Below are positions 1 through 64,000 of a stretch of 64,000 nucleotides of DNA, piece by piece. The notes under the pieces are model-generated. The model ran no database searches, was not told where the DNA came from, and saw only the letters and a program-made list of their open reading frames with translations. Position 1 is the first letter of the stretch, and each line of letters starts with the position of its first letter. Where the stretch lies: assembly GCA_903883945.1 (NCBI GenBank), contig CAISCV010000198.1, positions 5,235 through 69,234 of the forward strand, given 5' to 3'. The stretch is from an uncultured Chitinophagaceae bacterium. Lineage in GTDB: Bacteria; Bacteroidota; Bacteroidia; Chitinophagales; Chitinophagaceae. Made by a program: the position numbers and the translations under genes.

Positions 1-1958
1 ATCTCTAACGTGTTATCTATCCCAAAGCCGACCGATCCAGAATTTCCTTCGGAATAAGCACCTGGTATAACACCATCAAACTTCGAGAAAGATACCACGT
101 GCCCTTGTCCTTTTCCATAGGCGGTATCTACCTGCACTTTGTAATAGTTCTGACTAGCCAGATCGGGTACATAACTAAAGCTGATACTAGGTCGCACCTC
201 GTGACGGATAGCTACAATATCACTCTTTTTTCCAAACAGATAGGTGCCGAAGATGCGGGTATTGGCACTTACGCCCATACTTACCTGACTTCCCGTATAA
301 AATCCTTTATGCACCACCGTATCAATCTTACTATTCACCGCATCCCATCGCCTGTAAAGCGTTTGCCCATACCATTTCTGTGCAAAAGAAATACTTGGCG
401 AAATAGTTACAGGCCCCAAAGAAGGCAACGACAAAGTAATAGGAATACTATGGGTAGCACCCCATTGTGTGGTGTCGAGTACCTTTTTTAAATTGAAAGC
501 GGTATCATAAAACGACACCTGATTGGTTAAGTTACCACTATAGCCAATACCCAGTTTCTCGTACCATTTGGGCGTACCCACTGCTTCTTTCTTCTGGAAA
601 GGATAAAAGGTTACGATGCTCCCTGTTGCAGTAGGCAAAATGAGGTTTACTAAATGATTGTAGCTATTTTGACTATGATCGAAGGAAAGCGAAACATTGG
701 CCTTATCCTTAAAATTTTTTGAGTAGTTGATAGAAGAACTTATCTGATTCTGATAGGTTAAAAACGGATTATTATACACCGTAGAATTGTAACGGGTGCT
801 TCCATAATTTACGTTGGCACTAAAACTTGTTCCGGGGCGCACACGCTGATCCTGGCTATGAGACCAATGTATCATAAACGTACGCAACGTAGTAAATTCA
901 TCAGGTGCATAATTACCAGCAGTAGGTGAATTGAGCGACTTTGTATTTTGAAAAGATACATCGAGGTTGCCTGTATACCGATACCGCTTCATATATCTAG
1001 GGTTTACATCTAGCGTCCAGCCGCCATAAGAATACAAATCGGTTCGAGTGGTTACATCCAAGTAATCGTTCACTACTTTATAATACCCCAAACCTCTTAA
1101 GCCTAGTCCATAGCTTTCATTTACTTCAAAGGCAGGGGGTAAAATACCCGAATGGCGTCCTTGTATTAAAGGGAAAATGCCAAAAGGCAAGGCAATAGGC
1201 AATGGCACGCCCTCAACCTCTGGATAAACAGCTCCCGTAACAGCCAATTTATTAGTAACCAATTTTAGTCTTCTGGTTCTAAAAGCAAAGTGAGGGGTAT
1301 CCAAATTACAAGTAGTAAATCGCGCATCGCGCCCATAAAACTCCGATTGGTTTACTTTCTTCAGCACCCTTGCATTTATGTACATTTCACCATCTTGCAA
1401 GTAAGTATTTTTGGTAAGCCCCTTTAAACTCTTCAAACTAAAAAGAATAGAATCGCTGATAGTTTTCATTTCTCCTTGCGTCAACTTAGGCTTACTATAC
1501 GGGTTGCCCGTGGTGTCGGTTGCCCCATAAGCCTGCACCAATTGCTTGTCTGAATTGTATTTGATGGTGGCTGCATCTAGGTTTACATCTTTGTTAGACA
1601 CTTTTGCTTTGCCATATAACGTGAACTCTTTGGTAGGAATTACAAACACGCCCGAGTCGGATGCTTCGTATTTAATAGGGGACGTAAGGCTATCTTTGGA
1701 AATATAAAGCGTATCAATCTGTTGTACAGAATCTTTTTTAATTATAACAGAAGTGTCGGTTACCGTTGTATCTGAAAAACTTTCGCTTACCTTAACTATT
1801 TTTTTAGAAGGTATCGTGTCTGAAAGGACTATTTTTGAATGGCTGATGGTTTGAATGTGTAATCCACTTGCTGTGAATTGTAGGACGACCATGAATAAAC
1901 TTATCCAAGTTAAAGATGCCCAGGCTATTTTTACTTTAAATTTATTACGTTTGTCCAT
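1..1958 (-). CDS. lptD: LptD/OstA-like large outer-membrane LPS-assembly protein, N-terminal part only (the C-terminus lies beyond the window start)
   Basis: My own translation of the minus strand starts at ATG 1958-1956 (MDKRNKFKVKIAWASLTWISLFMVVLQ..., a signal-like N-terminus) and stays open to position 1. It is absent from the ORF track because it runs off the edge. The segment RFTTCNLDTPHFAFRTRRLKLVTNKLAVTGAVYPEVEGVPLPIALPFGIFP resembles Bacteroidota LptD-type proteins; this is recognised from memory only. Confidence 0.6.
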   Translation of the reverse strand, partial: MDKRNKFKVKIAWASLTWISLFMVVLQFTASGLHIQTISHSKIVLSDTIPSKKIVKVSESFSDTTVTDTSVIIKKDSVQQIDTLYISKDSLTSPIKYEASDSGVFVIPTKEFTLYGKAKVSNKDVNLDAATIKYNSDKQLVQAYGATDTTGNPYSKPKLTQGEMKTISDSILFSLKSLKGLTKNTYLQDGEMYINARVLKKVNQSEFYGRDARFTTCNLDTPHFAFRTRRLKLVTNKLAVTGAVYPEVEGVPLPIALPFGIFPLIQGRHSGILPPAFEVNESYGLGLRGLGYYKVVNDYLDVTTRTDLYSYGGWTLDVNPRYMKRYRYTGNLDVSFQNTKSLNSPTAGNYAPDEFTTLRTFMIHWSHSQDQRVRPGTSFSANVNYGSTRYNSTVYNNPFLTYQNQISSSINYSKNFKDKANVSLSFDHSQNSYNHLVNLILPTATGSIVTFYPFQKKEAVGTPKWYEKLGIGYSGNLTNQVSFYDTAFNLKKVLDTTQWGATHSIPITLSLPSLGPVTISPSISFAQKWYGQTLYRRWDAVNSKIDTVVHKGFYTGSQVSMGVSANTRIFGTYLFGKKSDIVAIRHEVRPSISFSYVPDLASQNYYKVQVDTAYGKGQGHVVSFSKFDGVIPGAYSEGNSGSVGFGIDNTLE

Positions 1959-2039
1959 ATCGGGGTCAGCAAAAATAGTCGGTAAACCCACTGTAGCCTA
2001 ATATACGTTTGATTGAAGGATACTTTAACTTTTTTAGAT

Positions 2040-2960
2040 ATGACAATAAACAAATTTTCAACCCTTTACCTGCTCTCTTTCTGTGCGCTTTTCCTAACTT
2101 CATTTTCTACCAAAGACAGTCAGTTTCAGAAGTCGAGGTTAAGAAAAATTGTGATAGATGCAGGACATGGGGGCAAAGACAGTGGTGCACCGGGCAAATA
2201 TTCTAATGAAAAGGACGTATCCCTTGCCATCTCTATCAAGCTGGAGGAGCTGATGCAAGCGCAAATACCCGACATTGAGGTTGTACTCACCCGTAGAACA
2301 GATATTTACCAACACCCTACCGAAAAAGCAAGAATTGCCAATCAGGCAAAAGGCGATTTGTTTGTGTGCATACATTGCAACAGTGCCGACCCATCTCGAC
2401 ATTCGTCTTTTGTGGGTTATAGAACAGAGACTTATCGTTCGCATGGTAAAAAACGTACCCGTCAGGTGAAGGAATATCATACAACTTCGGTCCCTAACCC
2501 TGCCAAAGGAACAGAAACCTACATTTGGGGAGCACATCGGAATGATTTAAAAGAAATAGCCATGCGTGAAAATCAGAGTTTATACTTGGATAGTAATGCA
2601 GCAAGTACCATTCAGGGATTTGATTCGCCCGAGAAGATGAATTTCATCAATTTAAAAACCCGTCAATATTTTGATAGGAGTGCTTATCTCGCCCTTACTA
2701 TACAAGAAGAATTTGCAAAGGCAGGTCGCATAGACAGGGATGCTTTGCAAAGACAAGTAGGTATTTGGGTGTTACAGGCGGTGGCAATGCCGGCTGTATT
2801 GGTGGAAACAGGCTACATCTCGAACCCCGAAGAGGAAGACTACCTAAACAGTCCTACCGGGCAAACAGAAATAGCACAGTCTATCGTAAACGCAATAAAA
2901 CGTTACCGTTCTTCCTTAGATAACAAAACAATAAGTGCCGATTTAAACGGTGGAAAATAA
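2040..2960 (+). CDS. N-acetylmuramoyl-L-alanine amidase (Amidase_3 family)
   Basis: It carries the motif IVIDAGHGGKDSGA plus VLVETGYISNPEEEDYL, which is typical of AmiA/B/C-type amidases. The ORF track starts at an alternative codon at 2013; the in-frame ATG at 2040 (MTINKFSTLYLLSF..., signal-like) is the more likely start. Confidence 0.85.
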   Translation: MTINKFSTLYLLSFCALFLTSFSTKDSQFQKSRLRKIVIDAGHGGKDSGAPGKYSNEKDVSLAISIKLEELMQAQIPDIEVVLTRRTDIYQHPTEKARIANQAKGDLFVCIHCNSADPSRHSSFVGYRTETYRSHGKKRTRQVKEYHTTSVPNPAKGTETYIWGAHRNDLKEIAMRENQSLYLDSNAASTIQGFDSPEKMNFINLKTRQYFDRSAYLALTIQEEFAKAGRIDRDALQRQVGIWVLQAVAMPAVLVETGYISNPEEEDYLNSPTGQTEIAQSIVNAIKRYRSSLDNKTISADLNGGK

Positions 2961-3139
2961 GCTGATGGTGATACGATAGGCATTGTTTGTGGAAGAAATA
3001 AGGGTTTCAGTAATTTAAGAATAATTCAAAAGGTAATAAAACGAGAAATATTACCTTATTTATTCCATTATTAATCTATTTGTTAGAATATAAAATACGG
3101 GGGATAAACTTAAAAATAGTCAATTGCCTATTAAATGTT

Positions 3140-3348
3140 GACAATTTGAAATCCTAAATGACCAATTTGAAATCCTAAATTAGTAATTTGAAATCCTAAA
3201 TTGGTAATTTGGAATCCTAAATTGGCAATTTGAAATCTTAAATTGGTAATTTGGAATCTTAAATTGGTAATTTGAAATCCTAAATTGGCAATTTGAAATC
3301 CTAAATTGGTAATTTGAGATCCTAAATTGGCAATTTGGAATCCTAAAT
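3140..3348. repeat. Tandem array of 10 x 21 bp (first unit 20 bp), consensus TGGYAATTTGRAATCYTAAAT
   Basis: Read directly from the sequence: unit boundaries at 3160, 3181, 3202, 3223, 3244, 3265, 3286, 3307 and 3328. The array ends 4 nt from the recX stop codon and lies in the convergent spacer between the amidase and recX. Confidence 0.95.
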
Positions 3349-3351
3349 TAA

Positions 3352-3840
3352 CTAGTAGGGCATAGTTCCTCTCCTGATATCCGCTATTGCAGAAGTAATC
3401 AGGTTCGGCTCAAACCCTTTCTGTAACAGATAAGTAGTCGTTTTGGCTTGTCTGTTCAGGTATTGCTCTCCTTGTAGGCTTTCCCATTTTTTTGCTGTAA
3501 GGCTTTTTAGTGTTTCCAGATAGGTCTCTTCTTCTATTTCTTTCATAGCTAGGGAAATGCAAAAGGTGCTTACCCCTTTTTGTTTTAGCTCATATTTAAT
3601 CTTCACCCGTCCCCATTGTTTCATCCTGAACTTTCCTCCTGCAAAAGCAACGGCAAATCGTTCTTCATTCAGATAATTCTCTTCTAAAAGCTGATAAATC
3701 AGTTGTTCTACCTCCTTTTTATACAATCCAAAGCTGTATAATTTCTCTGACACCTCTCTATGACTTCTTTCCTGATACGCACAAAATTGTTTTATTTTTT
3801 GAAATGCCTGATCGGGTGTAAAACTTTTTTTCGAATACAT
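3352..3840 (-). CDS. recX: RecX regulatory protein
   Basis: 162 aa. QKIKQFCAYQERSHREVSEKLYSFGL...EENYLNEERFAVAFAGGKFRMKQWGRVKIKYELKQKGVS matches the RecX three-helix repeat pattern. Confidence 0.85.
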   Translation of the reverse strand: MYSKKSFTPDQAFQKIKQFCAYQERSHREVSEKLYSFGLYKKEVEQLIYQLLEENYLNEERFAVAFAGGKFRMKQWGRVKIKYELKQKGVSTFCISLAMKEIEEETYLETLKSLTAKKWESLQGEQYLNRQAKTTTYLLQKGFEPNLITSAIADIRRGTMPY

Positions 3841-4239
3841 ATTGCTTAAAGGTTAACTACAAAGAACACAAAGACTTTCACAAAGGGCACTAGGATGAAA
3901 CCTATTGATATTTGATGTCTATTTCTCATTGTATTTTGTGGTAAATCATACCATTGTTTTTGTGATTATTTATAAAACCCCTGGTTTAATTAGGGGTTAC
4001 TAATGCTCTTTAACTAAAAAGGATACTCATAAGCTATTACCAAGTACGCTAATTTTTATTGCTTGTGTAACTTAGTGGTATCTCCCATTGTGCCCTTTGT
4101 GGTAAAGCATCTAAATCACAACAAAAGTGCAGTATATCCACATAATAACAACATTGTACACCCAAATGGTGGTTCATTTTAAGTATGTGTAACGAATATT
4201 GATATTTTGCAGTAGGTTTGTCGCTTATAATTAGTAGAT

Positions 4240-5355
4240 ATGAAGTTTATTGTTTCCTCCTCGTCTTTGTTAAAACACCTTCAACAAATTAATGGTGTTA
4301 TTAATGCCAATACCGTATTGCCCATTTTGGAAGATTTCTTGTTTGAAATAGAAAATAAGAAACTAAACATTGTTGCCACCGACTTAGAAACGGTAATGCG
4401 TGTGCAGATGGATGTAGAAAGTAAGGCAGATGGCAAAGTGTGTATTCCTGCGAAAATATTAATAGATACACTAAAAAATATTGCCGATCAGCCGCTTACT
4501 TTCAGTATCGATCAAAACTTTTCGGTAGAAATAACGAGTGATAATGGTAAGTATAAAGTGCCCGGCGAAAACCCGGATAACTTTCCGAAAGAGCCTTCCA
4601 ACGACGACACCACGGGTTTTCCTATGACGAGTAGTTCGTTGGTAACCGCCATCAATAAAACGTTGTTTGCAGTAAGTAGCGACGATTTAAGACCCGCCAT
4701 GACGGGTGTTTTCTTTGAATTGAGTCCCGAGTTTGTACAATTTGTAGCAACCGATGCACATCGCTTGGTTCGGTATAAAAGAACCGATACCAAAGCTACC
4801 CGAGTTGATAGCTTTATCGTTCCTAAGAAACCTTTGAACTTATTGCGTAATGCATTGCCCGACAATGACGATGAAATTACCATCAGCTACAACAGCAATC
4901 ACTTGTTTGTGAGCCACGGCGATGTACAGATGATTTGTCGTTTGATTGATGCCCGTTTTCCAGATTATAAAGTGGTAATACCGGCAGACAATCCTTATAA
5001 ATTAATTGTTACCAAGGCCGACTTCCAGAGTGCTTTACGTCGTGTAAGTATCTTTAGTAATAAGAGTACCAATCAGGTGGCTTTAAACATTACGGGTAGC
5101 GAACTACAAATGGCAGCGCAAGATATCGACTTTAATTTTGAAGGTAACGAGCGTATGAATTGCCAATACGATGGAGAAGACCTTCAAATTGCTTTTAATG
5201 CGAAGTTTTTGATAGAAATGCTAAATGCGGCTGATACTTCAGAAGTGAGACTGGAGTTGTCTACATCCACAAAAGCAGGTTTGATAAAACCATCAGAACA
5301 AGCAGAGGGTGAAGACCTATTGATGCTAGTAATGCCTTTGATGTTGAATAATTAA
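4240..5355 (+). CDS. dnaN: DNA polymerase III beta sliding clamp
   Basis: 371 aa. The N-terminus MKFIVSSSSLLKHLQQINGVINANTVLPILEDFLFEI, the segment ATDAHRLV, and the C-terminal LLMLVMPLMLNN are all classic DnaN features. Confidence 0.95.
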   Translation: MKFIVSSSSLLKHLQQINGVINANTVLPILEDFLFEIENKKLNIVATDLETVMRVQMDVESKADGKVCIPAKILIDTLKNIADQPLTFSIDQNFSVEITSDNGKYKVPGENPDNFPKEPSNDDTTGFPMTSSSLVTAINKTLFAVSSDDLRPAMTGVFFELSPEFVQFVATDAHRLVRYKRTDTKATRVDSFIVPKKPLNLLRNALPDNDDEITISYNSNHLFVSHGDVQMICRLIDARFPDYKVVIPADNPYKLIVTKADFQSALRRVSIFSNKSTNQVALNITGSELQMAAQDIDFNFEGNERMNCQYDGEDLQIAFNAKFLIEMLNAADTSEVRLELSTSTKAGLIKPSEQAEGEDLLMLVMPLMLNN

Positions 5356-5496
5356 ATTTAAGAAAAGGGAACTGATATAAAAAAGGAATAACTTGACGGT
5401 TATTCCTTTTTTTTGTGAAAAACTTGAGAACAATAAATGATATTGCCATACCAACATACAAACCAGTAACATTTGCAGAAATAAAAATATTCTAAA

Positions 5497-5766
5497 ATGA
5501 ATATTGCACAAATAAAGTTATACGATATTCTTAGGAATGATTTATCTCTAACAGAAGAGAAAGCTTTACGCTTTGTGGAAGTAATTGACGGAGTAATAAT
5601 TGATGAAGTGAAAACAAATGCGAGTGAATACAGGAGTGTTATTAAAGATGATTTATTTCAATTAGAAATAAAATTAAAAGATAAGATTTCTGACCAATTC
5701 AAATGGGTAATTGGCGTATTTCTAACTTTAGCATTGATGATAGTTGGTCTTTACATAAAGAAATAA
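5497..5766 (+). CDS. Hypothetical small protein with a helical N-terminus and a C-terminal transmembrane anchor
   Basis: 89-aa ORF with a charged helical region followed by WVIGVFLTLALMIVGLYI. A strong terminator follows. No family was recognised. Confidence 0.5.
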   Translation: MNIAQIKLYDILRNDLSLTEEKALRFVEVIDGVIIDEVKTNASEYRSVIKDDLFQLEIKLKDKISDQFKWVIGVFLTLALMIVGLYIKK

Positions 5767-5788
5767 AATTTAGTTAATTGAATATAAA

Positions 5789-5824
5789 CAAAAAGCCTGC
5801 GATTATATAATCGCAGGCTTTTTC
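5789..5824. terminator. Bidirectional rho-independent terminator
   Basis: AAAAAGCCTGCGATTatatAATCGCAGGCTTTTT has an 11-bp perfect stem flanked by an A-run and a T-run. It sits between convergent genes. Confidence 0.8.
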
Positions 5825-5857
5825 TATTAATCACTTATCATTAAACGTTAATCATTA

Positions 5858-6946
5858 CTAAAGATACTTATCACCTTTAGCACGTTTTACTTCGGCTACA
5901 TATTCTTTAATAGCTTGTTCTTTTTCTTTCTTGCAAATCAACAAAGCATCCGGGGTATCTATCACTATATAGTCATCAAGCCCTTGTAAAACTACCAATT
6001 TATCTTTAGGGGCAGTCACCATACATTTAGTGGCATCTATGATTACCACATTTTCACTTGCCACTGCATTACCCAAAGAATCTTTTTCAAGATTATCATA
6101 GGCACTAGTCCAGGTTCCCAAGTCGGTCCAACCAAAAGAAGAAGGTATTACATACACGTTCTCCGCTTTTTCCATCAAAGCAACATCTACAGCCACATTC
6201 TTACACAGCGGATAGATACGATCTATGGCATCTTTCTCAGCAGGGGTATTAAGGTGCTGCTTTTCGGCATCAAACAATTCGAAAGTATCTGGGTCATATT
6301 TTTCAAAACCATCAACCACATCCTTCGCTTTCCAAATGAATATGCCGCCATTCCATAAGAAATCACCGCTATCCAAAAATTTCTTAGCAATTTCTAAACT
6401 AGGTTTCTCCGTAAATGTTTTTACGCGGAAAATGCCGTCGCCAGCATCATCATTCTGATCAAACTGAATATAACCATATCCTGTGTTTGGATAAGTAGGC
6501 TGAATACCCAACGTAACAAAGGCGGTGTTTTTACTTACATAATCCAACGCCTTTTTGGCAATGCTGATAAAAGTATCCTGATCGGCAATCATGTGATCGC
6601 TTGGTGCAACAATAAGGCTGGCATTCGGATTCTTTTGCAATAACTTAAAGGCAATATACGCAACGCATGGAGCTGTATTCTTACGACTAGGTTCGGCAAT
6701 AATGTTCTCTACTGGAATATCAGGCAACTGTTCTGCACAGATATGACTGTATTCTGCAGCCGTAACTACGTAAATATTTTCTTTTGGCACAAACGCTGCG
6801 AAGCGTTCATAGGTCCATTGAATAAGGCTTTTGCCTGTATTTAAGATATCCAGAAACTGTTTGGGATAGCCCGTACGGCTTTGAGGCCAAAAACGACTAC
6901 CGATTCCTCCAGCCATAATGGCTACGTAATAATTGGGATTATTCAT
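5858..6946 (-). CDS. Mannose-1-phosphate guanylyltransferase (GDP-mannose pyrophosphorylase)
   Basis: 362 aa. VAIMAGGIGSRFWPQSRTGYPKQFLDI is the nucleotidyltransferase signature, and the overall length fits the ManC-like family. Confidence 0.85.
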   Translation of the reverse strand: MNNPNYYVAIMAGGIGSRFWPQSRTGYPKQFLDILNTGKSLIQWTYERFAAFVPKENIYVVTAAEYSHICAEQLPDIPVENIIAEPSRKNTAPCVAYIAFKLLQKNPNASLIVAPSDHMIADQDTFISIAKKALDYVSKNTAFVTLGIQPTYPNTGYGYIQFDQNDDAGDGIFRVKTFTEKPSLEIAKKFLDSGDFLWNGGIFIWKAKDVVDGFEKYDPDTFELFDAEKQHLNTPAEKDAIDRIYPLCKNVAVDVALMEKAENVYVIPSSFGWTDLGTWTSAYDNLEKDSLGNAVASENVVIIDATKCMVTAPKDKLVVLQGLDDYIVIDTPDALLICKKEKEQAIKEYVAEVKRAKGDKYL

Positions 6947-7084
6947 TTTGTTAAGTTGTAATAAATTAATTAATTAAAAAATCAAATGTAAGCGGATAAT
7001 TCAAGTGGCAAAATGTCTTTTATTGTAACGGTTTATTGAAATTATTATTGTATTTGCAGATTTAAATAAACTTTTATCCGTATT

Positions 7085-7143
7085 CAGGTTACCAGTTACA
7101 GGGTTCGGGTAGCTTACACTAGAAACCTGTAACCTGAAACCTG
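7085..7143 (-). terminator. Long hairpin made of heptamer-phased sequence, immediately 3' of kpsF
   Basis: CAGGTTACCAGTTACAGGGTTC (7085-7106) pairs with GAAACCTGTAACCTGAAACCTG (7122-7143). It starts 4 nt after the kpsF stop codon. There is no clear U-tract, so terminator function is inferred only. Confidence 0.45.
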
Positions 7144-7146
7144 CTA

Positions 7147-8109
7147 TTAACTAATTCCTTCCTTTATCAATTCATGCAAATGTAAAATTCCTATATATTG
7201 TCCATCTTCTGCAACTATCAACTGGCTGATGTCGTACAAAGCAAATATCTCAAGGGCATCTACCGCCATTATAATAGGTTCGATGGTTTTGGGGTTAAGA
7301 GTCAAAATATCTGTAGCAGTAATATTTTTGATATTATCACTACGTTCAAGCATACGCCGCAAATCTCCATCGGTAATAATACCCAATACTTTGTTATTCG
7401 TATCAACTACAGCAGTTACCCCCAATCTTTTTTCTGTTATTTCTACTATTACTTCTTTCAAAGTAGCAGTAGGTAATACTTTGGGGGCAATAGAATCGGA
7501 CACTAAATCTTTTACCTTCAAATAAAGACGTTTACCAAGATTACCACCAGGGTGATAACGGGCAAAATCCTGGTTGTCGAACCCTTTTAGTTCCATCAAA
7601 CAAACCGCAATAGCATCTCCCATCACCATTTGTGCAGTCGTGCTACTTGTGGGGGCTAGATTATTGGGACAAGCCTCTTTGATTACTGTAGTATTAATTA
7701 CCAAATTTGCTTGTTGTGCCAAAAAGCTATCCGTATTACCAACAATGGCTATTAAAAGATTATTGAAGTTTTTTATTAAGGGGACTATTGCTTTTATCTC
7801 GGGACTCTCACCGCTTTTGCTTAATATCAAAACGATATCATTCTCTTGTACCATTCCCAAATCGCCGTGAATAGCATCGGCGGCATGCATAAATAAGGAA
7901 GGTGTTCCAGTGGAGTTTAGGGTGGCAACAATCTTTTGGGCAACAATGGCACTTTTGCCAATACCACTTATAACTACACGGCCCTTGCATTCATTTATGG
8001 CTTTTACTGCTTTCTCAAAATTCTCGTCTATAAAATCTTTCAAACCAGCTATTGCTGCAGCTTCCAATGCAACTGTTTGTTGTGCAATTTGTAAAATAGA
8101 TACATTCAT
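7147..8109 (-). CDS. kpsF: KpsF/GutQ-family arabinose-5-phosphate isomerase (SIS domain plus tandem CBS domains)
   Basis: 320 aa. GRVVISGIGKSAIVAQKIVATLNSTGTPSLFMHAADAIHGDLGM is the SIS domain, and the C-terminal half is CBS-like. Confidence 0.9.
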   Translation of the reverse strand: MNVSILQIAQQTVALEAAAIAGLKDFIDENFEKAVKAINECKGRVVISGIGKSAIVAQKIVATLNSTGTPSLFMHAADAIHGDLGMVQENDIVLILSKSGESPEIKAIVPLIKNFNNLLIAIVGNTDSFLAQQANLVINTTVIKEACPNNLAPTSSTTAQMVMGDAIAVCLMELKGFDNQDFARYHPGGNLGKRLYLKVKDLVSDSIAPKVLPTATLKEVIVEITEKRLGVTAVVDTNNKVLGIITDGDLRRMLERSDNIKNITATDILTLNPKTIEPIIMAVDALEIFALYDISQLIVAEDGQYIGILHLHELIKEGIS

Positions 8110-8505
8110 TGTGCCGCAAAGGTATGTTTTGACAATATAGGATTAATAGTATAGTATAAAAGTTTATAATAGTTTTATACCCCCATACATGATAGTAAAT
8201 TTTAAATAATTTAATGCATAATGGAATCAAGTATCATCTGTTTGTTAATGAAAGAATTAGTGGTTGATATCAAGCATGATTCCTATAAAAAATAGTAAAC
8301 TTTATCACAACCCAAAAAAATAATAAATTAGCAACGAAAAAAAGTTTCTAATGATTAACTTCGTCACCCTCTTAAATTAAACGTGATTGTTTTTTAATAG
8401 AACTGGTTCATTATTCAACCGTTATACGTGCATGTTTAGATGCATTTTTTAAATTATCTAAAATACCCCGAGTTTTCGGGAAAATATATTATGGGAATAC
8501 ATATC

Positions 8506-10827
8506 ATGTCAACAAACAAAAGAAAGCCTCAAGCTAGCGCTGCCTCAAAAAAAGTACGGGTTTCACCTAAAAAGATAGCAGATGAGGATATTGTAATCAA
8601 AGAACTTACCAATGATGACGGTAGTAAACCAGACATTTATGTTGGGTTAAAAAAATATTTTGGTTTCTCTGAGTTTAAAGGAACACAAGAAAAGAGTATC
8701 ACGAGTCTCCTCGAAGGGCATGATACTTTTGTAATTATGCCAACAGGCGGAGGTAAAAGCCTTTGCTATCAATTACCCGCTTTGCTGTTGCCCGGTTGTT
8801 GTATTATTGTTTCGCCACTCATCGCATTAATGAAGAACCAGGTAGATTTGGTAAGAGGCTATAGCGAGCAAGATAATATTGCTCACTTCCTTAACTCTTC
8901 TCTTAACAAAACCCAGATTAATGCAGTAAAAGAAGACCTCACTTCTGGCAAAACAAAATTGCTTTACGTAGCACCTGAAACATTAACCAAACAAGAAAAC
9001 TTAGACTTCTTTAGCGATATAGAAATTTCCTTTTTTGCAGTAGATGAAGCACACTGTATCAGTGAGTGGGGACACGATTTCAGACCCGAATATCGCAGAC
9101 TACGTGAAATGATGGACATCATCAATTCAAAGATTCCTGTTATTGCACTAACTGCAACAGCTACTCCCAAAGTTCAGAGTGATATTGAAAAGAATTTGGG
9201 ATTGCGTAAGCCAAACGTTTATATATCTTCTTTCAATAGAACAAATCTTTATTACGAAATTCAACCCAAGCTAGAAAAAGAGCAAACAATAAAAAGTATT
9301 GTGCGCTTTATCTCTCAACACAAAGGAAAAAGTGGTATTATTTATACACTAAATAGAAAAACCACAGAAGAGTTGGCTGAGGTATTGATGGCAAATAATA
9401 TAAAAGCAGTTGCCTATCATGCAGGATTAGATCAAAAACTACGAGCAGACAGGCAAGATCAGTTTTTGAATGAAGATGTGCATGTAATAGTAGCTACTAT
9501 TGCCTTCGGGATGGGTATTGATAAACCAGATATCCGTTTTGTAATCCATTACAACATTCCTAAGTCTATAGAAAATTACTATCAAGAAACCGGTCGTGCA
9601 GGGCGTGATGGTTTGGAAGGTCTTTGCGTGTTGTATTATTCTCATAAAGATGTGGCAAAACTTGAGCATCTGATGAGAGATAAGCCTTTAAGCGAACGTG
9701 AAGTAGGGGCACAACTGATAGATGAAACAGTAGCCTACGCTGAAAGCAGTGTTTGCCGTAGAAAAGTATTATTGCATTATTTCGGAGAAGATTGGGGAGA
9801 CAAAAACTGTGGCAACTGCGACAACTGTAAGCATCCAAAAGAAAAAGTGGAAGCTAAAGATGAAGTTATTAAAGTTATTAAGGTTATACAAGTTCTTGAT
9901 GAGCGCTTTCCGACACCATATACAGTTGATATTATCATGGGGAAGCTGACCCCGCAAGTACTGATGTATCGCCACGAAAGCAGACCTGTTTTTGGAATTG
10001 GTAAAGACAAAGAAAGCCACTTTTGGAATAGTTTGATAAGGCAGATGCTGTTAGAAAATTTAATACAGAAAGATATAGAAGAATATGGTTTACTTAAATT
10101 AACTGAAGAAGGGCTCAAATTTCTAGAAAAGCCCACTTCTTTTAGGATTGTGATGAATCACATTTTCGAAGAAGGAGATGGCTTTGATGATGATGAATCT
10201 AGCAATGAAGTTTCTGCTCAACAAGGGGCAGTTATGGATGAGCGTCTTTTTAATATGTTAAAAGAACTTCGCCAAAAGGAGGCTAAGAAGCTGAAACTGC
10301 CACCATTTGTTATTTTCCTAGAAAATTCCTTGCAAGACATGTGTAATATTTTCCCTACCACATTGGCCGAATTGGAAAAATGCCAAGGAGTGAGTAAAGG
10401 AAAAGCGTTAAAATATGGTAGACCTTTTGTAGACTTAATTGGTAAATATGTAGAAGAGAATAATATAGAGAAGCCAGATGATTTTGTAATGAAATCAGTA
10501 GCCAACAAATCGAGCAATAAAATTTATATCATTCAGAATATCGACAAAAAGATTCCATTAGAAACAATTGCTAAGAACAAGGGGCTGAAACTTCCACAGT
10601 TGTTGGAAGAAATGGAAACTATTGCGGCTAGTGGTACCAAGTTAAACCTTGATTATGCCATAGATGATTGGTTGGATGAATACGATCAAGAAGATATTAT
10701 TGAATATTTTAAGAATTGTGAGACTTCTTCATTGGATATTGCCCAAAAAGAATTGAGCGATAATGATTATACCTGGGAACAGTTAAAGATAATGCGCATC
10801 AAGTTCTTAAGTGTTTATGGTAACTAA
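8506..10827 (+). CDS. recQ: ATP-dependent DNA helicase RecQ
   Basis: Motifs present: FRPGQ-like FKGTQEKSI, MPTGGGKSLCYQLPA, DEAHCISEWGHDFRPEY, the zinc-finger cysteines CRRKVLLHYFGE...CGNCDNC, and an HRDC-like region. The ORF is open from 8440; the ATG at 8506 (MSTNKRK...) is the likelier start. The basic N-terminal tail is not typical of RecQ. Confidence 0.92.
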   Translation: MSTNKRKPQASAASKKVRVSPKKIADEDIVIKELTNDDGSKPDIYVGLKKYFGFSEFKGTQEKSITSLLEGHDTFVIMPTGGGKSLCYQLPALLLPGCCIIVSPLIALMKNQVDLVRGYSEQDNIAHFLNSSLNKTQINAVKEDLTSGKTKLLYVAPETLTKQENLDFFSDIEISFFAVDEAHCISEWGHDFRPEYRRLREMMDIINSKIPVIALTATATPKVQSDIEKNLGLRKPNVYISSFNRTNLYYEIQPKLEKEQTIKSIVRFISQHKGKSGIIYTLNRKTTEELAEVLMANNIKAVAYHAGLDQKLRADRQDQFLNEDVHVIVATIAFGMGIDKPDIRFVIHYNIPKSIENYYQETGRAGRDGLEGLCVLYYSHKDVAKLEHLMRDKPLSEREVGAQLIDETVAYAESSVCRRKVLLHYFGEDWGDKNCGNCDNCKHPKEKVEAKDEVIKVIKVIQVLDERFPTPYTVDIIMGKLTPQVLMYRHESRPVFGIGKDKESHFWNSLIRQMLLENLIQKDIEEYGLLKLTEEGLKFLEKPTSFRIVMNHIFEEGDGFDDDESSNEVSAQQGAVMDERLFNMLKELRQKEAKKLKLPPFVIFLENSLQDMCNIFPTTLAELEKCQGVSKGKALKYGRPFVDLIGKYVEENNIEKPDDFVMKSVANKSSNKIYIIQNIDKKIPLETIAKNKGLKLPQLLEEMETIAASGTKLNLDYAIDDWLDEYDQEDIIEYFKNCETSSLDIAQKELSDNDYTWEQLKIMRIKFLSVYGN

Positions 10828-10847
10828 GTAAGTTTGGTTTTTTATAT

Positions 10848-10888
10848 AGAGGGTACTTAATTGTAATGGTTACAATTAAGTACCCTCT
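10848..10888. terminator. Bidirectional rho-independent terminator
   Basis: AGAGGGTACTTAATTGTAAtggTTACAATTAAGTACCCTCT has a 19-bp perfect stem and T-rich flanks. It lies between the convergent recQ and GDE-type genes. Confidence 0.85.
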
Positions 10889-10892
10889 TTTA

Positions 10893-12848
10893 TTAATACA
10901 ACTTGTAGTCCTTTATTACTCTCAACAACTCAGCCACACCCCAAGCTTGGGCAATGCAACCCTTAGGATGATTGGGCGCGTCGGCATCAAATATTTCGGA
11001 AACACTTCCTATACAAGCTTCCTCTAGTGTATAGGCAAACTCGGCAATTACTTCTTTTGCCTGCGCTTTACCTTTAGTACCTTTTATTTTAATCAATGCA
11101 TCTACATAAGCACCAAGCAGCCAACTCCATACAGTTCCTTGGTGATAGCTAGCGTCTCGCTTCATTACACTGCCTTCATAAACGCCTACATACCTCAAAT
11201 CGGAGGTGGGTAATGTTCTCAGCCCCACATGCATATACAATTTATCCTCTACAATTTTTAAAACCGCCTTTGCTTCTTTCTCTTCCAATAAAGCAAAAGG
11301 CAAACTAATGGCGAATAATTGGTTGGGTCTTAGAGAGGCATCAGGAATATTGTTTTTATCAATTACGTCATACAGATAATTTCCACCTTCATGCCAGAAT
11401 AGTTTCTTAAAACTCAATTTTGCCTGAGCAGCTTTTGCAGCATATTGTGCAGCGGGTTCTAATTGTGCATCCAAATGCAACAATTCGCTATAAATGCGCA
11501 AGGCATTATACCACAAAGCCTGCACTTCTACCGGTTTTCCAATACGAGGAGTTACTACCCAATCGGCTATTTTAGCATCCATCCAGGTAAGCTGTTGACC
11601 CTGTTCACCTGCATACAACAATCCATCTTCAGTTGCTTTTATATTGTATCGAGTACCTTTAAAGTGCCAGTTAATGATGTCTGTAAATACAGGTAAAAGT
11701 TCTTTCAGTACAAATTCTTTGTCTGCCGTTGCTATATAATATTTATATACGGCAATAAAAAACCAAAGCGTACCATCCACATTGTTATATTGGGGAGTCT
11801 CGTCGTGATCTTGAAAGCGGTTGGGCAACATACCCATACTCACGCTCTTGGCAAAGGCATCCAATATCTTTTTTGCATCCTCAAACCTACCTGTGCTGAG
11901 GCAAAGTCCGGGTAAAGAAATCATAGTATCTCGTCCCCAATCGGTAAACCAGTGATAGCCAGCAATTATTGTTTTCAGGTTCTCTCCCCTTTGAACTATG
12001 AACTGATCTGCTGCAAGTATCAATTGCTTTAGCGTTTCATTTTCGGGCTGTTTATGCAATAATGCCTTCTTTCGGGCTATTTCTTTTTCAAATAGTTCTA
12101 ACGCATTCTTTCCTTTTGGGTTTTCTGTAGATACAATAATCCCTATTGATTGTCCTTTCTTTAGGTTTACTGAAAGTGTTCCATGATTTAAAAGATCTTC
12201 CTTAAAGTCTAATCCACGATTCTTCTCTTCTATATAATGGTAATGATTAAACCAATGGGGATGATGCGCATAGGTAGCCCCTGGTACAGAAATATAGATG
12301 TTTGCCGAATCAGCAAAAGGATTATTGCTAAAAATACCAACTTCAAAATCTACGTCCCACCAAAGACCGCTTTCATTATTTTGCAAAGTATGATAACTAC
12401 GTGCAGCAATAAAAGGCTGTAAATGTAAAATGAAAGGCTTGCTGGCTTTTAGCACAGTATAAATAACCAAGGTGGTGTTTTCTCCCTGTACCATTGCAAT
12501 TGTTTTCTGCAGGGTAATGCCATTTAGCTCATACGTCCATTCAGGAAAAAAATCTTTGGTAAACTTAGTAAGATATTGGTTGCCATTGGGGTTGATGGCA
12601 TCACCAAAATTGTTGACACCTAATTCATAAAACTGGTCATTTACAACAATCGTCTCCTCCAATTTAGAAACAAGTACCATTCTTTCGATGGGTGGGCGGG
12701 TACTCGCCACCAACAAGCCATGATAACGACGCGTATTACAGCCAATAATAGTGGAACTAGCCCAACCACCCAAGCCATTTGTTTCTAGCCATTCCAACTG
12801 TACCGACTCATCAAAATTTGATAGTGTTGCCTTTTCCTTTTGAAGCAT
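10893..12848 (-). CDS. Glycogen debranching enzyme family protein (amylo-alpha-1,6-glucosidase / GDE_C type)
   Basis: LEWLETNGLGGWASSTIIGCNTRRYHGLL at the N-terminus and GYHWFTDWGRDTMISLPGL in the catalytic (alpha/alpha)6 region. The ORF is open to a TTG at 12902; the ATG at 12848 (MLQKEK) is the likelier start. Confidence 0.8.
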   Translation of the reverse strand: MLQKEKATLSNFDESVQLEWLETNGLGGWASSTIIGCNTRRYHGLLVASTRPPIERMVLVSKLEETIVVNDQFYELGVNNFGDAINPNGNQYLTKFTKDFFPEWTYELNGITLQKTIAMVQGENTTLVIYTVLKASKPFILHLQPFIAARSYHTLQNNESGLWWDVDFEVGIFSNNPFADSANIYISVPGATYAHHPHWFNHYHYIEEKNRGLDFKEDLLNHGTLSVNLKKGQSIGIIVSTENPKGKNALELFEKEIARKKALLHKQPENETLKQLILAADQFIVQRGENLKTIIAGYHWFTDWGRDTMISLPGLCLSTGRFEDAKKILDAFAKSVSMGMLPNRFQDHDETPQYNNVDGTLWFFIAVYKYYIATADKEFVLKELLPVFTDIINWHFKGTRYNIKATEDGLLYAGEQGQQLTWMDAKIADWVVTPRIGKPVEVQALWYNALRIYSELLHLDAQLEPAAQYAAKAAQAKLSFKKLFWHEGGNYLYDVIDKNNIPDASLRPNQLFAISLPFALLEEKEAKAVLKIVEDKLYMHVGLRTLPTSDLRYVGVYEGSVMKRDASYHQGTVWSWLLGAYVDALIKIKGTKGKAQAKEVIAEFAYTLEEACIGSVSEIFDADAPNHPKGCIAQAWGVAELLRVIKDYKLY

Positions 12849-13241
12849 AGTTGTATTGTTTACTAAAAAGAGGTATTCCATTAATGGTTTTTCACACGGC
12901 AATGCAGCGAATATAAATACTTTTAATGGTTATTAATACTGGTTAATAGCAAATGATAAATTTACAAAACCAACTTGCACCACATTAACAATTAACCGCT
13001 AAGTATTGATTATTTTTTTATTCTATACCTCTTAGATTCCTTTTTTCTATGATAGGTTTACGCTCAGGGTTTGCGAGTAAGGTAGGTCATAATATCAACC
13101 TTAAATAAAATCTGAATCTGTGCGATGATTAAATAAAAAACTATTTTTCCTCTCCACACGCCATTTCCTCCATTATTATTTATTATTGCTGACTGATAAT
13201 ACTAAATTATTAAAAAATAATTCAACCTAAAGGTCATTTAT

Positions 13242-14474
13242 ATGCCACAAAAGCTTCTACAGTTTTTAATATTGTTTTTGTTAGGTACAACGATTGCAAA
13301 GTCTCAACCTGTAATAACAGCAGCAGGAGTTAATCCGCAGTTTGGCGACAACTCTTTTTATAACTATGTAATTTCAAGTATTTCAAACCCAGATGCAGGT
13401 GGCCCCCAAGCTAATTGGGATTATAGCAATCTCCCCCTCGTTTTATTTAGCGATACCATTCGTTTTACGTTAACTACTGGAATGCCTTATTCCAATATTT
13501 TTCCCTATTCTAATATAGTTGGAGTTAGCCTCAATAACACTTACTATCAATATCTCGAAACCAACAACGATAAAATTTCTATAAGCGGCATCTATTCTAA
13601 CTATAGTGGCAGCCCGATTACGGTTAGTTACACTCCTTCCCTTCCTTTAATGAAATTTCCTATGTTTTATGGCAAAACCTATACAGATACTATCCTAGAA
13701 ACAGATGACGCGGTATTGTATGATACCATTTTTTGTACCTCTAGTGTAGATGGATTTGGCACATTGAAGTTACCCAATGCCACCTATACCGATGTGCTTC
13801 GTTTGAAACAAACAGAAATGATTGCCCCCATAGATAGCCTTACTCCAATTAGTTTTAGCACCAAGTACCTGTTTATAAAAAATGGCATACATGGGCAACT
13901 CTTAGAATTAGACAGTACAGATGGGACTGGCTGGCAGGCAGGATACCTTTCTGATTTTATTCTACCCATAGAAATTACCTCTTTTAAAGCTACCTGGCAA
14001 AATAAAATGCCCTTCTTGCAATGGACAGCCCTTAATACCCAAAACACGCAAGCATTTAATGTGCAGCGTAGTGTTGATGGTATTAACTTTAGCACAATTG
14101 CTCAAGTAAATGCAAATGCAGGGGCTTCGTATAATTATCAGGATCCCAATGCTCCCAACAATACGGTATACTATCGGTTGCAACACATTGGTAAAGATGG
14201 ACAAACGTTTTACAGTACTACCGTACAGTTAACGGGAAGCAGTAAACAGTACGTTGTTTTCCCCAATCCGGCAAAAGAAGCGGTACAGGTAGCTATCCCT
14301 TCGGGAAATCCTGTACAATTGTATGTTTATAGTGAAGCAGGCAAATTAATCTACCATAATATAAACTATACAACCACTACTCTTATTGCTACATCTGCCT
14401 GGAGTAAAGGCAATTATGTACTAAGGATAAAAGACAGCGATGGTTGGAAAACAATTCAATTCGAAAAGCAGTAA
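13242..14474 (+). CDS. Secreted protein with a T9SS C-terminal sorting domain
   Basis: It has a signal peptide (MPQKLLQFLILFLLGTTIAKSQ) and a C-terminal segment (VVFPNPAKEAVQVAI...LYVYSEAGKLIY...GNYVLRIKDSDGWKTIQFEKQ) typical of a Por secretion tail. The N-terminal domain was not recognised. Confidence 0.75.
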   Translation: MPQKLLQFLILFLLGTTIAKSQPVITAAGVNPQFGDNSFYNYVISSISNPDAGGPQANWDYSNLPLVLFSDTIRFTLTTGMPYSNIFPYSNIVGVSLNNTYYQYLETNNDKISISGIYSNYSGSPITVSYTPSLPLMKFPMFYGKTYTDTILETDDAVLYDTIFCTSSVDGFGTLKLPNATYTDVLRLKQTEMIAPIDSLTPISFSTKYLFIKNGIHGQLLELDSTDGTGWQAGYLSDFILPIEITSFKATWQNKMPFLQWTALNTQNTQAFNVQRSVDGINFSTIAQVNANAGASYNYQDPNAPNNTVYYRLQHIGKDGQTFYSTTVQLTGSSKQYVVFPNPAKEAVQVAIPSGNPVQLYVYSEAGKLIYHNINYTTTTLIATSAWSKGNYVLRIKDSDGWKTIQFEKQ

Positions 14475-14827
14475 AAAAAGTGTGAATTGGGTGACTAAAA
14501 CTAAAAGAGCTTAAAACAATTAGAATTCTTTGCAAATTCATTCATTGGATATTAACACGAGAATTAAAAATTGCCAGGGTCTGGTATTTTGGGAAGCATG
14601 CTATTTTACATAACCGACAATTATTGATTTATTCGCAGCATTGTGCAAAAGGTTATGATTGTTACCGAAAATGCTTTAGCTATTATTGCATCAGAATGTT
14701 TGAGTTATGAAAATGATTGCTCCTTATTCTTCTATTTATAAATACTTGCTAGATCTTCTTTTGCTAGCATCTTCTATCCATACTCCTCCATGACTTTATG
14801 AACTAATAGGTTAGAAAATTCCGTTTT

Positions 14828-15082
14828 ATGGGGTTTTCGCCCAAAATGATGTCTGATACATCCGTGTTTATGTCTGATACACGCCTGTTTATATCCGATA
14901 CATCCGTGTTCATGTATGATACACGTGTGTTTATGTTCGATACAAGCGTGTTCATGTATGATACGGCTGTGTTTATATCCGATACATACTTGTATATGTC
15001 TGATACGGCCGTGTTCTTATCTGATACAAGCGTGTTTATATCTGATACATCAAAGATTTTATTTGCAAATAATCATTTTTAA
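14828..15082 (+). CDS. Candidate small ORF composed of ten heptad repeats (S-D-T-x-V-F-M/I); coding status unproven
   Basis: 84-aa ORF with ATG at 14828. The 21-bp repeat is in frame. Differences between units are often third-position and synonymous (TTT/TTC, ACA/ACG, GCT/GCC) or conservative (V/L, M/I). It ends 15 nt before the downstream gene. A purely DNA-level repeat is equally possible. Confidence 0.35.
   Translation: MGFSPKMMSDTSVFMSDTRLFISDTSVFMYDTRVFMFDTSVFMYDTAVFISDTYLYMSDTAVFLSDTSVFISDTSKILFANNHF
14852..15051 (+). repeat. Tandem array of ~9.5 x 21 bp, consensus TCTGATACANNNGTGTTYATR
   Basis: Read directly. The GATAC core is invariant, GTGTT is nearly invariant, and 4-5 nt between them are hypervariable. 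Confidence 0.95.
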
Positions 15083-15099
15083 TTAAAAAAACATTTAGT

Positions 15100-16008
15100 A
15101 TGAACACTCGTCAAAACGTTGAGTATTCAGTTTTTCAACAAGTATTGTTATTCTTGGCAGCTTATACCAGCGCATTTGCTGGCAACACACAGTTGCTTGA
15201 TGCCATCGGGAACTTCAAAGGATTTGTGACTGCTATCGACAACGTCTCTAGCAAGAAACAACCAAAGGCTAGTAAGCCTAAAACAAAAATGAAAACCGAC
15301 ACAAGGAAAAGTGTGGTGAGTAAGATAGAAGCTGCATGCTTGTTGGGATTGGAATGGGCAAAGTCAACGAAAAATGAGCAATTGATAAAGGATTTTACCA
15401 TTACCGATAGTAGTTTTAGGGGTAAAATAAATGCGATGCTGATATTAGCAAATTACACTTATGGCGTGCTGAACACTAATAAAGTTGCCCTTATTGCTGC
15501 GACATCTATTACAGCGGCACAGCTAACAGCTATTAACACAGAGATAGCCTTATTGCAAACTTTACAGAAAGCACCTGCTGCGGCGCGTAGCGCTCAAAAG
15601 ACTATTACTGCCCTGTATAAACCAGCATTTTTAGATGCAACTGCTGGAAAGGAAACACTGATAAACCTAATAAGGGGGGCATATACAATTGGCCCCAATG
15701 CAAATCTGCAACTGGTGACTGACCTTGATAATGCACTTATATTTGGTGGTAATGTGCAGCATACCATTTTGAAAGTTACTTTCTTGACTGCTGGAACAAC
15801 TGTTCGGATGGAGGGTGCAATGTTAACGATAACAGAACTGATGCGAGTTGGGGTGAGTAATATAATGGGGGTCGGGCAGATAGCGGAGTTTAAGCCAGGA
15901 ATATATCATGTGACATTCTCGGCATTGGATCATATTTCTCAAACACAAATAATTACTATTGGTGCGGGTGAAAAATTGACTATGACAGTGGAATTGGTGG
16001 GGGCATAG
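15100..16008 (+). CDS. Hypothetical protein (helical N-terminal part, C-terminal beta-sandwich-like domain, no signal peptide); distant paralog of 45633-46667
   Basis: 302 aa. The C-terminus HTILKVTFLTAGTTVRMEGAMLTITELMRVGVSNIMGVGQIAEFKPGIYHVTFSAL...KLTMTVELV aligns by eye with HTPVVITITDANTGVALAGVKGTMLATKELPMSNVSGIMEYATVKDGATTGTFEKVGYI...NSFTVSLV of the other copy. ITAAQLTA also matches LTAPQLTG. Confidence 0.7.
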   Translation: MNTRQNVEYSVFQQVLLFLAAYTSAFAGNTQLLDAIGNFKGFVTAIDNVSSKKQPKASKPKTKMKTDTRKSVVSKIEAACLLGLEWAKSTKNEQLIKDFTITDSSFRGKINAMLILANYTYGVLNTNKVALIAATSITAAQLTAINTEIALLQTLQKAPAAARSAQKTITALYKPAFLDATAGKETLINLIRGAYTIGPNANLQLVTDLDNALIFGGNVQHTILKVTFLTAGTTVRMEGAMLTITELMRVGVSNIMGVGQIAEFKPGIYHVTFSALDHISQTQIITIGAGEKLTMTVELVGA

Positions 16009-16312
16009 GAAGTTATAAGTTGTAAGTCATAAGTTTAAGTTAAGCAAAGAGGTTAAAAGTTGGAGGTTGTGAGACTGAAGACTTTTGACCTTTTTGGAAT
16101 GTTTCGTAATTTACTCGGGTGTAGCTTTTAGTTAAATTGACGTGGACTTGTTTAGGGAGGACATTCTTTGAAATGACGCGTAAAAGGTTTTAGTTAGTTA
16201 AAATAAGAGTTGATTATTGTCTTTTTTGGGGATGATAACAGCCTTGAAAGGGGAATTGAAAGAAGGTGTAGTAGCCTAAATATTTAATTGATGGATAGTT
16301 TTGAGAATATAT

Positions 16313-16350
16313 ATAAAAAAAAGTCCCAACTGCTTAGATCAGTTGGGACT
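16313..16350 (-). terminator. Rho-independent terminator of the SusC/SusD/lipoprotein operon
   Basis: AAGTCCCAACTGcttagatCAGTTGGGACTT is preceded on the + strand by A8, which is a U-run on the minus transcript. It lies 37 nt downstream of the lipoprotein gene stop. Confidence 0.8.
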
Positions 16351-16386
16351 TATTTTAACTTAGCTATTTTAAGTACCTATTTGTGA

Positions 16387-17373
16387 TTACCTAGGTTTTT
16401 GGTAAACCAATGTGTCATAAATAAGTTGATCAGGTCTGCCATTTTGTTGCATAATATAAGCTGCATAAATAGTACCTGTAGTTGCATCATATCTACTATC
16501 TGTCACTGCAGGATTCAACTTAAATTTCCTCCCTCTACCATCATCAGGTGTAAGATTAGATACATCTGTTAATTTATCAGTTGCTAAATCGAAAGTATAT
16601 TGTGGTTTAGTTGCACCGAAACTTGTTGCACCTAACCCTGCTGTAAAGCCTATTTGACCGTAATCACCACCAAGATCATAGTCTTTTAAAACCGTATTAG
16701 GACCACTAGTTACAATACCTACATTACTACCCCATGCATGAGACATGCCATCACTAATAATACCATAAGCTCCCCAACCACTTAATTGAAAAACATCGCT
16801 AAATATACCATCATACCTATTCTTGATTGCAACCTTGTATTGAACAGAAGTTCTTGTATCGCTTATAGCTGAACCTGTTGGGACACTAACTATTTTATAA
16901 GACAGCATATACTGTGCAAATAAATTTACTTTGGAGCTAGTAATATTTAGCGTAAGGTATCCAAATTTTTGACCAGCAGGTATAACAACGGTTAATGGTA
17001 CGCTAGAGTTATAAACCGAATCTGGCAAGAATTGAAAATTAGTAGCACCTGTAGTATCAGTTGCATTATAAGCTGAAATAGCAGCGGTATCTTTTGCCAA
17101 AGTAACAGTTACATCACTTGAAAATGTACCAGTAGTTGAATTCAAATAGACAGGTATTTTCAAAATTTGAGGAGTAGAAGAAATGCCGTAGGCAACCGAA
17201 TAAACTCTATCAGCGGCACCCAAGGCAGGATTTTCACTTGGCGCGATTTCAAATAACTTGTATCCGGGTATATCCCCTAAGTTTACAGAATTCAAACTCT
17301 TTAAGCATGAGGACAACCCAAATACCGCAACAAGAGCAAGTAGAAATAAATATATATTTTTCATGTTTGTCAT
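16387..17373 (-). CDS. Surface lipoprotein, DUF1735-like N-terminal domain (SusE/F-position gene of the PUL)
   Basis: Lipobox FGLSSC. The segment SSDVTVTLAKDTAAISAYNATDTTGATNFQFLPDSVYNSSVPLTVVIPAGQKFGYLTLNI resembles DUF1735. It is located directly after susD. Confidence 0.65.
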   Translation of the reverse strand: MTNMKNIYLFLLALVAVFGLSSCLKSLNSVNLGDIPGYKLFEIAPSENPALGAADRVYSVAYGISSTPQILKIPVYLNSTTGTFSSDVTVTLAKDTAAISAYNATDTTGATNFQFLPDSVYNSSVPLTVVIPAGQKFGYLTLNITSSKVNLFAQYMLSYKIVSVPTGSAISDTRTSVQYKVAIKNRYDGIFSDVFQLSGWGAYGIISDGMSHAWGSNVGIVTSGPNTVLKDYDLGGDYGQIGFTAGLGATSFGATKPQYTFDLATDKLTDVSNLTPDDGRGRKFKLNPAVTDSRYDATTGTIYAAYIMQQNGRPDQLIYDTLVYQKPR

Positions 17374-17392
17374 TTTTATTAATTAAAATATT

Positions 17393-18877
17393 TTATTTAA
17401 CCCAGAATATTTTACTATACAAAGTAATGTTATCCTTTTTAGCATTGTCTGGATTGGTATTGATCTCTGATTGAGGATACAATAATCTAGAAGGTATTGG
17501 TCCTACGTTGGCAGCCTTTGAACCTGGAACGTCTGCGGGTATTTTTGTTCTTCTATAATCTGCATACACTTCCAAGGGATTAATGGCATTAATAGATGCC
17601 CATTTCTGAGTAAGAATAGTTGTTAAAGGCGTAGGAGTAGCATCTATATTTACTAAATTATTAGATTGTGAATAATAAGAAGTAGCTAAAGAATCTACCA
17701 AACCACAATAAGCAAAAGACTCATGAAGTGCAGACTTATATAATGCTTTATAATCTCCAGTAATTATTCCTCTTTGCGCAGCTTCTGCTTGTAAAAATAA
17801 ACTTTCGAAAGAAGTTAATATGGGTGCAGACTGTGATGGCGAATTTATAATACCGATTGGCTGAGTACTAGAAACTAAGCCAATTCCAGATACTACATTG
17901 TTTGGAGATCCTTGAACACCAAAATCATTTCCTGCAAATTTTCCAGTTGCATAAGGTGCATAAAAGAATCCAATTCTAGGATCATTTGTGCTAGTGTAGA
18001 AATTTACTCCATAGGTATTAGCACGATAAAATCCATAATTGGTAGCTTGGTTTCCTGCTGCTGAGAATCCATAATCGGAATAAAAAGGATTCAAATTTGC
18101 ATCGGAAGAGCCAGAATAGCCTGGATTAGACAACGCACCCTCACCTGCTCCTAAAAATCCATTGGCATCTTTAGTTACTAAGTTTAATTCAGACGCATAA
18201 TAACTTGGTTTAGATACATCTGCAAACCGAACTAGCAATCTTAACTCTAAAGTATTAATAAATTTCAACCATTTAGTTTGATTTCCAGCAAATATAATAT
18301 CAGATGAAGAGGTTGGCGCTGCTGTAGCCCCATTCCAAGAAGAGATTAATGTTCTTGCAGAGTCTAATTGTTTGAATAAGCTTGCATAAATTGTTGCAGC
18401 ATCATCGTAAGCAGGTCTCGGATAAGCTGAAATTTGAAGTGCCTGACTGTAAGGTACATTACCATACAAATCAACTAAATTATGATAACAATATACTTTC
18501 ATTGTTTTAGCAATGCCTGCATAAAAATTATCACTACTAGCAGTTGCCGCCTTTTCAACATAATTTAAATTATTAATGGCATAATAAAAATTACTCCAAA
18601 CTTCCTGATGGTATGAATTACTAAACTTGTATGTAACTTCTGTAATATTAGGTGCATATCCACCACTTACTGCCCATATACCCATCCAGTATTTAGAAAA
18701 ATCTAGTCCATCAGTAACATTAGAAGCTACAGAACCGAGTGCTGCTGGTAAAACCAATTGGTAACTAGCTGAGGTTGGCTGATTTGGGTTCGTATTTACA
18801 TCGAAGTAACTCTTACTGCAAGAAGTTGCCCCGAGAATAAATAAAAACGAAACAGCGATATAACTTATTCTTTTCAT
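17393..18877 (-). CDS. susD: SusD/RagB-family nutrient-binding outer-membrane lipoprotein
   Basis: 494 aa. Lipobox LGATSC. Its position after the SusC-like gene, its TPR-like helical composition and the C-terminal ...RLLYPQSEINTNPDN... all fit the family. Confidence 0.88.
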   Translation of the reverse strand: MKRISYIAVSFLFILGATSCSKSYFDVNTNPNQPTSASYQLVLPAALGSVASNVTDGLDFSKYWMGIWAVSGGYAPNITEVTYKFSNSYHQEVWSNFYYAINNLNYVEKAATASSDNFYAGIAKTMKVYCYHNLVDLYGNVPYSQALQISAYPRPAYDDAATIYASLFKQLDSARTLISSWNGATAAPTSSSDIIFAGNQTKWLKFINTLELRLLVRFADVSKPSYYASELNLVTKDANGFLGAGEGALSNPGYSGSSDANLNPFYSDYGFSAAGNQATNYGFYRANTYGVNFYTSTNDPRIGFFYAPYATGKFAGNDFGVQGSPNNVVSGIGLVSSTQPIGIINSPSQSAPILTSFESLFLQAEAAQRGIITGDYKALYKSALHESFAYCGLVDSLATSYYSQSNNLVNIDATPTPLTTILTQKWASINAINPLEVYADYRRTKIPADVPGSKAANVGPIPSRLLYPQSEINTNPDNAKKDNITLYSKIFWVK

Positions 18878-18902
18878 TTTCTTTGTTTTAAATATTTTAT
18901 AA

Positions 18903-21900
18903 TTAAAAGTTAACTGCTAAATTGAAACCCCAGAAACGAGTTGGCGGAGTTTGGTTAGCAGTAGTATAACCTGCGTCGTTGAATGAAAAACCATACGGAT
19001 TGGTTGCATTATCATTAAACTCAGGGTCTGTCCAGATGTTATCTTTAGGCCTGAAGGTTAACAAGTTTCTACCAAAAATACTAACAGTAGCACTTTTTAA
19101 AATCTTTGATTTAGCCAAAATCTTGTCTGATATTTTGTAACTCAAAGAAACTTCTCTTAACTTCCAGAAAGAAGCACTTGTTACATAAGGTGTACCAATT
19201 CTATTGATGTTACCAGACCAGAAATTGTAAACATTGCTGATTGTTCTGGTTTTGTTAGAAACATATTTACCTGTTCCATCATCGTAAACAGAGTTAGGGA
19301 AAACAAATTTCTCTCTGTTACCATAAGTAGAATGTGCTGAAATACCAGAGAAATCCAAATCCTGACCAATTGAATTAAAGATTAATCCACCACCTCTGTA
19401 ATCAACAATTGCCAAGAAAGTAAAACCTTTGTATGACAGTGAGGTATTGAATCCTAATCTGTAAGGATTAAAGGCAGAACCAACATTTACTAATGTTGAG
19501 GCACGAGAAGGGTCACCATTTGCATCTACAATTACTTTTCCTGAAGGGTCTCTATTCCAATCATAAACTTTTAAACTAGGAAATGCTTTACCAACAATTG
19601 CATAAGAAACATTACCTAAAGCTACATCAGCTCCACCTGGAAGTGAAACTACTTTATTCTCTATGTAGTTAAAATTAACTCCAAGGTCCCATCTTAGACC
19701 AGATTTCGTATTTAATAATGGGGTAAATTTCAAATCTGTCTCTATACCTATATTCTGAGTTTCACCCTCATTGATTAAGGTAGTGTTATACCCTGTTGCC
19801 CATGAAACTTGAGAAGAAAGTGTTTGATTAGTTGTGTTTTCTTTATAAACAGCAGCAGTTAAGTTGATTCGATTTTTTAAGAAGCCAAGTTCAACTCCTA
19901 ATTCACTTTCAGTTGTTCTTTCATCCTTAATATTAGAGTTATTATTTGTTGTACTAAGTGCGAAACCAGAAGTATTTCCATAAGGAAATCCAGCAGCAGC
20001 AGAAAATGTGTTTTGTGTCAGATAAGCACCATAAGGTGAATTATAATCCAAGTTTATCTGACCAGTAACGCCATGAGAGATTCTAACTTTTGCAAAGTTC
20101 ATTATACTGTTGCTGAATAGATTTGGCATAGCGTCTGAAAGCACAAAAGATACATCACCTCCACCATAACCAAAGTCGTTGTTAACAGTAGAATATTTTG
20201 AATGACGATAAGAACCATGTGCAAATAAATATCCTTTATAACCAACTGTTGCATCAGCAAAAAGGCCTTGAGAGTTTCTTTGAAAATCATTTTCAAAAGC
20301 AGTAGGAGTTCCTACTCTAGTATTGATATTGTAAAAATTATTAAAGTTCAATGCGCTAGCACCAATCCCTAAGAACTTGAGATAGTCTGATTGGAAGCTT
20401 TGACCTAAAATTAATTTTGTTGAAAATACATCAAACTTCTTGTGCAATGAAACTAAGAAGTCACCTGTAAGTTTAGAAGTGAAAACATTTCCTTCATTCA
20501 TTGAAGCATTAGTATGCTTTACACCTGAAGCCAAATTAGAAACTCCATAAGGGTCAGATATTTCATAAGCAGAATATTGAACCCCATTTATAGTAGATTT
20601 ATACAAATTTTCATGACTTGTATAACCTATTCTATAGCTAGCATCTATCCAATCATTCACTTTAAGAGAAGCATTTACATTTCCTACTAAATATTCATCC
20701 CTATCTAAAATTCTTGAATTGTTTATCTGCCACCAAGGGTTTGGATAATAAGCATTGAAATAGTTATTAACATTACCAAATGAATTTAGATCAGAAGTGT
20801 TTTGAAAGTTTCTTAGATCTATATGAGCCGGGGTATTAAGCACAGCAAAATATAATGGACGACTTTGGAAGAATCCTGGTCCTGCAATATTTGCATAGCT
20901 TTGGGTATAAGCGGCAGTATATTCTAACTTAAATTTACCAAAATCTCTGAATCCATTGATAGAAGCATTATTCTTTTTGAAAACATCATTAGGAACAATC
21001 CCTTCAGTGTACACATTTTGAATACCTACATATACAGAACTCTTCTCGTCACCCCCAGAGAAAGAGACATTATTTTGGGTAGTAAAACCTTTGTTCCAGA
21101 AATTTCTTTTAGCATCCTTTAAACCTGTGTATTTAACCATCAATGTGGAATCATAATAAGAACCATCAGCTCTATACATACGTTTTGGTGTACCTAATGC
21201 AACCATGCTTCCATCATATTTAGGTCCAAAGCTTTGGTTTTCGAAAGGAACGTATTTAGTTTTTCCTGTTAATGCATCAATATATTGACCACCTTCACCA
21301 CCATAGGAACCATAGTCATATTGTAAATCAGGCATAATTGAAACTCTTTCAAACTGAATGTTTGAAGAATATTTTACAAAAAGTTTTCCTTTAGTGTCTC
21401 TCTTTGAGGTAACAACCAATACACCATTAGACCCCTCAGAACCATACAATACAGCACCTTCTGACCCTTTGATGATAGTAATATTATCAATATCATCTGG
21501 GTTTAGTGAAGCCAAATATGCGTTTGGCACAATTGCACCATCAACAACTAATAAAGCCTGGTTGTTACCAGTAATAGATCTGTTACCTCTTAGGTTTATC
21601 TTAACGTCTGGATTTACACCATTATTTGTTGTTTGAATCTGTAAACCAGAAACTTTACCAGTAAGTCCATTTATTGCATTAGTGGAGTGAGCAGCGGTCA
21701 ATTCCTCAGCACTCACTTTTTGGGTAGAATATCCAATTTCTTTAGATTGGCGTTTGATACCATAGGCAGTTACGACAACTTCTGATAAATTTTCGATACT
21801 TTTAGTACTCAAAACAATTTTTACACTTCCAGTTGAAGCACTAATCCTTGAAGTAGCATCATCATAGCCTATAGATGAAACAACTAAAACATCTCCAGCC

Positions 21901-22124
21901 TTAGCTGAAATTGTAAAAGAGCCGTCGGAATTGGCAGCAGTTCCGCCTTGTTTCCCTTTTACTTTTACAGAGGCTCCCTCAATGGGCTTGCCTTCTTTGT
22001 CAATAACTTTCCCTGAGATGGGCTTTGTTTGCGCAATGGCTGCTGCAAATAAGCCCACAACCATCACCATAAAAAGTACGATTTTCTTCATATTCATTTT
22101 ATTTAGGTTGGCAAAGTAGTACAA
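18903..22124 (-). CDS. susC: SusC/RagA-family TonB-dependent outer-membrane transporter
   Basis: 1073 aa. It has an N-terminal carboxypeptidase-regulatory-like domain (ISGKVIDKEGKPIEGASVKVKG), a plug (VVVTAYGIKRQSKEIGYS), a long barrel and a terminal ...GFNLAVNF. The true start is probably an internal Met (MNMKKIV...) about 30 nt downstream of 22124. Confidence 0.92.
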   Translation of the reverse strand: MYYFANLNKMNMKKIVLFMVMVVGLFAAAIAQTKPISGKVIDKEGKPIEGASVKVKGKQGGTAANSDGSFTISAKAGDVLVVSSIGYDDATSRISASTGSVKIVLSTKSIENLSEVVVTAYGIKRQSKEIGYSTQKVSAEELTAAHSTNAINGLTGKVSGLQIQTTNNGVNPDVKINLRGNRSITGNNQALLVVDGAIVPNAYLASLNPDDIDNITIIKGSEGAVLYGSEGSNGVLVVTSKRDTKGKLFVKYSSNIQFERVSIMPDLQYDYGSYGGEGGQYIDALTGKTKYVPFENQSFGPKYDGSMVALGTPKRMYRADGSYYDSTLMVKYTGLKDAKRNFWNKGFTTQNNVSFSGGDEKSSVYVGIQNVYTEGIVPNDVFKKNNASINGFRDFGKFKLEYTAAYTQSYANIAGPGFFQSRPLYFAVLNTPAHIDLRNFQNTSDLNSFGNVNNYFNAYYPNPWWQINNSRILDRDEYLVGNVNASLKVNDWIDASYRIGYTSHENLYKSTINGVQYSAYEISDPYGVSNLASGVKHTNASMNEGNVFTSKLTGDFLVSLHKKFDVFSTKLILGQSFQSDYLKFLGIGASALNFNNFYNINTRVGTPTAFENDFQRNSQGLFADATVGYKGYLFAHGSYRHSKYSTVNNDFGYGGGDVSFVLSDAMPNLFSNSIMNFAKVRISHGVTGQINLDYNSPYGAYLTQNTFSAAAGFPYGNTSGFALSTTNNNSNIKDERTTESELGVELGFLKNRINLTAAVYKENTTNQTLSSQVSWATGYNTTLINEGETQNIGIETDLKFTPLLNTKSGLRWDLGVNFNYIENKVVSLPGGADVALGNVSYAIVGKAFPSLKVYDWNRDPSGKVIVDANGDPSRASTLVNVGSAFNPYRLGFNTSLSYKGFTFLAIVDYRGGGLIFNSIGQDLDFSGISAHSTYGNREKFVFPNSVYDDGTGKYVSNKTRTISNVYNFWSGNINRIGTPYVTSASFWKLREVSLSYKISDKILAKSKILKSATVSIFGRNLLTFRPKDNIWTDPEFNDNATNPYGFSFNDAGYTTANQTPPTRFWGFNLAVNF

Positions 22125-22615
22125 AAGATTTAATTGTTAAAATAATATTAATTAAATGTTAGCTTTTTCATGCAAATTTTAACATCTAGCCTAACAAAAC
22201 CACAAAATTCTTCTCTTTTTTTAATGAATTTGCAGTCGTCTTTATAAATTATAGATTTATAGATGTAAAAAATAAAGCAATTTTTGGGGATATTCTTCTT
22301 GCAATTTACAGTTATACAAACACATGTTGGTGATATTGCAATTGTTTAGACCTTTCTGTATGAAAAAAGAGTTTATACATTCGAACTTAATGTACAAAAC
22401 ACTAAGTTATAAAACGCAAATAAGGATATAAAACAGTCAAATGGGTTGCAGGGACATGGTCCTATTACAGGAGTGATTTATTCTTGCCACGAAATAAAGA
22501 TGGAAAAGATTAAACTGATACACCACTAAGGCAATATTATTATCATTTTCTGTTATCACCCCACCACCACCCGTTACTGCGAATGGTTCATATTGCGCAC
22601 CAGAAATAAAATGGG

Positions 22616-22747
22616 AATGACGTGAACTTGTAGAGACGGATGATCATTCGTCTTATTTGCGAAGCAAATTAATCAATTGAATAATCAATTTAAGACGGAT
22701 GATCATCCGTCTCTACAGCTAATGGGATGCAAACATTCCACGTCATT
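22616..22747. repeat. REPIN-like composite: two inverted copies of a palindromic GTAGAGACGGATGATCAYCCGTCT(CTAC) element inside an outer inverted repeat
   Basis: Element copies lie at 22630-22653 and 22693-22716. The outer arms are AATGACGTG (22616-22624) and CACGTCATT (22739-22747). AGACGGATGATCATCCGTCT is itself a perfect palindrome. Confidence 0.7.
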
Positions 22748-22772
22748 GTAACCTTAGGAGATATCTCTCCGA

Positions 22773-22803
22773 AACAAGTCATTGCAAATAGGAATGACTT
22801 GTT
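22773..22803. repeat. Perfect 11-bp-stem hairpin AACAAGTCATT-N9-AATGACTTGTT
   Basis: Read directly. It is preceded by the small GGAGAtatcTCTCC hairpin. Confidence 0.6.
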
Positions 22804-22926
22804 ATTTGTTCAAACGACCCAAACACAGTGAACATCATGTCGACGATAGGAGACATCTCACTGAATATTGGGCACGTCCTTGTAAGGCACGAAGCCGCCT
22901 TTTCAAAATAAAACCTTTCTAAAAAA

Positions 22927-23412
22927 AATGAATGGACGGTGTACCAAAATGAACGATCGGTACACACATTGCCCGACGACGGTGCACAAAAATGAATCGC
23001 CGGTGTACCACACATGGATGGACGGTGCATAAAAATGAATCGATGGTGCACCATACATGGATGGACGGTGTACCAAAATGAACCATCGGTACACACATTG
23101 CCCGACGACGGTGTAACAAAATGAATCAACGGTGTACCTTACATGGATGGTCGGTGTACCAAAATGAACCATCGGTACACACCTTGCCCGACGACGGTGT
23201 GCAAAAATGAATCGACGGTGCACCATACATGGATGATCGGTGTACCAAAATGAACCATCGGTACACACCTTGCCCGACGACGGTGTAACAAAATGAATCA
23301 ACGGTGCACCATACATGGATGGTCGGTACACCATACATGTATTGTCGGTGTACCAAAATGAACCATCGGTACTCACCTTGCCCAACGACGATGTAACAAA
23401 ATGAATCAACGG
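22927..23412. repeat. Tandem array of ~22 sub-units of 21-22 bp, organised as an ~86-bp super-unit (CGGTGTACCAAAATGAACCAT / CGGTACACACCTTGCCCGACGA / CGGTGTAACAAAATGAATCAA / CGGTGCACCATACATGGATGGT)
   Basis: CGGTGTACCAAAATGAAC recurs at 22937, 23066, 23152, 23238 and 23346, giving spacings of 129, 86, 86 and 108. GGTGTACC and GGTACACC in adjacent sub-units are reverse complements, so they can form hairpins. Confidence 0.9.
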
Positions 23413-23542
23413 ACAGAGGGGCTTCTTAACACTTCCCATTTTTTTGGCACATTGGAGGAGAAATATGAAATGAAACATAGGTTTTTAGAAAACTATTCTC
23501 TAAACCATTGAATAAAACTAACTTTGAAAGCTACTTATCTAA

Positions 23543-23965
23543 TTGTGCGTTATGAAAAAGGTACTTTATATCGGGTTAATTGCTGGTGCAATACTTTTTG
23601 TTGTGAGCTATGGTGGATTATTTTTAGCTGTTAAATACTTACCCCAACTATTTATAGATGCTTATGCAAACAATCCACTCATAAACTCAGATGGTATAAA
23701 AGATATCCTTTTTTTCTCACACGCTTTTATTCTAAGCCTTGCTTTATCGTGGTTTTGGGAACGTTTTAAAAGCTTACTAAAAGGAAATTTCATGTTGCGT
23801 GCATTAGAATTTGGTGTGGTGTATGCTGTTGTTGGCTTACTGCCCATCATGTGGATTACTTATAGCGCAATGGATGTAACCTTTACAATGGTTTTTAGTT
23901 GGCTGTTGTATGGATTATTTCAGGCTACAGTGGCTGGTATTGTGTTTGCAAAACTAAACCCGTAA
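23543..23965 (+). CDS. Hypothetical integral membrane protein (about 4 TM helices)
   Basis: 140-aa ORF with four hydrophobic stretches. No family was recognised. Confidence 0.55.
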   Translation: MCVMKKVLYIGLIAGAILFVVSYGGLFLAVKYLPQLFIDAYANNPLINSDGIKDILFFSHAFILSLALSWFWERFKSLLKGNFMLRALEFGVVYAVVGLLPIMWITYSAMDVTFTMVFSWLLYGLFQATVAGIVFAKLNP

Positions 23966-23988
23966 AATTCCCAAGTTAATAATCAATA

Positions 23989-24600
23989 TTAGTCAACTGC
24001 TTTTAAGTCTAAACTAAACTCTACCTCTAGCTTGTCATTTGCTCGTATAATCCCACCCAATTTTCGGGGAGGTGTAATGTTAAAGTCGGAGAAGTTAACA
24101 CTTCTGTCACCTATCAGATGAATAACCTTGGCATTATCCATCGAAAAGCGATAACTCACTTCATACCTTTTTGTAACCCCAGACAGTTCGATATTCACCC
24201 ACCCTTTTATGGGTTCGGGCACATACTTTAGTTCGGGCATCTTGTTTAGAGATAAGAAATTTATATGCATGGTAGGATACTCTTTAGCTTTAAGCGTTTT
24301 TCTCAAATCAAGCGTCATCATTGGATTGTGACAATCAAAGCCATAAATATCTAGGTTTATTTTTCCATTCATATTGATAGTCGCATCCTTGTTTAAGGTA
24401 CCAGTTAGGGTATCAATCGGTGCATTATCTGCTACTAAACAACTAAATGTATTGATGTTGGTACTGCCATTTACCCTTAATGTACCTCCCTTTAGAATTA
24501 ACCATTTTATTTTGATAATCGCATTGCTATTATCCCAAGATAAAATAGTTATTCCAAAAACAAGTACCACCAGGCTATATATAATCCCTTTTAATGACAT
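23989..24600 (-). CDS. YceI-like family protein with an N-terminal membrane anchor
   Basis: 203 aa. GTLRVNGSTNINTFSC...IELSGVTKRYEVSYRF...VNFSDFNITPPRKLGGIIRANDKLEVEFSLDLK fits the YceI-like lipid/polyisoprenoid-binding barrel pattern. Confidence 0.6.
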   Translation of the reverse strand: MSLKGIIYSLVVLVFGITILSWDNSNAIIKIKWLILKGGTLRVNGSTNINTFSCLVADNAPIDTLTGTLNKDATINMNGKINLDIYGFDCHNPMMTLDLRKTLKAKEYPTMHINFLSLNKMPELKYVPEPIKGWVNIELSGVTKRYEVSYRFSMDNAKVIHLIGDRSVNFSDFNITPPRKLGGIIRANDKLEVEFSLDLKAVD

Positions 24601-24755
24601 AACTCGGTATAAAAATATACTAAACTATTGGTTTAGTCTTCAATTGGTAGAGGTCTATTAATAATTTATCCAACTAAAGCATATTACGATGCCTCTAACT
24701 ACGTACATATTTCTTGTTTTCTAAGAAGTTGTTATATTATAGTAAGTTCCCTTAT

Positions 24756-24791
24756 AAAAAACAGCCAGAATGAAATACATCATCCTGGCTG
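24756..24791 (-). terminator. Rho-independent terminator after the porin gene
   Basis: On the minus strand, CAGCCAGGATgatgtatttcATTCTGGCTG is followed by TTTTTT. It starts about 30 nt after the stop codon at 24821. Confidence 0.75.
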
Positions 24792-24820
24792 CCCAACAAA
24801 AAATGAAAAAAGACCCCAAC

Positions 24821-26227
24821 TTAAAAGCCAACAACGGCTTCTACCACATATCCATCAAACTTACCTGTAGAGCGATAATCTGCTGAAGGGAAGCTATTAT
24901 AAACCTGATTTACATATTCTGCTTTTAATAACACGTTTTTAGTCAAGAACCAACCACCTGCCAATGCAATTCTATTTACCTGAACATCTCCTGTGTAGGT
25001 AATTGCTCCTGCGCCTGTGCCACCTTTACTATTTGCCAAATGGGCAGATACTGTGTTGTAACGTGCACCCAAGAAAAGGTTTTCGGTTGCGCCAAATCTA
25101 TAAATAGCATCTACAGCATATTGCTTAGCACTCCTTGTTGAAGTTTCTGCTGCTGTGCGACCTGAGGCAGTTTCAGCTGTACCAAATAGCTCAAAGCCCC
25201 CTGTCTTTAAAAATGCATTGAACATTAAGGCATTAATTTTTTTACTAAAGCCTGGGTTGAAACGACCAGAAAATGCCAATGGGGTTCCTGCACCAGTTGT
25301 ACTACTTGGATTAGCAGAATTTTCCTCCATCACAAATTGATAGTTAGAACCTGTTCTGTCTCCGCCAAAGAGGGTATTACCACCACAACTTTGGTTTCCA
25401 TAATAAGAAGCACTCAAACGCAAGCGAACATTATCAGCTACTTTTCTATCAAAACCAGCTTTCAATAAAATGGTAGGAGATTTATGTAAGTCGCCATCAG
25501 GATTGCTTGCAGCATAAAGAGAATCTATATTTCCCTTTATCATCCCATTTGTTAATCCAAACATTCCGAATAAGCCATTTTTCTTGAAATAAACTTCACC
25601 TCCAATCTCGGTTGCAAATTCATCCATTACATTTCCTTCCATGAAAGGATTGTATAATGCTTGTCCACCATCAGACCTGCGGTAATGTTCATCGCCATAA
25701 TCCACTTCGAAGTGTCCAATTTTGATAGTAGTAATCTTCATCAAATCACCCCAGAATTGTCCTTTGAAAGGAAGTTTATCAAACTGAATGTAGCCACCTT
25801 TTACCCAAGTTTCGTTGTGGTGTTTTGCTGAGAGATAAGAAGTCACATTCAAACGGATTCCATCTGCCAGCTGAACATCCATAAATAAGTTGGCCTGTGC
25901 AGTTTGGAAGCCTGCAGTAATTACTTTCAACTTGTTACCAGGTGTAGAAACTCCGCCAGAGAAAGAACCTACATCGCTCTTAAGTGCGCCAGGGTTTTCA
26001 TCTTTTAAATTTTGGAATTGTTGGGTGAATCCAGCACCCCACCTTACTTTCAATCCATCAAACTTCACCGAATCAGCTTTTGAATCTTCAAAAACATTAA
26101 TACCTGTTTGATCATAAGCCCTGAGGCTACCAATTTTTGGTTGTTGTTGTGCCATCATTGTCATTGGCACGATGCCTAGCACGATTAAAATACAAATCCT
26201 GCTTACATTGTTCATTGTCTTTTTCAT
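24821..26227 (-). CDS. Outer-membrane beta-barrel porin (family not identified)
   Basis: 468 aa with a signal peptide. It shows alternating beta-strand patterns rich in G, Y and N, and a terminal aromatic residue (...YVVEAVVGF). Confidence 0.7.
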   Translation of the reverse strand: MKKTMNNVSRICILIVLGIVPMTMMAQQQPKIGSLRAYDQTGINVFEDSKADSVKFDGLKVRWGAGFTQQFQNLKDENPGALKSDVGSFSGGVSTPGNKLKVITAGFQTAQANLFMDVQLADGIRLNVTSYLSAKHHNETWVKGGYIQFDKLPFKGQFWGDLMKITTIKIGHFEVDYGDEHYRRSDGGQALYNPFMEGNVMDEFATEIGGEVYFKKNGLFGMFGLTNGMIKGNIDSLYAASNPDGDLHKSPTILLKAGFDRKVADNVRLRLSASYYGNQSCGGNTLFGGDRTGSNYQFVMEENSANPSSTTGAGTPLAFSGRFNPGFSKKINALMFNAFLKTGGFELFGTAETASGRTAAETSTRSAKQYAVDAIYRFGATENLFLGARYNTVSAHLANSKGGTGAGAITYTGDVQVNRIALAGGWFLTKNVLLKAEYVNQVYNSFPSADYRSTGKFDGYVVEAVVGF

Positions 26228-26258
26228 ATACTTTATTTTTATTGTTAAAAAAAAGGAA

Positions 26259-26849
26259 TCACTTTCTCAGCGTTACATCAAATTTGAGTACTATATCGTT
26301 TCCGGTTTTGATAGTACCGATCATAAAAGAAGGTGGTTCCATACTAAACTCTTTCATACTAATATTTTTCTTTCCGCTTACGCTAATGCTCTTATCGGCG
26401 TTTACTTTATACGTTGCAACAATGTCTGCGTCACGAGTGGCGCCAGCAATTGTTAGTTTGCCAGAACATTTAATAGTATTATTTCCTACAAGGGTTGCAG
26501 ATGCCAGTTTGTAAGAAATGGTGGGTGCCTTATCTGTTTTTAAGGCTTTATAAGCGTTCTTATCCATTCCAGAATGTTCACTTTTCAGTGCCTCTGCAGG
26601 TATAATTACGGATAATGAAGTAAGTGCAGTTACATCGCCACCTGCATTAAAGCTAAATAAAGCAACACATTCTCCCTTTGCAGCTTTCATATCCCAATCA
26701 TGAAGGGTTGAAGTGCCACTTACCAGTAAATTCAAATCATCTTTTGTACTATACTTTATTTGTGCCTTTGTAACAGCAGCAATCATCAACAATAAAACCG
26801 TCATCATCATGATGCTGATTTTTTCCCTAAAATTCATACGCTTTTTCAT
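26259..26849 (-). CDS. YceI family periplasmic protein
   Basis: 196 aa with a signal peptide. GTSTLHDWDMKA...KLTIAGATRDADIVATYKV...ISMKEFSMEPPSFMIGTIKTGNDIVLKFDVTL is typical of YceI-like domains. Confidence 0.75.
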   Translation of the reverse strand: MKKRMNFREKISIMMMTVLLLMIAAVTKAQIKYSTKDDLNLLVSGTSTLHDWDMKAAKGECVALFSFNAGGDVTALTSLSVIIPAEALKSEHSGMDKNAYKALKTDKAPTISYKLASATLVGNNTIKCSGKLTIAGATRDADIVATYKVNADKSISVSGKKNISMKEFSMEPPSFMIGTIKTGNDIVLKFDVTLRK

Positions 26850-27230
26850 GCCCTTGTATTTAAAATGTAATTAAAATGTTGTTATATCATCCTGAAATCG
26901 AGTGCAAATTAATCAGCGTACTATGGGGTAAAAGTGATGATTGTCACTCTTTAATATGATTATTGACAATAATACGTTTTATAGGTAATGTCAATGTTCG
27001 TTTAAATAATTAAACAAAGGCGCCTACTTATCATTCAATGGCACTTTTATACCTACTATTTGTGGCTAATATTTAGTGTAAATTGTGGTTAAGAAGAAAT
27101 TTATAGTAGAAATTATTTATGAGATTATACTAAAACAAATTATATCATGTTTATGGATAGCTATTGTAAATATCATATTATTTGCGGCATCATCCTTATT
27201 TTATAGTTTATTAGCTTAGTAGTAGGGTAT

Positions 27231-27270
27231 AAAAAAAGGCAGGTATCCCATAAAGAAATACCTGCCTTTT
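27231..27270 (-). terminator. Rho-independent terminator downstream of osmC
   Basis: The stem is GGCAGGTAT...ATACCTGCC, with A7 on the + strand giving a U-run on the minus transcript. It lies 24 nt past the osmC stop. Confidence 0.8.
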
Positions 27271-27293
27271 ACGATAAAATAAAATCTAAACTA

Positions 27294-27704
27294 CTACAAC
27301 AAAGTTGCTTCTGTAGTGATAGTAGTGTTATACAACTTGCTAATAGGGCAATTTGCTTCTGCATCCTTAACACTTGCTTCAAAAGTAGCTGCATCGATAC
27401 CCGGTATAGTTGCTTTTACTATCAAATGAGACAAAGTGATAGCACCATTATCCAGAGTAATCTCGCACTTAGTTTCGATACTTTCAGGTGTAAAACCAGC
27501 TGCACCCAATACAAAACTTAGTTTCATAGTAAAGCATCCTGCATGTGCTGCTGCAACCAATTCCTCAGGATTTGTACCTACGCCTTCTGCAAAGCGAGAG
27601 TTAAATGAATATTGTGTCTGGTTCAATGTCGTACTTTGAGTAGTTAAATGGCCACTACCTTCTTTACCCGAACCATTCCATACTGCTGTTGCGTTACGTA
27701 TCAT
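27294..27704 (-). CDS. osmC: OsmC-family peroxiredoxin
   Basis: 136 aa. The segments AVWNGSGKEGSGHLTTQS...GTNPEELVAAAHAGCFTMKL and ...NCPISK carry the two conserved OsmC cysteines. Confidence 0.9.
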   Translation of the reverse strand: MIRNATAVWNGSGKEGSGHLTTQSTTLNQTQYSFNSRFAEGVGTNPEELVAAAHAGCFTMKLSFVLGAAGFTPESIETKCEITLDNGAITLSHLIVKATIPGIDAATFEASVKDAEANCPISKLYNTTITTEATLL

Positions 27705-27765
27705 GTCTTTTATTTTTTTAGTTAATTAATTGTTCGCAAAGTAAGTATTCTTTCTGCGGCTATCT

Positions 27766-28443
27766 TTGACAAATTATCAAAAAAGGTTTGTGAATTTAGA
27801 AACATTAACACTTGAACTTCTTAACGGAATAAAAGCAACCACCTGGCAAGAGTTTATTGCGGTTTGTTTTGGCATTATCAGCGTATTGTATTCCAGAAAG
27901 GAGAATATCCTTGTTTATCCCACCGGGATCATTAGCACCATATTATATACTTGGTTCTGTTTTGGTTGGTGGAATCTCTATGCTGAGGGGAGCCTGAATT
28001 TTTATTATACCATCATGAGTATCTATGGCTGGTATGCATGGACCAAAAACAAAGATGGTGACGTTTTACCAATGACCTTCAATAATAAAAGGGACTGGTT
28101 TATCTGTTCCATTTTCTTTGTAGTATCTTGGGTGATTCTATATGTTGTACTGATTAACTACACAAAAAGTACTGTTCCATTCGGCGATTCTTTTGCCTCC
28201 GCAACTGCCTATACGGGCATGTGGCAGATGGCACGTAAGAAAGTAGAGAATTGGATGTGGTGGGTATTTACAAACATTGTTTCTATACCGTTGTATTTTT
28301 ATAAAGGAGCTGTATTTACTAGTTTTCAATATGTTGTCTTTACCGTATTAGCTGTAATGGGATGGATTGAATGGAAAAAGAAAATGGCAGCAATGGATAA
28401 TTCGTCTACATCACCATCACATAAACTAATGATTAGCGATTAA
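27766..28443 (+). CDS. pnuC: Nicotinamide riboside transporter PnuC
   Basis: 225 aa and multi-TM. WQEFIAVCFGIISVLYSRKENILVYPTGIIS and the W-rich helices are typical of PnuC. The ORF track start is a TTG, so the true start is uncertain. Confidence 0.85.
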   Translation: MTNYQKRFVNLETLTLELLNGIKATTWQEFIAVCFGIISVLYSRKENILVYPTGIISTILYTWFCFGWWNLYAEGSLNFYYTIMSIYGWYAWTKNKDGDVLPMTFNNKRDWFICSIFFVVSWVILYVVLINYTKSTVPFGDSFASATAYTGMWQMARKKVENWMWWVFTNIVSIPLYFYKGAVFTSFQYVVFTVLAVMGWIEWKKKMAAMDNSSTSPSHKLMISD

Positions 28444-28451
28444 CAATCAAT

Positions 28452-29048
28452 ATGCACAAAAAATTAAAAAAGATAGTCATCATTGGTCCTGAATCTACCG
28501 GAAAGAGTACTCTCACAAAACTTTTGGCGCAACATTATCAAACAGAATGGTGCGAAGAGTATGCCCGTAAATACCTATTAACTCACGGCACTGCTTATTC
28601 TTTTGATGATTTATTGACGATTGCAAAGGGGCAGGTGGCTTTGGAGGAAAGTTATCAGTTAAGACTGAACAGTAAACAATCAGATGACCAAGACCTTTCT
28701 TTACTTGCCAACAACTCACAACTCACAAATCACGAATCACAACTTCTATTCATAGATACCGATATGTATGTGATGAAAGTTTGGTGTGAGTATGTTTTTG
28801 GTGCATGTCATCCATATATAGCAGAACAGATTTCGGTAAGAAAGTACGACCTATATCTTTTATGTAATATTGATTTACCTTGGGTACGCGATGAGTTACG
28901 GGAATATCCCGAGGAAGGACCTCGTAAGGAATTGTATGCAATCTATAAGGAAATCTTGCAAAATCAGTCCGTTCCTTGGGTAGATATTAGTGGAAACTAT
29001 GAAGAACGTTTGCAAAAAGCAATTGATGCGGTAGAATCTGTTCTGTAA
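28452..29048 (+). CDS. NadR-type ATPase / ribosylnicotinamide kinase-like protein
   Basis: P-loop IVIIGPESTGKSTL, plus LFIDTD and a C-terminus matching the NadR kinase domain. It lies 8 nt after pnuC. It also contains a low-complexity insert (see findings). Confidence 0.7.
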   Translation: MHKKLKKIVIIGPESTGKSTLTKLLAQHYQTEWCEEYARKYLLTHGTAYSFDDLLTIAKGQVALEESYQLRLNSKQSDDQDLSLLANNSQLTNHESQLLFIDTDMYVMKVWCEYVFGACHPYIAEQISVRKYDLYLLCNIDLPWVRDELREYPEEGPRKELYAIYKEILQNQSVPWVDISGNYEERLQKAIDAVESVL

Positions 29049-29066
29049 TAGTGTTTTTGTTGTAAT

Positions 29067-29099
29067 AAAAAAGCCCAAGCAAATGCTGTGGGCTTTTTT
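29067..29099. terminator. Bidirectional rho-independent terminator
   Basis: AAAAAAGCCCAagcaaatgctgTGGGCTTTTTT lies between convergent genes. Confidence 0.8.
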
Positions 29100-29124
29100 A
29101 TTATATAAATTATTCCTTCTTTTC

Positions 29125-29814
29125 TTAATTCTCTAAGGGTGTATTCTTTCTCGATGTAAGCTTCTCCACCACAGATTCAAGCCTTCTTTGTTTTGTTTCT
29201 CCTTTTTTTGAATCTTCAATGTAAGAAACATACTCATTTTGATGAGCTACAGAAAGAGTAGTGAAAAAATCTCTAGCTTCTTTGTGCTTCTTAAACATCT
29301 TTTCTAATTCTGCAGGAGGAACAACCAGATTTTTTTCAAATTCAACTGATGCTGTTACAGTAGAAACTTCAATTACCTCTACAGATGAAACGCTAGATCC
29401 ATTTTTTACAGGCAACGGAAGTGCCGCTACTTCTGTTTTCTTAAATCGGATTGCATTCCAAACGTTATCTATGGATACTTGATTAATGTTTTCGAAGCCA
29501 CTTTGTATCAACAAGTCCCAACTGCATTGCCTGTTAAGGTCACTGACAATTTTGCTTGTTTGTTTTGGATATGCGATCCAAACTTTACTGTTTGAGTGCA
29601 ATGCGGAGAAAACTTCCCTTAAAATGTTATTAAGTTGGTTTTGATTGACTGCAAATATTAGTGCAAAATCAATTTTTCTAGATTTGAGGAGAGGGGTTAC
29701 GTTTTTAGCGTAAGACAACTTAACAAATTGTTTTTCAATTGATGATGGAAGCCCTTGTATCAATAAGGATCTTTCATCTTTTAATTCTAAATCTTCAAAT
29801 AAACTAGTAGACAT
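29125..29814 (-). CDS. Two-domain protein with a YdeI/OmpD-associated-type C-terminus
   Basis: 229 aa. The C-terminus FFTTLSVAHQNEYVSYIEDSKKGETKQRRLESVVEKL matches the YdeI-type motif. The N-terminal half (KVWIAYPKQTSKIVSDLNRQCSWD...VSIDNVWNAIRFKK) resembles the domain usually fused to it. Confidence 0.6.
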   Translation of the reverse strand: MSTSLFEDLELKDERSLLIQGLPSSIEKQFVKLSYAKNVTPLLKSRKIDFALIFAVNQNQLNNILREVFSALHSNSKVWIAYPKQTSKIVSDLNRQCSWDLLIQSGFENINQVSIDNVWNAIRFKKTEVAALPLPVKNGSSVSSVEVIEVSTVTASVEFEKNLVVPPAELEKMFKKHKEARDFFTTLSVAHQNEYVSYIEDSKKGETKQRRLESVVEKLTSRKNTPLEN

Positions 29815-29964
29815 GCCTAAAAATTTGTATTAGGTGATGTAAATGAGGATTGCAAAGATAAATGATGTTATGCTAATAAATTGAATAAATAAAAAAGATG
29901 CAATTTTTAACAACAAATTTGGCTAAGATAAAAGCATATTTAATATTCCTATATATTAGTTGGG

Positions 29965-30624
29965 TTATTTGTCTTCTGCGTTCCTTCTTTGTTTTCTTCG
30001 ATCCCGGTATTTAAGTATGGGCACTCTGCTTTCGGTTCCATTTAAGATGCGAGTAATGTTTTTTTGGTGCGTCATTACGATCATTAATGCGACCAAAACA
30101 GCAAATATTCTGTATAATCTTTCATGTTCATTAAAAATAAATAAGATGAAAACCATAAAAGAAATTCCTGCCAGTATGGAACTAAGAGAAACAAAACGTG
30201 TGAGATATAAAACCAATAAGAAAACGCCTACACAACAAATTGCTACCAAAGGCTGAATGGCAACTGCCATCCCAAACAGGGTTGCAACGCCTTTGCCCCC
30301 CTTAAAATCTGCCCATATTGGAAATATGTGACCAGCAACAGCGGCAAGACCAAGCCCAATCATAAAATTGGTTCTTTCTAATTCATGCGTAAAATAAAAA
30401 GGTAAGAAAATATAAAGAGAGGTGCCAATGACCCCTTTCACCATATCAGCAATCATTACAAAAGTGCCCCATTTTTTTCCAAGAATCCTGTATGTGTTTG
30501 TAGCGCCTGCATTGCCACTTCCATAATCCCGGATATCTATTTCGAAGAAGTATCTGCTTACCCAAACAGAGGTTGGAATAGAGCCAATTAAATAAGATAA
30601 AATTATTAGAAAAATCTCCCTCAT
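29965..30624 (-). CDS. plsY: Glycerol-3-phosphate acyltransferase PlsY
   Basis: 219 aa. YLIGSIPTSVWVSR...DIRDYGSGNAGATNTYRILGKKWG...DMVKG and GHIFPIWADFKGGKGVAT are PlsY motifs. Confidence 0.92.
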   Translation of the reverse strand: MREIFLIILSYLIGSIPTSVWVSRYFFEIDIRDYGSGNAGATNTYRILGKKWGTFVMIADMVKGVIGTSLYIFLPFYFTHELERTNFMIGLGLAAVAGHIFPIWADFKGGKGVATLFGMAVAIQPLVAICCVGVFLLVLYLTRFVSLSSILAGISFMVFILFIFNEHERLYRIFAVLVALMIVMTHQKNITRILNGTESRVPILKYRDRRKQRRNAEDK

Positions 30625-30699
30625 TGTACAATAATAGTTAGTAGTGTTGTCACAAATATATCGAAAAAATTAAATTCAATACAAAACCTTCCTTCAATT

Positions 30700-31518
30700 T
30701 TATGCTGGCATTAGGAATTGTAGTGCAATCCAATTGCTTTTTGTAATAGTTTTCAGGTGCGTCCATCTTTTTAAAGTAGTGGCAGTAAGTATATCTTTTT
30801 CATCTTCAATAAGTAACCCGCTTAGCAATATTTGTCCGTTAGGGACCAAATCATTGGTTAGGGCATCTAGGTTTGCAAGTATTATGTTCTTATTGATATT
30901 GGCCAATACTATGTCGAATTTTTTTGCAGTGAAAGCTGTGTCTGCTTTGTAAATATTTATTTGTTTACAATCATTACTAGCAATATTTTCAATTGAATTT
31001 TCAATACACCAATCGTCATAGTCTACAGCATCAATTTGTATGCCTCCTAGCTTTTCTGCAAGTATTGCCAAGATACCGGTGCCTGAACCAAAGTCGAGAA
31101 CTGTTTTATTATTAAAGTCCATATCACGCATCAATTGCATCATCATATAAGTTGTTGCATGGTGCCCTGTGCCAAAACTCATCTTGGGAGTAATAATGAT
31201 TTCGTGTGTAACATTTGTGAGGGGCGCATGAAAAGATGCTCTTACGCCAACAAAATCTTCCACAGCCATTGGGCTAAAGTTGCTTTCCCATACTTCATTC
31301 CAGTTTTGCTGTGGCAAACTAGCAGTGGTATAGTTAAGGCCATGCCCTGCAATTAATATTTTAAGTGCGTCATCATCAAAAGTATTTTCGGAAGAAAACG
31401 CCTTGAGGGCTGTATCTGTTTCTTCAAATCCATCGAAACCAATAGCAGAGAGTTCGGCTATCAAAAGGTCTTTCAAAACGGCATCTGTGGTATCAATCGT
31501 AATCTCTGTATAATTCAT
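30700..31518 (-). CDS. prmA: Ribosomal protein L11 methyltransferase PrmA
   Basis: FGTGHHATTYMMMQ and the SAM-binding motif VLDFGSGTGILAI are present. The likely start is MNYTEITI at 31518; the ORF is open to 31551. Confidence 0.88.
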   Translation of the reverse strand: MNYTEITIDTTDAVLKDLLIAELSAIGFDGFEETDTALKAFSSENTFDDDALKILIAGHGLNYTTASLPQQNWNEVWESNFSPMAVEDFVGVRASFHAPLTNVTHEIIITPKMSFGTGHHATTYMMMQLMRDMDFNNKTVLDFGSGTGILAILAEKLGGIQIDAVDYDDWCIENSIENIASNDCKQINIYKADTAFTAKKFDIVLANINKNIILANLDALTNDLVPNGQILLSGLLIEDEKDILTATTLKRWTHLKTITKSNWIALQFLMPA

Positions 31519-31704
31519 TTTCTTGTTTGTAAGTGGCGGCAAAGCTACCAAAGTAGTTTAAAAGTTATGAATTATATGTTTTGTAACAAATACAACTTGT
31601 AAAATTGCTTTAAAGTACGAACCATTACAATAGTTTAACCATACTTTTGTAAAGAAACAAACAATCGTTCGTTTTAATAGTTAATTAATATAAATTTATA
31701 CATC

Positions 31705-32046
31705 ATGAAAAAGAGAAACATTATTCTGGCAGTTGCAATGGCATTGTTCGCTTTTGCAGTAAAAGCCCAATCGGTTAAAACTGAAAACATAAAAGTATAT
31801 GGTAACTGTGCACAATGCCGTAGTCATATTCAAAAAGCAGCTTCGGCAGCTGGAGCAACACTAGCAAAATGGAATGTAGATACAAAAGTACTAACCGTGA
31901 CTTTTGACGCTACTAAAACAGATTCAAAAAAGATTCAGTCAAAAATTGCAGAAGCAGGGTATGATACCCAAGATGCAACGGCTTCAGATGCAGCTTACAA
32001 TAAACTAGATGAATGTTGCCAATACGATAGGAAGAAAAAAGGATAA
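31705..32046 (+). CDS. Secreted heavy-metal-associated (HMA) domain protein
   Basis: 113 aa with a signal peptide. It has the ferredoxin-like HMA layout with VYGNCAQCRSHIQKA (CxxC) and a Cys-Cys near the C-terminus (DECCQYD). Confidence 0.65.
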   Translation: MKKRNIILAVAMALFAFAVKAQSVKTENIKVYGNCAQCRSHIQKAASAAGATLAKWNVDTKVLTVTFDATKTDSKKIQSKIAEAGYDTQDATASDAAYNKLDECCQYDRKKKG

Positions 32047-32206
32047 AAAAGTTTTAATTAGGTGATATGAAAGCCCTTGAAGTATTTATTTCAAGGTTTT
32101 TATATTTCTATGATTAATCTTCTAAACCCAAATTTCATACTTCTTACTTCATATTTCAGAACTTCCATAGATTTGCCATCTTCCATTTTTTTAAATACTG
32201 TTCAAT

Positions 32207-34132
32207 ATGAAAAAAATATTAATTCCACTTGCAGTTGCCATTGTCTCTACTGGGGCAGCACAAAATAAGATGACACCTGAGTTACTTTGGAAACTTGGAA
32301 GAGTTGCAGGACTTGGAATTTCCAAAGACAAACAATATGTAATTTATGCAGTTAATCAACCTGATGTTCAGGGAAACACTTCTAATAGCAAATATTATAA
32401 AATTCCTATTACCGGTGGCAAAGCAGTGGAATTGGATGATGCAGTAGATAGTATTTTAGCGAATAATAAGATTTCTCCTGATGGAAAATATATTCTCACT
32501 TCCGATGAAGTCCCTGTAAAGAAAGTGCATTCTTCAGATTTGTATCCCGACTTACCTAAAGCGAATGCTTATGTATACGAATCGCTCAACTATCGCCATT
32601 GGGATACTTGGGAAGATGGAAAGTTTGGGCATATTTTCTTTGCACCATTGGTTAATGGGAAGCCTGGAGAAGCAAAAGATATCATGCCAAATGAACCTTA
32701 TGATTGTCCGCAGAAACCTTCTGGCGGTGGCGAAGACTTTATCTGGCATCCAGATAGCAAACACATTTTGTATGTGACCAAAAAGAAATTTGGGACTGAC
32801 TATGCCATTAGTACTAACACCAATTTGTACGAATACGACATCACAACTGGCACTACCAGAAACTTAACAGAAAATAATAATGGCTACGACGTAGATCCTG
32901 CCTACAACAGCAAGGGAGTATTGGCTTGGTTGCAGATGAAAAGGGACGGCTATGAATCGGACAAACAAGATTTAGTTGTTTCTGATGGAACAACGACCAT
33001 CAACCTTACTAAAAGTCGCGATAACATCCATGTAGAAGGCTTTAAATGGGCAGAAGACAACAAAACTATTTATTTCTATGGGCCTATCAATGGTACCATG
33101 CAATTGTTCTCTGTTAAATATTCTGGACAATCGAAGGTTTTGCCGTTTGTAAAGCAAATTACTAAAGGCGATTTTGACATAACTGGCATAGTAGGACAAA
33201 AAGGAGATTCCTTGGTTGTAACCCGCACTGATATGAACCATGCGACCGAATTATATACAGTGAATCTTACTAATGGAGAAACGCAACAACTGACTCATGT
33301 AAACGACAACATTTATAAGAATATTGGACTTTGCAAAGTGGAACGTAAATATGTACCTACCACCGACCAAAAGAAGATGTTGGTATGGATAATATATCCG
33401 CCAGACTTTGATACCACCAAAAAATATCCAACCTTATTGTATTGTCAGGGTGGCCCACAAGTGTCATTGACCCAGTTTTATTCGTATCGATGGAATATGC
33501 AGTTAATTGCTTCACAAGGATATATTGTGGTAGCACCTTGCCGTAGAGGTATGCCAGGTTTTGGTACTAAATGGAATGAAGAAGTAAGTAAAGATTGGGG
33601 CGGACAAGTATTGCAGGATTATTTGAGTGCCATTGATGCCGTAAGTAAAGAAAAGTATGTAGACTTAAACCGTAGAGGATGTGTGGGTGCAAGCTTTGGG
33701 GGGTATTCGGCGTTTGCTTTGGAAGGTATACACCAAGGACGCTTTAAAACATTTATTGCGCATGATGGCATCTTCAACTTCAAGAGTATGTATGGCACTA
33801 CCGATGAATTATTCTTTGAAAACTGGGAGAAAGGCGGTAATTATTGGGATAAAAACAATGCAGTTGCACAACGATCTTTTAGCCAGAGCCCAAGCAATTT
33901 TGTGGATAAATGGAATACACCCATTTTAATTATTCAAGGAGGAAAGGATTATAGGGTACCTATCGGGCAAGGACAAGAAGCGTTTCAAGCAGCACAGCTA
34001 AAAGGAATCAAAAGTAGGTTCTTATACCTTCCTGATGAAAACCATTGGGTATTAAGCCCACAAAATGCCTTGGTATGGCAAAGGGAGTTTTTTAAATGGC
34101 TAGATGAAACAATGCCTGCAGTTGGGAAATAA
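32207..34132 (+). CDS. S9-family serine peptidase (prolyl oligopeptidase / acylaminoacyl-peptidase type)
   Basis: 641 aa with a signal peptide and a beta-propeller-like N-terminal half. The nucleophile motif is GASFGGYSA, and the late segments GGKDYRVP and DENHWV supply the Asp and His of the triad. Confidence 0.88.
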   Translation: MKKILIPLAVAIVSTGAAQNKMTPELLWKLGRVAGLGISKDKQYVIYAVNQPDVQGNTSNSKYYKIPITGGKAVELDDAVDSILANNKISPDGKYILTSDEVPVKKVHSSDLYPDLPKANAYVYESLNYRHWDTWEDGKFGHIFFAPLVNGKPGEAKDIMPNEPYDCPQKPSGGGEDFIWHPDSKHILYVTKKKFGTDYAISTNTNLYEYDITTGTTRNLTENNNGYDVDPAYNSKGVLAWLQMKRDGYESDKQDLVVSDGTTTINLTKSRDNIHVEGFKWAEDNKTIYFYGPINGTMQLFSVKYSGQSKVLPFVKQITKGDFDITGIVGQKGDSLVVTRTDMNHATELYTVNLTNGETQQLTHVNDNIYKNIGLCKVERKYVPTTDQKKMLVWIIYPPDFDTTKKYPTLLYCQGGPQVSLTQFYSYRWNMQLIASQGYIVVAPCRRGMPGFGTKWNEEVSKDWGGQVLQDYLSAIDAVSKEKYVDLNRRGCVGASFGGYSAFALEGIHQGRFKTFIAHDGIFNFKSMYGTTDELFFENWEKGGNYWDKNNAVAQRSFSQSPSNFVDKWNTPILIIQGGKDYRVPIGQGQEAFQAAQLKGIKSRFLYLPDENHWVLSPQNALVWQREFFKWLDETMPAVGK

Positions 34133-34166
34133 AAGTAAACCACCAGACAATAAAAATATGGGGTAT

Positions 34167-34205
34167 ATAAAAAGTGTCAGGTATTGAACCTGACACTTTA
34201 TTTTT
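34167..34205. terminator. Bidirectional rho-independent terminator
   Basis: AAAAAGTGTCAGGTattgaACCTGACACTTTATTTTT lies between the convergent peptidase and oxidase genes. Confidence 0.8.
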
Positions 34206-34234
34206 ATTTATCCTTAAAGAATGATTTATAATAA

Positions 34235-37063
34235 TTATCTCACTTCAATATCTGCTTTATGAGTAATGCCATCTTCGTCGGTTACTAATACAGCATAGAT
34301 TCCAGAAGAAATTATTTGCGGAAGTCTGACCATTTCTATCGGTTGATTGTGTGTGATAGATTGCGTAGAAACTGTTTGCCCCAACTTGCTAATAATCCTG
34401 ATTTTATAATTACCGTTCATTAAACTATTAAAATTAATATAGAAGCTATTTCCAACAATTGGGTTGGGATAAACATTTATATAATTATTCTTAATTAATT
34501 TAACAGTTACAACATTAGAGTAGGTAGTTTCCCCTTTATAACTTGTAGCTTTTACACGATAATAATTAATTCCATTTGTAGGATTGGCATCCTTGTATTC
34601 ATATAATTGGTTGCTACTTATTTTCTGGGTTTCAAGGGTTTTGAAAGTAACACCATCCAATGAATGCTCAATACTAAAGCTGGCAATATCCTTTTGTGCT
34701 AATATTGACCATTTAATTTTTACTTCATTAGCAGGTGTCACAAGTGCAGATGCTTTCAAACCAATGACAGGCAATACCAAGGTTAAATTGTTGGCGGTTA
34801 CAAAACTTCCACTATCCTGATTCACTGTTCCATACACAAATAAATGGTTACCCAATGTTACAGTGCCGTTTGGTACATTAATAGTTAAATTCTTTAAACT
34901 ATTGTTTGCTGTATCAAAATATAAGATACTTCCATTTCCAGCAACAGTTAATGACGATGTTGAAGAACCTTTTAAAAACCCAGGACCACTGATGTCTCCG
35001 TTTACAGTAAGGGAATTACCATTCAGATCAATGCTTCCATCTAAGGTTATCCCACCAATAGCTACATCTCCAGATATTACAGGCTGGTTGATGGGCGGTG
35101 TGGGTATTACAATACTCGTGGTACTAGTAGGAACAACTTTATCAGACCAGTTTGCAGCATTGTTCCAATCAGTTGAGACAGTTCCTGTCCAATAGTTTGT
35201 TACAACTTCCATTGGGCGCATCATATCATGATCTTCATGGGATAGAATATGGCAATGCCACACATAATGTCCAGGAATATCGTAATGTGCTATCAATCGC
35301 ATTACTTGCCCGGGCTGTACAATCCAAGTGTCTTTCCAACCTTTTTCATCATCCGTAGGTAAGATAGGGGCGCCTACCATTTTTATATCATGCAAAATCC
35401 CCACAAGACTATCTGCAGATGACTGGGTTGCAGTATACTGCTGTCTGTTTACCAACTGAAGACTTACCGAATGTATATGTATGGGATGTGCATCGCCTGT
35501 TTCATCGTATATCTCCCACATTTCAGTATCTCCTAGTTTTACATTTTCTGTGGTTGAATCCATCCACTGCATAGCACCCATATCAGGCGTGCCTAAACTA
35601 GGTCTTAGTCTTCCAAATTCATCTCTTACTTCTTTCAAAATCACTTTCCGTACAGGCACATTGGCAACCAATGGTTTTAAATCGGGGCGCAAACTCGAAG
35701 TCGTAGTAACAGTAGACAAAGGATTATTTGTATTCAAGGGTTTTGTTACTTTAAACATCATTATCTGCGATGATTGTTCATCTACGGTATCCCCATCAGG
35801 ATAAGGCCCCATTGCATTATTTGCAAGGATAAAGGTTTGACCTGCAAATTTAGAAAAATCAATTACAATTTCTTTTCTTTCCCCAGGGGCAATAAACATA
35901 CTGTCTAATAGTGAAGGTTTGGGTAACAAGCCATCATCTGTTCCTACTTGCAACAACGGAACACCTTGTAGTCCTGGTTTAAATCCATTGTAACCTAATT
36001 CTACATTATCCAAGGAATAATCTGATTGACTAATCAGTTTCATATTATACATTCTGGAGTCAGATCCATCTATAATTCTAAAACTATACTGGCGAGGCTC
36101 CACTTCCATTACTGGCCAAGTCATTCCATTTACTAACATAAATCTTCCAAAAAATTCAGGAATAAGACTTGTTTTTGGAAACTTGTTAAACACGGAGTCC
36201 TTTGTTACAGGATCTATATAAGCATCAGCGTCATATAATCCATCTGTTGTATCATATGGTCTACCATAGAATTCTTTTGGGTCAGACGGATAAAAAATTT
36301 GCCCGTCTGTTGTAAATTGTCTGTCTTGTAAAAACAATGGAATATCATAACTATCGGCTGGCAATACATTATTTGCTTTCAAGGCAAGTTCATTATCATC
36401 TGTCAGTTTGTAAGCACCTGCCAACCCTGCCATTACATTTATTCTGGTAAAGCCATCTGTATGGTCGTGATACCAAAGTGTAGCAGCTTCCTGGTCGTTT
36501 TTATAATAGTATTCTTTTTTAGCAAAGAAAGGCCCGATCAAAGCATAGTTGGGGGTATACCAAGCATCGGGATAACCATCACTTTCATAATCTGTGTGAC
36601 CACCATGAAGATGTGTAACCAATGGGATTCCGTTATTGGCAAACGAATAATTGGTACCCATAAAAGCATTCATTATCGAGGTGTCAACTGGCAATAAGTG
36701 TTGGGTTATTCCTGTAAGTGCATTGTTCCAGTTCACATAAATAGGAGTATTCTTTTTTGCGAGAATCGTTGGTCCCGGAAAAGTTCCATTATAGCCCCAC
36801 ATCTTTGTTTGTAAATGCGCTTTTGTGGTGGTATCTACCACGCCCAACCATTGTTCCATTGGTTTCTCATCGATAGTTACTTTCCCCCCATTAGTCATAT
36901 CTATACTTGATAGTAATGGCAATGGGTTTACGAACTTGGGCTGTGTAGCCGGGTCTAATACATTTTGTGCAGATGCGTTTAGACTAAAAAAAGAATAAAA
37001 GCTTAGTGCTACCATACTTCTTTTAAATAGTAGCACTGCTTGCTTGTGTTTAATTCTTATCAT
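34235..37063 (-). CDS. Multicopper oxidase (CotA / bilirubin-oxidase-like) with extra C-terminal domains and a T9SS sorting tail
   Basis: 942 aa. The copper ligand motifs are THLHGGH, WYHDH, HPIHIHS and HCHILSHEDHDMM. The C-terminus VYPNPIVGNSFYINF...GIYAVLVTDEDGITHKADIEVR is a Por secretion tail. Confidence 0.9.
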   Translation of the reverse strand: MIRIKHKQAVLLFKRSMVALSFYSFFSLNASAQNVLDPATQPKFVNPLPLLSSIDMTNGGKVTIDEKPMEQWLGVVDTTTKAHLQTKMWGYNGTFPGPTILAKKNTPIYVNWNNALTGITQHLLPVDTSIMNAFMGTNYSFANNGIPLVTHLHGGHTDYESDGYPDAWYTPNYALIGPFFAKKEYYYKNDQEAATLWYHDHTDGFTRINVMAGLAGAYKLTDDNELALKANNVLPADSYDIPLFLQDRQFTTDGQIFYPSDPKEFYGRPYDTTDGLYDADAYIDPVTKDSVFNKFPKTSLIPEFFGRFMLVNGMTWPVMEVEPRQYSFRIIDGSDSRMYNMKLISQSDYSLDNVELGYNGFKPGLQGVPLLQVGTDDGLLPKPSLLDSMFIAPGERKEIVIDFSKFAGQTFILANNAMGPYPDGDTVDEQSSQIMMFKVTKPLNTNNPLSTVTTTSSLRPDLKPLVANVPVRKVILKEVRDEFGRLRPSLGTPDMGAMQWMDSTTENVKLGDTEMWEIYDETGDAHPIHIHSVSLQLVNRQQYTATQSSADSLVGILHDIKMVGAPILPTDDEKGWKDTWIVQPGQVMRLIAHYDIPGHYVWHCHILSHEDHDMMRPMEVVTNYWTGTVSTDWNNAANWSDKVVPTSTTSIVIPTPPINQPVISGDVAIGGITLDGSIDLNGNSLTVNGDISGPGFLKGSSTSSLTVAGNGSILYFDTANNSLKNLTINVPNGTVTLGNHLFVYGTVNQDSGSFVTANNLTLVLPVIGLKASALVTPANEVKIKWSILAQKDIASFSIEHSLDGVTFKTLETQKISSNQLYEYKDANPTNGINYYRVKATSYKGETTYSNVVTVKLIKNNYINVYPNPIVGNSFYINFNSLMNGNYKIRIISKLGQTVSTQSITHNQPIEMVRLPQIISSGIYAVLVTDEDGITHKADIEVR

Positions 37064-37284
37064 ATTTGCTTATTTTAACAAATATAATGACGAAATTTTA
37101 ACAATTAGGTAGAATTAAGGTTCTTTTTAGTTTTTTAATTTAATTGTTTATTGTCATATCTGTTAAACAGTATGTTTTTCTACGTTTTTTATTATTCAAT
37201 TATTTTTGGTATTAATGAAGTATTCTAGTTTTTCCCTTTTAGTAGTTTGTAATTAAACGTGTTTCCATTACCTAGGTTTAAGGC

Positions 37285-38049
37285 CTATTCTCCTGTTATA
37301 ACAATTGAATTTTTCTCATTTAAGGCACCCAGATAGAAGTTAATTAAAGGCTTCACGTAGTATTTATACAATACATCTTTTTTTGGGGTACCCCTATCTT
37401 CAAGTTCTTCTTTTACTTCTGCCGATGTATTGTCATACAGTTTCATAAAACCTACTTCAGTGTCTATTTTATTTTGCTTAATCCACTTTACAATTTCAAC
37501 TACATCTGAACTGGGTAAAAATCCACTAATATTCCTGTTTGAAACACCTTCCTCAATCGGATTACCAAATATCATTTTATATGGAATGGAGTTATCCAAA
37601 CCATCTACATCTGTAGTGTCATTTAATAATATATATAAGTCTTTTGTCATTAAACGAAGGTCTACACTTGTAGCATTTGCTTTGTGTAACTCCTGTTTCA
37701 AACTTGTTATTTCTTGTAGCTTTTCAGCATTCTTTATACGGTAAAGTGTTTTAAAATTGCTTTTAAAGGTTGTTCCTTTCCATGCACCGGATTGTTTTGA
37801 TTTATTAATAATGGGAGACGAGAAGGCGGTAATTGTTAGAAGTACAATCAACAAAAATGTGTTTATAACGGCACGCATCGTCACAAACATTACGGCTTTA
37901 CCACTACCAAGCGTTATACCTTGCTTTAGATAATTGTTTATTAAACAAACGCAGGTGTTAATACTTCTTATTGTAGGTACACTCCTTTCTATTCTATTAT
38001 TTTCCATTGACATAACTCTAAATTTAAAAATTGTTGTTTTGTAAGCCAT
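37285..38049 (-). CDS. Hypothetical protein, possibly secreted or anchored (weak resemblance to DUF1877/YfbM-type C-terminus)
   Basis: 254-aa ORF. The internal Met at 37878 gives a signal-like MRAVINTFLLIVLLTITAFSS. The family call rests only on a remembered pattern (...YYVKPLINFYLGALNEKNSIVITGE). Confidence 0.45.
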   Translation of the reverse strand: MAYKTTIFKFRVMSMENNRIERSVPTIRSINTCVCLINNYLKQGITLGSGKAVMFVTMRAVINTFLLIVLLTITAFSSPIINKSKQSGAWKGTTFKSNFKTLYRIKNAEKLQEITSLKQELHKANATSVDLRLMTKDLYILLNDTTDVDGLDNSIPYKMIFGNPIEEGVSNRNISGFLPSSDVVEIVKWIKQNKIDTEVGFMKLYDNTSAEVKEELEDRGTPKKDVLYKYYVKPLINFYLGALNEKNSIVITGE

Positions 38050-38330
38050 TCCTTATAAAATATAATACGTTGCCATCAAAGCTATTTGTATCATAGTATT
38101 CAAAGATGCTCAAACAGAACGAAATTGTTTAGTATCGTTTAGAAAATAATAGACAATAAGGTTAACAAGGGAGTGTAATCGGTGTATTTGGTTGCAATGC
38201 AGTAAAATTTAATCAATTGGATAGTGTTCTTATTTTACATCATTAGAATAATGATATACACAATTTAAAATGAGTACTAAAAAAGAAAAAGTGCACCCCT
38301 CCTAAACAGTAACTAAACCATTATTTTTAT

Positions 38331-38560
38331 TTTTCAGACGGTCTGAACAGTTGTTTAAACCGTCTGATTTTTTTTAGACGTTCTCGAAGACCATTTAGAA
38401 CGTCTAGATTTATTTTAGACGTCCTCGAAGTTCATTTAGACGGTCTGAATTTATTTTAGACGCTCTCAAAATTCATTTAGAGCGTCTGGATTTATTTTTA
38501 ACGTCCTCGAAGACCATTTAGAGCGTCTAAATATATTTTAGACGTTCTCGTGGCTTATTT
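38331..38560. repeat. Array of ~10 sub-units with ~20.5-bp phase (TTTAGACGNYCTCGAAGNYCA alternating with TTTAGASCGTCTRRATTTAT) that form 5-6 consecutive hairpins
   Basis: The TAGACG / TAGAGCG core recurs at 38375, 38416, 38437, 38457, 38478, 38499, 38519 and 38539. One example of pairing is TAGACGTTCT...AGAACGTCTA. Confidence 0.85.
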
Positions 38561-38690
38561 AAACTGTATGGATATAGTTTGAATCTTCTGTGAATGTTTG
38601 TAAACAGTTCAAACAAATAGAAATCTATTCTTTTTCTGTATTGGGCACTGTTTTCTAGATCAATCCTATTTTTTGATTTTTTACAATCAA

Positions 38691-39209
38691 TTATCCTATC
38701 AAATAACGCTCTTGAAATATATGCTGGTGATGAATGATATGCCCGAAAATGATAAAACAAAGCGCATTTACAGAAATCACATAGTTACTAGCAATCCCTT
38801 TTCTGTTTAACTGATCTTCGGTGAAAGATTTAATCAGCGTATCTGTTGATTGACGTACAGATGCAAATTCTTCTTTCAAGCTAGTAAGTGTCCGGTGTAT
38901 TGCAGGTGCATGATCAGCATAACTATTTTCGTTAAATCCTGGTAAAGGCAACGATTCGCCCCTGCTAAAACTTAATGCCCTGTAAGCAAATATTCTTTCG
39001 GTATCTATCATGTGTTGCAACACCTGTTTTACCGTCCATTTACCATCGGCATAACTGTAATTGGCCTTTTCTTCGGGAATTGAATTGATGAAAGTAATAA
39101 AAGAAGTGCTATGGTTGGCAATTAGATCCAAAGGGGTCTCCCCTATTGCAGCATCAATATACCGCTGCTGATAAATTGTATGAAAAGTACCCGATATTGG
39201 ACGTGCCAT
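38691..39209 (-). CDS. DinB-family protein
   Basis: 172 aa. YSYADGKWTVKQVLQHMIDTERIFAYRALSFSRGESLPLPGFNENSYA and the C-terminal HHQHI fit the DinB_2 four-helix bundle with a His triad. Confidence 0.8.
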   Translation of the reverse strand: MARPISGTFHTIYQQRYIDAAIGETPLDLIANHSTSFITFINSIPEEKANYSYADGKWTVKQVLQHMIDTERIFAYRALSFSRGESLPLPGFNENSYADHAPAIHRTLTSLKEEFASVRQSTDTLIKSFTEDQLNRKGIASNYVISVNALCFIIFGHIIHHQHIFQERYLIG

Positions 39210-39224
39210 TAGTAAGATTTTTAA

Positions 39225-40886
39225 TTATTTTTTCTTCTTTTTAGTATTTTTTCTATTCACAAAAGCTTCTGCATTCACCACAGCCAAATAAGCATTTACC
39301 ACGCCACCGCTTCGGCAGAGGTCGCTCAATTTTACAGCTTCATCTGTACTAGGTTTTGTAACATTGCTATCCAAAGGAGTAACAGATTCTTCAATAATCT
39401 TCTTTGTTTCTATTGCTGTAAGTGTGGGATAGTAAGAACGAAGCAACGCTGCGATGCCTGCTACTACCGGCGATGCCATACTTGTACCATCCAGAAAGCC
39501 GTATTTGTTGCCATTGGGCAGGCAACTATAAATTTCGCTACCAGGCGCAAAAACATCTACACCTTGTTTACCATAATTACTAAAACTTGCAACATAGTTA
39601 TTGATTATGCTTATATCTCCACTAGCACCCACCGTTATTACGTTGGTAGCGTGCCCCCCATTTAAGAAATCGGTACTGGGATAACTTTCGGTACTGTCTA
39701 TATTTTTTCCATCATTACCTGCCGAATGCACCAACAGAACATCTTTGGAAGCTGCATACACAAATGCACTATCTACCCATTGTTTTTGTGGCGAGAAGCT
39801 TTTTCCAAAACTCATATTTATCACTTTGGCACCATTATCCACTGCATACCTAATGGCAAGGGCAATATCTTTATCGTATTCATCACCATCGGGTACCGCT
39901 CTCACCATCATAATCTTTACATTGTCTGCAATACCATTTATACCTATACCATTGGTTCTGTCGGCTGCAATAATGCCGCTCACATGGGTACCGTGCAAGC
40001 TTCCTTGACCCATTATATTGGCATTGCCATAGTACTTATCATTAAAATTGGCGTAATCATCTTTAATAATCGTTTTATGCACATCTACAGGAACTGTTTC
40101 TTTTTCCTCCAGTTCCCCATTTAATCTTTCTATTTCATGTCCTAGTTCATCCATAATGAAACTTTTTTTGGCTTCACTACCATAAGGCAATGCTTTCATC
40201 AGGTTAATAAACCCAAGTTTTGCTTTTTTGCCTTCAGAAGTTTTCATTTCAAATTTCTCTAGCTCTGTTTCGCTATAATCCAACACATTTGCTTCTTGCA
40301 TAATCAAGGTATCCCACCCCTTTAGCTTTTTTGAAATTCCCTTCATAGCTTTAGCTTGCGTGGCGCTTTCTACACTAGGTTCTATGTCTTTTGCGGCACG
40401 CTGCCACATTTTATAATGATATAATTCTATTTTACTAAGGGTATTTGTATCAATATTTTTATTAGAATACTCGTCTTTAAAACCGTGATATACGCGCGCT
40501 TTCTCCGATGACGCTTTCTCTACTTCTGTACCATCTCTACTACCCAAAAAGTTCCATCCATGTACATCATCTACATATCCATTACCATCATCATCAATGC
40601 CATTACCCGGAATTTCTTTTGGATTAGTCCATAAAACACCCTTTAGATCTTCATGAAGGGTATCAATTCCCGAATCGACTATCCCTACAATAATGGGGGT
40701 ACTTTTTTTATTTTTTAAGAATTGATAGGCTTTGTTAAGGCTGATACCAGCAAAGCTATCTACAGTTTTGTCTTTTAAATGCCATCCTTTAAAGTTGTCT
40801 TCCGGACTAGAAGATTGAGAAAAGGTGGTGGTAAAAATAAATGCGAGGCTTAAAAAACCAATTAAACGTACAATAGAATGTTTCAT
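39225..40886 (-). CDS. S8-family (subtilisin-like) serine peptidase
   Basis: The catalytic triad motifs are VGIVDSGID, HGTHVSGIIAA and GTSMASPVVAGIAALL. The signal-like start MKHSIVRLIGFLSLAFIF is at 40886; the ORF is open to 40928. Confidence 0.9.
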   Translation of the reverse strand: MKHSIVRLIGFLSLAFIFTTTFSQSSSPEDNFKGWHLKDKTVDSFAGISLNKAYQFLKNKKSTPIIVGIVDSGIDTLHEDLKGVLWTNPKEIPGNGIDDDGNGYVDDVHGWNFLGSRDGTEVEKASSEKARVYHGFKDEYSNKNIDTNTLSKIELYHYKMWQRAAKDIEPSVESATQAKAMKGISKKLKGWDTLIMQEANVLDYSETELEKFEMKTSEGKKAKLGFINLMKALPYGSEAKKSFIMDELGHEIERLNGELEEKETVPVDVHKTIIKDDYANFNDKYYGNANIMGQGSLHGTHVSGIIAADRTNGIGINGIADNVKIMMVRAVPDGDEYDKDIALAIRYAVDNGAKVINMSFGKSFSPQKQWVDSAFVYAASKDVLLVHSAGNDGKNIDSTESYPSTDFLNGGHATNVITVGASGDISIINNYVASFSNYGKQGVDVFAPGSEIYSCLPNGNKYGFLDGTSMASPVVAGIAALLRSYYPTLTAIETKKIIEESVTPLDSNVTKPSTDEAVKLSDLCRSGGVVNAYLAVVNAEAFVNRKNTKKKKK

Positions 40887-41156
40887 ATTTACAAAAATGC
40901 AGAAAAGAGGCATCAAAAGTGTCAGCAATCGCTATTTTACAAAAACTTTTTGATGAAAGTTTATAAGTAATGATATTATTTTATTCTTCTGAAGTAAATC
41001 TAAACACATTCAGGTTCGGTAAACAAAGTTTTTCAATCGGCACAGTTATAAGTTTCAATTTTATTTAGCCCGATAAAGCAAAACTTTTGTTATAAACCAA
41101 CACTAAATAGTGTTATAACTGAGATATTGGGTTTTTTTGAACAAAATATTTTGAAT

Positions 41157-41780
41157 ATGGTCAAGAAATTACTGCCACTTGTTGCTTGCATCTTTCTAAT
41201 TTCGATTACTAGCTATGCGCAACCGCTTGTTTTTGGGTTGAAAGGAGGATTAGACATGACTAAGCTTACCGGTCAGTCTTTTGGCAGCAATTACACTGCT
41301 TCATTCAATGCGGGAGTGTATGCTACTTCCAAATTCAATGCAAAATGGGGTTGGCAAACTGAAATTGTATATAACCAAGGGAATGAAGCAATAAATAGTA
41401 CAGGATTCACCCAAATTTATCTACCCTCTCAAGGGGCAAACCAGTCAACTATCAACAATGGTGCAACTATTGGTGCCGTAACAGTTCCATTTTTAATTAC
41501 TTATAAATTAAACAACTTTTTCTCGCTTTGTGCTGGACCACAATTCAGTTACAATGTATATACCGACCAAAATATGTTTGTAAACGGATTGGTTCCATTT
41601 AATCAAACCGATTTTTGGGGTTGTATAGGTGGCAAACTAGATCTGGCCGGTGTGAACTTTTATCTACGATACAACAATGGCTTCACCGACATTAATAAAT
41701 TAGGTGGCGATGCTTGGAAAAACCGCCAAATCAATTTCGGGTTGGAAGTTCCTTTACTTACCCTTAAGAAAAAGAAGTAA
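41157..41780 (+). CDS. Small outer-membrane beta-barrel protein
   Basis: It has a signal peptide (MVKKLLPLVACIFLISITSYAQ), alternating beta-strand patterns, and about 200 aa with the C-terminus FGLEVPL. Confidence 0.6.
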   Translation: MVKKLLPLVACIFLISITSYAQPLVFGLKGGLDMTKLTGQSFGSNYTASFNAGVYATSKFNAKWGWQTEIVYNQGNEAINSTGFTQIYLPSQGANQSTINNGATIGAVTVPFLITYKLNNFFSLCAGPQFSYNVYTDQNMFVNGLVPFNQTDFWGCIGGKLDLAGVNFYLRYNNGFTDINKLGGDAWKNRQINFGLEVPLLTLKKKK

Positions 41781-42227
41781 GCAGTTTCTTATTCTAATAG
41801 AATGATACAAGCTACCCAATAATTATTCTTTAACAAGAGAGGATGATTGGTTGATTTTGTTTTGATTGAGCGTAGAAGCTGTTGAGTTAAATGATTAGTA
41901 TTACTTAAGTACGTTTTTTTGATTGGAACAAAATAAATTTTATAGCCAAAGTCCAATGACCAAGGTAAAAAATTTAAAGCTGTTGTAGTCAATCTAAAAC
42001 ACCTTTTAAGTAATATCAGATATTTAACTCAAACAGCAAAATATTTTTTGAAACATAAATCCAATTTACAGAATAAATTGCGCCTATATTACGTTATACT
42101 GCCTACAGGCTTTATTATAACAAAATCGTCTGAATAGATTATAATGAAATTTAGGGGTAGCATCAGGCTTTCTTGGCTTTCAGATAGCTACCCATAAAAT
42201 TCTTATTAGTTGCAAAATCACAATGGT

Positions 42228-43649
42228 ATGCTTATTAATAAGTACTTAAAAACTTTACTGTTTTCAATCAGTTATTTCCTTGTTCTTGCTTCGTGGGGAC
42301 AATCGAATTATATTGGTTTTTATGGTACTTTCAACGATTATACCGGTGGATTAAATGGATTTAATTACGGCATTCTTCGGTATAATTATTACAAACCCGG
42401 TCCACAAATTGCTTTTCAACAATACCTCAGTCCTTTCTTTGACATTAAAGAAAACTTTGCTTACGATTGGGTGCAGTATGAGACACCTGCCAAAACTGCT
42501 GGTGTAGATGCTCAGTTTCTTTCTGCCGATTTAATTTTTAGATACAAATTTGCCAATGGCTATGCCCTTCCCATTGATGCAGATGTTGCTCCTTTTATAG
42601 AGTTTGGAGGGGGCGGCAACTATATAAAGTCTCGGCAGTTTGTGGCAGATCATTCCGGAATAGGCATTGCCGATGAAACGCGTTTGAATGCTTTGGCAGG
42701 AATAGGATTTTGTTTTCGCTTGAATGAATCTGTAAACTTCGAAATTGCCAGTAAGGTATATATGCCGATGTTAAATGGGTGGGATGGTCGCTATCAAGCA
42801 AACAATGATATCTGGAGCAATGCCATTTATACGCAAGAAAGTATTGGATTTACGGTACCATTAGGTAGAAATTCGGATGCAGACCATGATGGGGTTCCAG
42901 ACAAACGCGATTTGTGTCCCGGTACACCAAAAGGGGTACAAGTAGATGCCAATGGGTGCCCCATAGATAGCGATGGAGATGGCATTCCCGATTATCTAGA
43001 CAGATGCCCTACTGTTCCAGGGCTTGCGATGTATCAGGGATGTCCTACAGGAAATAACAACTACAACCCTACAACCAATCTAGATCCGGATTCTGATGGC
43101 GATGGCGTCCCCGATTCCAGGGATAAGTGTGCCAACACCCCCATCAATACCCCCGTAGATATAAATGGTTGTCCTGTTGTTCAAACAAATAATGACCTAG
43201 ATACTGATGGAGATGGTGTGCCAGACAAAATTGACAAATGTCCGAATACACCCGGACCGGCATCTAACAGGGGCTGTCCAGAAATAAAAGAATCGGTAAA
43301 AGCAAGACTTAAATTTGCTACCCGAGGTATTTACTTCGAAACAAGTAAAGCAATCATCAAGCAACAATCGTTTCCTATGCTAGATGAGATTGTTGATATT
43401 CTCAACCAATACCCCGACTACAATATACGTCTTACTGGCCATACAGATAATGTAGGTAACGATGCTTACAATGTGTCACTTTCACAAAGCAGGGTAGATG
43501 AAGTAATGCAGTATCTTGCACATAAAGGCATTAGTGCTAGCCGAATGGAGGCAATAGGGTATGGCAAAACGCATCCAATTGCCAATAACAATTCTGCCAT
43601 AGGTCGTGCATTAAACCGAAGGGTTGAAGTAGAATTGTACCTGAAATAG
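42228..43649 (+). CDS. OmpA-family protein with thrombospondin type-3 calcium-binding repeats
   Basis: Repeated DADHDGVPDKRDLCPGTP, DSDGDGIPDYLDRCP, DSDGDGVPDSRDKCANTP and DTDGDGVPDKIDKCPNTP motifs, plus a C-terminal OmpA domain (LTGHTDNVGNDAYNVSLSQSRVDEV...NRRVEV). Confidence 0.88.
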   Translation: MLINKYLKTLLFSISYFLVLASWGQSNYIGFYGTFNDYTGGLNGFNYGILRYNYYKPGPQIAFQQYLSPFFDIKENFAYDWVQYETPAKTAGVDAQFLSADLIFRYKFANGYALPIDADVAPFIEFGGGGNYIKSRQFVADHSGIGIADETRLNALAGIGFCFRLNESVNFEIASKVYMPMLNGWDGRYQANNDIWSNAIYTQESIGFTVPLGRNSDADHDGVPDKRDLCPGTPKGVQVDANGCPIDSDGDGIPDYLDRCPTVPGLAMYQGCPTGNNNYNPTTNLDPDSDGDGVPDSRDKCANTPINTPVDINGCPVVQTNNDLDTDGDGVPDKIDKCPNTPGPASNRGCPEIKESVKARLKFATRGIYFETSKAIIKQQSFPMLDEIVDILNQYPDYNIRLTGHTDNVGNDAYNVSLSQSRVDEVMQYLAHKGISASRMEAIGYGKTHPIANNNSAIGRALNRRVEVELYLK

Positions 43650-43893
43650 TATACAACAACCCAAATTATACAATAAGACTCTAGTGCAAGTCTCTACTAC
43701 TTCAAATACAACTATTTGATTGACTTATTCTACTTTGACAGAATTCATTATGTTTTCGGTCATAAAATCTGCTCAAACACTTGCATTTCTTGATTTTGAG
43801 CCTTTCGAAACGAGTCTCTTGCGTAATTTTATTTTAACTTTTCTTGTTGCAGTTACACAGTATTTTCACGGCTCAAAACAAAGCAATCATTGT

Positions 43894-44616
43894 ATGTTCA
43901 AAGTTATTTTGCCAATATTGGCACTATTTATCCTTTCAAGTAATGTTATTGCCCAATCTAAGGATGGGGGCTTGCTTTCGGGTGTTACCAGCATATTAAA
44001 AGGGGGACTTTCTAGTGAGGACATTGGCAAAGGATTAAAAGAAGCTTTATCTAAGGGTGCTACTACAGCAGCAAAACAACTAAGTGCTACCGATGGCTAC
44101 TTTGGTAATGCAGCTGTGAAAATATTGATGCCACCCGAAGCGCAAAAAATAGAAAAGAAACTAAGAGATTTTGGTATGGGTCAGCAAGTGGATGATGCCA
44201 TTTTGAGTATGAACAGAGCTGCAGAAAACGCAGCTCAAAGTGCTACCCCCATATTTATAGATGCCATTAAAAATATGAGCATTTCTGATGCTGCTGGTAT
44301 TTTGCAGGGTAATGATTCGGCAGCAACTGATTATTTGAAAGGTAAAACTACACCACAACTTACCGAGGCATTCAAGCCTGTAATAAAAACATCTTTAGAT
44401 AAGGTAGATGCCACTAGCAAATGGGCAACCATCATTGACTTATACAATAAGATACCATTTGTAAAAAAGATGAACCCCGATTTGGCTGCTTATGTTACAG
44501 ACAGGGCATTGTATGGTATGTTTGTACAGGTTGCACAGCAAGAAAAACAAATTAGAAAAGATCCTGTAGCACAAACTTCAAATTTACTTAAAAAGGTTTT
44601 TGGAAATAAGCAGTAG
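43894..44616 (+). CDS. DUF4197-like secreted protein
   Basis: The signal-like start MFKVILPILALFILSSNVIAQ is at 43894; the ORF is open from 43720. GLKEALSKGATTAAKQLSATDGYFGNAAVKILMPPEAQ matches the remembered DUF4197 N-terminal pattern. Confidence 0.65.
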   Translation: MFKVILPILALFILSSNVIAQSKDGGLLSGVTSILKGGLSSEDIGKGLKEALSKGATTAAKQLSATDGYFGNAAVKILMPPEAQKIEKKLRDFGMGQQVDDAILSMNRAAENAAQSATPIFIDAIKNMSISDAAGILQGNDSAATDYLKGKTTPQLTEAFKPVIKTSLDKVDATSKWATIIDLYNKIPFVKKMNPDLAAYVTDRALYGMFVQVAQQEKQIRKDPVAQTSNLLKKVFGNKQ

Positions 44617-45013
44617 CAAATGCTATGTATAGATAGAATCAGTCACTATAACTCTGCTCACCACTCACTCACCCTTTTGAGAAGGTTTTGTGCCAAAGGC
44701 TCACCAAATTTCAAATAAACCACATCCAACTTACAATAATGGACAGGAAACTTCAAATAACGATCAAACAATATTAAATAAACCCTAGGTGTGCTAAAAT
44801 AAACCTTACCAATCTTTTAAAAACGTTTCCCTTTCACTAATTATTTATATCTTAATAAAAAGGGTTTCTAAATCCTGTTAATAGTTATCGTAAGAACCTA
44901 ACGGTTCTCACTACATACCCTAATTATTTGAATAAAGGAGCATTTAATAAAATAAAGGGTGTGGGATCATTTTGGCGACGTAAAATTTAATGCCTCTACT
45001 CAATTATACCAAT

Positions 45014-45546
45014 TTACTTAATAAAAGTCTTATAGATAGGTCTTTCATAAGTAGTCGTATGTGTTATTGATTTTATCCTCTCCTTTTCTAAATACTTTTG
45101 AATAATGTTGTCCATGAATTTTTGCAAATCCTCAAGTTTTGTAAATGCCTTGTTGGTAATTTTTCTTTTCAGGAAAGCCCATACTTTTTCCGCTGGATTA
45201 AGTTCAGGACTGTATACAATGATGCTATATTATTGGGTATTACCAGTCTTGTTGCCTTATGAAAAGCACCTTTATCGAGGAATGATATTTTGTATTCATC
45301 GGGTTGCTATTTGGACAATTCATTCAAGAAAACTTCGAAACATTCCGTATTGCAGTAAGGCATATCCAACAATAGGCTACTGCCCGTTATGGGAGAAAAT
45401 GCGCCAAACAGATAAGTATTCTTAAAGTCTTGTACAAAAGGACAATCTGGCTTAACTCCCTTGAGTGTAATGGATTTACCGTTGCGTGAAAACAATCCAA
45501 ACTTACTGAACTGCGTTCGTAACCTTCGCATAAAGCTCCGCATCAT
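45014..45546 (-). pseudogene. IS630-family DDE transposase remnant (C-terminal half only, with an in-frame stop and a frameshift)
   Basis: Minus-strand translation gives ...YLFGAFSPITGSSLLLDMPYCNTECFEVFLNELSK*QPDEYKISFLDKGAFHKATRLVIPNNI. After a frame change it continues YSPELNPAEKVWAFLKRKITNKAF...IK*. The N-terminal HTH half is missing. Confidence 0.75.
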
Positions 45547-45632
45547 ACTTGTTTATCTTAAAAGTACACGTAGAAACTTTAGAAGTTTTACTTGTGTTTG
45601 GTTACAATGGCCTCAAGCGTGGTGTCTAACAA

Positions 45633-46667
45633 CTAAAAACTAACAACCACTTCCTTTACCAAAGCAGCTATTTTAGCAGCCTTTCTCAAATCTGCCTTAG
45701 CCTGTTTGTCCGCAATTAGTTGAGCAATAGTGGCATTTATTGCTTTTTCTTGGGCTTCCGTCATTATACCAGGAACAAGTGAAACTGTAAAACTATTCAT
45801 TTTGCCCCGCACAATGCCCATAGCCATTATCTTGGTAATATAACCCACCTTCTCAAAAGTGCCAGTTGTTGCCCCATCTTTTACAGTGGCATATTCCATA
45901 ATGCCAGACACGTTACTCATAGGCAATTCCTTCGTAGCTAGCATGGTACCCTTTACGCCAGCAAGTGCAACTCCTGTGTTTGCGTCGGTAATAGTAATTA
46001 CAACTGGCGTATGTCTCACAGTAATGTCAGGAAGTTTACATGCCTTCATCAGTCCATTATAAAATGCGGGATGCGGAATTTTATAATCTTTTACCAAACT
46101 TTTGAGATCGGCAATATCGGCAGTAGTAAGCCGCATAGCGGTATCGAAAGCTTTGGTAAGCACAGGGTTGTTTGTGTTTACCAAAACAGCAGACCCCTTC
46201 ATTGCTTTAAAACCATTTATCTTAGCCAAAAAACCAGTTAACTGTGGAGCAGTTAAATAGTCGGCAGTTATCAATAGCAGGTTATCATTCATTACATCAT
46301 ACACATTCATTAATCTGTTCGCACACTGTACGTCTGCTGCTATCGAATAAAAAGTAAATGTACCATTGAGTGCATCAGCTAATGTATGATTGCCAAGCAT
46401 ATCGAGCTTTACCCTACTCCTTGAACACAAATTTGCAGCTACTTCACACACTTCCTGCTTTTTAATTAATTTATCTAAACTATAACCCGAATTGTCTGCC
46501 GCAGCTTTATCACCCGCAAGCACTGCCGCCAAACAATCTGCTTCTGTTTTAGTGGCACAGGCACTAAAAGCTATATCGGCATTATAAATAGCCAAATTGG
46601 ATGGAAGCGTTAAAAAAGCACAAACGCCTAAATTTCTTGTTCCTTGTGCTACTTGAATATTATTCAT
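45633..46667 (-). CDS. Hypothetical protein (helical N-terminal part, C-terminal beta-sandwich-like domain, no signal peptide); distant paralog of 15100-16008
   Basis: 344 aa. See the alignment noted for 15100-16008. It has an extra C-terminal helical tail (TEAQEKAINATIAQLIADKQAKADLRKAAKIAALVKE). Confidence 0.7.
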   Translation of the reverse strand: MNNIQVAQGTRNLGVCAFLTLPSNLAIYNADIAFSACATKTEADCLAAVLAGDKAAADNSGYSLDKLIKKQEVCEVAANLCSRSRVKLDMLGNHTLADALNGTFTFYSIAADVQCANRLMNVYDVMNDNLLLITADYLTAPQLTGFLAKINGFKAMKGSAVLVNTNNPVLTKAFDTAMRLTTADIADLKSLVKDYKIPHPAFYNGLMKACKLPDITVRHTPVVITITDANTGVALAGVKGTMLATKELPMSNVSGIMEYATVKDGATTGTFEKVGYITKIMAMGIVRGKMNSFTVSLVPGIMTEAQEKAINATIAQLIADKQAKADLRKAAKIAALVKEVVVSF

Positions 46668-47039
46668 GTTGAGTAAATTTATTTGTAAAAAAAATGAATA
46701 GAAGTGGCTAGTTGTTAGTTGTTAGTAAAGAAGGATTGAGGATGAAAGAAAAGATAAGGTTTGACAGCAAAAAGCTTTAATGCACTCAAATAATCAAACC
46801 GTAAAACCTGAAACGGAAAACTTAGAATTTTTGCTTAACCCCTGAAAATTCAAAACTTAAGATTCAAAATTTACCATTTCTTTCTTTTGCTAAAACGCTG
46901 GGAAAATTAGCTGTAGAGACATGCGTAATGGTTCTTTTCGTATCAGATTGGAATGGTAATTATAACAAGCGAAAGTTTTAGGTAGCCGAACCAAGGGCGT
47001 ATCCAAAATTTCAGAATACCAAAGGTATCGCATATTGTT

Positions 47040-47372
47040 TCATTTAAAAATCATTAATTTAAAATATACAAAAATAAAGTTTTTGCAATCACCCGTATAG
47101 ACGCAAAGTATTACTTCTTGGGCGGAACGTCTCGTTTTTTTTACCCTTGCCTTGATTACAGATTTGACAACTTCTAAAAAGTTGTCAAATCCTATCAAAG
47201 TATCGGATAGTGCTATCAAAGTATCGGATAGTGCTATCAAAGTGTGGGATAGTGCTATCAAAGTATCGGATAGTGCTATCAAAGTATCGGATAGTGCTAT
47301 CAAAGTGTGGAATATCGCTATCTCGGATAGTGCTATCAAAGTATGAGGAATCGCTATCTCTTCCATATACAT
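47040..47372 (-). CDS. Candidate ORF containing heptad repeats (S-D/H-T-L-I-A-L); coding status unproven
   Basis: 110-aa ORF. The 21-bp array is in frame and on the same strand as the downstream paralog. The units are nearly identical, so there is no substitution pattern with which to test for coding. Confidence 0.25.
   Translation of the reverse strand: MYMEEIAIPHTLIALSEIAIFHTLIALSDTLIALSDTLIALSHTLIALSDTLIALSDTLIGFDNFLEVVKSVIKARVKKTRRSAQEVILCVYTGDCKNFIFVYFKLMIFK
47163..47189. repeat. Perfect palindrome TTTGACAACTT-ctaaa-AAGTTGTCAAA flanking the 21-bp array
   Basis: Read directly. The arms are 11 bp with a 5-nt spacer, and it ends 1 nt before the first array unit. It is operator-like, but no function has been demonstrated. 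Confidence 0.6.
47191..47362 (-). repeat. Tandem array of ~8 x 21 bp; gene-sense unit TCCGATACTTTGATAGCACTA (+ strand TATCGGATAGTGCTATCAAAG)
   Basis: Read directly. Two units carry GTGTGG instead of GTATCG, and the last two units are degenerate. Confidence 0.95.
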
Positions 47373-47588
47373 TAATTTGATTTTTTTAATTGCTACTAGG
47401 ACAGCCTTTGCGTTCTTAACTTTAAAATATCATTCAATTGCAATAAAGGTTCATTCAACATAAATTCGGAATCATATAGATTTGGTTAGTTCGATTATAT
47501 GGGTGCATTATTAATATTCATGACTTACATCATTTACTACTCATTACAAAAGTTTGAATACGTTTAAGTTGTTTAATAGTATAATTTA

Positions 47589-47773
47589 AATAACGGCGTG
47601 CACATGATCGCATTACTAGACGCCTATTTGGGGACATGTAGAAGAATCCAGTGAAAGCAAGACTAGTAGAACAAACGCAGGATTACAAGTATAGTAGTAC
47701 CATTCATTACAATACAAAACTAAAAGATGGATGGCTTAAAGTGGACTTGATATATCCATATAATTCCATTTAA
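47589..47773 (+). pseudogene. Possible remnant of an IS200/RayT-like (Y1) transposase gene
   Basis: The frame starting at 47642 reads KNPVKARLVEQTQDYKYSSTIHYNTKLKDGWLKVDLIYPYNSI*, preceded by a stop. NPV+AxLV....DY.YSS is the characteristic C-terminal motif of Y1/REP-associated transposases. An upstream frame reads NNGVHMIALLD, and the rest of the gene is missing. Confidence 0.45.
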
Positions 47774-47925
47774 AACCTGCTTCAATTTATAAACAAAAGA
47801 GAACGGCTTACACCAAACACTTATGCAGTCGTTTGATGTTGCTGTAGACCACCCTATAACAGCGAATAGTTTTTTCTCTTTCCCCCAAACTAATTTCATT
47901 TGATAACCATCTATACATTTGCCCA

Positions 47926-48657
47926 ATGCCATCAGTTATAAAACAGCGAGTAAGAAAAGAAAAAGACGACTCCAATGAGCAGGCTTTGTTGTTTGTTGTC
48001 TTTTGGGGAGCGGTACTAGTAGAAAGTATTGCTTTGTATAAACGTGTCTATCTGTTATATGGAGTTGCCAGAATGTTGGTGGTACCGGTATTACTTGTGC
48101 GTACCTTTCGCTCTCCCGCCTTTAGAAACATAGGGTTATACTTTTTTCTATTTCTAGCCCTATCCTTTATCGCTGATACTTTTACCATTTTTGGCAACTA
48201 TTCCTTGGGTTCAATTGGGCTTAGTCTCTATACACTTAGTTATATATGTATGGCTTGCTGGTTTCAACAATTAAAAAATAATAGCAATAGCAACATACTG
48301 TTTGTAACAGCAGTCTTACTTCTTTCTTTACTAAATACCCTATGGAAATATGCTCCCGAAATACACAAGCAAACCTATCCAGTACTGATTGGTACACATT
48401 CTTTGGTATTGATTTACATAATTTATAGCGTAGCAAATATGAGGGCTAAAAACAACTATTACTTATTCTTATTTGGCGTAATCGCGATAATAATTACCAA
48501 TATATTATATGGAATAGACATCCTTTATTATCATCAAACCCTTTCGTGGCTAGATGCATTTGTGGGGTTAGGAAACGGAGTATATCTGTTTTTGATAACC
48601 AAAAGCATTCTTCGTATTGAGCGGATGCTTCAAGCAGCAAACGGCGCAGTAAATTGA
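47926..48657 (+). CDS. Polytopic membrane protein, possibly YhhN (lysoplasmalogenase-like) family
   Basis: 243 aa with about 7 TM helices. ARMLVVPVLLV and FLFLALSFIADTF resemble YhhN motifs, but the match is weak. Confidence 0.45.
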   Translation: MPSVIKQRVRKEKDDSNEQALLFVVFWGAVLVESIALYKRVYLLYGVARMLVVPVLLVRTFRSPAFRNIGLYFFLFLALSFIADTFTIFGNYSLGSIGLSLYTLSYICMACWFQQLKNNSNSNILFVTAVLLLSLLNTLWKYAPEIHKQTYPVLIGTHSLVLIYIIYSVANMRAKNNYYLFLFGVIAIIITNILYGIDILYYHQTLSWLDAFVGLGNGVYLFLITKSILRIERMLQAANGAVN

Positions 48658-48683
48658 TAAAGGATTTCGAGAAGCTGTTTGCA

Positions 48684-49277
48684 TTAATGATAATAAGGGC
48701 TAATCATCAGATAAACCACAGGGCCAGTAACGGCTACATAAAACCATAATGGCCAAGTAATTCTTGCCAACTTCTTATGCTTAGGATATTCTCCTGTAAG
48801 ACCTCTGTAGGCTGTGAATAGAATGAATGGAAGAATAACAGAAGCTAAGAAGATATGAGTGGATAGAATTGTATAATAAACATATCGTAAGCTTGAAACC
48901 TGTAGTTTTTCTTCGTTGGAAACAATGCCATCATGATTTGTATCGCCAAACTTAGTTTCGGCAGCCAACAAATGATGGGCTATGTAAGACACCAAGAAAA
49001 GTATAGATAGAATGAGACATGTAAGCATAAGCCTTTTATGTAAATAAAAGTTTTTACTAATCTTCACCGAAATTAATGCCCCTACTAGTAAACAAGCCGT
49101 ACAGGCATTGAGAAAGGCGTTGAGCGTAGCAAAAATGTGGACATTAAACCCGAGGTCTAGCGTAAGTTTGAACTTACCTAATAAAACAACTACTGCAAAT
49201 ACTACGAAAGAAAAGATACAAATTAACCACTTAGCTAGGTTGTCATTTTTCTTTAATGTAGGTTCAATTATTCTCAT
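48684..49277 (-). CDS. DUF420-family membrane protein (oxidase-cluster associated)
   Basis: 197 aa with 5 hydrophobic helices. It holds the last position of the cox/SCO1 operon, as in other Bacteroidota and Bacillus clusters. It contains a DTNHDGIVSNEE loop. Confidence 0.7.
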   Translation of the reverse strand: MRIIEPTLKKNDNLAKWLICIFSFVVFAVVVLLGKFKLTLDLGFNVHIFATLNAFLNACTACLLVGALISVKISKNFYLHKRLMLTCLILSILFLVSYIAHHLLAAETKFGDTNHDGIVSNEEKLQVSSLRYVYYTILSTHIFLASVILPFILFTAYRGLTGEYPKHKKLARITWPLWFYVAVTGPVVYLMISPYYH

Positions 49278-49328
49278 AAATATTTAATTACTTAGTTACA
49301 CTTAATTTTATTTTGAGTAGTGCTAAGT

Positions 49329-50141
49329 CTATCCATTTAGCTTCTGCCGCTTAGTCATATAGATAACAAAAAATGTTACCAATAAAACAATGATTAGCCA
49401 AAGCCATTTTAGATTGATAATTTCAAGAAATAGTTCGCTTTTCTTTTTCTTATCCTTTTCTAACATTAGAATTCCAATATCTCTAGCAAGTTTTGAAACC
49501 TCCAATGTATCCAGACCATTATAATACCCCCTTACAATATAGTCCTTATCTAATAGTACAAATAAATTGGTGTGCACAAAGTCTGAATCAACAGGGGTCT
49601 CATTGAACTTATCGACTTTTAATTCTTCGAAAGCAAACTTGGCAATCTTTTTATCATCACCAGTAAGCATCCACCAATTGTCGTGGTTTACGCCAAATCG
49701 ATCCGCATAATCTTTTAAAGCTTTTACCGTATCTCTTTTTGCATCTATGGTAAAAGAAACAAACTGAACTACCGTTGTATCGACTTTGTTGCGGGTATCC
49801 CCTCCTAGTATAAAGGAGTGTTGCAATTTTGCCATATTCCTAGTTAAGATAGGACATATACTTCGACAATGTGTAAAGATGTAATCTATTACTATAATTT
49901 TTCCAGGCTTGTCGTATAAACTTACAGTATCACCTAATTGATTGGCAAGGGTAATATTAGCTGTCTTATGCCATATTGTATCACTAATCTGTTTGCCATC
50001 TTTAATGCTTTCTATTACAGTATCCATCAAAAAATGACGCGGCATTATTACAGCCTTATCACTTGCCTGTTTTAACCATAGATAGCAGAAGGCAGGAATC
50101 AGAACTGCTATACAAAGCGCTAACAAAGCTTTTTTATTCAT
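49329..50141 (-). CDS. SCO1/SenC-family copper chaperone (thioredoxin fold)
   Basis: It carries the CRSICP (CxxxC) motif and a downstream His, with an N-terminal anchor MNKKALLALCIAVLIPAF starting at 50141 (the ORF is open to 50210). There is an additional C-terminal hydrophobic helix. Confidence 0.8.
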   Translation of the reverse strand: MNKKALLALCIAVLIPAFCYLWLKQASDKAVIMPRHFLMDTVIESIKDGKQISDTIWHKTANITLANQLGDTVSLYDKPGKIIVIDYIFTHCRSICPILTRNMAKLQHSFILGGDTRNKVDTTVVQFVSFTIDAKRDTVKALKDYADRFGVNHDNWWMLTGDDKKIAKFAFEELKVDKFNETPVDSDFVHTNLFVLLDKDYIVRGYYNGLDTLEVSKLARDIGILMLEKDKKKKSELFLEIINLKWLWLIIVLLVTFFVIYMTKRQKLNG

Positions 50142-50249
50142 TATACATCCGATAAATAAAGAAAAGAAATATAGATTAATAAAAAACCATCGCCTACTGC
50201 GATGGTTCACTTATTAAAGAATTTATATTAATGCGTATAATCAATAAAA

Positions 50250-50669
50250 TTATTCAGCCGAAGGCTTACCCTCTTTTACTTCTTCGTTCTTATGAACCTT
50301 TATTTCTGTTTGAGCCTTCTTGTAAGGGTCATATCTATTTCTTAAATTCTTATAGGAGTTTCCTTCATACAAAAAAGCAGTAATAAACCAAATAAACAAG
50401 GCTAAAGGAACTACAATTGTCATTATTAAGTTCTTCAATTCGTGTTTTAAGTGCATAAAGTAACCTACTATATAAAAAGCTTTTGCAATCATCAGGATAA
50501 CAATAGAACCTTTTATAGCTAATCTAAATGACTCACTTTCGATACCCATCATCCAGAAACCTAGAATCAGTTCAATAATTGTAAGAACACTTAGTATAGC
50601 GGTTACTTTCCAGATTTCTTTAACTGCGGAACCGTCGTCGTGGTGTAATGCTTGTGCTGAATGTGACAT
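50250..50669 (-). CDS. Cytochrome c oxidase subunit IV-like small membrane protein
   Basis: 139 aa with three TM helices. Its position directly after the two subunit III genes supports the call. Confidence 0.65.
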   Translation of the reverse strand: MSHSAQALHHDDGSAVKEIWKVTAILSVLTIIELILGFWMMGIESESFRLAIKGSIVILMIAKAFYIVGYFMHLKHELKNLIMTIVVPLALFIWFITAFLYEGNSYKNLRNRYDPYKKAQTEIKVHKNEEVKEGKPSAE

Positions 50670-50708
50670 TTTATAAATTTAATTAGTTAGTTAGTTGATG
50701 AATGATTT

Positions 50709-51392
50709 TTAAATTAGATAGAAACAAGTAAATACAAATACCCAAACCAAATCAACAAAGTGCCAGTATAAACCCGCCTTTTCGATCATTAGGTAATGTC
50801 CACGTTTTTCGAACTTATCCATTAATGTCATGATCAACATAATGATATTAATAACAACACCACTAAAAACGTGAAAACCATGAAAACCTGTGATGGTAAA
50901 GAAGTAATTGGTGAAATTGGTAGATGACTGTGTGCCATCTGCGTTTAAGAAAGGATTGGCACCCCACCAAGCACCTTCGCTGTGCAAATGATTCCACTCC
51001 CAAGCCTGACAGCTTAAGAAAGCTATACCACCAATGATAGTTAGAATCAAATTTCTAACAACTGCTTTCTTATCCATTTGCTTTCCAGCTAGTACTGCAA
51101 GCACCATTGTCACTGAACTGATAATTAATATGAAGGTCATTATACTCACAAATACCAATGGGGCATGAACGCCTTCGGGAGCAAATGGAAAACTTTTGAA
51201 TACTTCATTTGGATTGGGCCAACCGTTTGATGAAAAACGAATAGTGCCATAAGAAATTAAAAAAGCACCAAATGTGAAGGCGTCACTCATCAGGAAATAC
51301 CACATCATCAATTTGCCATACTCCACATCGAAAGGACTCTTACCTCCACCCCACAACTTAGTTGGTGCTGCTGTAGCTGTTACTGTACTCAT
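50709..51392 (-). CDS. Cytochrome c oxidase subunit III
   Basis: 227 aa. FFTITGFHGFHVFSGV and YWHFVDLVWVFVF are signature segments of subunit III. Confidence 0.85.
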   Translation of the reverse strand: MSTVTATAAPTKLWGGGKSPFDVEYGKLMMWYFLMSDAFTFGAFLISYGTIRFSSNGWPNPNEVFKSFPFAPEGVHAPLVFVSIMTFILIISSVTMVLAVLAGKQMDKKAVVRNLILTIIGGIAFLSCQAWEWNHLHSEGAWWGANPFLNADGTQSSTNFTNYFFTITGFHGFHVFSGVVINIIMLIMTLMDKFEKRGHYLMIEKAGLYWHFVDLVWVFVFTCFYLI

Positions 51393-51468
51393 AAGTTAAT
51401 TCTAAATTATGCCGCAAAAATATTGGCTAGTGTTGAATAAATGTAAATAAAATATATTTTTTTGTATA

Positions 51469-52047
51469 TTATCTTAACCAATTGAAGAAAATAAATAGAT
51501 AAATCCAAAGAAAATCTACGAAATGCCAATAAGTACTAATAATTTCTATGGGTAAACTACTATAATTTTTTATTTTGCTAACATACGCTCTAATGAAAAT
51601 AACAAGCAGTGCAATAACCCCACCCAAAACATGAAGCATGTGTAAGATTGTAATTACCCCTAAGAAAGATGTCGCAGAATTACTTTTAGAACCGAATAAT
51701 GGGATATTACGTGCTTCTAGATTAGCGAACCCTGAAATTTGTAATCCCATAAATAACAATCCTAAAAGAGATGTTACCGTAATAAGGGTTCGGTATTGCC
51801 TCATTTCTCTAGCTTTAAATGCTTTTAAAGCCATATTGATTGTAATACTACTTGTAATAATAGCTATGGTGCTATACCAGAAAACTAACGGCAATGAATA
51901 CTCTAACCAATTAGCTTGGCTTTTTTTTACAATATAAGCGCTAGTTAAACCCGCAAACATCATCACAATACTACCCATTGCAACCCACAAAACAAATTTT
52001 TGAGGATGTATCCGACCATCAGCTTGACTACTTTTTACTAATACCAT
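51469..52047 (-). CDS. Cytochrome c oxidase subunit III-family protein (second copy)
   Basis: 192 aa. LHMLHVLGGVIAL and YWHFVDFLWIYLFIFF are present. Confidence 0.8.
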   Translation of the reverse strand: MVLVKSSQADGRIHPQKFVLWVAMGSIVMMFAGLTSAYIVKKSQANWLEYSLPLVFWYSTIAIITSSITINMALKAFKAREMRQYRTLITVTSLLGLLFMGLQISGFANLEARNIPLFGSKSNSATSFLGVITILHMLHVLGGVIALLVIFIRAYVSKIKNYSSLPIEIISTYWHFVDFLWIYLFIFFNWLR

Positions 52048-52088
52048 AATTTATAGTTTAAAAATTATAAATAAAGATTTAAAATACA

Positions 52089-52991
52089 CTAATGCGTTTT
52101 ATCTGCCAATAAACTGAGCAACACGATTGGAAGGTAAATGTAACTACTAAACATAACCCTTCTAGCTGCAATTACATTCATTTCATTGTATAAACGAACT
52201 CCTTGAATAACCATAAATAGGTTGCATAACAATAAGATTATCATACTTACGTTTCCTGCCATGTTATAATAATGAGGTAAGATACCAACAGGTATCATGA
52301 GTACACTATACATAATACCTTGTATAGCTGTAAACTTTGTTGGTCCTTTATCTGCAGGCAATAACTTGAAGCCTACATTACTGTAATCTTTATGAGCTAC
52401 CCAGGCTATAGCCCAAAAATGAGGAAACTGCCATAAGAATTGGATTCCGAAAAGTATCCAACCACCGATACTAAAATTGTCGTTGCCAGCTACCCATCCA
52501 ATTAAACAAGGAAATGCACCAGGGAAAGCACCCACTAGAACCGCAATAGAATTTATTTTCTTAAGTGGGGTATAAACGAATGCATACAAGAATAAACTAA
52601 ATGCTGAAAGTAAAGCAGATGCTGGATTGAACAGATACCACATCATAACAACACCTATCAAACCTGAAACTATTGCAAAGGTATAAGCTTCATTTTGGCT
52701 CATTCTACCACTAGCCACTGGTCTTTTACTTGTTCTAGCCATTTGTGCATCTGTATCTTTTTCTACAGCCTGATTTATTGCGTTTGCACTACCCGTAATA
52801 AGCATACCAGCAATGAACAAAAAGGTAATTAAGAGCCAATTATAAGAAACTATATTAGGAGCTAAAAGATAACATATAACACAAGAAAAAACAACCGTAA
52901 AACTGAGGGTAAACTTCATCAACAAGAAGTAATCCTTCACTTTAGAAGCGAGTGAAAATGAAAAAGAAGAAGTTGTATTTAATTCTGTCAT
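52089..52991 (-). CDS. cyoE: Protoheme IX farnesyltransferase (heme O synthase)
   Basis: 300 aa, UbiA superfamily. NAINQAVEKDTDAQMARTSKRPVASGR and the later WQFPHFWAIAW segment are present. Confidence 0.92.
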   Translation of the reverse strand: MTELNTTSSFSFSLASKVKDYFLLMKFTLSFTVVFSCVICYLLAPNIVSYNWLLITFLFIAGMLITGSANAINQAVEKDTDAQMARTSKRPVASGRMSQNEAYTFAIVSGLIGVVMMWYLFNPASALLSAFSLFLYAFVYTPLKKINSIAVLVGAFPGAFPCLIGWVAGNDNFSIGGWILFGIQFLWQFPHFWAIAWVAHKDYSNVGFKLLPADKGPTKFTAIQGIMYSVLMIPVGILPHYYNMAGNVSMIILLLCNLFMVIQGVRLYNEMNVIAARRVMFSSYIYLPIVLLSLLADKTH

Positions 52992-53027
52992 CTATTGATA
53001 TAAAATATTTTGCGTACCATTAACAAT

Positions 53028-53051
53028 AATGCCCTGAAAGATCAGGGCATT
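53028..53051 (-). other. Intra-operon hairpin between coxI and cyoE
   Basis: AATGCCCTGAaagaTCAGGGCATT has a 10-bp perfect stem. It lies 23 nt after the coxI stop and has no strong U-tract. Confidence 0.5.
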
Positions 53052-53073
53052 AGTATATTAAAAGTCTTTATTG

Positions 53074-54891
53074 TTAGTGAACACTTTCATCAGCCCCGAC
53101 AGGCGTAGTCTGGCTAATAAAATCAGTACCATCTTTACCATAATCATAGGCCCAACGATAAACTTCTGGTATTTCACCGGGCCAATTTCCGTGTCCAGGT
53201 TTAATAGGAGTTGTCCATTCTAATGTGTTAGAGCCCCAAGGGTTAGCTGTACGTAATTTACGACCTTTGAAGATAGAATAAAAGAAATTAGCTAAAAATA
53301 GTATCTGTGTAGCAAAAACAATCATAGCCACAGTGCTTATAAACCTATTTAAATCACTAAATTGTTTAAAACTTTCCCAAATACTGTAATCATAATAGCG
53401 TCGAGGCATACCAGCTAAACCTTCGTAGTGCATAGGCCAAAATATGAGGTATGCACCAGCAATAGTTATCCAAAAATGAACATACCCAAGTGTATTATTT
53501 AAGAAACGACCATACATTTTAGGGAACCAATGATAGATGCCAGCAAACATACCAAACATACTTGCAACCCCCATAACAATATGAAAGTGTGCAATTACAA
53601 AGTAGGTGTCATGTAAGTGAATGTCAAGTGCAGAATTACCTAACCAAATACCAGTTAATCCTCCAGAAATAAATAAACTCACAAACCCTATTGCAAACAA
53701 CATAGCAGGTGTAAATCTTATGTTACCCCTCCATAGTGTGGTTAGCCAATTGAATACTTTAATAGCAGAGGGGACAGCAATGAGTAATGTTAACAGAACG
53801 AATATAGAACCTAGGAAAGGATTTAGCCCAGTAACAAACATGTGGTGAGCCCATACTAGAAAGGCAAGAATTGCGATAGCAAACATAGATCCAATCATCG
53901 CCATATAGCCAAAGATTGGTTTACGTGCATTGGTACTTAAAATCTCAGACACCATACCCATTGCTGGTAAAAGAATAATGTAAACTTCCGGGTGACCTAA
54001 GAACCAAAATAAATGTTGGTAAAGAATAGCACTACCCCCTTCGTTAGGAAGTGCACCAGCACCATTCACAAAAATATCCGACAGGTAAAAGCTTGTTCCA
54101 AAGTTTCTATCAAAAATCAAAAGTATAAATCCTGAAAACAAAACTGGAAATGAAAGAACTCCTAGCACAGCTGTGAAGAATAAAGCCCAAATAGTAAGAG
54201 GCAATCTTGTCATACTCATACCTTTAGTACGCATATTCAATACAGTAGCAATGTAATTTAATCCACCAAGCAAAGATGAAACCACAAATAAAGCCATACT
54301 TACAATCCATAAGTCCATACCAGTCTTTGAACCTGGAGAGGCATCACCCAAAGCACTCAAAGGAGGATAGGCAGTCCAACCACCACTAAATGGTCCTGTT
54401 TCTACAAATATAGATGACAACATAACAATCCCAGCAGTAAAAAAGAACCAAAAGCTGAGCATATTCATAAATGGTGAAGCCATATCTCTAGCACCTACTT
54501 GTAGAGGAATCAAAAAATTAGCGAAAGTTCCACTAAGACCTGCAGTTAAAACGAAGAAAACCAACACAGTACCATGTGTAGTAACAAGTGCATAATAAGC
54601 TTCTGGGGTAATGTGACCACCTTTAGCCCATTTACCTAAAATGTCTTCTAACCAAGGAAAAGTAGAATCAGGATAACCTAACTGAAGACGGAAAAGTACA
54701 CTCATAAATCCACCTAAAACTGCCCAAAACATTCCAGTAATCAAAAATTGTTTAGCAATCATTTTATGATCCATACTAAACACATACTTTGAAATAAAAG
54801 TCTCATGATGATGATGTTCATCATGTGAATGGTGGGTATCGTGTAAACTAGAAACGCCACTATGAAAGTCTAAAGCTACTTCACTACTCAT
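53074..54891 (-). CDS. ctaD: Cytochrome c oxidase subunit I
   Basis: 605 aa. HLFWFLGHPEVYILLLPAMG, WAHHMF, and HDTYFVIAHFHIVM are canonical heme-copper oxidase motifs. Confidence 0.95.
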   Translation of the reverse strand: MSSEVALDFHSGVSSLHDTHHSHDEHHHHETFISKYVFSMDHKMIAKQFLITGMFWAVLGGFMSVLFRLQLGYPDSTFPWLEDILGKWAKGGHITPEAYYALVTTHGTVLVFFVLTAGLSGTFANFLIPLQVGARDMASPFMNMLSFWFFFTAGIVMLSSIFVETGPFSGGWTAYPPLSALGDASPGSKTGMDLWIVSMALFVVSSLLGGLNYIATVLNMRTKGMSMTRLPLTIWALFFTAVLGVLSFPVLFSGFILLIFDRNFGTSFYLSDIFVNGAGALPNEGGSAILYQHLFWFLGHPEVYIILLPAMGMVSEILSTNARKPIFGYMAMIGSMFAIAILAFLVWAHHMFVTGLNPFLGSIFVLLTLLIAVPSAIKVFNWLTTLWRGNIRFTPAMLFAIGFVSLFISGGLTGIWLGNSALDIHLHDTYFVIAHFHIVMGVASMFGMFAGIYHWFPKMYGRFLNNTLGYVHFWITIAGAYLIFWPMHYEGLAGMPRRYYDYSIWESFKQFSDLNRFISTVAMIVFATQILFLANFFYSIFKGRKLRTANPWGSNTLEWTTPIKPGHGNWPGEIPEVYRWAYDYGKDGTDFISQTTPVGADESVH

Positions 54892-54945
54892 AAATTAATA
54901 TTTATCAATTATTACAACCAATTACAGAACTGGTTTAAAAATATA

Positions 54946-56025
54946 TTATATTTTTGAATTACTCTTTTGAGTATTTGATATTTCTTTGAATACTACAACC
55001 TTTTTTGTAGAATCAACAGAAGGTTTTGAATTAGATGGTTCTTTGTCGGGAAATGCAGTATAATAGTAAGGTTTTTGTTTTGCCATCCATTCATCATATT
55101 CAGACTGGGTAACCACTTGTATGATACCTTTCATAGAATAGTGTCCATTACCACACATTTGGTCGCAACTGATTTCGTAAGCAAAGTTCGGGTTACCAGT
55201 TCTTTCTTGCATTTCCTTAGTTGTATATTTTGGAGTGAACCACATAGTAGTTGGAATACCTGGAACCGCATCCATTTTCATTCTAAATTGAGATAACCCA
55301 ACATCGTGTATTACATCTCTACTACCAATGATGAATTTACAAGGTTTATCTTTTACAATATAAACCGTTTGTTCGGTTACTATATCATCTTGAGACATCT
55401 TGTCATCCCAAACTAAACCTAGACTGTTAGATGCATTATCAATATTTTTATAATATTTTTTTCCTAATTGATTATCAGCCCCAGGATATCTAAAAATCCA
55501 ACCAAATTGCTTTCCTGTAACTTCAATCACCATTGCATCCTTTGGAGCCTCACTGGTAAATGAGAACCAATTACGTAAGCCAATAACAACCAGCACGGTA
55601 AGTACAATTGCAGGAACAACAGTCCATAATAATTCTAAATTTGTATTATGGGGAAAATAGAATACTTTTTTTCCTGGCTTTTCTTGATACTTGTAGGCAA
55701 ACCAAAATAAAAGAATTTGAGTTGCAATAAAAACACTGCCTGTTACAGCAATTGTAACCCAAAGCATAGAATCTACTTTTTCACCTTGAACACTAGCAGA
55801 TCCAAATCGGAATAATGTTTTAGGAAAAAGCAATTCATTGCAATACCAAACTCCAATAAGACCTAAAACCAAAAAAACAACCATTAAAAACCCATTAATT
55901 TTATTACTTTGTAGCTTGCTATTTTTTTCACCTTTTAAAACTGCAACGTATTCACTTGCTTTGGCAATTTGAAAAATCACTACAAAAAATAAGATTACTA
56001 CAGCTATTACTAAATACATGGTCAT
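54946..56025 (-). CDS. ctaC: Cytochrome c oxidase subunit II (CuA domain, no fused cytochrome c domain)
   Basis: 359 aa. It has two or more N-terminal TM helices. The CuA ligands appear as DVIHDVGL...CDQMCGNGHYSM. Confidence 0.9.
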   Translation of the reverse strand: MTMYLVIAVVILFFVVIFQIAKASEYVAVLKGEKNSKLQSNKINGFLMVVFLVLGLIGVWYCNELLFPKTLFRFGSASVQGEKVDSMLWVTIAVTGSVFIATQILLFWFAYKYQEKPGKKVFYFPHNTNLELLWTVVPAIVLTVLVVIGLRNWFSFTSEAPKDAMVIEVTGKQFGWIFRYPGADNQLGKKYYKNIDNASNSLGLVWDDKMSQDDIVTEQTVYIVKDKPCKFIIGSRDVIHDVGLSQFRMKMDAVPGIPTTMWFTPKYTTKEMQERTGNPNFAYEISCDQMCGNGHYSMKGIIQVVTQSEYDEWMAKQKPYYYTAFPDKEPSNSKPSVDSTKKVVVFKEISNTQKSNSKI

Positions 56026-56071
56026 ACAAATAATTTATTTACGACTTTTTCTTAAAATTAAAACCTAGAAA

Positions 56072-57301
56072 TTAAGTATGATGAATTATACTTTCCTTCA
56101 AGAATGGGTGATACTTAGCTATTAACGGCTTACTAGCAAGCCCCTTTGCAACAAATAATATCATTAAACCTACAAATAAACTTAAAACACCAAAATCCAA
56201 CCATCCAAGCGTAACGTGATCTTTACTGATACTACCCATTACCATCTGATAGAAATCTATCCAATGCCCAAACAAAATGAGTACACCCATAAAGGTTATT
56301 AGAGTGTAATTTCTTTTAGCATCCCTCTTCATCAAGATTAACAACGGACAAAGGAAATTGATTATTAAATTGAAAAAGAAAATTCCTTTGTACGCGCCCT
56401 GAACTCTTGTTTTGAAATATACAGTCTCTTCGGGTATGTTGGCGTACCATATCAACATATATTGAGAAAACCATAAATAGGTCCAGAATATTGAGAAAGC
56501 AAACATGAACTTTCCTAAATCGTGTAAGTGTTCTTGGTTAGTATACTCTAAGTATCCTTTGTTTTTTAAATAAACAACCCAAAGAGCTATTAAACTCATT
56601 CCACTAACAAAAGAACTCATGAAAGTATACCAGCTATACATGGTACTATACCAATGAGGTGTAATACTCATCATCCATAACCAAGGAATAGTAGAACCAA
56701 CTGTTAAACCGAACCATGCAATAAACATTGATGCTCTTACAGTATTCTGAAATATGAATTTTGCACCACTAACATTATCAAAAGCTCCTTTATCTGCTTC
56801 ACTGCTTAATATACGCATTCTATATCCAAGCAAACTCCACAAACCAATAGCCAGCGTAGTCCAGAACACAAAGAATTTCAAGTTTAAGAACCCAGATTTT
56901 CCTTTCAGAATAGGATCATTATTTACAGCATCTGTATCTAACCAATGATAAATCTGGTGTTTTCCAGCAAATGCTACATAAAGCAGTACTGCTAGTGTAA
57001 TTGAGCCAAAAATTGGAACCATAGTAGAAATAGCTTCAGGTACTCTTCTAAATGATTGTTGCCATCCACCCATTGCTAATGTAGTAATACAGATAAAAAA
57101 CATTGATGCGTTGCATACCAATGTCCAGAATATTGTATTATACATTACAGTACCAATGAAAATGGCTTGTTCATGCTCATCTTTACTCATTCCACTTTTG
57201 AAGAAACCAGCTAATAATGCAAGAGCCCCTATTCCTATCAGAGCATAAGACCAGGTCTTTAATTTACTAGGAACTTCAAATTGTTCTTTTATTGATGCCA
57301 T
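56072..57301 (-). CDS. actF: Alternative complex III subunit ActF (polytopic membrane subunit)
   Basis: 409 aa with about 10 TM helices. Its position after actE and before coxII matches the canonical Bacteroidota ACIII order. Confidence 0.75.
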   Translation of the reverse strand: MASIKEQFEVPSKLKTWSYALIGIGALALLAGFFKSGMSKDEHEQAIFIGTVMYNTIFWTLVCNASMFFICITTLAMGGWQQSFRRVPEAISTMVPIFGSITLAVLLYVAFAGKHQIYHWLDTDAVNNDPILKGKSGFLNLKFFVFWTTLAIGLWSLLGYRMRILSSEADKGAFDNVSGAKFIFQNTVRASMFIAWFGLTVGSTIPWLWMMSITPHWYSTMYSWYTFMSSFVSGMSLIALWVVYLKNKGYLEYTNQEHLHDLGKFMFAFSIFWTYLWFSQYMLIWYANIPEETVYFKTRVQGAYKGIFFFNLIINFLCPLLILMKRDAKRNYTLITFMGVLILFGHWIDFYQMVMGSISKDHVTLGWLDFGVLSLFVGLMILFVAKGLASKPLIAKYHPFLKESIIHHT

Positions 57302-57354
57302 CGTATTCAGTTTAATTTTGTATTGGATAATCCAATATTAAATTATAAATTAAA

Positions 57355-57975
57355 TTATTTACTTACTACCGCTGTCGTTGATGCTGTTGTTTTAACTTGC
57401 TTGGTTTTAATGTACTTAATAACCATCCATCTTTGTTTTCTGCTTAACTGAGAAGCATAACTACCCATTAAGTTTTTACCATAGGTAACAGAATAAAACA
57501 TTTGTCCTTCAGGCATACTTTCATACTTGACATCACCTACCAATGTAGCAGGTTTTGCAGGATATGGTCCGTCACCACCTTTGTACAATGGACCATTTCC
57601 ATCTAGTTTTAGTCCATGACAAATACCACAGTTTACTAAGTATAATCTTTCAGCTTCTTTCAAATCGGTTTGAGACAAACTATCGATTGGACTTTTAACT
57701 TGTTTGGAGAGAATATAATTTGTTGTATCTCCTGCTTTATCTTTAGCAATTGAGAAAGGTAATTCTTCTCCTCGTGCAATTGTTCCTTTAACTGGTTGAT
57801 TGGTATAATTAATACCCTCATTCTTTAAAAAACTATGGTCTGCATACGTTTCATACGCTCTACTGTAAGCCATATCTGGCATGTAGATATCACCTGGCTT
57901 ACGCTTAACATCACTACAACTGATTATCAACAGCGAAAGACTAATAAACCCAACTATGAATATATATTTCTTCAT
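57355..57975 (-). CDS. actE: Alternative complex III subunit ActE (lipoprotein mono-heme cytochrome c)
   Basis: Lipobox LLIISC and a single CGICHG heme motif. The likely start MKKYIFIV is at 57975; the longer ORF running to 58035 would overlap actD. Confidence 0.8.
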   Translation of the reverse strand: MKKYIFIVGFISLSLLIISCSDVKRKPGDIYMPDMAYSRAYETYADHSFLKNEGINYTNQPVKGTIARGEELPFSIAKDKAGDTTNYILSKQVKSPIDSLSQTDLKEAERLYLVNCGICHGLKLDGNGPLYKGGDGPYPAKPATLVGDVKYESMPEGQMFYSVTYGKNLMGSYASQLSRKQRWMVIKYIKTKQVKTTASTTAVVSK

Positions 57976-57985
57976 TTTATTAATA

Positions 57986-58576
57986 TTAAGCAGCAATTTC
58001 ATTAGTATTTTCAAAAGGAACTTCGTCCTTATCATAACTACCTACCCACCAATCAGCTTCTGCTATCTGCAATTCTGTTTCTACCGCACCTGCATTTGAT
58101 AAAAAAGATTTTAAGTCATCTGTATTTGTCTTATCGGTACATTCAATAACCATTACAAACAAATCATCCGTAGCACGCAAATGAAAACGGTGCTTCTTAA
58201 CGAAAGGTGCCAACTGACACAAATAACAAAAGGTAAGTACCATTCCTACAGCCGCGAAAAGTACGGTAAGCTCGAAAGTAATGGGTATCCAAGCTGGCAA
58301 AGCAAAATGCGGCTTTCCTCCAATGTTCAGTGGCCAGTCTTTAGTTAGAATCCAACTGATACAACTCAATGCTGTTGTAGTTCCAGTAATGCCATAGATA
58401 AATCCTGCTGTGTGTAAGCTAGTTTCTCTTAAACCCATTGCATGATCTAGACCATGAACCGGGAAAGGAGTGTATATGTCATGAATTTTGTAACCTACTG
58501 TTCTCACCTTCCTCACTGCAGGGAACAATAAGTCTTCATCATCAAAACATCCAACTACAAATTTCTTTTTTGCCAT
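57986..58576 (-). CDS. actD: Alternative complex III subunit ActD (DUF3341-type)
   Basis: 196 aa. The N-terminus FDDEDLLFPAVRKVRTVGYKIHDIYTPFPVHGLDHAMG plus two TM helices is typical of ActD. Confidence 0.8.
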   Translation of the reverse strand: MAKKKFVVGCFDDEDLLFPAVRKVRTVGYKIHDIYTPFPVHGLDHAMGLRETSLHTAGFIYGITGTTTALSCISWILTKDWPLNIGGKPHFALPAWIPITFELTVLFAAVGMVLTFCYLCQLAPFVKKHRFHLRATDDLFVMVIECTDKTNTDDLKSFLSNAGAVETELQIAEADWWVGSYDKDEVPFENTNEIAA

Positions 58577-58628
58577 ATATTTTTATTAACTCAAATTATA
58601 GAAATTCGACTTTTATATTACCTGAAAT

Positions 58629-60098
58629 TTAATTTGATCCGTGATTCTCAACCAATGTATGACCATGACCACTGTGTGCAAATACTTCAGCTGGCACATG
58701 CTCCAAGTGCCCCATTTTTTCTTTGTAATTCTCACCGGTTGTTTTGAGAACAAATTTAATTTCTGCAACAGCAATCACAGGGAAGTACTTAGCAAAAAGG
58801 AAGAAACAAGTGAAGAATAAGCCAAAAGTTCCTAGGTAAAATCCTATTTCATAGATAGTCGGACTGTAATAAACACTCCAAGAAGAAGGTAGGTAGTCGC
58901 GATACAATGAAGTAACAATAATTACAAAACGCTCAAACCACATACCGATATTTACGATGATACTCATGAAGAAAGTAACATAAATGTTTCTTCTCATTTT
59001 TCTGAACCAGAAAATCTGAGGACTTATCACGTTACAAGCCATCATACCCCAATAGCTCCAACCATAAGGGCTAAACAAATAAGCACGACTATACCAGAAA
59101 GTATATCCTTCATATTTGTTTTGGCTGTACCATCCCATAAACAATTCAGTAAGGTAGGCAATACCAACAACAGATCCTGTCAATACAATTACTTTATTCA
59201 TTGCTTCGATGTGACCCAAGGTAATGTAATCTTCTAAAGCAAATACTTTTCTAACAATCAATAGTAACGATTGCACCATTGCAAATCCTGAGAAGATAGC
59301 TCCTGCTACGAAGTAAGGAGGGAAAATGGTGGTATGCCATCCAGGAATAACTGAAGTAGCAAAGTCAAAAGATACGATTGTGTGTACCGAAAGTACTAGC
59401 GGAGTGGATAAACCAGCTAACACTAAAGAAAGACTTTCGTGTCTTTGCCAGTGTTTAGCACTTCCTGACCAACCAAAGGCAGCAGTACCATATAATTTCT
59501 GACGTAATTTAGTTTTAGCACGGTCTCTTACTGTTGCAAAGTCAGGCAATAAACCACTGTACCAGAATAATAAAGAAACAGTAAAATAAGTAGAAATCGC
59601 AAATACGTCCCAAAGTAATGGAGAATTGAAATTTACCCACAATGGCCCACGGCTATTAGGATAAGGCATTACGAAGAAAGCCATCCAGACACGACCCATG
59701 TGGAAGATTGGGAACTGACCAGCACACATTACCGCAAAGATGGTCATCGCTTCCGCAGCTCTGTTTACACCTGTTCTCCAACCTTGTCTGAAAAGTAATA
59801 GTACGGCAGAAATCAAGGTACCTGCGTGGCCAATACCTACCCACCATACGAAGTTGGTGATATCCCAACCCCATCCAATGGTTTTATTTAAGTTCCACTG
59901 TCCGATACCATAGGTAACTTCTCTGTATACACTGTATACCCCAAACATTAAAAGGGCAACTGCAGTGAAGAAGCCAACATACCATAACTTGGAAGGCTTC
60001 GCCTCAATCGGGCGGATAATATCCTCTGTTACCTGATGGTAATCCTTGTTTCCACTTACAAGAGGCTCTCTAAGCTGTGATTCGTATTTTAGATGCAT
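58629..60098 (-). CDS. actC: Alternative complex III subunit ActC (NrfD/PsrC-like quinol-interacting membrane subunit)
   Basis: 489 aa, polytopic, with NrfD-like helices (GIGQWNLNKTIGWGWDITNFVWWVGIGHAGTLISA). Confidence 0.88.
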   Translation of the reverse strand: MHLKYESQLREPLVSGNKDYHQVTEDIIRPIEAKPSKLWYVGFFTAVALLMFGVYSVYREVTYGIGQWNLNKTIGWGWDITNFVWWVGIGHAGTLISAVLLLFRQGWRTGVNRAAEAMTIFAVMCAGQFPIFHMGRVWMAFFVMPYPNSRGPLWVNFNSPLLWDVFAISTYFTVSLLFWYSGLLPDFATVRDRAKTKLRQKLYGTAAFGWSGSAKHWQRHESLSLVLAGLSTPLVLSVHTIVSFDFATSVIPGWHTTIFPPYFVAGAIFSGFAMVQSLLLIVRKVFALEDYITLGHIEAMNKVIVLTGSVVGIAYLTELFMGWYSQNKYEGYTFWYSRAYLFSPYGWSYWGMMACNVISPQIFWFRKMRRNIYVTFFMSIIVNIGMWFERFVIIVTSLYRDYLPSSWSVYYSPTIYEIGFYLGTFGLFFTCFFLFAKYFPVIAVAEIKFVLKTTGENYKEKMGHLEHVPAEVFAHSGHGHTLVENHGSN

Positions 60099-60164
60099 TT
60101 GTATCTATTATTTTTCAGTTTAGGAATAAAATTCCTTTCTTATTGTTTTATATACCAAGAACGA

Positions 60165-63100
60165 CTAAGCTTCTTTTTTCTCTTCTTCAATATTTCTAAC
60201 CTTAGCTAGATAAGTTACATTCGGAAGAACGTGTAATTGCTCCAAAGACAAGAATAAACGGTTAGGATTATCTTTTCTCATGGTAGTTATACTACTCTTT
60301 TTATCGTTTGCATTACCAAAAACAATTGCATTGGTAGGGCAAGCTTGCTGACAAGCAACTTTAATATCTGAATCTTCCAATGGTCTGCTTTCTTTCTTCG
60401 CAGAAAGTTTAGCAGATTGTAATCTTTGAACACAGAAAGAACATTTTTCGATAACACCTCTTGAACGAACTGTAACATCTGGGTTTAATACCATTCTGGT
60501 TAAGTCGTCATTCATGTTTAGAACAACATCATTTACAATTCCCTTCTGGTTGTCTGGGAAGCTGTCTGCACCTGTATAATCAGCCCAGTTAAAACGTCTT
60601 ACTTTATAAGGACAGTTGTTGGCACAATATCTTGTACCGATACAACGGTTATAAGTCATTTGGTTTAACCCTTCACTGCTATGATTGGTTGCTGCAACCG
60701 GGCAAACATTCTCACAAGGAGCATTGTCACAATGTTGACACATTAATGGTTGGAAAACAACTTTTGGATTCTCTAAATCTTCACCGCTATAATATCTGTC
60801 AATACGTAACCATTGCATTTCGTGACCACGCAATACTTCTGGTTTACCTACTATTGCCACATTATTTTCTGCTGTACAAGCAACCACACAAGCGCCACAA
60901 CCATTACAAGTGTTCAAATCAACACTCATACCCCACTTAATACCCGGACGGTCATTCATAGAATCAGGATAGATAGTACCCTGGGCTCTATAATTTTCTA
61001 AACCACCATAAGGTTTTACTTCTGCTTCTCTATCTTCTAATATTTCTGTAGGTTTAGCCTTGAATTCTGCCAAAGTAAGTTCTTTCATTACTTCGGTACG
61101 GTTACCTTGAGCCGTATTATAGATGTTGTGTGTTTGTGTAAGGGCTACCTTAAATTTATCTCCTGTATCTTTAAGATCTACATTAGCAACAGTAAAACTT
61201 ACGGTACCATCAGCCAAAGAAGCAAAAGGGAAGGCATTAGCGCCCACAGGAATACCCGCTTCATCATCAAATACAGACTTTCCTAATTCAACGTTACGTC
61301 CATATCCTAGAGCGATACCAACTGTATCAGGATGCGTACCAGGGATAATTAACGTTGGAAGTTTTACGGTAACGCCATTTGCAGTAATAGATACTACATG
61401 TTTTGGAGGTTTAACTTCATACGCATCTGCCTGACCATTGTTGGTTAAATCGATGTTTAATAAAGTATTTGCTTTAGCAGGAGATACGACTAAGTAGTTA
61501 TCCCATGTTGCTTTAGTAACAGGATCTGGCATTTCTTGTAACCAAGGATTAGCCGTTCCTTCTCCAGCACCAATTGCAACCTTTTGGTATAAATATAATT
61601 CTGTAGTCGTAACTTTTTTGTAAGCACCAATCGCTGAAGTTGCTCCAGCAACACTTGAACTGTTGAAAGAGGCAGCAGCGGCAGCAATAGTAGCAGGGCT
61701 GATTACCCCTTCTTGTAATGCTTTATCCCAACCTGAAGCACCACCAACCTTAGCTAACCAATATTGTTTTAAGAAATCAAGGTAACTTCCTGTTGCACCA
61801 GACCAGCTTAACAAGCTATCTTGCCATTGACGCGTTTTGAACAATGGATAAATAGTAGGTTGTTGGAAAGAGTAGTAACTGGTCTTTATCTCAGCGTCTC
61901 CCCAACTTTCTAAGTAGTGATTGCTAGGAATAACATATTTAACCAGTTTAGTTGTTTCATCTAGTTTACCGCTGAAAGAAACTGTTAGGTTAACTTTCTT
62001 CAATCCTTCAACAAATTTCTTGCTGTCATACCAGGTGTAGGCAGGATTAGCACCAAATATTAATAACCCACCAACACTACCTGCATTCATATCATCTACC
62101 AACTTAGCAAAGTCTGCATCGATACCTGCTTTTGTATTATAAGTAGCAGACCAATCTATTGTTTTACCACCCGCTTGCAAAGCTTCATTGATGGCATTGA
62201 TTATAATCTGAACATTTTTATCATTGCTACCAGAAACAACTAAAGCTTCACCTTTCTTAGCAACCAATTCCTTAGCTGCTTTTTCGATACCTGCTTTTAG
62301 TTTAACATCGCCGATACCTGTAACAGCCTGACCATTAATTGCTGCCAATAAAGCAACTGCAATAGCACCTGTTTCAGATGGACGGTGTAAGAAACGCTCG
62401 TCTGCATTACTACCTGTTAAGCTTGCAACACTTTCAAAGTGAATGTGCTTGCTCATTTCAGGGTTTTTCTCGTCTATTTTTTTACCTGTCGCATATTGTT
62501 TTGCAAATTCTATAGGACTTAACCAGGTACCCAAGAAATCTGCAGCAAGGCTAACAATAACTTTTGCATTATCAAAACGATAATAAGGGATAGCTTTTTT
62601 GCCGTAAGTAGCTTCATTAGCTAACAAAATACCGCTGTAAGAAATGGCATCGTAAACTACATGCTTCGCACCAGGGTGCTTAGCGATAAATTGTGCAATT
62701 ACTTCTTTTGTAGAAGGAGAAACAACAGTACTTGTTAAAATAACAATTGGTGCTGAACCCACTCCAGCAATACCTGCTGCAACAGCTTTATCTACATCCT
62801 CAAAGCTAGCTTCATGGTTATCTATGGTAGGAAAACGCAAACGTGCAGTATCGTACAAGTCTAAGACCGAAGCCTGAACCCTTGCTGAAGTACCTCCTTT
62901 AGTGATGGGGCTTAAATCGTTACCTTCTATTTTAATAGGGCGACCATCTCTAACCTTTGCTAGTACACTAACTGCATCTCCGTCCTGAACGTAAGTTGTA
63001 GCATAGTACATGTAGTTACCAGGAACAATATCTTCTGGTTTATTGGCAAAAGGAATTGCTTTAGTAAAAGGAATTTCACAACTTGCAGCTATAGTAGCAG

Positions 63101-63275
63101 CAGCTGTACTGAAACCCAAGAATTTTAAGAAATCCCTACGTGGATGCTTAGCCTCTAAAAAGCCCTTATCGTCAGCTTCAAACGGTAATTGTTCTTGAAA
63201 TTCATCATTTACCGATTGCTTGTAAGCATCAGAATTATTCAATTCTCCAAAACTTTGCCAATGCTGTTTACTCAT
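60165..63275 (-). CDS. actB: Alternative complex III subunit ActB (Tat-signal, molybdopterin-oxidoreductase-like domain fused to a 4Fe-4S ferredoxin domain)
   Basis: 1036 aa with the twin-arginine motif RRDFLKFLG. The C-terminal cluster motifs are CNGCGACVVAC, CQHCDNAPCENVCP and CIGTRYCANNCPYKVRRFN. Confidence 0.9.
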   Translation of the reverse strand: MSKQHWQSFGELNNSDAYKQSVNDEFQEQLPFEADDKGFLEAKHPRRDFLKFLGFSTAAATIAASCEIPFTKAIPFANKPEDIVPGNYMYYATTYVQDGDAVSVLAKVRDGRPIKIEGNDLSPITKGGTSARVQASVLDLYDTARLRFPTIDNHEASFEDVDKAVAAGIAGVGSAPIVILTSTVVSPSTKEVIAQFIAKHPGAKHVVYDAISYSGILLANEATYGKKAIPYYRFDNAKVIVSLAADFLGTWLSPIEFAKQYATGKKIDEKNPEMSKHIHFESVASLTGSNADERFLHRPSETGAIAVALLAAINGQAVTGIGDVKLKAGIEKAAKELVAKKGEALVVSGSNDKNVQIIINAINEALQAGGKTIDWSATYNTKAGIDADFAKLVDDMNAGSVGGLLIFGANPAYTWYDSKKFVEGLKKVNLTVSFSGKLDETTKLVKYVIPSNHYLESWGDAEIKTSYYSFQQPTIYPLFKTRQWQDSLLSWSGATGSYLDFLKQYWLAKVGGASGWDKALQEGVISPATIAAAAASFNSSSVAGATSAIGAYKKVTTTELYLYQKVAIGAGEGTANPWLQEMPDPVTKATWDNYLVVSPAKANTLLNIDLTNNGQADAYEVKPPKHVVSITANGVTVKLPTLIIPGTHPDTVGIALGYGRNVELGKSVFDDEAGIPVGANAFPFASLADGTVSFTVANVDLKDTGDKFKVALTQTHNIYNTAQGNRTEVMKELTLAEFKAKPTEILEDREAEVKPYGGLENYRAQGTIYPDSMNDRPGIKWGMSVDLNTCNGCGACVVACTAENNVAIVGKPEVLRGHEMQWLRIDRYYSGEDLENPKVVFQPLMCQHCDNAPCENVCPVAATNHSSEGLNQMTYNRCIGTRYCANNCPYKVRRFNWADYTGADSFPDNQKGIVNDVVLNMNDDLTRMVLNPDVTVRSRGVIEKCSFCVQRLQSAKLSAKKESRPLEDSDIKVACQQACPTNAIVFGNANDKKSSITTMRKDNPNRLFLSLEQLHVLPNVTYLAKVRNIEEEKKEA

Positions 63276-63365
63276 AAGTATGATAATTCGATAATGTGTA
63301 GATTGCTTTTACTATATCATCTGTATTAGCGCACCACATTAACAGATTTACTAAATTAACCAATT

Positions 63366-64000
63366 TTAATAATGACACTTTTGACACTCTGTACCACCAA
63401 TCATTTCTACGGTTACACCTCTCGTGCTATCTATCTTGCCGCTCTTTAGATCAGCATGATATTTCTCGTAGATACTATAGAAACCATTATCCTTGAACTG
63501 AACTTTTGTTTCTCTGTGACAGTTAACACACCAACCCATGCTTAACTCAGCAAATTGCTTTACTTCTCCCATCTTCTGGATTTCTCCATGACAAGTTTGA
63601 CAAGCAACCTGACCAACTTTTACGTGTTGTGCGTGGTTGAAATAAACGTGATCTGGCAGGTTGTGGATACGAACCCACTCGATAGGTTGTGCTTTGGTAG
63701 CATCCCATGGTTTGCCTTCTTCGAAACCAGCGTATTTGTATAGTTTCTTTATTTCAGCGGTACCATTTACTTCTTCATTTTCTTCATTGTAAATCTTAGC
63801 ACCCTTGTATTCATTGATAGCCATGTGGCAATTCATACAAATATTTACAGAAGGGATAGTTGCTTGTTTGCCTTGATAAACACCAATGTGACAGTACTGA
63901 CAATTGATTTGATTTACGCCAGCATGAACCTTGTGAGAATAGTAGATTGGTTGAACTGGTTGATAATTTTTTGTACGACCATAACTGATAGCCCCCCTAG
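63366..64000 (-). CDS. actA: Alternative complex III subunit ActA (multi-heme cytochrome c), C-terminal part; the N-terminus lies beyond the window end
   Basis: CxxCH motifs are CMNCHM, CQTCHG, CVNCHR and CQKCHY. The frame stays open upstream of the listed Met at 63836 through to position 64000. Confidence 0.85.
   Translation of the reverse strand, partial: RGAISYGRTKNYQPVQPIYYSHKVHAGVNQINCQYCHIGVYQGKQATIPSVNICMNCHMAINEYKGAKIYNEENEEVNGTAEIKKLYKYAGFEEGKPWDATKAQPIEWVRIHNLPDHVYFNHAQHVKVGQVACQTCHGEIQKMGEVKQFAELSMGWCVNCHRETKVQFKDNGFYSIYEKYHADLKSGKIDSTRGVTVEMIGGTECQKCHY

Follow-up and report, generated by a model that had tools for sequence, protein, structure and literature searches.

Coding and non-coding readings of a 21-bp repeat array in a gene cassette of freshwater Chitinophagaceae

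In a contig of an uncultured Chitinophagaceae bacterium, an open reading frame (ORF) of 84 codons runs through a tandem array of 21-bp repeats and stops just ahead of the gene for a 302-aa protein. Does the array encode a small protein built of heptads, or is it a DNA-level element in which a frame happens to be open? Both readings came from a first-pass annotation of the 64,000-nucleotide stretch analysed here (the window; GenBank assembly GCA_903883945.1, contig CAISCV010000198.1, positions 5,235 to 69,234). As that annotation described, the ATG-initiated ORF encloses the array, and its heptad translation was reproduced exactly. Two details were corrected: the distance from the TAA (15080-15082) to the ATG of the next gene (15100) is 17 nt and not 15, and the bipartite motif GATAC-N5-GTGTT has no match with N5, the actual spacing being GATAC-N4-GTGTT. 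The annotation was silent on a 28-aa ORF, a terminator, the cassette boundaries and a second module, all of which are described below.

Anatomy of the array and its cassette

The features of the locus are collected in Table 1. TRF delimits the 21-bp array, here called array A, at 14849-15051, with 9.7 copies, 70% matches, 0 indels and a score of 182. When a 42-bp dimer is taken as the period the matches are 79%, and the units are laid out in alternating 42-bp dimer order. Repeat phasing yields 10 copies spaced by exactly 21 bp. Each unit is made up of a conserved 12-nt core, ATRTCYGATACA, and then a variable part of 9 nt. Self-identity is 0.69 at lag 21 and 0.78 at lag 42; the lag-7 value, 0.23, equals background, and a trimer of heptamers is thereby ruled out. 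The motif TCYGATAC is found seven times in array A, four times in the array of the second module and twice elsewhere in the window. An apparent RNA structure in the arrays (z about -2.5 under an ordinary shuffle) was discarded, as it disappeared under a null that preserves the repeat structure (z -1.4 to +1.5).

Table 1. Features of the array A cassette and of the second module (positions in the window)
Feature	Position	Strand	Evidence
Left cassette edge, presumed promoter-proximal; conserved motif AGAATG(T/C)TT	14681..14706	+	blastn
Conserved small ORF, 28 aa, MKMIAPYSSIYKYLLDLLLLASSIHTPP then stop	14707..14793	+	comparative, pN/pS
Predicted 11-bp hairpin GAAAAUUCCGU-UUU-AUGGGGUUUUC, directly followed by conserved GCCCAAAATG	14814..14838	+	RNA fold
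84-codon ORF, judged incidental or at most a translated spacer unconserved as protein	14828..15082	+	ORF, stop, pN/pS and homology analyses
Array A, ten 21-bp units and a partial eleventh to about 15065	14849..15058	+	TRF, repeat phasing, unit table
A-rich spacer, …CAAAAAACA-N5-6-ATG, conserved ahead of the 302-aa gene	15059..15099	+	upstream sequences, all loci
302-aa protein, uncharacterised family of about 300-aa proteins	15100..16008	+	AF2, Foldseek, profile search, Pfam, pN/pS
7-bp tandem array AAGTTAT x4.9, directly past the stop codon	16010..16042	+	TRF
Conserved two-tier hairpin and T-run, intrinsic terminator, right cassette edge	16051..16095	+	folding, 8 loci
344-aa distant paralogue of the 302-aa protein	45633..46667	-	blastp 26% identity over 183 aa, E 9e-7
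Second-module 21-bp array, unit CTATCCGATACTTTGATAGCA read on the minus strand	47192..47344	-	TRF 5.5 copies, 95%

The array belongs to a cassette (14681-16095) in which a small ORF, a linker, about ten units, an A-rich spacer, the 302-aa gene, a heptamer array and a terminator follow one another. Among related loci, designated by L numbers, blastn similarity starts at 14681 (L001) or 14691 (L003-6), and the flanks outside are unrelated. The 28-aa ORF is present in L001, L003-6, L017/18, L022/28, L026, L002, L015/16 and L007. It ends in IHTPP-stop, its strongest conservation is at the C-terminus (IHxPP), and its pN/pS is 0.04 against L022 and 0.13 against L003. No family was found for the peptide; it may be a small protein, and it is also a candidate for a leader peptide or a peptide of the arrest type. 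In lake metagenome X1 the small ORF has a depth of about 75 compared with 11 in its flanks, and it is therefore multi-copy. The Bacteroidetes -7 box TAnnTTTG is absent from both strands of 14400-15100, a sigma-70 promoter scan stayed at background level, and Rfam gave nothing at the gathering threshold across the whole window or at a relaxed threshold in both modules.

At the other end of the cassette, the post-gene heptamer array varies in unit and copy number: L001 has 14 copies, and different heptamers occur in L002, L007 and L009. At 8 loci the terminator folds with -15 to -21 kcal/mol, and its variation is G.U-compatible for the sense strand alone. Its metagenomic depth of 43-56, against 11 in the flanks, marks it as multi-copy, and in L003 the element also lies 3' of a DUF5618 gene. 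The flanks of the cassette are wholly different even at 94% identity, and one MAG carries two copies. The parts form a portable cassette in freshwater Chitinophagaceae. Its neighbours in the window are chromosomal (SusC/D, a T9SS cargo protein), and it matched nothing in plasmid and phage collections. Assignment as a defence system or mobile element was rejected after negative PADLOC, PHROGs, NCBIfam, phage and plasmid searches. Some related loci have neighbours that commonly occur in defence islands, namely SIR2_2, ParE and Zeta toxin.

The downstream protein is as first described, a 302-aa ORF with a helical N-terminal part and a CarboxypepD_reg/transthyretin-like C-terminal sandwich. The helical N-domain takes up residues 1-215 and includes a conserved basic loop at about 50-70; the beta-sandwich covers 223-300. 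AF2 modelled the protein with a pLDDT of 94 from a deep alignment and 61 from a shallow one, and residues 3-21 are modelled with confidence as a packed helix that bears conserved polar positions. When the AF2 model was searched with Foldseek against PDB and BFVD, only the C-terminal beta-sandwich was matched; neither a PDB sequence-profile search nor the fold search returned a match to the N-domain, a novel helical domain. A profile search with the protein recovered 271 clusters (50% identity), and CarboxypepD_reg is the sole Pfam domain across 73 family members. The gene has a pN/pS of 0.16-0.22. No DNA-binding fold (winged helix, RHH, HTH) was recognised in the AF2 model or by Foldseek or Pfam, and for this reason no binding partner of the array was identified.

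Coding potential of the array

In the coding reading, the array specifies a small protein built of heptads, (M/I)SDTxVF x10 and about 77-84 aa long, that is made with the 302-aa protein, perhaps as its partner, and changes length by in-frame slippage. This is unlikely. The 84-codon ORF most likely owes its existence to a unit whose length is divisible by three and which by chance has no stop in that frame. By our estimate, any one frame of a 7-codon unit at ~36% GC lacks stops with P about 0.6, and a column shuffle predicts only 0.3 stops in the heptad frame of the window. Further frames are mostly open across the region (14916-15086 on the plus strand, 14803-14955 on the minus strand), and at least two frames are open in every array that has one. 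The open frame at array A is uninformative as coding evidence.

Relatives are more telling. Every sense frame across the array is broken by stops in 6 of 12 lineages of the 302-aa family (L026, L003-6, L017, L002, L022 and L015), and on such stops in related arrays the first-pass annotation had itself let the coding reading fall. For example, L026, at 85% gene identity, has the unit class and SDT frame of the window and a TGA at unit 7. The TAA stops of relatives fall precisely in the slot that holds CAA, GAA or AAA in other units. In total, 24 heptad-frame stops are observed over the arrays and 23 are expected from a column shuffle; stops are not depleted. The differences among units, of which synonymous third-position changes had been noted, show no concentration at third codon positions, the summed entropies at codon positions one to three being 4.2, 3.5 and 4.6.

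The dN/dS-style check proposed earlier gave the same picture. Between the window and L001, a 94% relative, the array ORF has 3 synonymous and 9 non-synonymous differences, or a pN/pS of 0.83 on 12 changes only, while the flanking small ORF and 302-aa gene have values of 0.04-0.22. Neutrality predicts 2.6 synonymous and 9.4 non-synonymous among these 12, and gene-like constraint about 7 and 5 (binomial P about 0.015). Polymorphism among L003-6 amounts to 6 sites, too few for a codon test. The 84-aa product had zero homologues in 5.8 billion proteins, a result to which low-complexity filtering may contribute. It matched nothing in PHROGs, PADLOC or NCBIfam and nothing above threshold in Pfam, where YceM-like_C was sub-threshold (E 0.0003, 21.5 bits, cut-off 27).

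Some features do speak for translation. The frame is open over the full array in the window, L001, L007/8, L013, L014 and L023, and the 129 codons of the coiled-coil-like L023 ORF are unlikely to be open by chance at about 9% stop probability per codon. Ser at the "hypervariable" codon of the heptad draws on both the TCN and AGY codon families, which hints at selection on the peptide. In L007/8 the end of the array ORF and the start of the gene share 4 nt (ATGA). The array's 5' edge carries CCAAAA-N0-3-ATG in an A-rich context in 7 of 8 leaders bearing the small ORF; the ORFs that begin at this conserved ATG are 3, 8, 23, 23, 41, 47 or about 78 codons long, and L007, L013 and L014 have no ATG at the array ORF start. 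On balance, the comparisons make the 84-codon heptad-repeat ORF most likely a by-product of a non-coding 21-bp array; some lineages, such as that of L023, may translate theirs.

Persistence of the array and its possible role

All 13 related arrays have a 21-bp period and 10-13 units (210-273 bp), a narrow copy-number range that may in part reflect short-read assembly, at least at its upper limit; their unit sequences are divergent. Ten units are present in the window and in the X1-X3 contigs and 11 in L001. The array occupies the same site in each lineage for which upstream DNA is available. The 12-nt core of the window is still present in L007 and L013 (73-75% protein identity), where the leader beyond the small ORF is no longer alignable. 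Four loci, L009-12, have no visible array, but all 4 contigs stop no more than 160 nt upstream of the gene, within a divergent gene, and they therefore do not demonstrate that the array is dispensable. A guess that this divergent gene is an IS transposase found no support. Constancy of the 21-bp period within the family is by itself weak evidence, because unequal crossing-over passes unit length on automatically.

A second, paralogous module lies on the minus strand at 47372-45633. Its array and array A have the TATCCGATAC core in common, and it contains the dyads GATAG-TG-CTATC and TATC-G-GATA. The gene of the 344-aa paralogue has a conserved leader upstream (46888-47048, minus strand) and a 7-bp array after it (45626-45647). 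Second-module homologues L030, L031 and L034 have the leader in common, and the family member L033 has an unrelated array of its own, 21-bp x10. Altogether TRF found five long-period arrays in the window, with periods of 21, 21, 21, 41 and 43 bp, all near multiples of 21 bp. Periods of 41 and 43 bp cannot be coding periods. The set of 21, 41 and 43 bp suggests a constraint of about two helical turns rather than a codon constraint. The array at 3138-3349 is flanked by the ends of two convergent genes and alone fits a heptamer trimer (lag-7 identity 0.55). The other first-pass reading, a DNA-level array open by chance, fits better both with these window arrays and with a period and a unit number of 10-13 that persist while the unit sequence turns over.

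The array might also be a neutral, functionless minisatellite, tolerated in a non-essential spacer; slippage during replication, or unequal recombination, would have produced it in a lineage that readily forms 7n-bp repeats. The five long arrays of the window are accompanied by many heptamer arrays, in unrelated contexts; units are replaced completely between lineages and homogenised within one array; and heptamer repeats are slippage-prone in several phyla including Bacteroidetes (PMC4679880). Such a neutral array is nonetheless improbable. The array has stayed in place over more than 30% protein divergence, no array falls below about 10 units despite the easy assembly of short ones, the core is conserved where neutral flanks are randomised, the paralogous family has such arrays too, and array A has no 7-bp sub-period.

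The reading we lean towards, with slightly less than even confidence, is that array A is a cis-acting, nucleic-acid-level, helically phased platform that tunes expression of the cassette, and not a conserved protein gene. Each unit would offer the 12-nt core once per two helix turns, so that 10-13 cores would lie on one face of the duplex. The aligned cores could form a platform of fixed size for cooperative protein binding, or a phased bend, and would set the expression level of the 302-aa gene; gain or loss of units, such as the step from 10 to 11 between close strains, could serve as a slow tuning knob. The frame is unconserved while the array is kept, the core outlasts neutral DNA, such arrays turn up again with other members of the protein family, the cassette is portable and there is no surplus RNA structure, all of which count for a DNA-level array; the conserved ATG at its 5' edge and the full ORFs of several lineages count against it. 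The comparisons show the anatomy, the pattern of conservation, the absence of coding constraint and the portability of the cassette; action as DNA instead of leader RNA, protein binding and the identity of the bound protein are inferred. Should transcription run through the array from the small ORF to the gene, a role at the RNA level would be just as natural.

One form of such a role is a leader RNA in which 10-13 single-stranded repeats bind an oligomeric, TRAP-like RNA-binding protein; in another, the array is an untranslated or loosely translated spacer on which occupancy by ribosomes or Rho is set by stalling at Pro-Pro-stop, as in tnaC-spacer-tnaA. The conserved IHxPP end of the small ORF would suit this, as would the ~300-nt spacer between small ORF and gene, the constant orientation of the array relative to the gene, and the unstructured arrays, as expected of binding sites or Rho loading zones. 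No terminator-like hairpin occurs within 14794-15099, including the array-to-gene stretch, and a single intrinsic terminator closes the cassette. TnaC (PMC8429421) and polyproline stalling with transcription-translation coupling (PMC5021804) offer analogies. A leader RNA is nevertheless quite unlikely: the arrays are inconsistently C-rich and G-poor, with varying C:G ratios and no rut-like tract; array A5 of the paralogous module is upstream of the only promoter-like TACCTTTG box there; array 3138-3349 is outside any leader; and the 41- and 43-bp periods suggest DNA geometry.

A bolder and distinctly less probable proposal is that the cassette is a new self-contained regulatory and recognition unit of Bacteroidota. 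It would combine a leader peptide of the ribosome-arrest type (IHxPP-stop), a platform with a fixed stoichiometry of 10-13 x 21 nt and a protein whose novel helical domain recognises the repeats. From one paralogous cassette to another the two would diversify together, in the manner of iterons and Rep proteins, and the shared small ORF and terminator would supply portable homology for moving between chromosomal sites.

Repeats with a length that is a multiple of three yield convincing chance "heptad-repeat proteins" in annotation, and here the comparative test tells such an artefact apart from a genuine 28-aa gene, which is under strong constraint and would escape annotation pipelines. At least two subfamilies of a widespread, uncharacterised family of ~300-aa proteins are packaged in freshwater Chitinophagaceae with repeat arrays of fixed period and fixed size. 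If these arrays are binding platforms, they would represent a new type of cis-regulatory architecture, and this in a phylum that differs from the model bacteria in its gene control. The arrays, together with the multi-copy small ORF and terminator, also fragment short-read assemblies of lake bacteria.

Comparison with known repeat systems

Like tnaC-tnaA and the polyproline/EF-P-sensitive leaders, the cassette has a short upstream ORF ending in proline and a long spacer before the structural gene, and like the TRAP-bound trp leader it has about eleven evenly spaced repeats in a putative leader. Unlike these attenuation and TRAP systems it lacks rut-like composition, alternative hairpins and a known binding protein, and its repeats are of 21 nt instead of triplets.

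MIRU units measure 46-101 bp and occur in few copies. MIRUs are tandem repeats at gene starts inside transcription units, and a gene-oriented ORF within them may overlap the start codon by 4 nt (PMC12548453). L007/8 show this ATGA overlap, in the window the ORF stops 17 nt before the gene, and other loci have stops inside the array, so that half of the lineages have a broken ORF. The copy-number difference between strains (10 in the window, 11 in L001) is shared with MIRUs, whereas the units of array A are far shorter. Intergenic heptanucleotide repeats (TAACTGA and others) of Beggiatoaceae, Cyanobacteria and some Bacteroidetes vary in 7-nt steps (PMC4679880). The arrays at 16010-16042 and 45626-45647 and the 7-bp arrays of related loci are similar, lying just past stops or just before starts and changing in 7-nt steps; in contrast, array A has no 7-bp sub-period, and the cassette heptamers are many different sequences with no common word.

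Iteron- and centromere-type arrays include the iterons of plasmids, the ten 11-bp repeats of R1 parC and the 20-bp repeats of pSK41. The cassette differs from these systems in that neither a fold of the Rep, ParR or ParB type nor a ParA partner was found, and in being chromosomal rather than a replicon or partition locus. Arrays of the iteron type consist of direct repeats, each about 17-22 bp long, that are phased with the helix, and array A, with 10 units of 21 bp, falls within this description. It resembles them as a set of ~20-bp helix-phased direct repeats, in ~10 copies, that lies beside its presumed partner gene and has a unit that differs between related elements.

A portable cassette around the 21-bp array

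The most fitting description of the feature is a repeat platform within a previously undescribed portable cassette, in which a small ORF, the 21-bp array (array A), a gene for a 302-aa protein, a heptamer array and a terminator follow in that order. The edges of the conserved block are sharp, at 14681 and 16095. In L001, a related locus with 94% protein identity, unrelated genes lie on either side; neighbors differ in every other locus and one MAG carries two copies, so the cassette is portable or paralogous. The window belongs to a freshwater member of the Chitinophagaceae: among public loci, its nearest relatives are MAG contigs of this family, and the window sequence is present in lake metagenomes.

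Positions of the repeats, genes and signals (window coordinates unless a related locus, L-number, is named)
Feature	Position	Strand	Remarks
21-bp x10 array	3138-3349		unit TTGGCAATTTGAAATCCTAAA; between recX and an amidase gene, whose 3' ends converge
Heptamer tandem arrays	7122-7143; 16010-16042; 45626-45647; L031 ~1865-1985, ~3185-3290
Cassette	14681-16095	+	conserved block
Small ORF, 28 aa	14707-14793	+	MKMIAPYSSIYKYLLDLLLLASSIHTPP-stop, ending IHTPP-stop; missed by the first-pass annotation
ATG ORF, 84 aa	14828-15082	+	encloses array A
Array A	14849-15058	+	ten 21-bp units head to tail at an exact period, then a partial eleventh
302-aa ORF	15100-16008	+	downstream of the 84-aa ORF
Two-tier hairpin and T-run	16051-16095	+	GGTYRAARGT…CTTTTGACC; conserved; missed by the first-pass annotation
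43-bp array	22935-23412		~11 copies; two half-units of ~21 bp, internal dyads
41-bp array	38354-38580		5.5 copies; two half-units of ~21 bp, internal dyads
344-aa gene	46667-45633	-	distant paralogue of the 302-aa protein (26% identity over 183 aa, E 9e-7)
Leader of 344-aa family, ~160 nt	46888-47048; L030 1697-1857; L031 1637-1793; L034 1416-1571	- (window)	conserved; upstream of the gene
Second-module array	47192-47344	-	unit CTATCCGATACTTTGATAGCA; TATCCGATAC core common to array A and its module

The 28-aa ORF is found in nearly all related loci, its C-terminal IHxPP being most conserved, and its pN/pS values of 0.04 and 0.13 indicate a constraint stronger than that on the 302-aa gene. In the lake metagenome X1 its depth reaches ~75, compared with 11 for the flanks, and contigs part directly past its stop; the ORF exists in multiple copies in the lake community. 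Its product could be either a small protein or a leader peptide of the ribosome-arrest type, and gene callers would probably miss the ORF. The hairpin closing the cassette is an intrinsic terminator, and only on the sense strand does its variation fit G.U pairing. It too is multi-copy (4-5x flank depth in X1) and is reused behind different genes, including a DUF5618 gene in L003, a locus with the hairpin at 4016-4060 and 4506-4552.

The helical N-terminal part and carboxypeptidase-regulatory-like C-terminal sandwich that had been proposed for the 302-aa protein agree with an AlphaFold model from a deep alignment (73 sequences, pLDDT 94), in which a helical domain (1-215) bearing a conserved basic loop is followed by a sandwich of seven strands (223-300). 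The suggested fold and profile searches succeeded for the sandwich, which matches transthyretin-like domains of carboxypeptidase D, the SusC N-terminal extension and phage baseplate/fibre Ig-like domains; they matched nothing in the helical domain and recognized no nucleic-acid-binding fold. Defence, phage, plasmid and NCBIfam searches gave no match, and the family (271 clusters at 50% identity) has no annotation beyond CarboxypepD_reg.

Several related loci show further features at this site. L026 1-95 is the tail of a second 21-bp array, from a different class (CAAGATTATATTGCTTTTAGG), ~200 nt upstream of the cassette small ORF; thus, arrays can occur in series. At L015 2402-2468, the 21-bp array is separated from the gene by a telomere-like heptamer array (GGGTTTA/GGTTTAA, 9.6 copies). 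Four independent contigs of an 82% relative (L009-L012) all break off in a divergent gene starting MEETQFNFDLFEREAIAGLRSGKKLEGK, less than 160 nt (76-157 nt) upstream of the family gene, with a palindrome (TGTGTCAAATT…AATTTGACACA) in between; the shared ends suggest a multi-copy element at that point.

Reading frame of the array

The array, the enclosing ORF with its heptad-repeat translation, and the 302-aa ORF are as the first-pass annotation described, with three corrections: the gap from TAA to the next ATG is 17 nt rather than 15, the half-sites are spaced GATAC-N4-GTGTT rather than GATAC-N5-GTGTT, and two further frames, one per strand, are largely open too. TRF reports 14849-15051 with 9.7 copies, 70% matches (79% as a 42-bp dimer) and zero indels; repeat phasing gives ten copies at 21-bp spacing. 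The open frame alone is not meaningful, because a 7-codon unit of this base composition has better than even odds of being stop-free in any one frame, and the entire array is then open. A shuffle keeping each unit column predicts 0.3 stops in the heptad frame. The synonymous third-position changes noted earlier are accompanied by no concentration of variation there (summed entropy 4.2, 3.5 and 4.6 at codon positions 1, 2 and 3).

Relatives of the 302-aa gene (66-94% identity) were collected with flanks, and a 21-bp array occupies the same site in every locus with upstream DNA present. Units divide into different sequence classes: TCTGATACA… (window, L001, L026, L007, L013, L021), CAAGATTACATTGCT… (L003-6, L017) and GCTGAC/A-CTCAAAGAT… (L014, L022, L002, L015, L023). 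The earlier proposal of a real heptad-repeat protein or leader peptide named stops in related arrays as evidence against itself, and such stops occur. L026 (85% gene identity), which shares the window's unit class and frame, has TGA at unit 7; all sense frames of the array are interrupted in L003-6, L017, L002, L022 and L015. TAA recurs in a unit slot held elsewhere by CAA, GAA or AAA, heptad-frame stops over 14 arrays number 24 versus 23 expected by column shuffle, and the start ATG is missing in L007, L013 and L014. The proposed dN/dS-style check, on the best unit pairing of the window and L001 arrays, found 12 changes (3 synonymous, 9 non-synonymous) and a pN/pS of 0.83, without coding constraint; the 302-aa gene gives 0.16 for the same pair. 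Gene-like constraint would predict about 7 of the 12 to be synonymous (binomial P ~0.015, our own arithmetic). No homologue of the 84-aa product was found among 5.8 billion proteins. The sequence comparisons do not support a heptad-repeat protein, and the 84-codon ORF is probably an artefact of the 3n period. Translation of the array into some small peptide or protein is unlikely, although L023 has a 129-codon, coiled-coil-like ORF spanning its diverged array, the array ORF of L007 runs into the gene start in an ATGA overlap, and both serine codon families occur at the variable codon.

Repeat periods and a possible DNA platform

The periods of all five long-period arrays in the window (21, 21, 21, 41 and 43 bp) deviate by at most 1 bp from a multiple of 21, and codons cannot explain the 41- and 43-bp periods. 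The arrays with these two periods, whose dyads are GGTGTACC…GGTACAC and AGACNGTCT, are located upstream of a SusC gene and beside a DinB-family gene; the SusC upstream region also holds a long inverted repeat (GTAGAGACGGATGATCATTCGTC … GACGGATGATCATCCGTCTCTAC, 22631-22717). Such periods are improbable for unconstrained minisatellites (roughly (6/49)^4, our own estimate), and neutral drift of a minisatellite is about as doubtful an account of array A as translation. Short arrays assemble easily, yet all 13 arrays have 10-13 units. A 12-nt core (ATRTCYGATACA) is kept across lineages whose non-coding leader is past alignment. The arrays show no excess RNA structure against a null keeping repeat structure, and a 7-bp sub-period, clear in the array between recX and the amidase gene (lag-7 identity 0.55), was looked for in array A and not found. 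Size range, core, periods and the array between convergent gene ends, together with the missing RNA structure and sub-period, point to a DNA-level constraint that sets a spacing of two helical turns and a platform of fixed size.

Array A may be a helically phased platform presenting ten to thirteen cores on one DNA face, which would bind a protein cooperatively, or bend DNA, and so set cassette expression; gain or loss of units (10 in the window, 11 in L001) would alter the setting. The comparisons show the layout of the cassette, its conservation and portability, and the lack of coding constraint on the array. We infer the action as DNA rather than RNA, the binding itself and the binding partner, and the explanation as a whole is tentative, falling a little short of an even chance. 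A role in RNA, as a leader platform or a spacer read via stalling at Pro-Pro-stop, by analogy with TnaC (PMC8429421) and with polyproline stalling under transcription-translation coupling (PMC5021804), appears slightly less probable than either translation or neutrality, but competes seriously with the DNA reading, since a single transcript probably carries the array between the small ORF and the gene.

A second module on the minus strand pairs a 21-bp array with the 344-aa gene, which is also followed by a heptamer array; at L033, a relative of this gene comes with a 21-bp x10 array of its own that is unrelated in sequence. The family leader begins with a promoter-like TACCTTTG box, ends with an invariant TTTCCCRGCGKTTTAGCA and contains a hairpin with three pairs changed on both sides; an Rfam search gave no match. 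Directly after the second-module array comes a perfect inverted repeat (GATTTGACAACTT-TTTAG-AAGTTGTCAAATC, arms of 13 nt, 47165-47189, minus strand), which might end a separate short transcript. Heptamer arrays lie directly past stop codons or just ahead of start codons, and their units and copy numbers (up to 16) vary among close relatives.

Relation to known systems

Experimental follow-up would be worthwhile for the cassette, for its strongly constrained 28-aa gene and for the ~21-bp genome-wide periodicity. Literature searches gave no account of comparable 21-bp arrays from Bacteroidota. Array A resembles iteron and centromere arrays in geometry and copy number, but has neither a cognate binding fold nor a replicon. 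Like MIRUs (PMC12548453), it is placed at the start of a gene and carries an ORF in the same orientation, but its unit size and regularity set it apart from them. Intergenic heptamer repeats known from some Bacteroidetes, Cyanobacteria and Beggiatoaceae (PMC4679880) are matched by the 7-bp arrays in the flanks.

Follow-up and report, generated by a model that had tools for sequence, protein, structure and literature searches.

Upstream 21-bp tandem arrays accompany genes of a two-domain protein superfamily in Bacteroidota

Genes of one protein family in Bacteroidota almost always carry, just upstream, their own block of about ten 21-base units, which points to an undescribed control element. 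The window, i.e., the whole 64,000-nucleotide stretch of Chitinophagaceae DNA analyzed here, holds two such loci. Module B represents a conserved Bacteroidota cassette, comprising a protein and a private array in the 5′ control region, and module A is its counterpart elsewhere in the window. The parts of the two modules are as follows.

14707–14793, plus strand: module A small ORF (sORF), 28 aa, MKMIAPYSSIYKYLLDLLLLASSIHTPP then a TGA stop, conserved in eight family-A lineages
14849–15058, plus strand: module A 21-bp array of 10 units (TRF; unit table and entropy)
15100–16008, plus strand: gene A, 302 aa, by sequence comparison a distant paralog of the module B gene; AF2 model
16010–16095, plus strand: cassette A 3′ end, an AAGTTAT heptamer repeat (16010–16042; TRF) and a hairpin (16046–16095)
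45626–45647, minus strand: heptamer repeat across the gene B stop codon (TRF)
45633–46667, minus strand: gene B, 344 aa (ORF list; 16 homologs)
46709–46726, minus strand: short TAAC-type heptamer repeat, sense CTAACAA, 2.6 copies (TRF)
46871–47049, minus strand: conserved non-coding block of family B, about 175 nt (nhmmer, alignment)
47161–47191, no strand assigned: inverted repeat adjoining the module B array, perfect 13-nt arms (repeat search)
47192–47360, minus strand: module B 21-bp tandem array, about 8 units (TRF and repeat search)

The two modules and their proteins

The minus-strand array of about eight 21-bp units described in a sequence-only reading of this DNA is confirmed. TRF reports it at 47192–47306 (period 21, 5.5 copies, 95% match), from where it continues as degenerate units to 47344/47360 (about eight units altogether), and a second repeat search reproduces the 21-nt register. 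The sense unit is TCCGATACTTTGATAGCACTA, and the palindrome GATAGCACTATC lies inside every unit. The orthologous array of locus L013 has the homologous unit ATACATTGATAGCGATTCCTC in 13.8 copies, at the same distance from its gene. A palindrome abutting the module B array exists as well, although its arms, GATTTGACAACTT at 47161–47173 and AAGTTGTCAAATC at 47179–47191, are 13 nt rather than 11 bp long; they are 100% complementary around a 5-nt loop and are kept in L013 with one mismatch.

Module B was said to repeat the architecture of module A, which holds for an array upstream of a paralog but not for the position of that array. The module A array ends 41 nt before the ATG, and in most other members this distance is 35–175 nt, whereas the module B array lies 524 nt upstream of gene B, beyond the conserved block. 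By nhmmer, this block is found upstream of the gene in L001, L002–4, L013, L014, L016–L020 and L023. It contains an invariant small hairpin (GCTAA-N13-TTAGC), gives weak structure in RNAalifold (−4.7 kcal/mol) and is a putative promoter plus leader. The −7 promoter consensus of Bacteroidetes is TAnnTTTG; an exact match, TACCTTTG at 47027–47020 with AATGATTTTTAAATGAAA before it, is presumably such a box, and the array with its 13-nt-arm palindrome is located about 165–330 bp upstream of it. Three GATAC cores between array and gene (46940, 46999 and 47025, minus strand) are all present as reported and fall inside the conserved block; homologs read ATACC or GATAGG at these sites. The accompanying chance estimate of about 0.4 is also reproduced (about 0.44 per 372 nt on one strand), because the window holds about 151 GATAC outside both arrays on both strands. 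Nearer to gene B, the short heptamer repeat lies 42 nt upstream of the start codon, where other family-B loci carry longer TAAC-type heptamer arrays.

In module A, the unit combines an invariant core, TGATACA, with a 5-nt variable block (70% matches and 0% indels by TRF). The orthologous modules L025 and L030 (93–94% identity) have 11 units, with different variable blocks. The sORF upstream ends, in eight family-A lineages, with SSIHxPP-TGA about 55 nt before the array, on the gene strand and separated from the structural gene by a spacer of about 300 nt. Judged from its substitutions against L006, which fall 4/2/11 by codon position (10 codons with synonymous changes only, 3 non-synonymous), it is evidently translated. 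It is absent from family B and from distant members. At the 3′ end, the terminator-like hairpin GGTTAAAAGT...ACTTTTGACC is followed by TTTTT, and blastn finds this block at 90–92% identity in L006 (twice) and L032.

The two module proteins were aligned by eye in the sequence-only reading, and formal alignment bears out their relationship. BLASTP aligns genes A and B at 26% identity over 183 aa (E = 1e-7), hhalign aligns families A and B over 220 columns (93.9% probability, E = 1.6e-7), and the alignment is co-linear over the full length. By these comparisons gene B is a true distant paralog of gene A. A superfamily profile search returns 622 proteins at E ≤ 1e-10, with more than 100 full-length proteins of about 300 aa among the best 150 of the 622 matches; the superfamily amounts to hundreds of 50%-identity clusters in Bacteroidota.

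The family protein is a cytoplasmic two-domain protein, with a long-helix N-terminal domain followed by a C-terminal 7-stranded beta-sandwich of the CarboxypepD_reg/transthyretin-like type. Gene A matches PF13620 below threshold and superfamily members reach or exceed the threshold, and Foldseek relates the sandwich to the transthyretin-like domains of carboxypeptidases D/N (E = 6e-5 to 3e-4). Gene B has an all-helical N-terminal domain, the sandwich and a C-terminal K/A-rich helix. In the models of gene A (AF2, pLDDT 93.4, searched against the PDB) and gene B (AF2, pLDDT 78), the sandwich alone is matched by Foldseek. The N-terminal helical domain has no PDB match by Foldseek or PDB profile search, even with the pLDDT 93 model. 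Beyond the sandwich, Pfam, PHROGs, PADLOC, NCBIfam, the PDB profile search and Foldseek (PDB and BFVD) yield no match, and gene B falls into no family of the first four of these. HTH, RHH and winged-helix domains are likewise not detected, and protein names are missing from the source databases. A family-A profile finds no phage relatives in IMG/VR, and the window itself carries chromosomal genes (dnaN, recX, SusC/D and glycogen debranching enzyme).

Association of array and gene, and the geometry of the arrays

Upstream tandem arrays are enriched at family genes, so the check on homologs elsewhere that the sequence-only reading had proposed comes out positive. Among related Chitinophagaceae loci and the window, where loci are phylogenetically non-independent and the ‘other genes’ are ORF proxies, an array is found at 19 of 24 family genes and at 7 of 106 other genes (Fisher p = 7e-13). 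With 21-bp-type arrays only, the counts are 12/24 and 4/106 (p = 1e-7). In addition, all four distant members fetched (L036, L037, L039 and L042) have a 21-bp array of about 10–11 units ending 36–174 nt before the ATG, and these proteins are only about 15–20% identical.

Homology is confined to the cassette. It covers 47358 to 45629 in the comparison with L013 and 14681 to 16095 in that with L025/L030, and beyond these limits the sequences are unrelated. Likewise, blastn homology of module B to L013, L014 and L001 stops at 45629–45632, so that the 3′ edge coincides with the heptamer repeat at 45626–45647. The homology block holds the family gene alone, plus the sORF in family A, and neighbours differ between loci. 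Because homology ends at the cassette edges, array and gene move together, and the earlier proposal that they travel as a unit is supported by these limits and by the association.

An improbable alternative is that a slippage-prone genome generates the arrays as neutral by-products, which are then kept by descent and by hitch-hiking with a mobile cassette. The window holds five arrays of about 21 bp in 64 kb, three of which adjoin unrelated genes (not family members; hhalign probability 0.2%), so such arrays are made generally by this genome. Heptamer repeats occur at many gene ends, and some family genes (L001, L014 and L026) have no array. However, neutral origin does not readily account for the enrichment at family genes, for the same place, period and copy number in members 15–20% identical, for the array of a distant member in a GC-richer genome where other repeats nearby are absent (in L039 and L042 the array is the sole tandem repeat within about 6 kb), or for L035, where the array has decayed save for TGATACA-like cores at 21-bp spacing.

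What is kept across arrays is period, copy number and position, not sequence. At least 12 unit sequences that are unrelated to one another share a period of exactly 21, and the copy number is about 9–13 in independent lineages (about 8 in module B). Each array is composed of contiguous conserved positions (a 12–16-bp core) and a contiguous variable block of 3–6 bp; palindromic cores are present in some arrays and absent in others. Contiguous units with so short a variable block differ from a CRISPR array, which has unique spacers of about 26–40 nt. Units from different lineages, or from paralogs of one genome, have unrelated sequences, as in the metagenome-assembled genomes CANGFK01 (L030/L038), JANYEU01 (L031/L034) and CANCPA01 (L033/L035), and modules A and B of the window follow the same pattern. 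A YCNGATAC core, translated S-D-T, had been taken as common to both arrays. GATAC is indeed invariant in module A, but in module B only 4 of the approximately 8 units have it, and the stretch (GATAC / CACAC / TCATAC) is the variable part of the unit. Nor is the core general: the family-A orthologs L006, L012, L031 and L032 have arrays without GATAC, and other family-B homologs and distant members carry unrelated units.

In family A, the array class follows the first ten codons and not the whole-protein tree, for which linkage and recombination are the simplest explanation, so this provides no evidence of co-evolution.

Copy number bears on an unlikely reading, in which the arrays serve as expression ‘tuning knobs’ (VNTR/contingency loci) that require no specific binding partner, slippage adding or removing units and so changing the promoter-to-gene spacing or the length of the leader. 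Orthologs of about 90% identity differ in copy number (10 vs 11 for module A and L025/L030; about 8 vs 13.8 for module B and L013). Short-read assemblies may collapse near-identical units such as those in module B. A downstream heptamer array ranges from 15.3 to 9.3 copies among L002–L004, and the genomes are rich in 7n-bp repeats. Against this, copy number is held at about 9–13 across independent lineages, and in four samples of one population the array has ten units throughout, 99% identical, a stability that speaks against a hypermutable switch. Family-A arrays are degenerate (66–80% unit identity), a property that suppresses slippage, and a core with a variable spacer is unexpected for a pure length device.

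Candidate functions of the arrays

The sequence-only reading left two options, a regulator-binding iteron array or a co-expressed repeat peptide, of which the iteron-like one fits better. It is very improbable that the arrays encode heptad-repeat micro-proteins (e.g., MSDTSVF or SDTLIAL repeats) co-expressed with the downstream protein. Open frames do cross both window arrays (78 aa in A, 110 aa in B), the module A frame starts with ATGATG and ends 18 nt before the gene, and open frames occur also in L010, L012, L039 and L042, some of them annotated by gene callers. The 110-aa ORF of module B (47040–47372, minus strand) is present in the ORF list, 372 nt before the ATG at 46667, as had been reported. 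However, it is one of three overlapping ORFs on both strands of the repeat (with 47152–47346 and 47210–47380, plus strand), and therefore probably a repeat artefact; by chance about 70% of 21-nt units are stop-free in a given frame. The peptide is not conserved: the homologous frame of L006–L009 has TAA stops, kept in four samples, L031 has four stops (MSL-stop in the ATG frame), L032 a stop after 26 codons, and the gene strand of L037 no open frame, and a peptide motif common to the lineages is absent. Entropy by codon position is 4.2/3.5/4.6 in the window A array, with no third-position excess or 3-nt periodicity, and in that frame the differences from the 93% ortholog are almost all non-synonymous. 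The stops in L006–9, L031 and L037 and the lack of 3-nt periodicity together make the array non-coding.

We favour, tentatively and at somewhat less than an even chance, the reading that the array is non-coding and presents phased sites on one face of the DNA to a cassette-borne binding partner, possibly the family protein. Twenty-one base pairs are two turns of B-DNA, and a conserved core with a free 3–6-bp spacer places about ten identical sites on one helix face. We infer that the array acts as DNA and that a sequence-specific partner travelling with the cassette occupies its sites cooperatively and in head-to-tail order; the family protein would be the most economical candidate for this partner. 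The occupied array would govern how the gene downstream is expressed, in the manner of an iteron-like operator or of a roadblock, and specificity would drift and then be re-homogenised within each lineage. Intrinsic curvature was considered separately: a wedge model using Bolshoy parameters, which is a weak test, gives no consistent curvature, and seven arrays are straighter in it than most column-shuffled controls.

The conserved sORF upstream of the array in family A, and the repeats that in most family-B loci lie downstream of the promoter-like block, mean that arrays may be transcribed and act as RNA. It is possible, though on balance unlikely, that they form part of a long 5′ leader, in which the cores would be sites for RNA-binding proteins (S1, Csp-like or the family protein) or an attenuation platform, controlling translation or transcript elongation and coupled in family A to a Pro-Pro-stop leader peptide. 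Pro-Pro-stop is a ribosome-pausing context. The position of the sORF in the eight family-A lineages agrees with such a leader, as do eight family-B loci with 7n-bp repeats between the promoter-like block and the ATG and the lack of a consistent TAnnTTTG motif from array to ATG. Translational regulation has, moreover, been proposed for heptamer repeats immediately upstream of start codons, those of Bacteroidetes among them (MacGregor 2015, PMC4679880). Action as RNA, however, leaves the exact 21-nt period across unrelated arrays unexplained, which two DNA turns explain. Array RNA is neither more nor less structured than usual, its z-scores scattering around 0 between −2.1 and +1.9 relative to column-permuted arrays, no conserved hairpin or consensus structure lies between the family-A sORF and the array, and there is no Rfam match: at gathering thresholds the window contains no known RNA families, and the sole sub-threshold match in 46600–47500, a snoRNA, is a chance one. 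The units also lack the C-over-G bias expected for Rho loading sites, and the module B array lies upstream of the promoter-like block.

Extended to the whole superfamily, binding of the array as DNA would make these proteins new sequence-specific nucleic-acid-binding proteins that polymerise on private 21-bp arrays of about ten sites, in a self-contained mobile cassette with rapidly co-evolving specificity, unrelated to Rep, Par and known repressor folds; we regard this larger claim as doubtful. If the coupling is functional, here is a cis element recognisable by its geometry (some ten copies of a 21-bp unit close ahead of the gene) and not by its sequence, and a first handle on a widespread, unannotated family of about 300-aa proteins whose N-terminal fold has no solved relative. 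It would also supply many natural protein–site pairs of diverged specificity within single genomes, of use in studying recognition co-evolution and possibly as orthogonal regulatory parts for Bacteroidota, and would bear on the 7n-bp repeats, so far unexplained, between genes of Bacteroidetes, Cyanobacteria and Beggiatoaceae.

Comparison with known systems

The sequence-only reading knew of no described system with this layout, and in the literature we likewise found no 21-bp array linked to this family; the nearest work concerns heptamer repeats. Direct repeats of TAACTGA type occur in Beggiatoaceae, Cyanobacteria and some Bacteroidetes, with no pattern among the downstream genes, and post-transcriptional control has been proposed for them (MacGregor 2015, PMC4679880). 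Like these STRR/TAACTGA repeats, the TAAC-type heptamers of family B are forward-oriented a few tens of nucleotides before the start codon, and family-B loci have heptamer arrays right after stop codons. The 21-bp units of modules A and B, in contrast, are tied to one protein superfamily and are not three similar heptamers (e.g., CTATCAA/AGTATCG/GATAGTG); heptamer character is confined to 46709–46726, 45626–45647, 16010–16042 and the 7/14/28-bp family-B arrays.

Contingency VNTRs (the 7-bp repeats of H. influenzae hmw, AGAT of M. catarrhalis uspA2) similarly place repeats between the control region and the start codon of genes that are not essential; in these VNTRs copy number varies from strain to strain. 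Unlike them, the arrays described here have long degenerate units, a copy number near ten and stability within one population. The family-A sORF, a candidate leader peptide, recalls TnaC-type arrest peptides (regulatory leaders with a C-terminal proline) in its short length and its invariant C-terminal motif with Pro-Pro-stop; its sequence resembles none of the known arrest peptides.

The arrays bound by ParR, ParG and omega (R1 parC, pSK41, the heptad iterons of pSM19035) are likewise short tandem repeats upstream of an operon, where proteins bind them cooperatively and the operon is autoregulated through them, as we infer for the cassette. A partition centromere does not fit, however: the unit is 21 bp (vs 7–12 or 20 bp), the loci are off plasmid, and a ParA/ParM partner and an RHH protein are absent, the homology block holding the family gene (with the sORF in A).

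Iterons with their Rep proteins (R6K, RK2, P1, F) are also direct repeats at a two-turn pitch of 21–23 bp beside a cognate gene. Plasmid and phage iterons number 5–10 repeats with a core of about 17 bp and a spacer of about 5 bp, and the exact 21-bp period seen here, in 8–13 units of conserved core and variable spacer, agrees with the iteron pattern of about 17–22 bp at roughly two-turn spacing. The family protein is not a Rep initiator, with no Rep hit in Pfam or NCBIfam and AF2 models consisting of a helical bundle and a transthyretin-like sandwich. Unlike iteron/Rep modules, the cassettes are single-gene and chromosomal, an AT-rich unwinding element and DnaA boxes are not noted, and nothing points to replication. 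Nevertheless, the arrays resemble iterons in that specificity is private to each element and diverges fast between relatives.

Module B and the family of its protein

Module B comprises gene B and an upstream tandem array, arranged as follows.

Elements of module B (window positions)
47192-47360, minus strand: 21-bp tandem array (5.5 clean copies at 95% match in TRF; about eight units when degenerate ones are counted)
47161-47191: perfect inverted repeat with 13-nt arms, found by repeat search and adjoining the array
47049-46871, minus strand: conserved non-coding block of about 175 nt, found upstream of the family-B gene in ten loci
45633-46667, minus strand: gene B, 344 aa, its start 524 nt downstream of the array

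The 21-nt register of the array was also recovered by a second repeat search. The sequence-only reading had described the array, a 110-aa open reading frame (ORF) spanning it, and the paralogy of gene B with gene A (15100-16008, plus strand, 302 aa, with its own array); these observations were borne out by TRF, the ORF list, BLASTP and profile comparison, and the palindrome arms it gave as 11 bp measure 13 nt. The two products share 26% identity over 183 aa (BLASTP E 1e-7), and a profile-profile comparison of their homologs, families A and B, gives 93.9% probability (E 1.6e-7) with the families alignable end to end. By this alignment, genes A and B are true but distant paralogs.

Close homologs form 31 clusters for gene A and 16 for gene B, and the MAGs that supply the related loci are freshwater Chitinophagaceae. 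A joint A+B profile, run against 1.84 billion representative proteins, gave 2889 matches at E<=1e-3, of which 622 reach E<=1e-10; full-length proteins of about 300 aa make up more than 100 of the best 150, so the superfamily is large. The source databases leave its members unnamed, and the N-terminal ~215 residues fall outside every Pfam, PHROG, PADLOC and NCBIfam family. AlphaFold models (pLDDT 78 for B, and 93.4 for A with a deep alignment) predict long helices packed in a bundle and, after them, a seven-stranded sandwich; searches with Foldseek (PDB, BFVD) and with a profile against PDB sequences matched the sandwich only, to transthyretin-like/CarboxypepD_reg domains. No convincing signal peptide was seen in the family protein and, because the hydrophobic N-terminus is conserved in sequence and modelled as a helix, it is probably not one.

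Association and co-mobility of array and gene

In family A, a strictly 21-bp array of ~200 bp ends 35-97 nt before the start codon in every fetched lineage but one (the window and metagenomic loci L025/L030, L010, L006-9, L012, L031 and L032, with decayed versions in L033 and L035). The exception is an 82% ortholog (L026-29), where a divergent gene, by eye probably the start of an IS256-type transposase, lies ~75 nt upstream and all contigs break. In family B, tandem repeats occupy almost every upstream region, with a 21-bp unit in the window, L013, L005, L021 and L022, and units of 7, 14, 28 or 35 bp in L002-4, L017, L019, L020 and L023; L016 has short heptamer runs only, L018 has a 53-bp duplication, and none was found in L001 and L014.

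An upstream intergenic array accompanies 19 of 24 family genes versus 7 of 106 other genes on the same sequences (Fisher p 7e-13); for 21-bp-type arrays only, p is 1e-7. The compared loci derive from metagenomes and are non-independent, the controls are ORFs used as gene proxies, and three of the seven are the same arrays counted from a divergent neighbour. All four distant superfamily members examined that had fetchable loci (L036, L037/38, L039-41 and L042; clusters ~15-20% identical to gene A) carry a 21-bp array of ~10-11 units that stops 36-174 nt short of the ATG, including L042 from a GC-richer genome. The coupling of array and gene is real, and extends well beyond the two loci from which it had been proposed.

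A very large same-strand gene for a secreted adhesin-like protein (1012-2980 aa; PKD/Big_2 repeats together with Por_Secre_tail or CHU_C domains) follows the family gene in three of these four distant loci (L036, L039, L042), and in the window module A has a gene for a Por_Secre_tail protein (13242-14474) ahead of it; the pattern may reflect a functional link, or else chance.

Against the 89% ortholog L013, blastn homology begins at 47358, the distal array edge, and ends at the stop codon (45629); the stretch shared with L001 is 47049-45632. For module A, homology to 93-94% orthologs is confined to 14681-16095. Flanking genes vary between loci and are often toxin, restriction or other island-type genes. 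The earlier suggestion that array and gene travel together agrees with homology ending at the cassette edges in L013 and L025/L030, and the two move as one cassette. Heptamer repeats stand at the ends of both genes, and the 3' end of cassette A is a terminator-like hairpin that recurs elsewhere.

Terminator-like hairpin, 50 nt, 90-92% identity
Window 16046-16095; L006 5011-5060 and 5505-5550; L032 6340-6389

This identity is retained although the genes of those loci are only ~72% identical, and L006 has the hairpin behind two different genes; it resembles a dispersed, REP-like terminator element. Immediately 3' of gene B, a 79-aa ORF (45307-45546, minus strand) has no Pfam hit and by eye resembles an IS630-type transposase fragment, consistent with cassette B sitting in a rearranged region.

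Three ~21-bp arrays adjoin unrelated genes in this window, showing that such arrays arise readily in this lineage. That the arrays are a neutral by-product is a less likely reading.

Other repeats in the window
3138-3349: 21-bp array of ten units, TTGGCAATTTGAAATCCTAAA, between the 3' ends of convergent 2013-2960 (plus) and recX 3352-3840 (minus), upstream of no gene
22935-23412: ~480-bp array whose 43-bp super-unit is built from GGTGTACC / GGTACACC cores in alternating orientation; the gene 130 nt downstream (23543-23965) encodes a 140-aa membrane protein that, by hhalign, is not related to the family
38354-38580: array of 41-bp super-units containing palindromic TAGACnGTCTA cores; the minus-strand gene 305 nt downstream (37285-38049) encodes a 254-aa protein that lacks a Pfam hit and is not related to the family
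~22631-22718: long inverted repeat GTAGAGACGGATGATCAT... / ...ATGATCATCCGTCTCTAC, intergenic, upstream of a SusC-like gene

Geometry and coding potential of the arrays

Unit sequences are unrelated from lineage to lineage, even among orthologs with 72-77% protein identity and between paralogs in one MAG (L030 and L038, L031 and L034, L033 and L035, and A and B in the window). At least 12 unrelated arrays nonetheless have a period of exactly 21 and 9-13 copies, and every unit joins a contiguous conserved core to a variable block of 3-6 nt; in L035 just TGATACA-like cores are left, with 21-bp spacing retained. What is conserved is geometry rather than sequence. One population in four samples keeps an identical 10-unit array at 99% identity, and orthologs at ~90% have one or a few units more or fewer and different variable blocks; a VNTR serving as a tuning knob is less likely.

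The GATAC/SDT core supposed to be shared does not hold across lineages: GATAC is the invariant core in module A, and in module B it belongs to the variable part (GATAC / CACAC / TCATAC) and occurs in only four units. Three further GATACs between array and gene B do exist, inside the conserved block, but homologs read ATACC or GATAGG there, or are unconserved. Since the 21-bp array lies upstream of this block in the window and L013, whereas 7n-bp repeats (units a multiple of 7) lie between block and ATG in most family-B loci, module B is a positional variant of module A, not an exact copy.

Among family-A loci, array class (TGATACA versus AAGATTA..TTGCT) follows the first ten codons (MNTRQNxEYS versus xxxxQNEKYS) and not the whole-protein tree, which suggests that a 5' module recombines between cassettes.

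A repeat translated into a co-expressed SDT-heptad peptide had also been proposed. The 110-aa ORF overlaps two others, with both strands represented, as a stop-free repeat would yield. The heptad frame has a TAA stop in L006-9, kept in four samples, and four stops in L031, where the frame from the conserved ATG reads MSL-stop; in L032 it ends after 26 codons, and in L037 the gene strand offers no open frame. Inter-unit variation shows no third-position excess, array differences between module A and a 93% ortholog are nearly all non-synonymous in this frame, and no peptide motif is common to the frames of different lineages. On these grounds the coding repeat was rejected as a less likely explanation, and the arrays are non-coding.

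Putative leader elements and possible modes of action

In family A, a conserved short ORF (sORF) of 26-28 aa precedes the array.

14707-14793, ~55 nt upstream of the array: family-A sORF, 28 aa, MKMIAPYSSIYKYLLDLLLLASSIHTPP-stop, ending SSIHTPP-TGA

Between the window and L006 it differs by 4/2/11 across codon positions, with 10 synonymous-only and 3 non-synonymous codons; given this synonymous bias, which marks its divergence across family-A loci, it is very likely translated. Ending in Pro-Pro-TGA, it is a candidate for a leader or arrest peptide. L012, L035, family B and the distant members lack it. The family-B block contains an invariant small hairpin (GCTAA-N13-TTAGC), with little overall RNA structure and no Rfam match, and its box TACCTTTG at 47027-47020 matches exactly the -7-type promoter consensus TAnnTTTG.

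Most simply, because the period is exactly two B-DNA turns and because of the core-plus-spacer units, the roughly ten copies, the private sequences and the co-mobility, each array would present identical binding sites in phase on one DNA face. The partner binding it would be carried by the cassette, where the family protein is the sole candidate encoded. The chief alternative has the arrays acting as RNA within a long leader, as favoured by the sORF upstream of family-A arrays, a promoter-like block upstream of many arrays, and the translational regulation proposed for heptamer repeats near start codons (PMC4679880). No RNA-structure signal was found in the arrays or the sORF-array region, nor consistent DNA curvature of the arrays (a weak test), nor a consistent promoter between array and gene.

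The literature searched holds no description of a private 21-bp array paired with a family gene. As a phased DNA array, the cassette would resemble iterons or centromere-operator arrays in its mode of action, and by their membership tests it falls outside the Rep/iteron, Par and CRISPR systems.
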